From positions 1 to 35,493 of IMG/VR virus record IMGVR_UViG_3300024181_000011: a stretch of 35,493 nucleotides of DNA; one strand, written 5' to 3'. The translations under genes and the position numbers were made by a program. The first letter of the stretch is position 1. Each line of letters opens with the position of its first letter. The notes under the pieces were generated by a model, which worked only from the letters and a program-made list of their open reading frames with translations, did not search any database and had not been told where the DNA came from. The stretch comes from a virus (taxonomy: Duplodnaviria > Caudoviricetes). Positions 1-35,493 of the stretch are shown one piece after another.

Positions 1-171
1 AAAAACTGACCGATATGGACATGGGGAGGTCGGTACGCTAAAACAATACCGACATAGTGTTGTGAGCAGTTGTGTTGCTGTGTGGGAGATTTGTGCCAGC
101 TTTGGACGTAGTTGTGTGTTTTCTACAAGGAGGTGTGGAAGAGAAATGCTGCGTGGCACTGTATGACCGTC

Positions 172-403
172 GTAGGGTGGGTCGAAAGCACCCTACCCAG
201 GCAGCGAAATATCCATCTTGGACAGGGTACTGGAACGATTTACCCTACCTCAGAGGGCTATTTACCCTACCTCGGCCCCGCAAGGCACGTCAATTGACCT
301 ACCCTGGTCCCCCGTGTGCACGTTTTGTTCCGGGCTACGCCCGCAGAAAGTGACCCTACCCTACCTCAGAGGGCTACCCTACCCTACCTCGAGCCTACCC
401 TAC
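172..403. repeat. Cluster of ACCCT/TACCCTACC short repeats with a 20-bp direct repeat (TACCCTACCTCAGAGGGCTA at 241-260 and 357-376)
   Basis: Read directly from the sequence; also hairpin GTAGGGTG/CACCCTAC at 172-196; no convincing ORF in the region. Confidence 0.85.
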
Positions 404-544
404 GCCGCTACGGGCGAAATTTGGTCTTTCTGGAGGATTTGTGCAAACGAGAGGCCACGGGGCAGGGCGCCGTAGCGCCCTGCTGTCAGTGGAAAAGGAC
501 TCGTAGTGCGAAGTAGACCATAAGGAAGCCCAGGAGCGTGTGGA

Positions 545-811
545 TCATGCGAAGTCCGCCGGGCTAAGCTCGGCCAGGGCCTTGTCGCCCGCAGCCATGA
601 TGATTGCCTTGCCAGTGTCATTGATGGACACAGAGGAGGCAATGGTCTTACCGGCTCGAAGTCCGGCAGCATGGCCCAGGTAGTAGAAGCGCCCAGGCAT
701 TGTGGGATGCGCGAAGACCGTGTAGCGCGACGAAACATGGTCCTTGATCCATGTCGCGCCGAGTGCATTTAGCCCGGCAAGGAGCCGGGCACGTTGAGTA
801 AGCTTGGCCAT
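545..811 (-). CDS. Hypothetical early phage protein (88 aa) ending in ELSPADFA
   Basis: ATG at 811 preceded by purine-rich AAGGGAAAG; the longer ORF-track start overlaps the upstream gene and terminator. Confidence 0.7.
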   Translation of the reverse strand: MAKLTQRARLLAGLNALGATWIKDHVSSRYTVFAHPTMPGRFYYLGHAAGLRAGKTIASSVSINDTGKAIIMAAGDKALAELSPADFA

Positions 812-844
812 TGTCTTTCCCTTACACAAGATAGGGTTGAACGA

Positions 845-868
845 AAGGGGGGCTCGAAAGCCCCCCTT
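845..868 (-). terminator. Hairpin / probable intrinsic terminator with UUCG loop
   Basis: 10-bp perfect stem AAGGGGGGCT/AGCCCCCCTT, loop TTCG on minus strand, just after the stop of 876-1373; short U tract. Confidence 0.6.
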
Positions 869-875
869 GCCTTGC

Positions 876-1373
876 TTACTCTGCCGCCACGTCGAAGTCG
901 AAGTCCTCGACGTTGCCCGCGTCAGCCATGCGCTTCTCCGCCTCGGCCCGCACCTTTGCGGCCCGATCCGGGTTTGCCATGTAGCCCGCGACGATCGCCG
1001 CAAGCTTCTCGGCGCTGCCCTTGCCGCTGGGGAGTTTCTTCCCCTTGGATGCGGCCCAGGCCGTGACCCACTCGGTCGCGACAAGCTTGACGAACTTGTC
1101 GATACCGACAACGCGTGGTCCGCCGACTCGCGTTCCGACTTCGCCAGCGCAAATGGCATCGAAGCGCTTCTGCATCTTCTCAGCCTTGAGCGCCTTCACC
1201 TCGTCGTCGCTCTTGCCCTCGGTGTCCTTTTTCGCAAGGGCGACCGAATCAGTGAGCGACTGGCTGAAGCCGTTTTGCAACAGGTAGGCGATTGCCTTCT
1301 CGTTCATGTCGAGCGGATTGACCTCGAAGCCGTGGGCCTTGAGGATCAAGCCGTCAGGGATATTGATAGTCAT
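876..1373 (-). CDS. Hypothetical early phage protein (165 aa) with acidic C-terminus
   Basis: ATG at 1373 with AAAGG upstream; Ala/Lys-rich helical protein-like sequence ending EDFDFDVAAE. Confidence 0.8.
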   Translation of the reverse strand: MTINIPDGLILKAHGFEVNPLDMNEKAIAYLLQNGFSQSLTDSVALAKKDTEGKSDDEVKALKAEKMQKRFDAICAGEVGTRVGGPRVVGIDKFVKLVATEWVTAWAASKGKKLPSGKGSAEKLAAIVAGYMANPDRAAKVRAEAEKRMADAGNVEDFDFDVAAE

Positions 1374-1543
1374 TGTGATTTGTGCCTTTCGTTTGCCAAG
1401 GGGATCGTGTTTTCCCTTGGTCTTTGCCTTAGTCGAAGCCTCGTGCACCCGGTATTTTGTCGCGCCCCCGGATAGGGTGGTCGAAAGTCTTAGCCCGCTT
1501 TGCGTTCCGTCATTAAGTGCCTTTCGCCGTTTCGATGGACATA

Positions 1544-1572
1544 GACTTAAAGGGCCGAAGGCCAAAGGTCAA
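1544..1572 (-). promoter_or_regulatory. Possible leftward sigma70-like promoter
   Basis: Minus-strand TTGACC followed at 16-17 nt by TTAAGT/TAAGTC, upstream of the leftward genes. Confidence 0.3.
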
Positions 1573-1839
1573 TAGGAAAAATGCACGGCTTTGCATTTTT
1601 CTTTAAGGGCCGGCACTTTGTCGGCCTGGGTGGGCAGGATTGGCCGAAAATGCCATGCCGTGCCCGTGGATGCGCGAAGGCACGTCGCCCGTGTAGGATG
1701 CCCGGAAATGGCTTCACCCCATTGGGCGACGTTGGCATGACGTTGTATGGCATTGCGACCCGTTCTGATCCGGGCGTGCCCGTGCGACGTGCCCGCACGC
1801 GCGAACCACAACGCCCGGTCGAAGTCAATCCCCTTTGTA

Positions 1840-1855
1840 ATCACAAAGTTGTGAT
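1840..1855. promoter_or_regulatory. Palindromic operator-like site ATCACAA-AG-TTGTGAT
   Basis: Perfect 7-bp inverted repeat in the divergent intergenic region, 21 nt upstream of TTGACA. Confidence 0.45.
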
Positions 1856-1876
1856 CACGCTTCGCGCGGCCAGCCA

Positions 1877-1905
1877 TTGACAGTGCAAGGCTGGCCGTGC
1901 ATTGT
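1877..1905 (+). promoter_or_regulatory. Putative sigma70 promoter TTGACA-N17-CATTGT
   Basis: Consensus -35, 17-nt spacer, upstream of ORF 1930; flanked by GGCCAGCC/GGCTGGCC inverted repeat. Confidence 0.5.
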
Positions 1906-1929
1906 CATCGGGCATGACAACGAAAGGCA

Positions 1930-2226
1930 ATGCCAATGTCCAACCTTGCGGAAAACTTCCGCTTTACCCAGGCTAAGTATTGGGAAAGCGGCAAACGTGG
2001 CTATGACGATGCTGTGGAACGCGCGGTCAATCGCCTTGGTGCAATCAGGCTCGGACCAATAGAGCACGATGGCTATCGTGATGTTCCGGGCGATATGCCT
2101 GCTAGCCTGTACCGCTTTCGTGATGGCTCGCTATGCATCATCGGCGATGATGGCTCATGGTGCAGCAAGGCACCAAAGCAAAACAGGTTCAAGGTGACGG
2201 CTGATTTGGATAGATCGCAGCGGTAG
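1930..2226 (+). CDS. Hypothetical protein (start 1930 or 1936)
   Basis: AAAGG RBS at 1923-1927, promoter upstream and terminator downstream. Confidence 0.7.
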   Translation: MPMSNLAENFRFTQAKYWESGKRGYDDAVERAVNRLGAIRLGPIEHDGYRDVPGDMPASLYRFRDGSLCIIGDDGSWCSKAPKQNRFKVTADLDRSQR

Positions 2227-2235
2227 ACTGCAAAT

Positions 2236-2260
2236 GGGGGAGCAAGGGCTCCCCCTTCTT
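2236..2260 (+). terminator. Intrinsic terminator
   Basis: GGGGGAGC-AAGG-GCTCCCCC stem followed by TTCTT, 10 nt after stop codon. Confidence 0.65.
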
Positions 2261-2409
2261 GCCTGAGTCGGGGGCGTAGCCCCCTGGGGGTATGGTGTCC
2301 GGCGCAATTGCTTAGAATGCTTTGCAGGACCACCAAATATAGTTTTGACTTTTTTGCATTTTCTTGTAGCTGGTACTTCTACTATACTATTGCCCACGCA
2401 AAATTTTCA

Positions 2410-2438
2410 TTGACCACATATCCCCGATCGGATACCAT
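2410..2438 (+). promoter_or_regulatory. Putative sigma70 promoter TTGACC-N17-TACCAT for the HNH gene
   Basis: Near-consensus -35/-10 with 17-nt spacing, AT-rich upstream sequence. Confidence 0.55.
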
Positions 2439-2469
2439 AGACTTTGGTCCTATCGGGGAGGAATACCAG

Positions 2470-2961
2470 ATGCCGTTCATTTCCTTAGCTGCTAAAAGTC
2501 TTGCTACAAAACGTGTACGGACTGAGAACAAGAAGCGCGCTGTGGAGTATCTTGGCAAATTCTGCGCGATCTGCGGATTGGAATACCATTTCTCCTCGAT
2601 GACATTTCATCATTGCCGCGGAGGTGCAAAGCTTGCAGAAGTCAGTGCGCTGCTACAACATCGTTGGGAGACAATACAAGCAGAATTGGATAAGTGTGAG
2701 CTTGTTTGTTCGAATTGTCATATGTCTGGACATTGGAAAGACAGGAATGGAGATAAAGAAGAGGCAGTCAGGAATAGTCTGCAGCCAAAACCGACTAATA
2801 CTTGCGCACGCTGTGGTGCAGTGTTTCTTATGAATCGAGTAACAAGGCAGTATTGTTCAACGAGATGCAAGAAACAGGCAAAAAGAGCAAGGGATAGAAA
2901 GATATATGCAGCTATAGTAGATGAAAATGAGTTGAAACCAGAAGATTTTCTGGAAATTTAA
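2470..2961 (+). CDS. HNH endonuclease with C-terminal zinc finger
   Basis: CAICG...FHH...ELDKCELVCSNCH motif; second CARC...YCSTRC finger; GGGGAGG RBS before ATG 2470; visibly more AT-rich than neighbours. Confidence 0.85.
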   Translation: MPFISLAAKSLATKRVRTENKKRAVEYLGKFCAICGLEYHFSSMTFHHCRGGAKLAEVSALLQHRWETIQAELDKCELVCSNCHMSGHWKDRNGDKEEAVRNSLQPKPTNTCARCGAVFLMNRVTRQYCSTRCKKQAKRARDRKIYAAIVDENELKPEDFLEI

Positions 2962-3068
2962 GAATCAGCCCACTTCACGATGGTCATACGAGCCCACGCA
3001 GGGGCCGTTCCGGCCCCAACCCGTAGGGTCGGACGGGCTTTCCCGCGTGCTTGCTGCATGATCCGCCT

Positions 3069-3650
3069 ATGGACGACACATTCACCATGAGCCGGAAGGG
3101 CCAGAGCGCCGAGGTCTTGCACCTGGAGGTGCTTAGGGAACTGACTCCAGAGGACTTCGACACGCAGCTCCCCCGCGTCGGCCCAGCCCCCATCAAAGTC
3201 CTGCGCCAGACCCATCACCTCGCCGCGCGCCTCATGGCCGAGGGGCGGCCAAACATCGAAGTGAGCGCAATCACGGGCTACACGCAAGCGCGGATCAGCA
3301 CTTTTCGCAGCGATCCTGCCTTCGTCGAACTCATGGACTATTACAAGGTCCAGGTGCAAGCACAATACGCGAATGTCCATGAGCGCCTTGCGGCCTTCGG
3401 CTTTTCGTGTCTCGAAGAGGCTCAGCAAAGACTTGATGAGAATCCAGAGGATTTCTCGCTGCAAGAGCTAAGGCAATGGATGACCGCGACCTTTGATCGG
3501 TCCATCGCCCCGAGCAAGAACGCCTCGGCGCAGCAGGGCGCTATCGCACCTCCTGTCGTCATCAACGTCCAATTCCACCAGCCTGAGCCTCAAGGCGTCG
3601 TCCTTGACAATGTCCCTAGTCGGCCAAGCGGCCCAGGTTCTGAGGGCTAG
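3069..3650 (+). CDS. HTH DNA-binding protein, candidate terminase small subunit
   Basis: HTH-like LMAEGRPNIEVSAITGYTQARISTFRSDPAF, helical middle and C-terminal VVINVQF strand, an arrangement typical of TerS; start could be 3069 or 3087. Confidence 0.55.
   Translation: MDDTFTMSRKGQSAEVLHLEVLRELTPEDFDTQLPRVGPAPIKVLRQTHHLAARLMAEGRPNIEVSAITGYTQARISTFRSDPAFVELMDYYKVQVQAQYANVHERLAAFGFSCLEEAQQRLDENPEDFSLQELRQWMTATFDRSIAPSKNASAQQGAIAPPVVINVQFHQPEPQGVVLDNVPSRPSGPGSEG
3616..3640 (+). repeat. 25-bp direct repeat copy 1 (CTAGTCGGCCAAGCGGCCCAGGTTC)
   Basis: 24/25 identity with 4608-4632. Confidence 0.9.
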
Positions 3651-3652
3651 GC

Positions 3653-3913
3653 ATGGCGGACTTTGCGAAGCTCCCTAAAGGTCCAGATTCTGCAATGCGC
3701 TCGTGGACCCTCATGGACATACAAGGGCACCTCGCCCCCGTGGGCCTTGCCAAGCTCATTTCAGCAGACGCAGGCTGGATCAAGTTCCTCACCGGCGACG
3801 GCCGCATCATCATGTTCTCGACAAGGAACGTCTTCGGAGCAGAGCAAGTCAACGAGGATAAGCTGCCAGTTGAGCTGGGCCTTGCCACTACGCGAGGCGC
3901 ACCAAGTGCATAG
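3653..3913 (+). CDS. Hypothetical protein
   Basis: Tightly packed between neighbours, GAGG upstream. Confidence 0.75.
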   Translation: MADFAKLPKGPDSAMRSWTLMDIQGHLAPVGLAKLISADAGWIKFLTGDGRIIMFSTRNVFGAEQVNEDKLPVELGLATTRGAPSA

Positions 3914-4376
3914 CCCCTGGGGACACAGAGTTATCCGCGGCCTGCGCTGGGCTCGCCCCTGCCAAAGGCCTAGCTGCATCCCAAGGGGACGCCCAAGGGG
4001 AGTTAAAGCCTTGGGTCTGTCGTATGAAAGGGCCTTCGGCAAGGCCCTGCCCCGCCAAGCCAAGCTTGGCCCCTGGTTCGAGTTCGAGGACATGGACGGG
4101 CCTGGGTTCTGTCAGCCAGACGCCATCCTATCCGTGCGAAATGGGCCGATCCTCGTCTTCGAATGCAAGTTAAGTGACACTCCTGCCGGTCGAGCCCAGC
4201 TCGACGAGCTTTACTTGCCTGTTGTTCGTAAGGCTTTCGGCCGAGAGGCCGAAGGCGTCGTGGTAACAAAGCACCTCAAGCCAGGCTCTACTCAGATCGC
4301 TACGAGCCTGCGTGAGATCTTCTCCGCGGCTTGGCCATGTCCAACCCTGCATTGGCGCGGAGCACCGCTCCTATGA
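3906..4376 (+). CDS. PD-(D/E)XK-family nuclease-like protein
   Basis: QPDAIL...VFECKL motif and QLDELY helix; GTG start at 3906 with GAGG upstream. Confidence 0.7.
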   Translation: MHSPWGHRVIRGLRWARPCQRPSCIPRGRPRGVKALGLSYERAFGKALPRQAKLGPWFEFEDMDGPGFCQPDAILSVRNGPILVFECKLSDTPAGRAQLDELYLPVVRKAFGREAEGVVVTKHLKPGSTQIATSLREIFSAAWPCPTLHWRGAPLL

Positions 4377-4648
4377 ACATCACCATGCACTCCACGCAAA
4401 GTGCCGAGCAGCAACTTCGTGCAATGCTGCGTTCCGCCATGTGTCTACTTGTCGATGCAAGAAGAAGGCTGAATATTGCTGATATTCCCAGCACTTTTGG
4501 CTCAGCAACAGATGACATCGACGACTTTCTCATTGCTGCAGACATCTTAATGCCAGGCACCCTTGCTGAGATCGAGAATCCAGCAGAACCAGTCAACAAG
4601 GAAGCGTCTAGTCGGCCAAACGGCCCAGGTTCGAGCACGCCCGCATGA
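4373..4648 (+). CDS. Hypothetical protein
   Basis: ATGA overlaps at both ends, GGAG upstream. Confidence 0.7.
   Translation: MNITMHSTQSAEQQLRAMLRSAMCLLVDARRRLNIADIPSTFGSATDDIDDFLIAADILMPGTLAEIENPAEPVNKEASSRPNGPGSSTPA
4608..4632 (+). repeat. 25-bp direct repeat copy 2 (CTAGTCGGCCAAACGGCCCAGGTTC)
   Basis: 24/25 identity with 3616-3640. Confidence 0.9.
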
Positions 4649-5805
4649 CAAGCATCCTCCCCAACGCCAAGACCCAGTTCTTCGACGCTCAAGGCAACCC
4701 CCTGGCCGGGGGCAGCGTAGGATTTTATATCCCGGCGACCTTGGTCTTCAAGACCACCTGGCAGGATGCGTCGCAAGCGACGCCAAACGCGAACCCTGTC
4801 ATCTTGGACGCGGCGGGCGAAGCTCAGATCTGGGGAACGGGGACATACAGACAGATCGTCAAGGACAGCCTTGGAAACGTAGTTTGGGATCAGGTCACGC
4901 AGGAGCCTCTTGCCGGCTTCGTCGCGCAGACAAAGAACAAGATCTTTGCCGGGCCGAGCACGGGCGTGGACGCTACGCCAACGTTCAGGGCCCTGGTAGA
5001 CGCCGACATTCCAGGGACGTTTTCGACGCCCAAGGCCATGAGCGGAGCGGCCTTCAACGAGGCGCACGGGGCCGACATCGCGAGCGCCGCGACGGTCGAT
5101 CTGACTCTTGCTACAGGCAACGTCGTAGACATCACCGGCACGACCTCGATCACGGCCTTCACCCTGCCCGAGGGCTTCGAGCGCATCGTGCGCTTTACGG
5201 ACGTTCTGACTATTACGCCTGGGGCTAGCCTCATCGTGCCCGGAGGCCTTGCCTTCGCCACTGCGGCCGGGGACTTTGCCTGGCTAAGAGGTTATGCTGC
5301 TGGCGTGGTGCGGATTGAACAATATTATCGCCTCGCTTGGCCTCCCGGCGGCGGCAGAGTGGCGCAAGTGCAGAACTCGCAAACGGGCGCCGTTGCCACA
5401 GGCACCACGGCGATGCCTGTGGACGATACTGTGCCACAACAAACCGAAGGCGATCAATACCTCACCAAGGCCATCCAGCCGACAAGCGCAACGAGCCTAC
5501 TTATCATCGAGGGCGTCCTTGTCCTGGCCTCGAGCACTGGCAGCGCTCTGCTTGGCATCGCCTTGTTCCAGGACGCTACGGCGGCGGCTTTGGCGGCCTG
5601 GCGAAGTGATCAGGGAGGGGCCGGGACAGCAAGGGTGATTCCGTTCCGTCACGTTATGGTCGCCGGAACCGTGGCCAGCACGACATTCAAAATTCGTGCT
5701 GGCGATAATGCAGGCGGAACGACGACCTTGAATGGCGTGGCCGGCGGGCGGATCTTCGGCGGCGTCATGGCAAGCACATTGACAATCACAGAGGTGCTTC
5801 AGTGA
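4645..5805 (+). CDS. Tail fibre/tailspike protein
   Basis: N-terminal podovirus attachment-type motif QFFDAQGNPLAGG...NANPVILDAAGEAQIW; Thr/Ala/Gly-rich beta-type body. Confidence 0.8.
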   Translation: MTSILPNAKTQFFDAQGNPLAGGSVGFYIPATLVFKTTWQDASQATPNANPVILDAAGEAQIWGTGTYRQIVKDSLGNVVWDQVTQEPLAGFVAQTKNKIFAGPSTGVDATPTFRALVDADIPGTFSTPKAMSGAAFNEAHGADIASAATVDLTLATGNVVDITGTTSITAFTLPEGFERIVRFTDVLTITPGASLIVPGGLAFATAAGDFAWLRGYAAGVVRIEQYYRLAWPPGGGRVAQVQNSQTGAVATGTTAMPVDDTVPQQTEGDQYLTKAIQPTSATSLLIIEGVLVLASSTGSALLGIALFQDATAAALAAWRSDQGGAGTARVIPFRHVMVAGTVASTTFKIRAGDNAGGTTTLNGVAGGRIFGGVMASTLTITEVLQ

Positions 5806-6128
5806 CCTGGTTTGTGCATCGCAAGGACGACGGCAGCATTGCCTTTCTTGGCCGTGAAGCGCAGAAGGGCTACAACGAAGAGGCGCTTGCTGACAATGAT
5901 CCTGCCATTGTGGCATTCTTCACGCAGAGCCCTGCGCAGGTCGCCCTAGCGACGCTCCAGGCCAATGACGCGCAGATTTTCAGGGCCCTGGAAGTCATTG
6001 TGGACTTGCTCCTTGGCAAGAACGTGACCGCTGGGCAGCCCTTGCTCGTCGCCGGGGACTTCCCGCAGGGGCTTCGGCAGCTTTACCTTGCCCGGAAAGC
6101 CTTGCGTGCTCAGGCAGGAGTCCCATGA
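5802..6128 (+). CDS. Probable tail fibre assembly/chaperone-like protein
   Basis: Small gene coupled (GTGA) directly after the fibre; C-terminal ARKALRAQ helix. Confidence 0.55.
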   Translation: MTWFVHRKDDGSIAFLGREAQKGYNEEALADNDPAIVAFFTQSPAQVALATLQANDAQIFRALEVIVDLLLGKNVTAGQPLLVAGDFPQGLRQLYLARKALRAQAGVP

Positions 6129-6208
6129 TGTGCTTGCATGACTGGTGGTACGCTGGCCAGTGGCGCTTTTGCCCCCATTGCAGCAAGGCTGAACGACGGA
6201 GACTCCCC

Positions 6209-6703
6209 ATGCGAAGCCTAGTCATTGCCCTTGCGCTGGCGCTGTGCGCGAGCGGAGCCCAGGCACAATCTACGGTCAAGATCTGCGCCCCCATTGCCAA
6301 TCCACAGGGAGCGGTGAGTTGTCAAGATGTGCCCGGTGTCATCGGCCCCGGCGGAGTGGTCATGCTTGGCGCTGCGCTCGCTCCAAGCAACGTGGAGGTC
6401 ACGCAGAGCAGCGTGACCCTTGCCGCTGCGACGACAAACACCCTCATCGCCGCGAATACGGCGCGGCGCTATCTTTGCTGGATGAACGCCGGCACAGCCC
6501 CGATGACCGTAGTTCCGGTCTCAACCGGAACTACGCCGAGCACTGTGACTGTCGTCGCCGGCACCGGCATGAACTACGATCCTGGCAGCAGCGCCATAAA
6601 TCAGGGCGGCGGCTTTTGCCTTGAAAACTCCAGCATCACCAAGCAGGCGTTCCGAGCGATAAGCACAGCGGGAACAACGGCTATCGTGTGGGAGGGACAA
6701 TGA
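6209..6703 (+). CDS. Exported protein with Sec signal peptide (alternative in-frame start at 6125 adds a Cys/His mini-domain)
   Basis: GGAG RBS at 6198-6201; MRSLVIALALALCASGAQA signal with AQA site; beta-rich ANTARRYL domain; 4 Cys after the signal. Confidence 0.75.
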   Translation: MRSLVIALALALCASGAQAQSTVKICAPIANPQGAVSCQDVPGVIGPGGVVMLGAALAPSNVEVTQSSVTLAAATTNTLIAANTARRYLCWMNAGTAPMTVVPVSTGTTPSTVTVVAGTGMNYDPGSSAINQGGGFCLENSSITKQAFRAISTAGTTAIVWEGQ

Positions 6704-7887
6704 TCATGCGCCGCTTTGTCCTTGCCCTCCTTGCCTGCCTCTTGGCAGGCCAGGCCTTTGCCGGCGCTACGCTTCCGCCAAACCCGCGCCAGCGTCTCTC
6801 TGCTACACTTAGCTACACCGTCGCGCATAGCACAGGCAACGACGCGAACTCGTGCCTGAGCTTCGCTACGGCCTGCAAAACAATCCAAGGTGCTGTCAAT
6901 CTTGCGTATAGCAAGCTCGACACGGCGGGGAACACAGTAAATATTCTGCTCTCGGTTCCGCAGGGGCCATATACTGAAACGACCACGATCAATGGGCCGA
7001 TGGTCGGAGGTGGCACCCTTGTCATCACGACCATTACCGGCGGCCCTGCGCTTGTTACCACCACCAGCGCCAACGCCTTCACCGTCAACGGCGGCGCGAG
7101 CGTCCAGTTCAAGAACTTGCAGATCAGTACGATCACCAGCGGCGCCGGCATTATTGCAAATAATGGTAGTACCGTTACCATTGGCAGCGGCATGGTTTTT
7201 GGCAACGTCGTCGCTGCGATGCTTGACAGCAGGTCGTATTCCAACATAGTGTTGTCCAGCGGATATACGATCTCTGGCAACGCCACCTCGGCCATCCATG
7301 CCGATGGTATGGGCTCGCTCTTGCTTGATAACCAGGTCATCACCTGCACGGGTTCGCCGGCCTTCTCGGCCTATTTCGTCGGCGTCGGCACGGGCTACGT
7401 CGAGGCGATCGGGACGACCTTCTCGGGTTGCGGAACGGTAACGGGGCTAAGGTTCCTGGTCAACAACAATGGCGCGCTGCGAACTGACAATGGCAGCCTG
7501 ACGTTCTTCCCAGGCGACACGCAAGGCTACACGGTCAAGGGCGGTGCCTTTGATAGCCTTATCACCTCGATCCGCACCATCGCAAGTGGCTCGAGTGATA
7601 CGACAGCAAGCGACGGTATTGGCGGAATGCGAGATGCGACGATTTTGTGGAAAAGTGCGTCTGGCGCACCAAAATCGCAAGTGCTCGTGCCGTGTACTGG
7701 TACCGGCCCCTTTCAACAAGTAACAATCAAGGATTCGCAGGGCGATGCCAATACGCAGCCGATCACCATAACGGCATCGGCCACGACCTTCGATGGCGCA
7801 GCCAACCGAGTGATCAATACAGCCTTCGGTGCTGTGACTTTGCAATGCAACCAAGTAAGCGACTACAACGTGATATCAAGCAAATGA
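6700..7887 (+). CDS. Exported tail-fibre/beta-helix-like protein with Sec signal peptide
   Basis: MIMRRFVLALLACLLAGQAFA signal; TGNDANSCLSFATACKTIQGA matches the GxDxNxG...KTIQxA beta-helix cap; C-terminal fibre-like TIKDSQGDANTQPITI. Confidence 0.75.
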   Translation: MIMRRFVLALLACLLAGQAFAGATLPPNPRQRLSATLSYTVAHSTGNDANSCLSFATACKTIQGAVNLAYSKLDTAGNTVNILLSVPQGPYTETTTINGPMVGGGTLVITTITGGPALVTTTSANAFTVNGGASVQFKNLQISTITSGAGIIANNGSTVTIGSGMVFGNVVAAMLDSRSYSNIVLSSGYTISGNATSAIHADGMGSLLLDNQVITCTGSPAFSAYFVGVGTGYVEAIGTTFSGCGTVTGLRFLVNNNGALRTDNGSLTFFPGDTQGYTVKGGAFDSLITSIRTIASGSSDTTASDGIGGMRDATILWKSASGAPKSQVLVPCTGTGPFQQVTIKDSQGDANTQPITITASATTFDGAANRVINTAFGAVTLQCNQVSDYNVISSK

Positions 7888-7991
7888 GCAAGGCAGAGTG
7901 GCGGCTTCGCCAAAGCGAAGCCCTGCGCCAAGTGGAGCGGGACAAGCAAGGCTGGGTGCCTGCATGGCCGGAGGCGCCGCATGGCCTTTGA
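7884..7991 (+). CDS. Small hypothetical protein (35 aa)
   Basis: ATGA-coupled to the upstream stop; fills the gap before the endolysin. Confidence 0.45.
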   Translation: MSKAEWRLRQSEALRQVERDKQGWVPAWPEAPHGL

Positions 7992-8385
7992 CCGCGAAAT
8001 AACGGCCTTGACGGTCTTCTGCGAGGCTAGTGGGGCTTCGCCCGGCGAGCGCCTCGCGGTGCTCCACGTTATGTTTAACCGATGGAAAAGCGGCCGCTTT
8101 GGCGCCACCTTGGCAGAAGTTTGTCTGCAGCGTTTCCAGTTCTCCGAGTGGAACGATGACAAGGCCGACAATGCCAATCTGCGAAGAGGGGCAAGAGTAA
8201 GGGACGATGATCCTGTGCTGCGAAGCATTTTGGAGGCCTATGAGAGTGTCTTGGCTGGTGGCCTGGATACGACAAGAGGTGCGCTGCATTATCATGACAA
8301 AAGCATTCCGGTGCCCTCTTGGGCGCGCCAGGCGGCCATAAGCCTTGAGACTGACCACTTTGTGTTCTATGTAGGTGTTGCATGA
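7981..8385 (+). CDS. Endolysin, SleB/CwlJ-like cell wall hydrolase (Hydrolase_2 family)
   Basis: TVFCEASG catalytic Glu, VMFNR, QFSEWN, GALHYH, PSWA, HFVFY motifs; GGAGG RBS. Confidence 0.9.
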   Translation: MAFDREITALTVFCEASGASPGERLAVLHVMFNRWKSGRFGATLAEVCLQRFQFSEWNDDKADNANLRRGARVRDDDPVLRSILEAYESVLAGGLDTTRGALHYHDKSIPVPSWARQAAISLETDHFVFYVGVA

Positions 8386-8744
8386 GTGACCCAACGGTTG
8401 TCCCCCTTGCGAAGCCAGAGCAGACCGAGCTGAATCCAGAGGGCAACACCACTGTTGTGCAAACGGCCCCGGCGCAGGTCACCACCGTGACGCAGGAAAG
8501 GGATCTCAAGGACTGGGCTCCGCTGATCCTCATGCTTGTGGTCACGTTTGGGTTCTTCACAGATGTCGCCGTTATGTTGTTCCATGAGATCCCTGCTGGG
8601 AACCTCAACGTCGCCAACACGTTGACCGGATATATTGCCTCCGCCTGGACCGTCGCGATGGCCTATTGGTTCGGCAGCACCGCGACAAGCAAGACCAAGG
8701 ACACGACTATCAGCAATCTCGCGAATAAAGGACCACAAGCATGA
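8382..8744 (+). CDS. Holin-like membrane protein
   Basis: Two hydrophobic segments, YWFGS...SKTKD tail, coupled to endolysin. Confidence 0.7.
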   Translation: MSDPTVVPLAKPEQTELNPEGNTTVVQTAPAQVTTVTQERDLKDWAPLILMLVVTFGFFTDVAVMLFHEIPAGNLNVANTLTGYIASAWTVAMAYWFGSTATSKTKDTTISNLANKGPQA

Positions 8745-8989
8745 GCAATGTATTCGAGGGCGCGCCTGACGCACGCCAGTCAGACAAGGTAGATGAGCCG
8801 CTGAGCCGGTTCCGGCCGCGCTACAGGGCGCTAAGCGACGAAGAGAAGGCTCTCCATGACGCTATTAAGGCGAAGGCCGTCGAGCTGGAGACGCTCTTTG
8901 AGAAGGTCAAGCCAGGACGCTACCGAGCGCTGAGCCTCACGGCTCTCGAAGAGGCTGTCATGTGGAACATTAAGGAACTGACGTCATGA
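8741..8989 (+). CDS. acb2: Acb2/Tad1-family cyclic nucleotide sponge (anti-CBASS-like)
   Basis: YRALSDEEKALHDAIK and PGRYRALSLTALEEAVMW resemble Acb2 YRDLSQEEIDMMNRVK and PGRWLAIGKT (recalled sequence). Confidence 0.7.
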   Translation: MSNVFEGAPDARQSDKVDEPLSRFRPRYRALSDEEKALHDAIKAKAVELETLFEKVKPGRYRALSLTALEEAVMWNIKELTS

Positions 8990-9348
8990 TGCCCCAGCGC
9001 CTCTGCATCTTGCCTCTTGTCGCTTTGCTCGCCGGCTTCTCCGGCTGCTCAAGCACATCGCAGATCACCACGGTAGACACCCTCAAGGTCGGGCTGGCCA
9101 CAGCAGAGACCCTCGCAGATGTCTATGTGAAGCTGCCCCTCTGCGGCTCCCCTCCTTGCCATACGCCTGAGGCCGTCGAGCAGATCGCCAAGGCCGACCA
9201 AGTGGCCTTTGATGCCATCCAGGCCGCAAGCAAGGGCGCCGCAAGCGGGCAGACCGTGGACTTGACAGCTGCGCAAAGTGCCCTTGTCGCCTTCCAGGGC
9301 CTCGTCACCGCCTACATGCCTCCGCCGAGCAAGGGAGCCGCGCCATGA
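8986..9348 (+). CDS. Lipoprotein, possibly spanin-like lysis accessory
   Basis: Signal peptide II with lipobox FSGC; Cys pair LPLCGSPPC; in lysis cluster. Confidence 0.65.
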   Translation: MMPQRLCILPLVALLAGFSGCSSTSQITTVDTLKVGLATAETLADVYVKLPLCGSPPCHTPEAVEQIAKADQVAFDAIQAASKGAASGQTVDLTAAQSALVAFQGLVTAYMPPPSKGAAP

Positions 9349-9581
9349 ACGCAGAGCTTATCATCGCCGTGATCCAGGGCCTGCTGGCGCTCGCGCCAAA
9401 GCTCCCTGCCGTTGTCCAGGGTGTCGGGACAACCATTGATCTCCTGCGCAGCGGAGCAGCACCTACCCCTGAGCAGCAGGCCAGCATCGATGCCTTCCTG
9501 GCCCTGGCGCACAGCACGCTGCAAAGAGATGCCGCCGAGGCCCTGGTCAAGGACAAGGCAACAGATGCCTTGCCCTCATGA
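9345..9581 (+). CDS. Hypothetical protein with hydrophobic N-terminus
   Basis: GGGAG RBS, ATGA coupling to the lipoprotein gene. Confidence 0.7.
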   Translation: MNAELIIAVIQGLLALAPKLPAVVQGVGTTIDLLRSGAAPTPEQQASIDAFLALAHSTLQRDAAEALVKDKATDALPS

Positions 9582-9711
9582 TTGGTTCTACCCCTCGCCG
9601 AGCCAATGGTGGCGCTATTGCTTGCAATGCAGTGTTGTTGAGTGGCGGCATCTCAGGTTCTTAGCTTGGTGGGGGCTGGACTATTGGAGCAGGAGGAGGC
9701 CGTGGCTGTAA
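9565..9711 (+). CDS. Small Cys/His/Trp-rich protein (48 aa)
   Basis: MPCPHDWFY...WRYCLQC, paralogous to the peptide encoded at 6125-6208. Confidence 0.6.
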   Translation: MPCPHDWFYPSPSQWWRYCLQCSVVEWRHLRFLAWWGLDYWSRRRPWL

Positions 9712-9917
9712 GTGTGTGTCCTTATTGTGGCCAAGTGCGAACCGCCTTTGACTGCCCTTGCCGCGTTGAGGCGTGGAAGCGTGCGCAAGGCATCTTGGCC
9801 GATGCACGGGAGGGCCGGCGAGGGCTGAGCCAGACGACACCAAGCGAGGACCTTGTTGGCAAGGCGGCACGAGGTGCCGCTTTGGGACGTGCCCTGGGAA
9901 AGGTCTGGAATGCCTAA
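9702..9917 (+). CDS. Small zinc-finger-like protein
   Basis: Strong AGGAGGAGG RBS before GTG 9702; CPYC...CPC. Confidence 0.65.
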   Translation: MAVSVCPYCGQVRTAFDCPCRVEAWKRAQGILADAREGRRGLSQTTPSEDLVGKAARGAALGRALGKVWNA

Positions 9918-10758
9918 CGTCATTGTCGGCCCGGTGCTTGTTCCGATCATGCTCGACGATGGCTCCACGGGCACGGCGACCATGCCAAGGCAGATCGTTA
10001 CTCTGAAGCCACCGCTGTCGGCGCCCCTGTGGTCATGCGATTTCGCAGGGGCAAGTCTCGGTCCGCTCTCGGCCTCCATTCAGCCAGTCCTTGGCGTTCC
10101 TGCGCTGCCCTGGGGCAGCCCTCCACTTGCCATTCAGTGCCTCGGTGCTGCAAGCGCCCACCATCATAGCGTGAGCAGCACCGGGCTTCGCCTTGCTATG
10201 GCAAGTGGTAGTGGAAGTGACCAAGCCGCCCTCATGGTGCAACCAAGAGTTGCGCTGCATGAGTTCTATGTCAGGGCGCGGATTACCTTGGATCCTGGCC
10301 TTGCCTCGGTCCTGTCGCCGGGCGCCAATTGGCAGATGGTGCAAGAATGGAAGACAGGTGGCTGGCCACCGGCTCCCTACGGCGGGGACCTTAGGGCAAC
10401 CCTGCAGGTGCAAATGGACGCCGGAGGCGTCCTACATTGGCGTATGGGCCTCGACACCAACGCAAATGATGCGAGCGTGCCTTTGGCTACGCTCTACGAC
10501 AGTGCATACTCGTCCAAGGCCCTCGTGCGGCCGGGCACTCCGCAGCTCGTAGAGCACTATTGCCGGCGGAGCCTGGGCAACTCCGGCCTTGTCTGGTGGA
10601 AGGTCGATGGGGTGCTTGTCGGCCAGTTCGCAGGGCCAAACTTCGGCGTGCATAGCGCCGAGATCAACCGCTTGATGTTGACGAATTTGTACTCCGCTGC
10701 ATGGCTCAGCGTGCGAAGCATCACGGACATCATGCTTTATGCGACTGTGCCACCGTGA
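9910..10758 (+). CDS. Polysaccharide lyase-like / ConA-type jelly-roll protein
   Basis: EFYVRARI, NWQMVQEWK and GLVWWKVDGVLV strands typical of ConA-like lyase folds. Confidence 0.55.
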   Translation: MPNVIVGPVLVPIMLDDGSTGTATMPRQIVTLKPPLSAPLWSCDFAGASLGPLSASIQPVLGVPALPWGSPPLAIQCLGAASAHHHSVSSTGLRLAMASGSGSDQAALMVQPRVALHEFYVRARITLDPGLASVLSPGANWQMVQEWKTGGWPPAPYGGDLRATLQVQMDAGGVLHWRMGLDTNANDASVPLATLYDSAYSSKALVRPGTPQLVEHYCRRSLGNSGLVWWKVDGVLVGQFAGPNFGVHSAEINRLMLTNLYSAAWLSVRSITDIMLYATVPP

Positions 10759-11147
10759 TGCGTCACCGCCATGACGACAAGCCGCCATACGATGATGCTC
10801 TCGCCCGTCATAGGCTTGTCAATTGGTGGGTGCAGCTCTGGAACTTCGACGCCACGGACAAGAAATGTACCAAGATCAGGGCCATTATGCAGCTTATCAT
10901 GCTCCCAGTCATCTCGGCTGGATTGCTTGCGGTCTTTGTTCGTTTGGGCATCGTGATTACATTCTTGATCTCCGGGGCTGCGGACCATGAAAAGATATTC
11001 AAGACTGAGGCCGGCTATGAGCTGCGCTTGCGGACCATTGAGGCCACTTTGCTGGCGCATGAGAAGATCTTGGATTATATCTTGAAGACCGAACACAATG
11101 AGCACCCTGGCAGCTACGTCAGCCCGCCGCCCTTAACACCACGATAG
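10758..11147 (+). CDS. Membrane protein with C-terminal coiled coil
   Basis: Long hydrophobic stretch LIMLPVISAGLLAVFVRLGIVITFLI; TGATG coupling. Confidence 0.65.
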   Translation: MRHRHDDKPPYDDALARHRLVNWWVQLWNFDATDKKCTKIRAIMQLIMLPVISAGLLAVFVRLGIVITFLISGAADHEKIFKTEAGYELRLRTIEATLLAHEKILDYILKTEHNEHPGSYVSPPPLTPR

Positions 11148-11157
11148 GAGCCTTGCC

Positions 11158-11322
11158 ATGTCACTGATTCTGATTGTCTTGGTCCTGCTCCTGCTCTTCG
11201 GTGGAGGCTACGGAGGCTACTATACCCATCGCACCTATGGGGGGCCGTTCGGCCCTATTGTCTGGATCATTGTCATAATTTTGATCTTTGTCTTGCTTGT
11301 GCCGGGCAGGGTGTATTTTTAG
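11158..11322 (+). CDS. Small membrane protein, DUF3309-like (54 aa; not in ORF track)
   Basis: AGGAG RBS; MSLILIVLVLLLLFGGGYGGYY...GPIVWIIVIILIFVLL two-helix Gly/Tyr-loop pattern. Confidence 0.75.
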   Translation: MSLILIVLVLLLLFGGGYGGYYTHRTYGGPFGPIVWIIVIILIFVLLVPGRVYF

Positions 11323-11433
11323 CCAAATTGTGGCCCATTTAGGCCGTGCCCTTCGCACGGGCGACACTAAAGTGTCGTCCTGCTGGCCCAACAAAGCGTA
11401 GCGTGCATAAGGATGCAATTCAAGGAGGCAAAT

Positions 11434-11622
11434 ATGGCAAAGCGACAGGATAAAGTTATGGAAGGCGGAGATCTCGGCTCGGCAGTCAAGCACGTTGCGG
11501 AGCAATGCTGCTCGACTCACCACATGGTCGGGCAGCACAAGGTCGCTGGTGGCTTCGACGGCGAGACCAATGTGCCGGGCGCAAGCGCGACGAAGCATGA
11601 ACGGGACAAGCCGGGGGTCTGA
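11434..11622 (+). CDS. Small hypothetical protein
   Basis: AAGGAGG RBS before ATG 11434. Confidence 0.7.
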   Translation: MAKRQDKVMEGGDLGSAVKHVAEQCCSTHHMVGQHKVAGGFDGETNVPGASATKHERDKPGV

Positions 11623-11624
11623 CA

Positions 11625-11864
11625 ATGGCCAAGATATCCGCTCCGGAGGATTATGCCTCGCGAAGTGTCTCCGTGGAGGCAATCGACAACGGGTACTTGG
11701 TCACGACTTCAACCTCGCAGAACGGCGAGTACAAAAGCGAGAGGCGCTTCAGCGCCTCGAAGCCGGATATCTCGGCGGATATGGCAGATGATGCGCGCGC
11801 AGGCAGGATGCCTTCCCCATCTAGCCTTGCTGACGCGATCTCGGCCATTAGGGGGCGTAGGTGA
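11625..11864 (+). CDS. Small hypothetical protein
   Basis: Tight packing; VSVEAIDNGYLV beta motif frequent in small phage proteins. Confidence 0.7.
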   Translation: MAKISAPEDYASRSVSVEAIDNGYLVTTSTSQNGEYKSERRFSASKPDISADMADDARAGRMPSPSSLADAISAIRGRR

Positions 11865-11873
11865 GGCTGAGTC

Positions 11874-12989
11874 ATGCCAGTCGAGCCGATAGTCCCTGGG
11901 GGGAGGCAGGGAGTAGCCTTTCTTCTTGCCTCCCCCGCTTTTTGGGTCGCAAGTGCGACCGTGTTGATGTATTGCCCGTGGTGGCCGGACGCCTGGACAA
12001 CGCCAAGACAGGTGGTCTTGCTTCTTGGCCTCGCGTGGCTTTGGCAACCCGTCAAGCTAACGCTAGTGCATCTCCTTACCTTGCTTTGGCTTGCATACGT
12101 GGCCTTGGCCGCGTATTGGGCACCGGACCGGACTGGCGCCCTGGGCAGCCTCTTGGATCTTGCCTTGCTTGTGGGCGTGCTATGGATCGGACGCGGCGAA
12201 GAATTACTCAGCGGCGCTTGCGTCGGCGTGGCAGGCCTTGGCGCCCTCGCGTGTTGGGAATCGTGGCAAGGACAGATCTCTGGGCAGCTCCTGGGGAATC
12301 CGAACTACCTGGGCGAAGCTGCAGCGATTGGCATATCGTGGGCCCTGGTTGGACGGCGATGGGGCATGGCCCTTTGCCTATGTCCAGCCCTGGTCCTTAG
12401 TGGCTCTCGCGCTTCTCTCCTTGGCCTCGGTTTGGTCGTGGTCTGGCTAGGGTATAGGCAATGCAGGGGGCTATGGGCAAGGTTCATCCTGGTGGATTTG
12501 GCGCTCGGAGCCCTGGTCTGGGCAATGGTGTTCTCAAACAGCACAAGTCTCTTCATGCGCCTGGATTGGTGGCAAGTCGCGCTGGAAAATCTTGTGCCCT
12601 TTGGGCATGGACCGGGGAGCTTTTGGCAGTCCTTGCCCGTTCACAATGTGACGTACTTCCAGGGCGTGATGCAGGAACGGCCGGAGTGGCCGCACAATGA
12701 GCTGGTCGACTGGCTATTCACCCTGGGCCTGGGGGCAATTTTTCCCATTGCGCTTTGCTTTGTACTATGGCAGGACAAGGCGCGCCGACCCTTGTGGCTC
12801 TGCGTCGCCGTTGTCGTGGCGCTGGGCTTTCCGCTGCATGTCCCGAGCACGATCCTTTTGCTTGGCAGCCTTGCCGGCCTTAGTGCGGAGCATCTGCCTA
12901 GGCTTGGCCTTGCTCGCCGCCCTTGGCGAGACGCAGGCAAAGTGGGCGTGGAGCCTGCCCTCTCCGGCCTTAGTCATCGGAGGGCTTGA
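11874..12989 (+). CDS. O-antigen ligase / O-oligosaccharyltransferase-like (Wzy_C) polytopic membrane protein
   Basis: About ten TM segments; GNPNYLG, SGSRAS, R..WW..A, FGHGPGSF, WPHNELV (catalytic His) and FPLH motifs. Confidence 0.85.
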   Translation: MPVEPIVPGGRQGVAFLLASPAFWVASATVLMYCPWWPDAWTTPRQVVLLLGLAWLWQPVKLTLVHLLTLLWLAYVALAAYWAPDRTGALGSLLDLALLVGVLWIGRGEELLSGACVGVAGLGALACWESWQGQISGQLLGNPNYLGEAAAIGISWALVGRRWGMALCLCPALVLSGSRASLLGLGLVVVWLGYRQCRGLWARFILVDLALGALVWAMVFSNSTSLFMRLDWWQVALENLVPFGHGPGSFWQSLPVHNVTYFQGVMQERPEWPHNELVDWLFTLGLGAIFPIALCFVLWQDKARRPLWLCVAVVVALGFPLHVPSTILLLGSLAGLSAEHLPRLGLARRPWRDAGKVGVEPALSGLSHRRA

Positions 12990-13308
12990 AGTGGCCAAGT
13001 GGACCTGGCCTCTGGACAGACGACTGGTCGATGGCCCTGCCCACGCAGTCGTTGGCTTCGGGCCGGCCTTTGACGACAATGTGGGCTGGCAGATATTGTA
13101 CAATGCGGCGCAGCGGGACCCTAGTCACCTTGATTGGCTCCTTGGCCTCGGCCGCATCGCCCATCGGCAGGGCAACTCTAGCCTTGCCTTCGCGTACTTT
13201 GCAAAAGCGTGTGCGCTTGCGCCGCGTCTTGCACCTTGCTTGGCTGTCAGTGGCCCCGTCCCACTGTCAGAGCCAACCCTTTCGGCGGGCTTAGGAGCAT
13301 CGAGATGA
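12883..13308 (+). CDS. TPR-like protein with N-terminal hydrophobic helix, overlapping the ligase gene in the +1 frame
   Basis: AAQRDPSHLDWLLGLGRIAHRQGNSSLAFAYFAKACALAP is TPR-like; stop overlaps next ATG (ATGA); start uncertain. Confidence 0.6.
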   Translation: MRSICLGLALLAALGETQAKWAWSLPSPALVIGGLEVAKWTWPLDRRLVDGPAHAVVGFGPAFDDNVGWQILYNAAQRDPSHLDWLLGLGRIAHRQGNSSLAFAYFAKACALAPRLAPCLAVSGPVPLSEPTLSAGLGASR

Positions 13309-14555
13309 AACTTCGTGTTTTGCTCCCTGCCGTCGGGATTTTGACGGCCCTTGCGACGGCGTACGCCGTCGCAGGCGGAGTGTTCACCAATGGATTGCCC
13401 AACGCTACGGGTGTGCTCACTGGCAATGAGGAGTTCCCGGCCGATACCAATCTGCCCAATGGGCAGAACCCGCAGAGCGAGGCGATTACCCCCGGCCAGA
13501 TCATTGGCTACGGCAGGACCTTGCAAGGGGCAAGCGGACTTCGCAACTTGCTCATCGGCGGCGACTTCGGAACGAATCCTTGGCAGCGAGGCACCTCGTT
13601 CACGGGTATTACCTCCACGCCGACCTATACTGCTGATCGCTTCGCGGCTGTCGGAGCCGCAGGCTCCAGCATTAGCGTCTCCAGGCAGACCGGCGCGGCG
13701 GACATCACGACAGGGTTCAATGCAAGCCTTCGCTTGCAGCGTGCTGCCTCCAACGCTGATGTGAGTCCGATTTGCATCCAGCAGGTCATCGAGACGAATG
13801 ACTCTGTGCGGGCGCAGGGCCAGGTCATGGCCCTGAGCTTCTCGGCGTTTCAGGGGGCGAACTTCAGCGCTGCTGGAGCTACGCTCAATTGGACCGTTGC
13901 GACGGGCACTGGCACTAACCAGAGTGCCGCCTTGTTCGCTGCAGGGACCTGGACTGGCTATGCGGCAAAGACAGGGACGATTACTCTTGCAACCAATCCT
14001 ACGGCCTGGACGCGGTATAGCGCCACGACGGTGGCTCTGCCGGCCACAGCGACCCAGGTCGGGATGAGCATCTGCTACACGCCTGTCGGCACCGCTGGGG
14101 CGGCGGATTGGGTAGAGTTTGCCGGCGTGCAGCTTGAAGTCTCCCCTACGGGAACGGCAAGTGCGTTTGAAAGGACTCCGCAGAGCAAGGTCCTCTATGA
14201 CGCGCAGCGGTACTTCCAGAACTATGCGGAGCCGCCGAACTTGTCTGCGCTTGCGCGTGGGTATGAGCAGAATGGGCAGCAGCAGTGCACGGTCACGCTG
14301 CCCTTCCTTAACACCATGCGGGTGGCGCCGACGGTAACGGTGAGTAGCGGAACGTTCCAGGTGCTCACCGCTACCTCGCCTGGCTTCGGGCCGATCCAGG
14401 CCGGCACGACGAACTTCATTGCGTCGGCGCAGCAGGTGCCCTCGACGACCGCGGTGACGCTCGTTGCCACTGGGCCGGGCACGACTATCGGGCTTGGCTG
14501 CGGCATTGCCGGTGGTGGCGGAACGGGCTCGGTGCAGCTAAACAGCGAGCTGTAA
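13305..14555 (+). CDS. Tail-fibre-like (CBM-type) protein with Sec signal peptide
   Basis: AGGAG RBS; MKLRVLLPAVGILTALATAYAVA signal; RNLLIGGDF...WQRGTS...YTADRF, GVQLE, FER...QRYF, MRVAPTV fibre motifs. Confidence 0.8.
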   Translation: MKLRVLLPAVGILTALATAYAVAGGVFTNGLPNATGVLTGNEEFPADTNLPNGQNPQSEAITPGQIIGYGRTLQGASGLRNLLIGGDFGTNPWQRGTSFTGITSTPTYTADRFAAVGAAGSSISVSRQTGAADITTGFNASLRLQRAASNADVSPICIQQVIETNDSVRAQGQVMALSFSAFQGANFSAAGATLNWTVATGTGTNQSAALFAAGTWTGYAAKTGTITLATNPTAWTRYSATTVALPATATQVGMSICYTPVGTAGAADWVEFAGVQLEVSPTGTASAFERTPQSKVLYDAQRYFQNYAEPPNLSALARGYEQNGQQQCTVTLPFLNTMRVAPTVTVSSGTFQVLTATSPGFGPIQAGTTNFIASAQQVPSTTAVTLVATGPGTTIGLGCGIAGGGGTGSVQLNSEL

Positions 14556-14567
14556 GGGCGAGGTTTA

Positions 14568-14595
14568 GGTAGGGAAGGCTCTTGCCTTCCCTACC
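14568..14595 (+). terminator. 12-bp perfect hairpin between fibre-like gene and terL
   Basis: GGTAGGGAAGGC-TCTT-GCCTTCCCTACC; weak U tract. Confidence 0.55.
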
Positions 14596-14627
14596 CATTT
14601 CGTGATCGGCATACAGGCCCACCCGGC

Positions 14628-15977
14628 ATGGACACCCTAAGCCAAGGCTCTACGAAAATCCAGGAGACGCGTAGCGTCTCTGCTGGCTTTCCGCAGGCCC
14701 TTGACTTCTTGTTCAAACCGAAGAGATACAAGGTTGCTTGGGGAGGCCGCGGAGGTAGCAAGAGCTGGGGAGTAGCTAGAGCACTTCTCATCATGGGTAT
14801 GCAGCGGCCTCTCCGTATCCTTTGTGCGCGCGAATTGCAGAACTCGATCGCCGAGTCAGTGCACAAGTTGCTTAGTGACCAAATTGCTTTGATGAATTTG
14901 CCCTACAAGATCGAAAAGACGCAGATCTACAATGATCTTGGAAGCGGGTTCTTTTTCGAGGGCATCTACAGGAACGTGGACCGGATTAAGTCCTATGAGG
15001 GCGTGGACATTTGCTGGGTGGAGGAGGCCCATAGGGTTACTAAGGCCTCTTGGGAGATCTTGATCCCGACCATCCGCAAGGAAGGGAGCGAGATTTGGGT
15101 CACGTTCAACCCGGATCTGGAGAGTGATGAGACTTATCAGAGGTTTATTAAAAGTCCGCCGCCGGATGAAATGGCCTATGTTCGCAAGATCACTTGGAGG
15201 GACAACCCCTGGTTTCCCAAGGTACTCCGCGAAGAGCTTGAGGAACTCAAAAGGAAGGACTACGATGAATACCTGCATGTGTGGGAAGGAGAGTGCAGAA
15301 TCCTGCTCGAGGGCGCCGTTTACGCGGAGGAACTTCGGGACTTGGTCCGTGACGGACGCCTGTGCAAAGTCCCGTACGATCCAACTGTGGGTGTCTCGAC
15401 CTTCTGGGACCTGGGATGGGCAGATCACACTTCAATTTGGTTTGCCCAGAGGGTTGGGTTTGAGAACCATATCATAGACCATTACAGCAACCATCTTAGG
15501 TCCTTGGATCACTACTTGGGCATCCTCCAGTCTCGCGGGTATATCTATGACACGAATTGGCTTCCTCACGACGCTAAGGCAAAGAGCTTGGGCACGGGCA
15601 AGTCAATCGAAGAACTCATGCGCGCCAAGGGATTTAAGACAAGAGTTGTGCCACGTCTTAGTCTCGCAGATGGAATCAATGCGGCAAGGACAGTCTTTGC
15701 CTCCTGCTATATCGATGCAGACAAGTGTGAAGCAGGTGTCAAATCGCTTCGTAGTTACCATTACGAAGTAGTCGAAGTCGGTGGACGGCTGAGCAAAGAG
15801 CCAGTCCATGATGTGCATAGCCATGATGCAGACGCCTTTCGGGCGCTGGCCGTGGCGCTCCGCGCCCCCAAGGGCAAGGGAAATGACAAGCTCATCAACT
15901 TGGCCGAACGCAAACCAGGTCTTGTCTATGAGGCGGGACGGAGGATTAGCAATAACCTCCGGTGGCTAGGTGGCTGA
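14628..15977 (+). CDS. terL: Terminase large subunit (PBSX-like)
   Basis: Walker A GGRGGSKS, RILCARE, Walker B ICWVEEA, TFNP, nuclease WDLG..D and HDADAFR. Confidence 0.97.
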   Translation: MDTLSQGSTKIQETRSVSAGFPQALDFLFKPKRYKVAWGGRGGSKSWGVARALLIMGMQRPLRILCARELQNSIAESVHKLLSDQIALMNLPYKIEKTQIYNDLGSGFFFEGIYRNVDRIKSYEGVDICWVEEAHRVTKASWEILIPTIRKEGSEIWVTFNPDLESDETYQRFIKSPPPDEMAYVRKITWRDNPWFPKVLREELEELKRKDYDEYLHVWEGECRILLEGAVYAEELRDLVRDGRLCKVPYDPTVGVSTFWDLGWADHTSIWFAQRVGFENHIIDHYSNHLRSLDHYLGILQSRGYIYDTNWLPHDAKAKSLGTGKSIEELMRAKGFKTRVVPRLSLADGINAARTVFASCYIDADKCEAGVKSLRSYHYEVVEVGGRLSKEPVHDVHSHDADAFRALAVALRAPKGKGNDKLINLAERKPGLVYEAGRRISNNLRWLGG

Positions 15978-18240
15978 GCGCGGCGTTCCCCGTCCGCTGG
16001 GGTCCCAACGCGACCCGATTGTGGATGAGGCGGACAAGCGCCTGCAGAGGTGCGTTGACTATGAAAGTGTCTGCCGGACCAGCTTCATTGAGGATTATAA
16101 GTTTGCGGAAGCTGATGCTGACAATGGCTTTGCTTGGCCAGACGCTATCCGCCGCAACCGCGACATTGACGAACGCCCTTGCTTGACGGTCAACAGGACC
16201 AGGCAGCACAATCTCCAGATCATCAACGATGCCAAGCAGAACAAGCCAGGCATTGTCATTCGCGGGACTGGGAATGGTGCCACATACGAGAGTGCAAAGA
16301 CGTATGAAAGCATAGTGCGTAATATCGAATACCAGAGCAATGCCCAGACAGCGTACTCGACGGCCACTGAGTTCCAGGTCAAGTGCGGCATAGGCTGGAT
16401 TCGCGTTACCCGCGAATATAGGGACGAAGACAGCTTCGAGCAGGACCTCTTCATTCGCCGAGTCAATGATCCGCTAAGCATCTACATTGACCCGGATGCC
16501 AAGGAAGCCGACAAGTCCGATGCCAAGTTTGCTTTCGTCTTCGATGATGTTCTGAAAGATGACTTCGCTGATGCCTATCCCAGCCTAAGCGAGTTTGAGA
16601 TCGGCCAGAACGCCCTTGGCATCGGCGGGATCACAAGCAAAGATTATATTCGCGTGGTAGAGTACTTCCGCAAGCTCGACGTTGCGGACGAGCTGGCAGC
16701 AATCCGCAATTCGCAAACTGGCCAGATGGAGGTCATCCGCAAGTCAAAGCTGCCGAAGGAAATCTGGCCAGAGATCAAAGCAGACAAGACCATACAGACA
16801 AGGCCGATTACGTACACCAAGATCGAACGATATCTCATTGTTGGGGACAAGATCGTCGAAAAGACCGATGAGCTAGGCAAGTACATCCCGCTGGTGCCTG
16901 TCATCGGAGAAGAGACCCTGATTGACGGCAAGCTGGATCGCAAAGGCCACACTCGCGCTCTGAAAGATCCTGGGCGCATTTATAACTACTGGACAAGCTC
17001 GGCTGTCGAGCAGGTTGCTCTGCAAGGAAAAACTCCTTGGGTCGCTCCGGCTGCTGCCATTGAGGACTATGAGGGCTATTGGAACACCGCCAACCGGGTC
17101 AATCATTCGGTCTTGCCTTATAATGCCTTTGATGATGCCGGGAATGCCCTACCTGCTCCAGCGCGCACCAATCCCCCTGAATATGGGCCGGCGTACTTGT
17201 CTGGGATGCAGGTCGCCGTCAATGAAATGATGATGGTCAGCGGGCAGTATCAGCCGCAGATGGGAGAGCCCTCGAATGAACGCAGCGGAAAGGCGCTGGC
17301 GGAAAGGCAGCGTCAGGGCTCGAATGCTACGTATCACTTTATTGATAATCTTGGTGTTGCTATACGCCACGTTGGCAGAATTTTACTTGACCAGATTCCT
17401 CTAGTCTACGACACAAGGCGCGTGATGCAGATCCTTGCCTTGGACGGCACAGATTATGAAATCGAGGTCGATCCGAGCGCCAAGCAGGCCTACATTCAGC
17501 ACCTGAACCACGATCAGGAGATTGTCAAGAGGATCTTCAATCCGAGGCTTGGAAAGTATGATGTACAAGCCGACATCGGTCCTGCCTACGGGACACAACG
17601 CGAACAGATGTTCGATGCCCTCACAACGCTCATTGCGCAGGCGCCGGATATGGCAAGTCTCGTCGGCGACTTGTGGATGAAGGCGGCGGACTTCCCAGGG
17701 GCAGACGAAGCTGCCGAGAGGTTTAAGCGGATGCTTCCGCCGCAGGCCCTGGGCAAGGGACCGAGCCAAGCGGAGCAGCAGCTGCAGCTTCAAGTAGATA
17801 ACTTGACTAAGCTTCTGACCAAGGCCCTTGACAAGGAAGCTGGCCTGGCGCTGAAGTTGAAGGGCAAGGAGGAGATGCGCGAGATCGACGCTTTCGACGC
17901 GGACACGAGGCGCCTTAAGATCCTTGCCGATCATGGCATTGACCAAGGGACCCTGAGTGTGCTCAAGCTCCAGCTCATGCATGATATGAACCAAAACACG
18001 ATGGCCTTGGTCGCAGATGATAAGCATAGGGACGCGGATAGGGAGGCAAGCATGGCCACAATGGGCGAAGCCCCCGCCGAAGGCGGCGAAGCAAGTGCGC
18101 CAAAGGTCGCTGGCAACGGCAATGGTGCCGGAGGAGGAGGGGCTGAGGCCCCTCCGATCCCTGGTGCTCGGCGTGCTCGTGATGGCCACTGGTATGTGCC
18201 TGACCCAACGAGGCCAGGCAAGTATGCCCTGGTGGCCTAG
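15970..18240 (+). CDS. Portal protein, P22-like, with C-terminal extension
   Basis: 756 aa directly after terL; RPCLTVNR, YIPLVPVIG, KDPGRIYNYW, SGKAL..RQ.QG, GKYDV motifs. Confidence 0.95.
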   Translation: MAERGVPRPLGSQRDPIVDEADKRLQRCVDYESVCRTSFIEDYKFAEADADNGFAWPDAIRRNRDIDERPCLTVNRTRQHNLQIINDAKQNKPGIVIRGTGNGATYESAKTYESIVRNIEYQSNAQTAYSTATEFQVKCGIGWIRVTREYRDEDSFEQDLFIRRVNDPLSIYIDPDAKEADKSDAKFAFVFDDVLKDDFADAYPSLSEFEIGQNALGIGGITSKDYIRVVEYFRKLDVADELAAIRNSQTGQMEVIRKSKLPKEIWPEIKADKTIQTRPITYTKIERYLIVGDKIVEKTDELGKYIPLVPVIGEETLIDGKLDRKGHTRALKDPGRIYNYWTSSAVEQVALQGKTPWVAPAAAIEDYEGYWNTANRVNHSVLPYNAFDDAGNALPAPARTNPPEYGPAYLSGMQVAVNEMMMVSGQYQPQMGEPSNERSGKALAERQRQGSNATYHFIDNLGVAIRHVGRILLDQIPLVYDTRRVMQILALDGTDYEIEVDPSAKQAYIQHLNHDQEIVKRIFNPRLGKYDVQADIGPAYGTQREQMFDALTTLIAQAPDMASLVGDLWMKAADFPGADEAAERFKRMLPPQALGKGPSQAEQQLQLQVDNLTKLLTKALDKEAGLALKLKGKEEMREIDAFDADTRRLKILADHGIDQGTLSVLKLQLMHDMNQNTMALVADDKHRDADREASMATMGEAPAEGGEASAPKVAGNGNGAGGGGAEAPPIPGARRARDGHWYVPDPTRPGKYALVA

Positions 18241-18243
18241 GCC

Positions 18244-19686
18244 ATGCCAGACATCAATCCCCTAGTCAGTGCACAGCCAAACGGATTGCTCACCGTTGAT
18301 CAGTCCTCGGCCCTGATGGGGCCGCCAGGCTATGCAGAGCCCGGCCCCTTGGACAGCGGCCCTATCTACAACAGCCATGCTTATCAGACCTTGCTTAGCC
18401 TCGCACGGACCTTTGGCACGCCCGAGGGCCGAGTCAAGCTCGCAGATGCTTTTGCCAATCCGCCGAGGCAGACGCGCGAAGCGCGTCTTCAGACGGCGGC
18501 AGAGCTGGCGTTGAACTTCGGCGGTATTGGCGCCGTTAAGGCCTTTCATGGCAGCCCGCACGAGTTTGCGCCGGAGCCCGGTGCACCGCTGGGCCGCTTC
18601 AGGGATGAAGCGATTGGGACGGGCGAGGGAGCCCAGGCCTTTGGGTATGGGCATTATGTGGCGGAGAGTCCGGGAGTGGCGAGTACGTACAAGGGCAGCC
18701 GCGACATTGGCACCAATGACGTTACAACGTATAATGGACAGCCTATCCATGACAAACGGGGCATTATTGAGAAAGGTGCGCAAGATGCAGGCTTAAGCAC
18801 CGAATGGCAGGAAGACGCAATTTCTGCCTTTCATCACTCCCTTGGAGATATGGATATTGCACAGACTGAGTTTGGTCTGCATGGACAGGCAGTGGATTGG
18901 TTAGAGAAGAACAAAGATAAGCTTTCTTTTGTTAAAGGCAAAGACTCGGAGCCAAGCCTGTACAATGTCGTCGTGCGGCCGGACAAGCACGAATTGCTGG
19001 ACTGGGACAAGCCGTTCCGTGAGATGGAACCAGATTTGCAAGATAAGCTGGTCAAGATCTATGAAGGGTTTGGCCCTGGAAACATTTTGTCAAATAAAAG
19101 TACTGGAGAAGAGATTTATCGAGATATTGCTCGTCGCATGGGCACCACGCAGACACATGCGCCACAGGTCGGAGGTGGCTATCAAGTCACCTCAGCGAAT
19201 GAAGCGGCTGCTTCGGCCGCTTTGCACGAAGCCGGAATCCCCGGCATCAAGTTCCTGGATCAGCAGAGCCGCAAGGGTGGCTTTGTTGTTCAACGGCGTG
19301 AGCGTTGGTGGCCAGAAGATAAAGGCTGGAATCATCTTGACCATTTCGATACGCGCGAAAAGGCTGAGCAGGCTGTCAAAGAATTGAGTGACCCAACACT
19401 TTTCGAGAAGGCTTCTAAGCGAGATTACAGGATTAAAGAGAATCCGAAGACTCACAACCTGGTGATCTTCCATCCAGACAACATCAAGATCACCGCGCGG
19501 AATGGCAAGGCGCTCACGCCCGTGGACCATGATCCCTTCGCGCCGGACTTACGTCCTGTGGATCATGTGCCAGAATTTGAGGGGGACGCGCATCCTCGCG
19601 TCCCGGAGGCAAGGCGAGCGCCAAATGGGCGCTTCTATGCCTTGGACCCTGAGCGGCCTGGCAAATATGTGGAGGTGCCACATTGA
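18244..19686 (+). CDS. ADP-ribosyltransferase-like protein (ART-PolyVal type)
   Basis: AFHGSPHEF...IGTGEGAQAFGYGHYVAE...A..Y, SLYNV, LLDWDKP, GIPGIKFLD, NLVIF motifs known from polyvalent-protein ART domains. Confidence 0.7.
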   Translation: MPDINPLVSAQPNGLLTVDQSSALMGPPGYAEPGPLDSGPIYNSHAYQTLLSLARTFGTPEGRVKLADAFANPPRQTREARLQTAAELALNFGGIGAVKAFHGSPHEFAPEPGAPLGRFRDEAIGTGEGAQAFGYGHYVAESPGVASTYKGSRDIGTNDVTTYNGQPIHDKRGIIEKGAQDAGLSTEWQEDAISAFHHSLGDMDIAQTEFGLHGQAVDWLEKNKDKLSFVKGKDSEPSLYNVVVRPDKHELLDWDKPFREMEPDLQDKLVKIYEGFGPGNILSNKSTGEEIYRDIARRMGTTQTHAPQVGGGYQVTSANEAAASAALHEAGIPGIKFLDQQSRKGGFVVQRRERWWPEDKGWNHLDHFDTREKAEQAVKELSDPTLFEKASKRDYRIKENPKTHNLVIFHPDNIKITARNGKALTPVDHDPFAPDLRPVDHVPEFEGDAHPRVPEARRAPNGRFYALDPERPGKYVEVPH

Positions 19687-20660
19687 AGCCGGTTGACTAT
19701 GACCCCTTCCTGCTCGACCATGTGGCCGCCCAAGGGAATGGGGCGGACAGGTTCCTTGCCCACATGAGTCCAGGCGATTTGGTAATCCCTGAGGAGCATG
19801 TCACGCCAGAGATCCGGGCGATTCATGCACAGATCTTGGGGCGCCTTGCGCCCCGGTTCACTGTGGGTCATCCGCAGAACAGCATCAATGGCAAGACTGG
19901 GCTCATCCAGTTTGAGGATGGGGGCGACGGCGGAGATGGGGGAGATGGCACGGGTGGCAATGACAGTGGAGGGGGTGCCGTAGGTGGTGGCTCATCCACT
20001 GGTGGCCTTGGAGGCGGCTATGGTGGCTTCGGCGAAGGCGTTGGACAGAGCCGTGACTCTTCTCCCGGTGAAACTGGTGGGCAGGGCCTCGGCGGTGAAA
20101 CCGGCACCGGCCACGATCTTGGCCAGAGCGGCTGGGGCAGCGGCATGGTGGGAGGCTTCGGCAATCCGACAAGTGGGATTGGGCTGATTGACAAGGGCAT
20201 TAACGCGGCGGTGACAGATCCAGGGGGGTTCCTAGGTAAGGCCGCTGTAAACATTGGTATCGGTATGGTACCAGGCCTGGGCCTCGTGAATACGGCTAGT
20301 GGATTGCTTGGTGGACCGACCATCGGTGGTGCCATTGTCGGAGGTTTTGACCCTTCCAGCCCGAACTCGAATCAGGGAAAAGGCTTTAGTCTGGATGGAC
20401 TAGGGCAAAGCTCAGGTCCTTCTGGCATGGCTACTGGTGCGCAAGGTTCCAATCAGGATCAGCCGCAAGGCCCCATTAATAGTCTGACAACTACGCAGAA
20501 TGCTCAGGGGCCGGCGGCCATTCAGGCCTTTATTTCTCAGGCCTCGGTGAATCCCTTATTGCAGAACCTGCTCCATGCCGGCGGGCCGCTCGAGGAGCCG
20601 ACCAAGCCACAGGTCTTTGGAAATCCCTACATCAACGGCGGACAAGGAAATACGGCATGA
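19683..20660 (+). CDS. Gly-rich putative internal virion protein
   Basis: TTG start with GGAGG; G..D..LAH.SPG..VIP...SIN..TGL..F motif followed by Gly-rich and glycine-zipper-like hydrophobic segments. Confidence 0.6.
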   Translation: MKPVDYDPFLLDHVAAQGNGADRFLAHMSPGDLVIPEEHVTPEIRAIHAQILGRLAPRFTVGHPQNSINGKTGLIQFEDGGDGGDGGDGTGGNDSGGGAVGGGSSTGGLGGGYGGFGEGVGQSRDSSPGETGGQGLGGETGTGHDLGQSGWGSGMVGGFGNPTSGIGLIDKGINAAVTDPGGFLGKAAVNIGIGMVPGLGLVNTASGLLGGPTIGGAIVGGFDPSSPNSNQGKGFSLDGLGQSSGPSGMATGAQGSNQDQPQGPINSLTTTQNAQGPAAIQAFISQASVNPLLQNLLHAGGPLEEPTKPQVFGNPYINGGQGNTA

Positions 20661-20992
20661 CCCAGGGCATCCCGACCAAGCCGAACAAGCAAGGCTGGGT
20701 ACATCCCCTGCTTCGCGAGGTGGCGATTGGCTTCGCGCAGACCTTGTATGAGCGCCTTGCCCAGGACAACTTGTGGTACAAGCATAATAGGTCCAGGGGC
20801 GCGTTTGTAAGCTCCAGATGGCCAGATTTGCTCCCCGCCGTGCGAACCCACCTAAGTGCCCTTTGCTCGGCCACTTCGCCTCTTCCCGATAGCGAAAAAG
20901 ACAAGATTGTGTCAGCCTTGATCGCAGACAACGAATTGCGCCTCGGGCGGGGAAGAGCCCAGGCAGCTAGAGTGCAGAGGATGTTCCAGTAA
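20657..20992 (+). CDS. Hypothetical protein
   Basis: ATGA coupling, AAGGA RBS. Confidence 0.75.
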   Translation: MTQGIPTKPNKQGWVHPLLREVAIGFAQTLYERLAQDNLWYKHNRSRGAFVSSRWPDLLPAVRTHLSALCSATSPLPDSEKDKIVSALIADNELRLGRGRAQAARVQRMFQ

Positions 20993-21786
20993 TGGCGGAA
21001 GAGACGGAAGTCAAGGAAGAGGACAAGACCGAGGACAAGACCGAGGTCAAGGAAGAGACTAAGGTCGAGGCAAAGGCCGAAGGTGCCAAGCTTCCCGCTA
21101 CGCTCGAAGAGGCCCTAGCGGAAATTGACAAGCTCTCCAAGGGCCGGGGGGAGGTGCCTGAGTGGGCGCAGAAGCGCATCGACACCATCACGCGAAGCTG
21201 GCGAGAGACAGAGCGGGAGCGGGATGCGCTCAAGGGCCAGGTCGAGCAATTGAAGGCCGCAAAGCCCAGTGCGCAGGTCGGCTTCACTGCGGAGCAGGTG
21301 GCGCAGGAGGCGGAACGCCTCGCGGCCGAGAAAGAGTTTGCGACGGCGACGAACAAGGTGCTGGCAGAGGGCCGCAAGAGCAATCCGGGCTTTGACGCCG
21401 CGCTGCAGCAGCTTCACAATATCTCCCCGGCGATGGTGCAGACGGCGCAGGGGGCGGTGCCCAATATGCCTCGGAGTTTTGTGGAGGCAGTCATAGAGTT
21501 GGACAAACCTGCCGAAGTGTTGTCTGCCCTTGCCTTGCCAGCCAACCATGATGAAGCAGCGAGAATCATGGCGCTGCCTGCTTCGCGCCAGGGCGTTGCC
21601 TTGAGTCGCTTCGCCGCGGGGCTCGTCCCGGAGAAGGAGATCAGCAGGACGCCGGCGCCTGGGACGACCGTGGTCGCAGGGCGGGCGCGAGGCGCTACTA
21701 CGGTCTATGACGCGGGGAAGGTCAGTGCCGCTGAATGGATGGAACTCAGAAATCGTGAAATTCGCGAGAAAGCAAAGAGAGCCTGA
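20992..21786 (+). CDS. Capsid scaffolding protein
   Basis: Glu/Lys-rich N-terminus, WAQKRIDTIT coiled coil, C-terminal helix, located before the capsid gene. Confidence 0.8.
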   Translation: MAEETEVKEEDKTEDKTEVKEETKVEAKAEGAKLPATLEEALAEIDKLSKGRGEVPEWAQKRIDTITRSWRETERERDALKGQVEQLKAAKPSAQVGFTAEQVAQEAERLAAEKEFATATNKVLAEGRKSNPGFDAALQQLHNISPAMVQTAQGAVPNMPRSFVEAVIELDKPAEVLSALALPANHDEAARIMALPASRQGVALSRFAAGLVPEKEISRTPAPGTTVVAGRARGATTVYDAGKVSAAEWMELRNREIREKAKRA

Positions 21787-22361
21787 TGCCTGCTATCAAA
21801 GATGTAGGCACAATCACGGCTGAAGAACTTCGGCAGTGGTTAGACTATAATCCAGTCACAGGGCAGTTTAAGTGGCGCCGCTACAGGCAAGGCGTTAAGT
21901 CAGACTTGGTTGCAGGCAGCCTGAACAACTGTGGCTACCTTGTTATCCGGCTGAAGAATCGCCTCTACATGGGACATCGTTTGGCTTGGTTACATTTCTA
22001 CGGCGAATGGCCAGATGAGCTGATTGACCATGAACATCGTGAGCGGCATCGCACTGACATTGCTTCGCTGCGGCAAGCTACTCATGCACAGAATCGCTTC
22101 AATGCCAAGTATAACAAGAATAATACTTCTGGAATTCCTGGTGTCCGATGGGATGACAACACCAGATCTTGGTGTGCACAGCTGTTCTACGCAGGCAGTT
22201 ACAAGCTGAATAAGCACTTTGCCGAGCTTGAGGACGCAATCGCCGCGCGTAGTGCTGCTGAGCAGGAGATTTTTGGAGAGTTCGTGCCTGAGCGTGTTCC
22301 GCATAATGAGCTGCGGCCGTCTGATTTCATGGAGGAACTCTCACCAGCTGACTTTGCATAG
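21786..22361 (+). CDS. HNH (HNH_3-type) homing endonuclease with AP2-like domain
   Basis: LDYNPVTGQFKW, GY..I, HRLAW, IDH, NNTSGIPGV.W, A..AR..AE motifs. Confidence 0.9.
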   Translation: MPAIKDVGTITAEELRQWLDYNPVTGQFKWRRYRQGVKSDLVAGSLNNCGYLVIRLKNRLYMGHRLAWLHFYGEWPDELIDHEHRERHRTDIASLRQATHAQNRFNAKYNKNNTSGIPGVRWDDNTRSWCAQLFYAGSYKLNKHFAELEDAIAARSAAEQEIFGEFVPERVPHNELRPSDFMEELSPADFA

Positions 22362-22533
22362 TCCACTTCGCCGGACTCTGGCGTTGCTTTGAGTGCAAGA
22401 CTGCGAGGCCTAACTCAGCCTCAGGTGCAGAAACAGGACCCTCACCAAGTCCAAGCTCCGTTCGATGCCAAAGACCTTCGACGGCTCCACAGAACCCTAC
22501 TAACAGGCGCGCTGCGCCAATCAGGAGTCTTCG
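22362..22533 (+). promoter_or_regulatory. Structured 172-nt non-coding leader of the capsid gene
   Basis: Series of inverted repeats (22369-22383, 22384-22398, 22401-22430, 22506-22518); AGGAG RBS at 22523. Confidence 0.45.
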
Positions 22534-23790
22534 ATGGCCAACACCTTGCTCACGATTTCGATGATCACGCTGGAAGCTATCCGGCTCTTCATCAACTCCA
22601 ACGAATTCATCCAGCACATCGACCGCCAATACGACGACAGCTTCGCCCAAACCGGCGCCAAGATCGGGCAGAGCCTCAGAATTCGCCTCCCGAATGATTT
22701 TGTTGTCGCCACTGGCCCCGCCTTGTCCGCCCAGGACACTGCAGAGCAATCCATCACCTTGCCTTTGGCGACACAGAAACACGTGGACGTGTCCTACTCC
22801 ACCGTCGATCGCACCATGTCCCTGGACAATTTCAGTCGCAGGGTCCTTGCCCCGATGGTGAACAACCTCGCCGGTGCAGTGGCGGCCGACGTGATGACAG
22901 GGGTTGAGGCTGGTGTCAGCAACTTCACGGCGAACCTGGATGCAAGTGGCGCAGTGCTCACGCCCCTGGCAGGCACGTGGCTGAATGCCGGAGCGATTCT
23001 GGACCTCAAGTCCGCGCCCAGGAAAAACCGCAAGCTCATCCTTGACCCGCTGACAATGGCGCGGACGGTGACAAGCCTTACGGGCCTCTTCAACCCCAGT
23101 CGGGCCATTTCTGCGCAATATGAAAGCGGCCAGATGCAGGAGGCCCTCGGCTTCGACTGGTTCTCGGATCAGACGGTGATCAAACATCTTACCTCGTCGT
23201 ACACGGGCACGGGTGCGCCGGCAACGATCGCTGGCACGGTCCTTGGCGCCTCGCAGACCGGCCTCCAGATCGTCACGAATGCGATCGCAGGTGGCCTGAA
23301 CATCGGCGAGATCATCACGTTTGCTGGCGTCAACGCGGTGAACAGGGTCACTAAGCAGACCACGGGGCAGCTCAGCCAGCATGTTGTCACGAGTGCCGTT
23401 GCGCCTGGAGGCACGCTCATCAATATCTACCCGGCCATCATTCCAGGCGGCGTGGGCTATGTTCCGACCTCGGGCCTCAATGGCGTGCAGTACCAAACGG
23501 TCGATGTGAGCCCCGCAAATGGGGCGAATATCTCGGTGGCGACCTTGGCTGCAAGCACCTATCGCAAAAACATCGCCTATGCACCGGAGGCCATTACGCT
23601 GGCGACAGCGGACCTTGAGACGCCTCGTGGCGTCCACGAAGTGGCCCGCGAGGAGTTCGATGGGATCTCCATGCGTATGATCTCGGACTACATCATTGCG
23701 ACAGATCAAATGGTGACACGCCTTGATGTTCTCTATGGCTTTGTGTTCATTCGGCCGGAGTGGTGCGTGGCAGTCGGCGACGCGGTATAG
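22534..23790 (+). CDS. Major capsid protein, P22 coat protein (gp5) family
   Basis: MANTLLT..MIT.EA, KIG..LRIRLP, QKHV, RLDVLYG...IRPEW motifs. Confidence 0.95.
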   Translation: MANTLLTISMITLEAIRLFINSNEFIQHIDRQYDDSFAQTGAKIGQSLRIRLPNDFVVATGPALSAQDTAEQSITLPLATQKHVDVSYSTVDRTMSLDNFSRRVLAPMVNNLAGAVAADVMTGVEAGVSNFTANLDASGAVLTPLAGTWLNAGAILDLKSAPRKNRKLILDPLTMARTVTSLTGLFNPSRAISAQYESGQMQEALGFDWFSDQTVIKHLTSSYTGTGAPATIAGTVLGASQTGLQIVTNAIAGGLNIGEIITFAGVNAVNRVTKQTTGQLSQHVVTSAVAPGGTLINIYPAIIPGGVGYVPTSGLNGVQYQTVDVSPANGANISVATLAASTYRKNIAYAPEAITLATADLETPRGVHEVAREEFDGISMRMISDYIIATDQMVTRLDVLYGFVFIRPEWCVAVGDAV

Positions 23791-23812
23791 GCTCTTTTGA
23801 AAGGACAGACCA

Positions 23813-24517
23813 ATGACTCGTGATGACATCAAGGCCCGAATTGCAAGGCAATTCCAGGCCAGTCCGCAGGCGACGCACCTTGCCACCAGTGCCCTGGACG
23901 AAGTGTTCAATGCGCTGGATCGGCTTCAGGCTCTCGGAGCGCACTTCCACATTGCACCGGCGCTCGTCAGCCAGCATGTGCCACAGGAGTGGCCGCAGTG
24001 GCGGGATGGGGTCCTATGGCAAGATGAGGAACACTACAAAGCGGGGCAGGTCGGGGCGCTGCCCCCGCCCGTGAGGCCGGCCGAGGAAGGCTCCATTGAG
24101 CTTGAGGGCAAGGTGCCGCTGCAGGCCGCCGTGGTCGAGGACAAGGACGAAGTCACTTTGCCTCCTGTTCCGAGCACCTGGGTGATCGTCCCCACCGTGC
24201 ACGAGAACAGGTTGCTGAGCGATGCGCAGGCCCTGGAGCAGTACAGGGCCTCGGGGGCGCACTTTGGCAAGTTCGTGGACAAGGCAAGCGCAGACCGCTA
24301 CCTTGTCTGGCTGGAGTCCAATCCAAAGGGCGAGGCTGGGAACGAGATCGAGCCGGAGGACTTTGGCGAGGACGGCGACGAAGTCGCCGGCAAGGATAAG
24401 GCGCCGGGACCGGCAAATCCCGGTCCTGCGATTCCTGGTCCGCAGACTGCGCCGCCGACACCTGCCCCGATCCAGACTGGCAGTGCCCCGTCGCAACAAG
24501 GCAATGTGAAAGGCTAG
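23813..24517 (+). CDS. Hypothetical protein with Pro-rich C-terminus
   Basis: AAGGA RBS; WVIVPTV...HFGKF motif. Confidence 0.75.
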   Translation: MTRDDIKARIARQFQASPQATHLATSALDEVFNALDRLQALGAHFHIAPALVSQHVPQEWPQWRDGVLWQDEEHYKAGQVGALPPPVRPAEEGSIELEGKVPLQAAVVEDKDEVTLPPVPSTWVIVPTVHENRLLSDAQALEQYRASGAHFGKFVDKASADRYLVWLESNPKGEAGNEIEPEDFGEDGDEVAGKDKAPGPANPGPAIPGPQTAPPTPAPIQTGSAPSQQGNVKG

Positions 24518-24520
24518 CCT

Positions 24521-24832
24521 ATGTCAGAAACCAATGGCGGCATCTACCGCAACATGAAGTTCGACCCGTACAAATATCGGGAGTATCCCAAGTGGGTGAC
24601 TCTGGCAAGTGGCGAAGCCGTGCTCGTGGACAGTCGTAAGGCCGAGATGGACGCCGAGCTGGATCATGGCCTTGCCAAGGCCGTGCCCAGTGCAAGCTCA
24701 AGGGAAATGGACCTTGCACGGCAGCTGGCCGAAGCGCAGAGCCTCATTCAAGAGCTGCGCCTTGCTAGGGGCACCGGAACGGTGCCCTCGGAGCCCCCCG
24801 TTGTCGGTGCCGTAGGCACGAAGAAAGCCTAA
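24521..24832 (+). CDS. Hypothetical protein
   Basis: YREYPKWV motif often seen downstream of P22-type capsid genes. Confidence 0.75.
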   Translation: MSETNGGIYRNMKFDPYKYREYPKWVTLASGEAVLVDSRKAEMDAELDHGLAKAVPSASSREMDLARQLAEAQSLIQELRLARGTGTVPSEPPVVGAVGTKKA

Positions 24833-24835
24833 GCC

Positions 24836-25585
24836 GTGACTCTGCGGACTCCCCAAGACATCATCACTCTTGCCCTCAAGGATTGTGGTGTCTTGGGCGT
24901 CGGCCAGTCCGCCCTTGCGGAGGATATGAACGACGCCCTTGACACGCTCAACATGATGCTGGCACAGTGGAACCGCAAAAGGTGGCTGGTGTATCACCTC
25001 GTGGATGTCGTTGTGCCGAGCACAGGGCAGGCGAGCTACACCATTGGTCCGGGCGGGGACATAAGCAGACCTGTACGGCCGGATAGGATCGAGAGTGGCT
25101 TCTTTCGGCAGTTGCTTAGCAATCCACCAAACCAAGTCGATTATCCCCTTGGCATTATCCAGTCTCGTGAGGACTACAACCGCATCGCGCTCAAGCTCTT
25201 GCCGAGCTTTACCAGGCGGATATTCTATGATAGTGCTTGGCCACTTGGCGTGCTGCATCCCTACCCTGTCCCGCAGGCAAGCATCTACGAGATCCACCTG
25301 AGCCTTAAGGAAACCCTCACGGGGATCACTAGCCTTGTGACGGCAATAAACCTTCCAGATGAATACTTCGGCGCTTTGTTCTATAACCTTGTCTTGCGCC
25401 TCGGCGTGCGCTACCCGATCTCTCGAGACCAGACCATGCTAGATCAGTGGGAAACGGTCAAGGGCTTGGCCAAGGATGCGCTCAATGTGCTTCGCGGAGC
25501 CAACACACAAATTGCCTCGTTGACGATGCCGCCGGACCTTGTCCGCCGTGGTGCCTACAATATCTACTCCGACACTTCAAGCTAG
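24836..25585 (+). CDS. Head-to-tail adaptor (P22 gp4-like)
   Basis: DIITLALKDCGV.G, DALDTLNMMLAQW, LPDEY..AL.YNL motifs; position. Confidence 0.85.
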   Translation: MTLRTPQDIITLALKDCGVLGVGQSALAEDMNDALDTLNMMLAQWNRKRWLVYHLVDVVVPSTGQASYTIGPGGDISRPVRPDRIESGFFRQLLSNPPNQVDYPLGIIQSREDYNRIALKLLPSFTRRIFYDSAWPLGVLHPYPVPQASIYEIHLSLKETLTGITSLVTAINLPDEYFGALFYNLVLRLGVRYPISRDQTMLDQWETVKGLAKDALNVLRGANTQIASLTMPPDLVRRGAYNIYSDTSS

Positions 25586-25597
25586 AGGATATCTCAG

Positions 25598-26017
25598 ATG
25601 GTAAGCCAGGTTGTGCAGTTTGATCCAGGTCAGCGACTTATCGACGGGAATGATCTCAACAAGAACTTCGGGCTGTATTTCGGGGCAAGCTCTGGCCTCA
25701 CGGCAAAGGCCGGAGGTGGGCAGAGCCTGGCTACACCACTGCTTGGCGCGACGAACGAAGTGGCGGTCTGCGCGACGGGCAGCGACAGTGTGGTGCTGCC
25801 GCCGGCGACGACGCCTGGGCAGGCCGTCGCGGTGATTAACAATGGGGCGCAGACGCTGGCCATATTTGCAAGTGCCGGGACGGACAGGATCGTGCCGACG
25901 GCGACCATAGCGGCGAATGCCTTGGCGAATGGCACCGCTGCCACTTTGGCCTCTGGTGTGATGTGTGAGTTCTTCTGTTACAAGCCGGGGTTCTGGAAGC
26001 AGGAGACAAGCGTCTAG
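25598..26017 (+). CDS. Putative virion structural/decoration protein
   Basis: Ala/Gly/Thr-rich, DSVVLP...V.NNGA..L.IF motif; GAGG RBS. Confidence 0.65.
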   Translation: MVSQVVQFDPGQRLIDGNDLNKNFGLYFGASSGLTAKAGGGQSLATPLLGATNEVAVCATGSDSVVLPPATTPGQAVAVINNGAQTLAIFASAGTDRIVPTATIAANALANGTAATLASGVMCEFFCYKPGFWKQETSV

Positions 26018-26031
26018 GCGCAAGCACGTCA

Positions 26032-27540
26032 ATGGCTAAGCCTAGGAACGATAACCTAGTCCAGTTGCTTGGTGGGACGTACTTGGCACGCTCCGTCATT
26101 GCCTCTGCGCAGCGCTGCGTTAATTTGGTCCCTGAGATTAACCCTGGGGATAGTGAGACACCAGTTACGCACTATCTGCGAGCGGGGCTGCGCAAGCAAG
26201 GGACACCCACGACTGCGGGACAAGGTAGAGGACTGTACCGGGCGACGAATGGAGATTTGTTTGCTGTCGTCGGCACGGGGGTCTACTTTGTAGACTCCTC
26301 TGGTGTCTTTACCTTGCTTGGCAGCATCGCAGCTGGGACATCGATCTGCTCAATGACCGATGACACAAGCACGATGGTGCTTGTGGATGGGACGGCGACA
26401 GGCTACGAGGTTGTGCTTGCCACCCATGCATTCAGTAAGATTGTTGACCCGGAGTTCCTTGGTGCGGATAAGGTGGACTTTCTTGATACCTTTGTCCTGA
26501 GCAATGTGCCGGACACGCAGGAGTTTCAGAGCACACACTCAAACTCCCTCGTGTGGGACCCTCTGTTCTTTGCAAGCAAGACTGGGTTCTCGGACAAACT
26601 TGTGACCTTGGTCTGCTTCCATCGTGAAATCTGGCTCTTGGGTACGCTTACCTCTGAGGTCTGGTTCAACGCCGGCAATCCAACATTTCCCTTTGCCATC
26701 CTGCCGGGGGTGTTCTTCCAGCATGGCTGCGCGGCCCTGTATAGCGTAGCAACCCATGATCAGTATGTGTTCTGGCTGGACCAGGACAAGGACGGTGCCC
26801 GCACCGTGGTCATGGGAGAGCCTTACAAGGTCACACGGATAAGCACCTACGCGATCGAAGAGGCCCTGCGTAAGTACAAGGTCGTGAGTGATGCCATTGG
26901 CTTCATGGTCAAGCTGGGCGGACACATCTTCTACTATTTGACCTTTCCCAGCGCCGATGCCACCTGGGTCTACGACAAGCAGACGGAGCTTTGGCATGAG
27001 GAGACCTGGACGGATGGACAAGGGCAGGAGCATCGAAGCCGCCTCGTGGCGGCTTCTCTTGCCTACGGGATAAACTATGGCCAGGATTGGGAAAATGGTA
27101 CTTTGTACCAGATTGATCCAGACTCATTTACTGATGCTGGAGTCGCTATTGTACGACGCAGAGGTTTTCCGCACATTCTGTCGAATGGGAATAGAGTTTC
27201 CTACGGAAGCTTCTCGGCCGATATGCAAGCAGGCGAGCAAGGGGCCTATGGAGACATCTTGACAGAGGGAGAGGCCCTCATTGAGACAGAGACTGGCGAA
27301 CCATTGCTCACGGCAGAGCCTCCGGCGGCTCAGGTCTTCCTCCGCTGGAGCGATAACCGGGGCCGGACTTGGGGGAATCCCATTGCGCAGAGCTTCGGGG
27401 ACACTGGCGAATACCTTGTGCAGCCGCAGTGGAGCCGCCTGGGCATGGCGAGGGATAGAGTCTTTGAATTGTTTTGGGACTCGCCGCAATTGACGGCCTT
27501 GAACGGCGCGTGGATAGACCCTCACCCGATGGGGAGCTAG
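26032..27540 (+). CDS. Tail hub/nozzle, P22 gp10-like DNA stabilisation protein
   Basis: QRCVNL.PE, beta-propeller-like repeats, TWVYD..T..WHE, LRWSD..G.TW, W.RLG.ARDRVFE. Confidence 0.9.
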   Translation: MAKPRNDNLVQLLGGTYLARSVIASAQRCVNLVPEINPGDSETPVTHYLRAGLRKQGTPTTAGQGRGLYRATNGDLFAVVGTGVYFVDSSGVFTLLGSIAAGTSICSMTDDTSTMVLVDGTATGYEVVLATHAFSKIVDPEFLGADKVDFLDTFVLSNVPDTQEFQSTHSNSLVWDPLFFASKTGFSDKLVTLVCFHREIWLLGTLTSEVWFNAGNPTFPFAILPGVFFQHGCAALYSVATHDQYVFWLDQDKDGARTVVMGEPYKVTRISTYAIEEALRKYKVVSDAIGFMVKLGGHIFYYLTFPSADATWVYDKQTELWHEETWTDGQGQEHRSRLVAASLAYGINYGQDWENGTLYQIDPDSFTDAGVAIVRRRGFPHILSNGNRVSYGSFSADMQAGEQGAYGDILTEGEALIETETGEPLLTAEPPAAQVFLRWSDNRGRTWGNPIAQSFGDTGEYLVQPQWSRLGMARDRVFELFWDSPQLTALNGAWIDPHPMGS

Positions 27541-27543
27541 ACC

Positions 27544-28518
27544 TTGCCTCGCATTAGTGAGCTAAATCCAGCCGCCGCGCTTACGGGGACGGAGCTTGTC
27601 CCCTTGGATCAGAGCGGTCAGACCCTTGCGGCGCAGATCAATCAGATCATTACCTTGGCGCAGGCAAGCCTGGTGCTGCCAAGCGTGCCCGTGAGCGCCG
27701 CTATGCAGCCGGTGTTTCAGGCCCTGACTCTGGCGCTTGGCCGCACGGCAATGGCAGTGGCAGGCCTAGCGGACAACAACACCCTGACTGGCACCCAGAC
27801 TTTCCAGGGCAAAGTCACCCTATCCGGGGCCTCTCTGAATGAGGCCTTTGCAGTCCTTGCCTCCGCAGCGACGGTCAATATCGGTGCTGCAGCGGCGAAC
27901 TATATCCAGATCACTGGCGTTGTCGCCATCACGGCCTTTGACAATGTGCAGGCCGGAGTGGAGCGCACCCTTGAGTTTGCCGGCGCGCTCACGCTGACGA
28001 ACAATGCAGCGATCTTGCTGCTTGGCGCGGCGAACATTACGACCGTCGCAGGCGACGTGGCAGTATTCCGAAGTGAGGGCGCTGGGGTTTGGCGTTGTGT
28101 GTCTTATGCTCGCATGTCCACCCTGCCGACCACCAAAGCCCTCATGCAGACGGGGACAGACAACCAGACCATTGTCACGCCGGCGCGTGTCAATGATGCA
28201 GATGGCGTGGCAAAGGCTTGGGTAAACTTTACAATGGGCGGTGCAGGCGCGACAGTTAATAAGAGTTTCAATGTGACCTCGGTGACAAGAAATGGAGCCG
28301 GAGATTACACGGTGAATTTTACTACAGCTATGGCAGATGCAAGCTTTGCGGCTGTTGCATTGCTCTGGGGAACTACTGCGAATTTCTTTGGTAGTGTAGC
28401 AGCTGTATCTACCAAAGCAGTCGGTTCTGTGCGTGTCGTGGCGCTTAATACGACAGCAGGATCACTAAGTGATCTGACAAATAGCAATATTGATCTTGTC
28501 TGCTATGGGCGGCAGTGA
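27544..28518 (+). CDS. Tail fibre protein
   Basis: N-terminal RISEL...LTGTELVP motif, ASAATV domain, C-terminal KAWVNF...SFNVTSV...GDYTVNF fibre tip. Confidence 0.8.
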   Translation: MPRISELNPAAALTGTELVPLDQSGQTLAAQINQIITLAQASLVLPSVPVSAAMQPVFQALTLALGRTAMAVAGLADNNTLTGTQTFQGKVTLSGASLNEAFAVLASAATVNIGAAAANYIQITGVVAITAFDNVQAGVERTLEFAGALTLTNNAAILLLGAANITTVAGDVAVFRSEGAGVWRCVSYARMSTLPTTKALMQTGTDNQTIVTPARVNDADGVAKAWVNFTMGGAGATVNKSFNVTSVTRNGAGDYTVNFTTAMADASFAAVALLWGTTANFFGSVAAVSTKAVGSVRVVALNTTAGSLSDLTNSNIDLVCYGRQ

Positions 28519-29111
28519 TGGTCAGTGAATACCAAGTTATGTCGCCGAGGGCTCAGTGGGTGACGCCGGACGGGCTGCCGACACAAGCGTTCTATCGCTG
28601 CATCCTGGGCCTCTTTGAGATCATTGGGGCGAATAAGCCTGGGAGTCTAATTCCTGACAATAGTATTGCCAATGTCAAGCTGGAGCAGGCGCCGGCGCAG
28701 ACGCTCAAGGGCAACCCGCAAGGTGTCTTGGCGGACGAAGTGGACTTGCTCCTTGGCCCTGGCCTTGCCTTTGTGGCCGGACGTCTGGCTGGCACAGCCT
28801 TTCGGCTGACCTTTGTCAGTGCTCCGCAGGCCATTGCAAGTGCAGGAGGGCTCGCACTCTTGCACGGCCTCGGGGCGAAGCCCTTTGGGGTGGCAGCAAC
28901 ACTTGTCTGTCTCGTCGGCGAGGCCAGCTATGTGGCTGGCCAGGAGGTAGAGATAGGCTTTGCCTCTGTGAGTGTCATTAGGGAAGTGGCTGATTTGCTA
29001 ATCCGCTTCTCTAACGCGGTGAGCGTGTTCACCTTGCCTGATGCCACCACGGGCGCACCGACGGCGCTGACCAATGCTAACTGGAATATTGTGTTTAGGG
29101 CCTGGATATGA
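28515..29111 (+). CDS. Putative tail protein
   Basis: Coupled to fibre gene; HGLGAKP motif and C-terminal RAW. Confidence 0.65.
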   Translation: MMVSEYQVMSPRAQWVTPDGLPTQAFYRCILGLFEIIGANKPGSLIPDNSIANVKLEQAPAQTLKGNPQGVLADEVDLLLGPGLAFVAGRLAGTAFRLTFVSAPQAIASAGGLALLHGLGAKPFGVAATLVCLVGEASYVAGQEVEIGFASVSVIREVADLLIRFSNAVSVFTLPDATTGAPTALTNANWNIVFRAWI

Positions 29112-29254
29112 GCTGGGATGAAGAGATGAAGGCACTGGAGGACTGGTGCAGGGAGCATGGGCGGCCATTGCCAAACGAGAAATGGATGTGGTTTCCCTGG
29201 AGAGTGGACAATCCTGTAGAGGTGGCGCCGCCGTGGAGGCCTAAGCGTGACTAG
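29108..29254 (+). CDS. Small Trp-rich hypothetical protein (48 aa; not in ORF track)
   Basis: ATGA-coupled; MSWDEEMKALEDWCREHGRPLP...; fills the gap exactly. Confidence 0.5.
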   Translation: MSWDEEMKALEDWCREHGRPLPNEKWMWFPWRVDNPVEVAPPWRPKRD

Positions 29255-29828
29255 GCCATTCATAGTGTTTGCCATGCCCAGGGCGCGGAGTGCCTGGCTA
29301 TCCGCTTTCCTTACCTATGGAGAGTGGACCTGTATACATGAGATGTCGGTGGCCTTTGGGCAGATCTCGGACCTGGACAAAATCTTGTCTCGGCCGCGGA
29401 CTGGTGTATGTGATACGCAGCTGGCGCTGTGCTGGCCGGAGGTGATCGGGCGCTGGCCGCAGGCCAAGCTGGTCGTCTTACGACGACCCAAGGCAGAGGT
29501 GGTGCGAAGCTGCGAAGCCCTTGGCTGGCACGGCCCCATGCTGGAGAGGGCCGTGGATAGGCTAAGCTTGGCCCTGGATGAAGTCAGCACCCTTAAGGGT
29601 GTGCTCTGCACAAGCTTCCAAGAACTCAAACACGAGAGCAAGGCACGAAGCGTGTTTGAACATTGTCTGCCTTGCGCTTGGGACCCTGGCTGGTGGGAAC
29701 ACACCAAGGATCTCAATATACAGATTAGGCCAGAGGTCTTGATTGCTCGGGCGCAAGCCAATCGCCTGGGGATAGAACGGACCTTTGGCAGGGCCACGGC
29801 GTACTATGACTCGCGGGTGCTACAGTAA
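29247..29828 (+). CDS. Sulfotransferase-like P-loop-fold protein
   Basis: FIVFAMPRARSAWL...CIHE resembles the 5'-PSB loop; LVVLRRP..VV.S resembles the 3'-PB motif; GGAGG RBS. Confidence 0.6.
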   Translation: MTRPFIVFAMPRARSAWLSAFLTYGEWTCIHEMSVAFGQISDLDKILSRPRTGVCDTQLALCWPEVIGRWPQAKLVVLRRPKAEVVRSCEALGWHGPMLERAVDRLSLALDEVSTLKGVLCTSFQELKHESKARSVFEHCLPCAWDPGWWEHTKDLNIQIRPEVLIARAQANRLGIERTFGRATAYYDSRVLQ

Positions 29829-29840
29829 GGATACCTTGCA

Positions 29841-30581
29841 ATGCCCATAGGCTTGGGGACGGCGCTGTTGCTCAGTGCTGGCGGTGGATTGCTTAGCGCG
29901 GCGCTGAGTGCAGACGCGGCAAGTGGGGCAGCAGACACACAAGCTTCTGCCGCGCGAGAAGCGAGCGCGAATGCACTTACGGCCTCTCGTGAGGCGGCGG
30001 CGCGCTTGCAGCCCTTCGCCACTGGTGGCGTCAACGCCTTCAACACCCTTGGCCTAATGACTGGGACGGCGCCGGGGACCAGTCCGCTGACAGCGCCCTT
30101 GACAGCGCCCTTCAATCCGGCGGATTTGACGCAGACGCCTGGCTACAAATTCACGCTGGATCAAGGGCTGCAAGCAGTCCAAAGTGGCATGACAAGCGGA
30201 GGCCTTGGCAGAAGTGGTCCGGCTCTCAAGGGCGCAGCGAACTACGCAACTGGGTTGGCAAGTACGACCTACAACCAGCAATTGCAGAACTACCTCACGC
30301 AGAATCGGCAGATCTTTGATATGTTGTCTGGGCAGGCGAACCTTGGTGAGAACGCCGCTGCTGGCGCTGGGGCGCTTGGCGTGCAAGGCACGAATTTCTC
30401 AAACAACTTCTTGACTAGTGGCGCTGCTGCTCAGGCCGCCGGGCAGGTCGGCGTGGCCAACGCCATCGGTGGCGGAATCAATAGCCTGACATCGAGCGCA
30501 TTGACTGGGGCAATCTTGCCACAGCTGCTTGCTCGCAATGCGCAGAATCCATTGCAGGCTGCTACTGGTAAGACTACATAA
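29841..30581 (+). CDS. DNA ejection/pilot protein (P22 gp7-like)
   Basis: Ala/Gly-rich hydrophobic N-terminus; LQPF..GG, PGYKF..DQG, SG.ALK motifs. Confidence 0.8.
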   Translation: MPIGLGTALLLSAGGGLLSAALSADAASGAADTQASAAREASANALTASREAAARLQPFATGGVNAFNTLGLMTGTAPGTSPLTAPLTAPFNPADLTQTPGYKFTLDQGLQAVQSGMTSGGLGRSGPALKGAANYATGLASTTYNQQLQNYLTQNRQIFDMLSGQANLGENAAAGAGALGVQGTNFSNNFLTSGAAAQAAGQVGVANAIGGGINSLTSSALTGAILPQLLARNAQNPLQAATGKTT

Positions 30582-30593
30582 GGAGATCTTGCC

Positions 30594-32252
30594 GTGCCAC
30601 TCGATCCCAGTATCTCCCTTGGGGCTGCGCCGCAGCAAAGCAATCCTTTGGCGATGGCCGGGCAGGCCGTGGAGCTTGGCAACAATCTGGTCAAAGGCCA
30701 GCTGCTGCAAAATCAGAATGCCCTGTTCCAGCTGCAGACCCAAAGCCAGCTTGCCATTGGAAATATCCTTGCGCAGCATACGAACCCAGAGACAGGCGAG
30801 GTGGACTTGAAAGGCGCTATGGCTGCGACGAGCAAGAGCGGCCCAGCGGCTTATGGTATGCAGGACATTCTAAAGAAGAATGTCGAGAGACAAATTCAAC
30901 AGCTCGAACTGACGACCAAGGCCATTGGGATGCATAGCAAGATCGCAGAGACGACAGCCAATGCTTTTGGGCCCTTGCTGCAAAAGCCTGGAGGTGGCTC
31001 CGACGACGACCTCAAGAACACCATTTCGCAGGTCTGGAATGTGTACTCCACCGATCCGATGATCATGGATAGTCATAGAGAGGCTATTCGCAAGCAACTG
31101 CTTACCACGTTTGCGAATCCGCCACCACAAGGCCCTGGACGCGAAGAATGGGTTCGCAGCCATTGGGCACAGTTCCAGGAGTCCAAGGCCCAGATGGATG
31201 CGCAGACACCCGACAGGTTCGAGGTGGATACAGGCTCGACCAAGGATGTCTATGGCATTGATAAGATGTCGGGGAAAATCACTCGAATGGTGAGTGCGCC
31301 CAAGGGGCTTACGCCAGCGGAAGGGGCAGCGCCCGTTACGGCGCCGGGCGGGCAGCCGGTGCCCCTGCGAAGCACGACCTTGGCGCCAGGGCAGGGCACG
31401 AGTCTGGTCAGTCCGACAGCGCGAGGGAATGCACTGGTCGGTGCGCAAGGCAATCCCTTGGCAGGCCCAACGCAGGATCAGACCGACGCGATGACCGCCG
31501 GGGTGGCTGAGGACAATGCGCTTGTCGGGCCGAGGGGCACGGTGCCGCAGGCAGCACCAGGGCAAGGTGCCACTGGGCCGAGTGGAGTGCCAAGCCTGCA
31601 AGGGCAGCCCAGCGGTCGCATCGCGCCGCAGACCACTGTGGAGGCAGAGCTGCAGAAGCCTGCGATCAAATACGCTGAAGCGCTCGATGAACGAGTCGAA
31701 GCTGGTGGGCAGATGCAGAAGCAGCTGGCGGAGGTCATTCCTCTGTTGAGCAAGATCAATACAGGTGGCTTAGGTGAAGTCAAAGCGAAGCTGGCACAAA
31801 TTGCACAGGGCATTCCAGGGGTTTCACCAGATCTCGTAAAGCGCATTGCCAATGGTGATCTTGCTGCGGCGCAGGAATTTGACAAGTTCATGGTAACGTA
31901 TGCAACAACTACTATGTCTAGGGCACTTGCAGGTAATACAGGCAAGTTCACTCAGATGGAATGGGCAAAGTTCCAAGAGGCTAATCCAAATCTCAACACA
32001 GACCCAGAGGCTGTCCGCAAGATCTTCAACTTTGCGACTCGTATGTATCAGATGGATCGCAAGGAGCAAGAGGCTCTGGTGGAAGCAAGAAAAGAACCTG
32101 GATTCAATATAACAAATTGGCAGAATACTTGGCAGAAGAGAATGCAAAAAGAGGGCATGATTAATCCGCAGGAGATTCCAGAGCCAAAGCCAGCCCAGAA
32201 AGCGACTACGCATGAGGAGAGGCTTAGACAACTCTTTGGGGCTCGGCCCTGA
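30594..32252 (+). CDS. DNA ejection protein (gp20-like position)
   Basis: Gln-rich helical protein after the gp7-like gene; AAGGAG RBS; position-based call. Confidence 0.65.
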   Translation: MPLDPSISLGAAPQQSNPLAMAGQAVELGNNLVKGQLLQNQNALFQLQTQSQLAIGNILAQHTNPETGEVDLKGAMAATSKSGPAAYGMQDILKKNVERQIQQLELTTKAIGMHSKIAETTANAFGPLLQKPGGGSDDDLKNTISQVWNVYSTDPMIMDSHREAIRKQLLTTFANPPPQGPGREEWVRSHWAQFQESKAQMDAQTPDRFEVDTGSTKDVYGIDKMSGKITRMVSAPKGLTPAEGAAPVTAPGGQPVPLRSTTLAPGQGTSLVSPTARGNALVGAQGNPLAGPTQDQTDAMTAGVAEDNALVGPRGTVPQAAPGQGATGPSGVPSLQGQPSGRIAPQTTVEAELQKPAIKYAEALDERVEAGGQMQKQLAEVIPLLSKINTGGLGEVKAKLAQIAQGIPGVSPDLVKRIANGDLAAAQEFDKFMVTYATTTMSRALAGNTGKFTQMEWAKFQEANPNLNTDPEAVRKIFNFATRMYQMDRKEQEALVEARKEPGFNITNWQNTWQKRMQKEGMINPQEIPEPKPAQKATTHEERLRQLFGARP

Positions 32253-34210
32253 TGGCAGAGCGCGGAGCGCCTGGAGAGGAAGACCTACTCCAGTTGGAAG
32301 ATAGTGCGCCGGACTTGGCAACGGCTGTTCATCAGGCTGTGCAAGAGGGCATCCCTGGCGATGCTATAATGTCCTATGTGAGGAGGCATCCCAAGTTCAA
32401 GGCTGGACTCGAGGCCGGCGTGCCTGAGGCTGATGCTATGGATTATCTTGGCATTGGCGACGTTTACAGGAGTGATTTGCAGAAGAAAGCTGCAGAAGGC
32501 TTTGGCTATGGGCGCGAGGCGACAAGCGCGCTGACCCTGGGCGGGAGCAAAGTGGCAGAGGCCGGGGCAAGGTCTGGGAACCTTCTCCAGTTCGTTGATC
32601 CGATGGGGCTGCCGAGCTTGGCGACGGCAAAGCCGCTGCCGGACGACGCCAATCGGCCAAGCTACAGCGAAGCATATAAAAGTCTTGAGGCCGGGCAGAG
32701 TGCCTATGAGGCGGAGCATCCGGGCATTAGTGCCCTTACCAATGCCGTGGGGACGTTGCCGGCAACGGCAACGGGGCTGCGCTTGGTACAGGGTGGAGCG
32801 CGGCTTGCCACGGCGTCGATACCGCGCGTCGGTGCCATGCTAACCGGCGACGTTGCGACGGGCGCGTCTGGGCTCGAACGCTTCGCCCGACCACTGACAA
32901 GCAACGCCCTTATGGGCGGTGAAGCCAGCGTCATGCAAGGCGGCGTGCAACCGGGGGAGCGAAGCTGGAGCGACATTGGCGAGGGCATGGCAGCAGGGGC
33001 CGCTATCGGCGGTGTGCAGCGGCTGTTTGGCCATGCCATGACAGGGGACATAAGTCCCTATGTAGCTGAGAATGCTCAGCGCGCAGCGAGCCTGCCAACG
33101 CCAATAAATCTGGCGCCGAGACAGCTTAGCGAGACGGCACCTGGGCAGGTCAGCCATGGCCTCGCTGTGGACCAGCTCAAGGCATTCCAGAGGAACTTGT
33201 CGCATAGTCTGGGAGAGGATTTTGATACCTTCTCGACCGAGAACATGGCGAAGGCAAGGAAGAACATCGGCGATCAGCTGAGCAATGTAGTGCCGAGGCT
33301 TGGCATTGACGCTCGGGGAGAACTTACGGCTGCCACTCGTGGGGCGCCGAACATTGCTGATGATCTTGCTGCAATCGAGACCAAGCTTCACGCGAATATG
33401 GACCCGAAAGATCCAGGCTTTAGCCGGGTGGAGTTCGTGCTTGGGCAGCTCCGAAAGGAGCTTACGCAGGCCGCAGGACGTCCGGCCCCCGGCGGCTTTG
33501 TGGCGGGCGAGAAGTATCAGACCTGGACGAACAAGGACGGGCTCATTGATCAGTTGAATCAAGGGAATACGAAAAGGTACTTTGCGGATGTAAGAGGGGC
33601 CGTTGAGAATGCGCTGGAACGTGGCAGCCCTGCCGATGCAGTGGAAACCTTCCGTGACTATCGGGCGAAGTACAAGAATCTGATTGCACTCGAAGATCCG
33701 GCTGCAAAGGCGGCGACGAACACTGGAGGGCTAATCAATCCAGATCATTTGCCTGGTGCCCTGCGCGGCACGTTTGATGACTATGGCTGGAAGGGCACGG
33801 GGCCACGAAGCCAGATCTTGGCAGACTTGGCGGAAGTCAGTAAGTTTGTGCCGAAGCCGACGGCGACGGGGGGAGTTATTCAGCGAGGCAGCCATAATTG
33901 GGGTAAGACTGAGGCCGCACTTGCAGGAAGTGGTATCACAGGGGCAGCTATCCTTGGCATTGAAAAAGGGCCGGAACTCCTGCATAGCTTGGCGAGTGGA
34001 AGTCCAAGTCATTTAGCCTTAGCGGCTGGTGGAGCGACCTTGGCTGGGCTCGGCTTCGGTGGGCGGCTTGCCGCAAGGCGCATCGCTCAGCAGCCTTGGT
34101 ATCGCAACGCCGTGCTCGGTTCGGTCCTTGCTCCGAATCTCTATCCTACTGCCAACCCGCTCCTAGTCGCACCGATGGTTGCAGCCACCCAAGAGCGCTC
34201 GGAAGAGTAG
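32252..34210 (+). CDS. DNA ejection protein (gp16-like position)
   Basis: Large Ala/Gly-rich protein with glycine-zipper hydrophobic segments; last gene of late operon. Confidence 0.65.
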   Translation: MAERGAPGEEDLLQLEDSAPDLATAVHQAVQEGIPGDAIMSYVRRHPKFKAGLEAGVPEADAMDYLGIGDVYRSDLQKKAAEGFGYGREATSALTLGGSKVAEAGARSGNLLQFVDPMGLPSLATAKPLPDDANRPSYSEAYKSLEAGQSAYEAEHPGISALTNAVGTLPATATGLRLVQGGARLATASIPRVGAMLTGDVATGASGLERFARPLTSNALMGGEASVMQGGVQPGERSWSDIGEGMAAGAAIGGVQRLFGHAMTGDISPYVAENAQRAASLPTPINLAPRQLSETAPGQVSHGLAVDQLKAFQRNLSHSLGEDFDTFSTENMAKARKNIGDQLSNVVPRLGIDARGELTAATRGAPNIADDLAAIETKLHANMDPKDPGFSRVEFVLGQLRKELTQAAGRPAPGGFVAGEKYQTWTNKDGLIDQLNQGNTKRYFADVRGAVENALERGSPADAVETFRDYRAKYKNLIALEDPAAKAATNTGGLINPDHLPGALRGTFDDYGWKGTGPRSQILADLAEVSKFVPKPTATGGVIQRGSHNWGKTEAALAGSGITGAAILGIEKGPELLHSLASGSPSHLALAAGGATLAGLGFGGRLAARRIAQQPWYRNAVLGSVLAPNLYPTANPLLVAPMVAATQERSEE

Positions 34211-34296
34211 GACGAAGGTGTAGAAGAGGCAGAAGCCTAGGGCTGGCCAGAAGGCAAGGTAGGCGTGGGCGAAGAGGGTCACGAGCCAATCAATCA

Positions 34297-34620
34297 TCAG
34301 ATTTGTTCCTTGTTCCAATCCTGCTCTTGTTCCTTGACGCGCTTGGCGAGGCGTAGGGCTGCCTTTGCCTTTCGTTTGGCGAGCATCTCGCTGGCGTTGC
34401 GTAGGCCAAAGACATGCTCTGACAGGTCATGCTCTTTCATCCAGGCAAAGAACTCTGTGTCTGTCATGTTCCCCTTTAGGTTGTTACATCGTAAGCAGGC
34501 CGCGACAATGTTGGCACCGCCTCTGCCGCCACGCGACCGAGGCACCTTGTGATCGCGCGTTAGGCTATTTGGCTGTCCAAACATCGAGGTCATTTTCCTT
34601 CCACAATAGTAGCATAGCAA
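34297..34620 (-). CDS. HNH endonuclease (McrA/HNH_5-like)
   Basis: CYYCG...TRDHKVPRSRGG...NIVAACLRCNNLKG; TTG start at 34620 after GAGGAG (alternative ATG 34662). Confidence 0.88.
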   Translation of the reverse strand: MLCYYCGRKMTSMFGQPNSLTRDHKVPRSRGGRGGANIVAACLRCNNLKGNMTDTEFFAWMKEHDLSEHVFGLRNASEMLAKRKAKAALRLAKRVKEQEQDWNKEQI

Positions 34621-34625
34621 AGAGC

Positions 34626-34799
34626 CTACTCCTCTCGACACTCCGGGCAGAAATGTACCCATTCTTGGCCCGCCTTGCGGGCTTGCCAGCCTAGGTCACG
34701 CAGGCGCTGCCGGCTGTCCTCGAAGGTGTCTTCTAGTTCTTCACTCGTTCCGCAATGGTCACATTCGACAAAATAAATTCCTTTGCTCTGCGTAAGCAC
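34626..34799 (-). CDS. Small zinc-ribbon protein
   Basis: CDHC...GW...HFCPEC; GGAGG before GTG 34799. Confidence 0.75.
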   Translation of the reverse strand: MLTQSKGIYFVECDHCGTSEELEDTFEDSRQRLRDLGWQARKAGQEWVHFCPECREE

Positions 34800-34842
34800 G
34801 GGTACCTCCATTGGTGGGCATGTATGAGAAAATGATCGTGGG

Positions 34843-35094
34843 CTACACAGTTATCAAGTGAAACCAGCCGCCATCTGCCCGCTCAAATATCTGGTCTGGC
34901 GGGATAGGGAACTTTAGCTGATCGATGAACAACCCATGCTTATGGCAGGAGGCGTAGAGTGTTGTGTCGTCGATCAAAAGCAAGGCGCCATTGAAGGCAG
35001 CTTTTTCGAGAGCGTACTTAGCCAAAGGGGCTGGCTCGCCAAGGACATAGTTCTGATTTTCCCAGACAAAGAGATAGTCACAGTCGCGGCTCAT
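34843..35094 (-). CDS. Hypothetical protein
   Basis: ATGA-coupled to upstream gene with GAGAGGGG RBS. Confidence 0.65.
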   Translation of the reverse strand: MSRDCDYLFVWENQNYVLGEPAPLAKYALEKAAFNGALLLIDDTTLYASCHKHGLFIDQLKFPIPPDQIFERADGGWFHLITV

Positions 35095-35492
35095 TCGACA
35101 CCTCTCTCGTGGGCCGGCCTAGGCTTCCAAAGGTGCGTCCCCGCTTCGCGCATTAGGAAGTTGCTTCGCTCGGCGATTTCAAGCACTTTCATCACCTTCT
35201 CGCTAGGTATCCGGCTCTGAAGAAAATGAACGAGATGTGATTCGTCCATTGCGCGCTGGGTCTTGGCATAGGCCTTCCAGCAGAACTGATGCAACTCTTG
35301 AATGACTTGCGTGTCGCTGCGTTGAGTCATCTCGCGGAAAATGTCAGGCATCTGGTGTTCGGCCTTGAGCAGCCACTCGCGCGCCCTGTCAAAGTCATCA
35401 AGCTGGATAACCAAATCGTCGGCCCTTGCTATACTTGCCACCATAGCCAGCTTGAGTGTCGTCACCCAGCGGCGAGGCAAGTAATGTGTTAG
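35091..35492 (-). CDS. C-terminal part of a probable replication protein (DUF3987/helicase-like), truncated by window edge
   Basis: Frame open to the edge; Y..RR....LKLAM..S.A......I...D...A..WL lid-like motif followed by winged-helix-like end. Confidence 0.55.
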   Translation of the reverse strand, partial: LTHYLPRRWVTTLKLAMVASIARADDLVIQLDDFDRAREWLLKAEHQMPDIFREMTQRSDTQVIQELHQFCWKAYAKTQRAMDESHLVHFLQSRIPSEKVMKVLEIAERSNFLMREAGTHLWKPRPAHERGVE

Positions 35493-35493
35493 C

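Follow-up and report, generated by a model that had tools for sequence, protein, structure and literature searches.

The window, a stretch of 35,493 nucleotides analysed at full length, belongs to an uncultured P22-like podophage. Downstream of the terminase and portal genes it encodes an ADP-ribosyltransferase (ART)-fold protein and a glycine-rich protein, both within the head operon, followed by three genes in the position of ejection genes (Table 1). Assignment of the portal to PF16510 was supported by 490 bits against a cut-off of 26, with profile positions 2-586 of 594 covered. The first-pass annotation had described a C-terminal module common to the portal and the ART protein, with PVDxDPF peptides (hereafter, tags) alongside it, and all five stretches concerned (18151-18240, 19519-19539, 19555-19578, 19591-19686 and 19683-19709) translate as it had claimed. 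A six-frame search of the window revealed the module pattern twice and a loose tag pattern three times, always at 18.1-19.7 kb; neither was present in the ejection genes (29841-34210), and searches with the third ejection protein returned no relatives. The entire arrangement of modules and tags is also kept in two other phages (L001 and L033).

Table 1. Positions of the genes, modules and tags of the portal region and of the structural genes around it.
Feature	Position	Strand	Evidence
Terminase large subunit	14628..15977	+	PF04466
P22-like portal, 756 aa	15970..18240	+	PF16510, E 1e-146 (residues 23-621); phrog_156
Low-complexity acidic/Gly linker of the portal	about residues 690-727, ahead of the module	+	tail sequence
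Module copy 1 (putative receptor, "hook"), portal C-terminus	18151..18237 (portal tail 18151-18240)	+	
ADP-ribosyltransferase-fold protein, 480 aa, relative of ART-PolyVal	18244..19686	+	homologues, structural match
Tag 1 (putative ligand, "handle"), PVDHDPF, just past the last ART-domain strand	19519..19539	+	
Tag 2, eight-residue variant PVDHVPEF	19555..19578	+	
Module copy 2, ART C-terminus	19594..19683 (ART tail 19591-19686)	+	
Gly-rich protein, 325 aa, 25% Gly	19683..20660	+	no Pfam or PHROG family match
Tag 3, PVDYDPF, residues 3-9 of the Gly-rich protein	19689..19709 (gene start 19683-19709)	+	
Scaffold (20992-21786), HNH gene, P22-type coat (22534-23790)	20992..23790	+	Pfam and PHROG matches
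Three ejection-position genes	29841..34210	+	phrog_598 on the first, phrog_26400 on the third

The module comprises about 27 residues with the consensus G-A-R-x-A-P-D-G-x-x-Y-x-P-D-P-x-R-P-G-K-Y. Its two copies in the window showed 53% identity over 32 aa (E 6e-6 in a single comparison), and no significant alignment between the portal and the ART protein was found outside it. A narrow pattern built from six sequences recovered three loci in a genome scan, two of which were partial 19-residue matches and were set aside; the module matched 1,226 protein clusters, almost always at the C-terminus. Queries of about 30 residues are weak tests, and in such searches no NCBIfam or PHROG match was obtained and Pfam gave only scattered matches (E >= 0.04) to 107 module members. 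The best match among PDB sequences, a partial one to a 441-aa protein (E 1e-4), was judged a generic hairpin likeness. Copy 2 was modelled as a small beta structure with strands at residues 464-467 and 475-478 (pLDDT 81-87); a 65-aa model of tags plus module, too small for a meaningful search, had no fold match at Z >= 2. Module carriers included four portal families and many proteins in the position of ejection proteins. The earlier reading of the module as part of a portal and cargo system is too narrow in that portals account for only 33 of 79 carriers, most of the remainder being ejection-position proteins.

The designation of the second protein as ART-like was borne out by its fold. Residues 94-422 aligned to a domain of the A4 pre-ejectosome (9k3a_B; Z 10.7, rmsd 4.5, 158 residues aligned), the closest solved structure, followed by the diphtheria toxin catalytic domain (Z 7.8) and PARP domains, and ART-type folds filled the first 32 rows of matches; Foldseek alone gave no match at E <= 0.001. 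In the model (pLDDT 79), the ART core spans about residues 94-422, contains large inserts and is followed C-terminally by two tags and the module. The protein has 1,140 homologues, some of them matching PF18760 (ART-PolyVal), and look-alikes in the Atlas; PF18760 itself gave no match to the window protein at E <= 0.1. Judged from these sequences, it is a relative of ART-PolyVal that lies outside that family as delimited by the profile. Among 96 homologues, H102 was near-invariant, and Y138 and N405, the latter ahead of the last strand, were invariant; these residues may occupy the positions of the H-Y-E triad, with Asn for Glu, and ART activity may or may not be retained. The window protein has one recognised domain, to which orthologues add LPD23.

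The gene for the Gly-rich protein begins with a TTG codon overlapping the ART stop codon, with a GGAGG ribosome-binding-like site upstream. Its N-terminal tag precedes a domain of about 70 aa that is kept in L001 and L033, the only relatives found (Atlas matches below 0.9 being leads only), and the protein has a single mildly hydrophobic stretch near residues 181-211.

Across the loci collected, tags were found at N-termini, at C-termini, on several genes behind one portal, in an internal ART loop and, in a single case (L169), upstream of the portal, and these placements indicate that the tag is portable. PVDHVPEF, noted earlier as a variant, represents a genuine class, since PV[DE]xQP[DE]F stands ahead of PVDHDPF in many loci. 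A tag profile had no match among PDB sequences. A function as a protease site was rejected, as a terminus is only 2-10 residues away from many tags; Pfam and PHROG scans of the window proteins annotated no head protease. A DNA or RNA element was likewise rejected, since the full set of synonymous codons occurs at 16 conserved positions: module and tag are conserved at the level of protein rather than DNA.

Starting from the module, 49 of 51 dereplicated viral clusters had a tag downstream at a distance of up to 2.5 kb; these clusters are not phylogenetically independent, and neighbouring genes would be co-inherited in any case. No tag lay upstream (0/57) or on the opposite strand (0/51). Starting from the tag, 33 of 39 independent clusters had a module upstream. 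New, independent metagenome loci had a tag within 300 nt in 44/55 cases (the other 11 had none at that distance), within 2 kb in 20/24 and upstream in 0/22, and in bacterial genomes a tag stood directly behind all five strong module matches outside the centre genome. Neither motif occurred in 39 control ART or portal loci (441 kb). Modules without a tag were observed at L087 and in four of the 24 metagenome loci, and tags without a module in five bacterial genomes (L512-L516), comprising one family of about 1,100-aa proteins in four genomes and a single portal with a tag at its own C-terminus. Clusters of the ART family divided into 17 with tag and module, 17 with neither, one untagged beside tagged paralogues and none with a tag but no module, a table skewed by the fact that motif searches supplied most of the tagged loci. 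The first-pass annotation had staked its proposal on the motifs being distributed together in other genomes, and this was strongly confirmed in both directions and in three collections. Module and tag have been inherited together in many unrelated short-tailed phages.

A second, unrelated module/tag pair was identified at the equivalent junction in 91 of 98 loci. No cross-pairing was observed between the two pairs (0/98 and 0/76); both occur in one three-gene series at L049. The existence of this orthogonal pair indicates that pairing is specific. Among isolated phages, module 2 is present in F116-like phages and in a Bradyrhizobium phage; its profile had no match among PDB sequences.

Tagged proteins included ART-fold, nuclease and other conflict proteins as well as cell-wall enzymes, which agrees with the earlier suggestion that the cargo consists of modular effectors. 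Of 83 tagged proteins scanned, 46 had no Pfam domain, ten matched PF18760 (three above the cut-off) and none, like none of the window proteins, matched the MuF domain; large ones, such as those of L108 and L173, had three to four domains each. At L143 and L183 a WHH nuclease gene and an SMI1_KNR4 immunity-type gene lie behind the portal, the layout of a polymorphic toxin. Cassettes are repeated at L115, L128, L133 and L181, and at some loci the portal 3′ end is duplicated together with a second tagged gene, with the look of a recombination cassette. Neither toxin and immunity genes nor spare cassettes in this layout were seen in the window itself. In phage Pam5, gp12, which carries the module, and gp13, which carries two tags, are both virion proteins according to a published mass spectrometry table.

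The earlier note had left a choice between a domain-ligand pair and two encapsidation tags; co-distribution and the orthogonal second pair favour the former and count against the latter. We infer from these sequence patterns that the module binds the tag. Module and tag thus probably act as receptor and ligand, an interaction that would tether the ART-fold and Gly-rich proteins to the portal at its inner end and thereby allow them to be packed into the head and injected. When the ART module and the N-terminus of the Gly-rich protein were co-folded, both entered as alignments and run without controls, the score was 0.11 and no answer was obtained.

The proposed mechanism starts from the arrangement itself, in which the module ends the portal and the ART-fold protein past apparently flexible linkers and tags are carried by the ART-fold and Gly-rich proteins. 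The module would fold as a small beta unit and bind the tag. The P22 portal is a dodecamer with its C-terminal barrel directed inward, so that as many as 12 hooks would point into the head and tagged proteins would be caught during procapsid assembly. The module of the ART-fold protein may provide additional sites or may bind its own tags in cis, with no set order. The fixed series from portal to ART to Gly-rich protein envisaged in the first-pass annotation found no support: the tag is identical on both proteins, several tagged genes may follow one portal and tags occur at either end. As the tag is generic, the portal module could take either protein. At infection, release and passage through the portal would follow, as for MuF/SPP1 gp7 and T4 Alt. 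A strong portal tether would have to be released at injection. In phages whose second ejection protein carries the module at its C-terminus and whose third opens with the tag, the pair would link these two proteins head to tail, probably to order their exit or to assemble a conduit and not for packaging.

Binding might instead serve solely to arrange or connect proteins while they are ejected and afterwards, with packaging by another route and the portal pair merely parking cargo near the exit. We regard this as unlikely, although experiments with P22 and Sf6 lend it some weight: single swaps of gene 16 or gene 20 yield dead particles despite packaged Sf6 gp16, swapping both genes gives functional phage, and P22 gp20 cannot do without its last 33 residues (PMC10883804). 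Moreover, the last 50 residues of the P22 portal are dispensable, ejection proteins are still retained by the truncated portal, and packaging of Sf6 gp16 does not require its cognate gp20 (PMC4992974; PMC10883804); therefore, pairs of this kind need not act as loading signals. P22 and Sf6 also differ in the type of their junction termini. Nevertheless, a portal does not leave the head and could not become part of a conduit, and for small tagged nucleases accompanied by immunity genes no other way into the head is evident. That both motifs are address labels for a third partner (scaffold, coat or DNA) rather than mutual binders appears improbable. Tags without a module in five genomes and the one-part capsid targeting sequence of T4 would fit such labels, but the portal needs no further label, related portals lack the module, and pairing between the two motif pairs is exclusive; a common third partner is also unlikely because the pair is found with four portal families.

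It is very improbable that the pair works in the infected cell, with portal-bound enzymes shielding the packaging machine from defences that sense portal or terminase. This option has been raised for ARTs encoded near the portal (PMC9503650), but pair 1 would also link virion ejection proteins, as in Pam5, and the tagged cargo includes cell-wall enzymes and nucleases with immunity genes. Hardly credible is a recombination or translational-coupling cassette, in which the module-stop-start-tag junction hitchhikes as DNA or RNA and the peptides are by-products. The tag usually starts 10-30 nt past the module stop codon, and the duplicated portal 3′ ends resemble such cassettes; the free use of synonymous codons, however, largely refutes this explanation, and tags are also found at C-termini kilobases distant, within repeats and ahead of the portal, the first tag of the window lying 1.3 kb from the portal module.

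Beyond the tether to the portal, we propose tentatively, as a reading that may or may not hold, that short-tailed phages use a general docking code in which interchangeable, mutually exclusive pairs of a small C-terminal module and a short tag join ejection proteins head to tail and hang accessory enzymes on the portal. If true, it would explain why gp16 and gp20 of P22 and Sf6 function solely in cognate combination, and chromosomal cassettes that lack a capsid would hitchhike by stacking several tag types on one ejection-like protein. Literal motif and topic searches of the literature, which took in few subscription journals, found no description of the module/tag pair, and the part of a 2022 review drawn on here names no recruitment signal for podophage ejection proteins or effectors (PMC8954989). 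For the question of how these proteins are recruited and leave in order, two concrete orthogonal module/peptide pairs are now offered; their presence in isolated phages (pair 1 in Pam5; module 2 in F116-like phages and the Bradyrhizobium phage) opens it to work with peptides and point mutants. The tag offers a means of recognising injected effectors by sequence among genes of no assigned function, could serve to load reporter proteins into phage heads, and outlines a portal-linked polymorphic toxin system without MuF.

The system resembles several known ones. As with MuF/SPP1 gp7, which binds the portal, effector genes lie directly behind the portal gene, and variable toxin domains are followed by small immunity-type genes (PMC5576092); MuF, however, is a folded domain fused to the cargo, whereas here a seven-residue tag stands at either end and its counterpart module on the portal. 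In P22 and Sf6, the second and third ejection genes (gp20 and gp16) must likewise be cognate and their products lie near the portal barrel, but by eye their termini show neither module nor tag, and the relevant parts of the papers name no interacting motifs (PMC10883804; PMC4992974). In the A4 pre-ejectosome, Cys1715-Cys5 joins the gp27 C-terminus to the gp26 N-terminus, and a chain-reaction exit has been proposed (PMC12002296; PDB 9K3A); that link is a disulfide with helix insertion in a T7-like ordered core, not a portable domain-peptide pair. With polyvalent proteins, the tagged cargo shares the ART-PolyVal, LPD23, InPase, PBECR1 and ddrB-ParB domains (PMC5512222; PMC9503650). Those proteins are predicted to be packaged and injected, direct effector fusions to portal or MuF have been reported, and the relevant passages of these papers describe no tag or receptor (PMC5512222; PMC9503650). 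By analogy, the module/tag pair would be the non-covalent counterpart of such effector-portal fusions.

The capsid targeting sequence of T4 and the cargo peptides of encapsulins are short, portable peptides that address cargo, and the docking domains of polyketide synthases form orthogonal pairs through which one protein's C-terminus is connected to the N-terminus of its successor. The T4 and encapsulin tags are read by fixed parts of the shell or core, whereas here the putative receptor moves between portal and ejection proteins.

The window, a complete virus record of 35,493 bases, holds a P22-type gene set: terminase, portal, scaffold, coat, adaptor and head closure, along with three genes in ejection position. 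Portal and scaffold are separated by three genes, whose products are 480 aa, 325 aa (Gly-rich) and 111 aa long. The module tails and tags named in the first-pass annotation were all present, and a six-frame scan of the window revealed two copies of the module (a C-terminal tail of about 27 residues) and three of the tag (the PVDxDPF peptide), none further. Over 32 residues the portal and 480-aa protein tails share 53% identity (E 6e-6). The whole set, consisting of portal with module, ART-fold protein with two tags and module, and Gly-rich protein with N-terminal tag, is kept in two other phages, L001 and L033, the L033 portal being 84% identical to that of the window.

Coordinates of features in the window and in other loci (L numbers)
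Location	Feature	Observation
Window 11874-13308	O-antigen-ligase-like membrane gene	Precedes terminase
Window 15970-18240	Portal	
Window 18244-19686	ART-fold protein	
Window 19683-20660	Gly-rich protein	
Window 20657-20992	111-aa gene between cargo genes and scaffold	No match in family searches; equivalents, by eye, at the same position in L001, L033, L087, L099, L149
Window 29247-29828	Sulfotransferase-like gene	Precedes ejection genes
Window 32190-32480	Ejection junction: short helical-looking C-terminal motif, then two repeats starting the next protein	Perhaps another pair; a search for relatives of the junction protein found none
L063:5002-5709	Protein that starts with the tag and ends in the module	Between portal and several tagged ARTs; GNAT domain in its L151 relative
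L099:1827-1994	56-aa stand-alone module protein	Between portal and several tagged ARTs
L111:1689-5093	1,135-aa portal	Insertion of ~350 aa matching terminase PHROG families, probably an intein
L049:2200-2400	Junction with second pair	
L376:4080-4200	F116: two tag-2 repeats behind module 2	Short frame, not the one annotated as gp59; a frameshift or sequence error is possible
L055:2900-3050	Small C-terminal tail, preceding ejection-gene junction	Candidate further pair; acidic Phe-containing repeats follow
L091:4280-4340	Small C-terminal tail, same junction	Candidate further pair
L069:1780-1880	Small C-terminal tail, same junction	Candidate further pair
L521:5014-10793	Two-gene cassette	Tail-fibre-like gene, then gene for ~1,100-aa protein
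L522:10483-14951	Two-gene cassette	Tail-fibre-like gene, then gene for ~1,100-aa protein
L523:5312-10891	Two-gene cassette	Tail-fibre-like gene, then gene for ~1,100-aa protein

The module/tag feature is real and far wider than the window. Among 267 candidate stretches from viral contigs, 195 were confirmed with a six-sequence module alignment, and the best 80 of these led to 79 loci. Portals made up 33 of the 79 distinct carriers, in four PHROG families (156, 1216, 12082 and one 332; 62 carriers scanned), and the 76 carriers long enough for clustering fell into 27 unrelated groups. At non-portal loci the module mostly stood at the end of gene two in an ejection-type cluster (26 mapped loci shown), several having head-closure and gp7-type genes upstream by PHROG match (39 proteins scanned). 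The module is C-terminal, with 90 of 92 profile matches ending at most 7 residues from the stop. At E ≤ 0.001 a 107-sequence profile retrieved 1,226 clusters, 414 of which also passed 1e-10. Two of the best 150 proved to be repeat proteins lacking the module and were set aside; in 138 of the remaining 148 the module ended no more than 10 residues from the C-terminus. Some portals among these best 150 carried two or three copies. Pfam, NCBIfam and PHROGs held no named family for the module, which AlphaFold models depict as a small beta unit (pLDDT 81-87).

The gene 3' of the module usually opens with PV[DE][HYF]DPF, in one to four copies. After dereplication of the module-first loci into 65 clusters, which are not independent on a tree, a same-strand tag was found downstream in 49 of the 51 whose 3' flank reached 2.5 kb, upstream in 0/57 and on the opposite strand in 0/51; the two misses were a one-residue tag variant (L108) and a locus with no tag (L087). 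The tag-first set (59 clusters from 79 widely flanked loci; 47 of the clusters were new and 8 were excluded for short flanks) had the module upstream in 33 of 39 clusters. Of its six misses, one had the module downstream (L169), one had its flank filled by a long protein (L179), and four look like chance matches. Neither motif occurred in any of 39 control loci with a related ART or portal. Among metagenome contigs (117 loci, less 42 that overlapped the window or earlier loci and less 10 duplicates), the tag lay within 300 nt of the module in 44/55 and within 2 kb in 20/24, upstream in 0/22 and on the opposite strand in 0/24. Across 301 bacterial genomes, all from one family, each of the five strong module matches outside the centre genome had tags directly 3'. 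Every synonymous codon is used at the 16 conserved positions, and therefore it is the peptides that are under selection.

The tag is portable. Proteins carry it at the N-terminus, near the C-terminus (2-10 residues from the stop) or at both, and in some loci two or more tagged genes follow one portal. Among 120 ART homologues, window protein included, 67 were tagged, mostly by addition past the last strand, where untagged relatives end; some had an extra copy in an internal loop, and six also carried the module. ART locus clusters comprised 17 with tag and module, 17 with neither, one untagged beside tagged paralogues and none with tag without module, a distribution biased by the route of locus entry.

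Of 131 candidate tagged proteins, 83 were scanned and 37 matched Pfam domains: ART-PolyVal (10), DUF7178 (8), WHH nuclease (4), and further LPD23, InPase, ddrB-ParB, histidine phosphatase, GNAT, NucA, Tox-ART-HYD1, lysozyme and transglycosylase; one radical SAM match probably reflects a chance tag. The window 480-aa protein has an ART fold whose best structural match was one domain of the cyanophage A4 pre-ejectosome (Z 10.7), diphtheria toxin and PARP domains ranking below; its family retains His and Tyr, with Asn at the putative third catalytic position. Several loci show a tagged nuclease, next an SMI1_KNR4 immunity-type gene, and then a second portal 3' end with another tagged gene, an arrangement resembling polymorphic-toxin spare cassettes. 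Six loci (L115, L128, L133, L143, L181 and L183) show a module portal, a tagged toxin-domain gene, a small immunity-type gene (SMI1_KNR4, DUF6881 or ComJ-like), a repeat of the portal 3' end and one more tagged gene; these are portal-linked polymorphic toxin arrays without MuF. In the isolated phage Pam5 the module ends gp12 and two tags start gp13; supplementary table 2 of PMC9382816 marks both proteins as detected by mass spectrometry, Pam5 having been co-purified with Pam1.

A second pair was found at L049, where a GYRFKGGDP-type tail precedes a gene that starts with GPWxKY-type repeats and ends in module 1. The tag-2 expression was drawn from L049 together with general background, and set before the module-2 loci were read. 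Of 104 distinct module-2 loci, 98 had enough downstream DNA; module 2 ended within 30 residues in 97 of these and tag 2 then followed in 91, with none upstream. Tag 1 was found behind module 2 in 0/98 loci, and tag 2 behind module 1 in 0/76 and 0/55. The second pair occurs in about 280 viral stretches (L255-L374 among the loci); Pfam and PDB searches gave no match. Among isolates, F116-like Pseudomonas phages and one Bradyrhizobium phage carry module 2. Two unrelated, never-crossed pairs at one junction are expected from receptor-ligand pairs, not from a shared third partner.

The tag pattern was present in 16 of the 301 bacterial genomes, four of which had the module too, and seven of the 12 tag-only genomes look like off-frame chance matches. 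Four more, in which a search found no module, carry real tags on one family of ~1,100-aa proteins (L512-L515), which breaks module/tag co-occurrence. The N-terminus of these proteins combines several motif types: a P22-gp16-like start (36% over 22 residues, E 0.001), FDDL-type, LPPGF-type and PVDHDPF. The L512-L515 and L521-L523 arrangements are two-gene chromosomal cassettes, and no portal, terminase or major capsid was matched among 38 of the 67 ORFs of the latter three regions; hitchhiking elements using a helper's modules would fit. In another bacterial genome (G267, L516) the portal ends in the tag, and a search of that genome found no module; a deletion possibly fused this portal to a cargo C-terminus. 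A further result against comes from PMC4992974, which describes the last 50 residues of the P22 portal as dispensable for retaining ejection proteins.

Altogether, the module is probably a receptor that binds the tag as its peptide ligand, and we favour, with somewhat less assurance, the reading that the pair brings the ART-fold and Gly-rich proteins to the window portal for packaging and injection. The fixed loading order from portal to ART to Gly-rich protein proposed in the first-pass annotation is not established. Literature searched by motif and topic, with most subscription journals and relevant supplements outside coverage, held no description of the pair. The junction termini of P22 and Sf6 are of other types, and unlike each other too. 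According to PMC10883804, phages with gene 16 or gene 20 alone exchanged are dead and the double swap is viable, Sf6 gp16 continues to be packaged, and P22 gp20 cannot do without its last 33 residues; PMC12002296 describes A4 gp27 and gp26 as joined C-to-N by a disulfide. These swaps and this link may reflect the same principle as the module/tag pairs. The system would operate in the manner of MuF-type portal cargo, yet it is not a MuF system.
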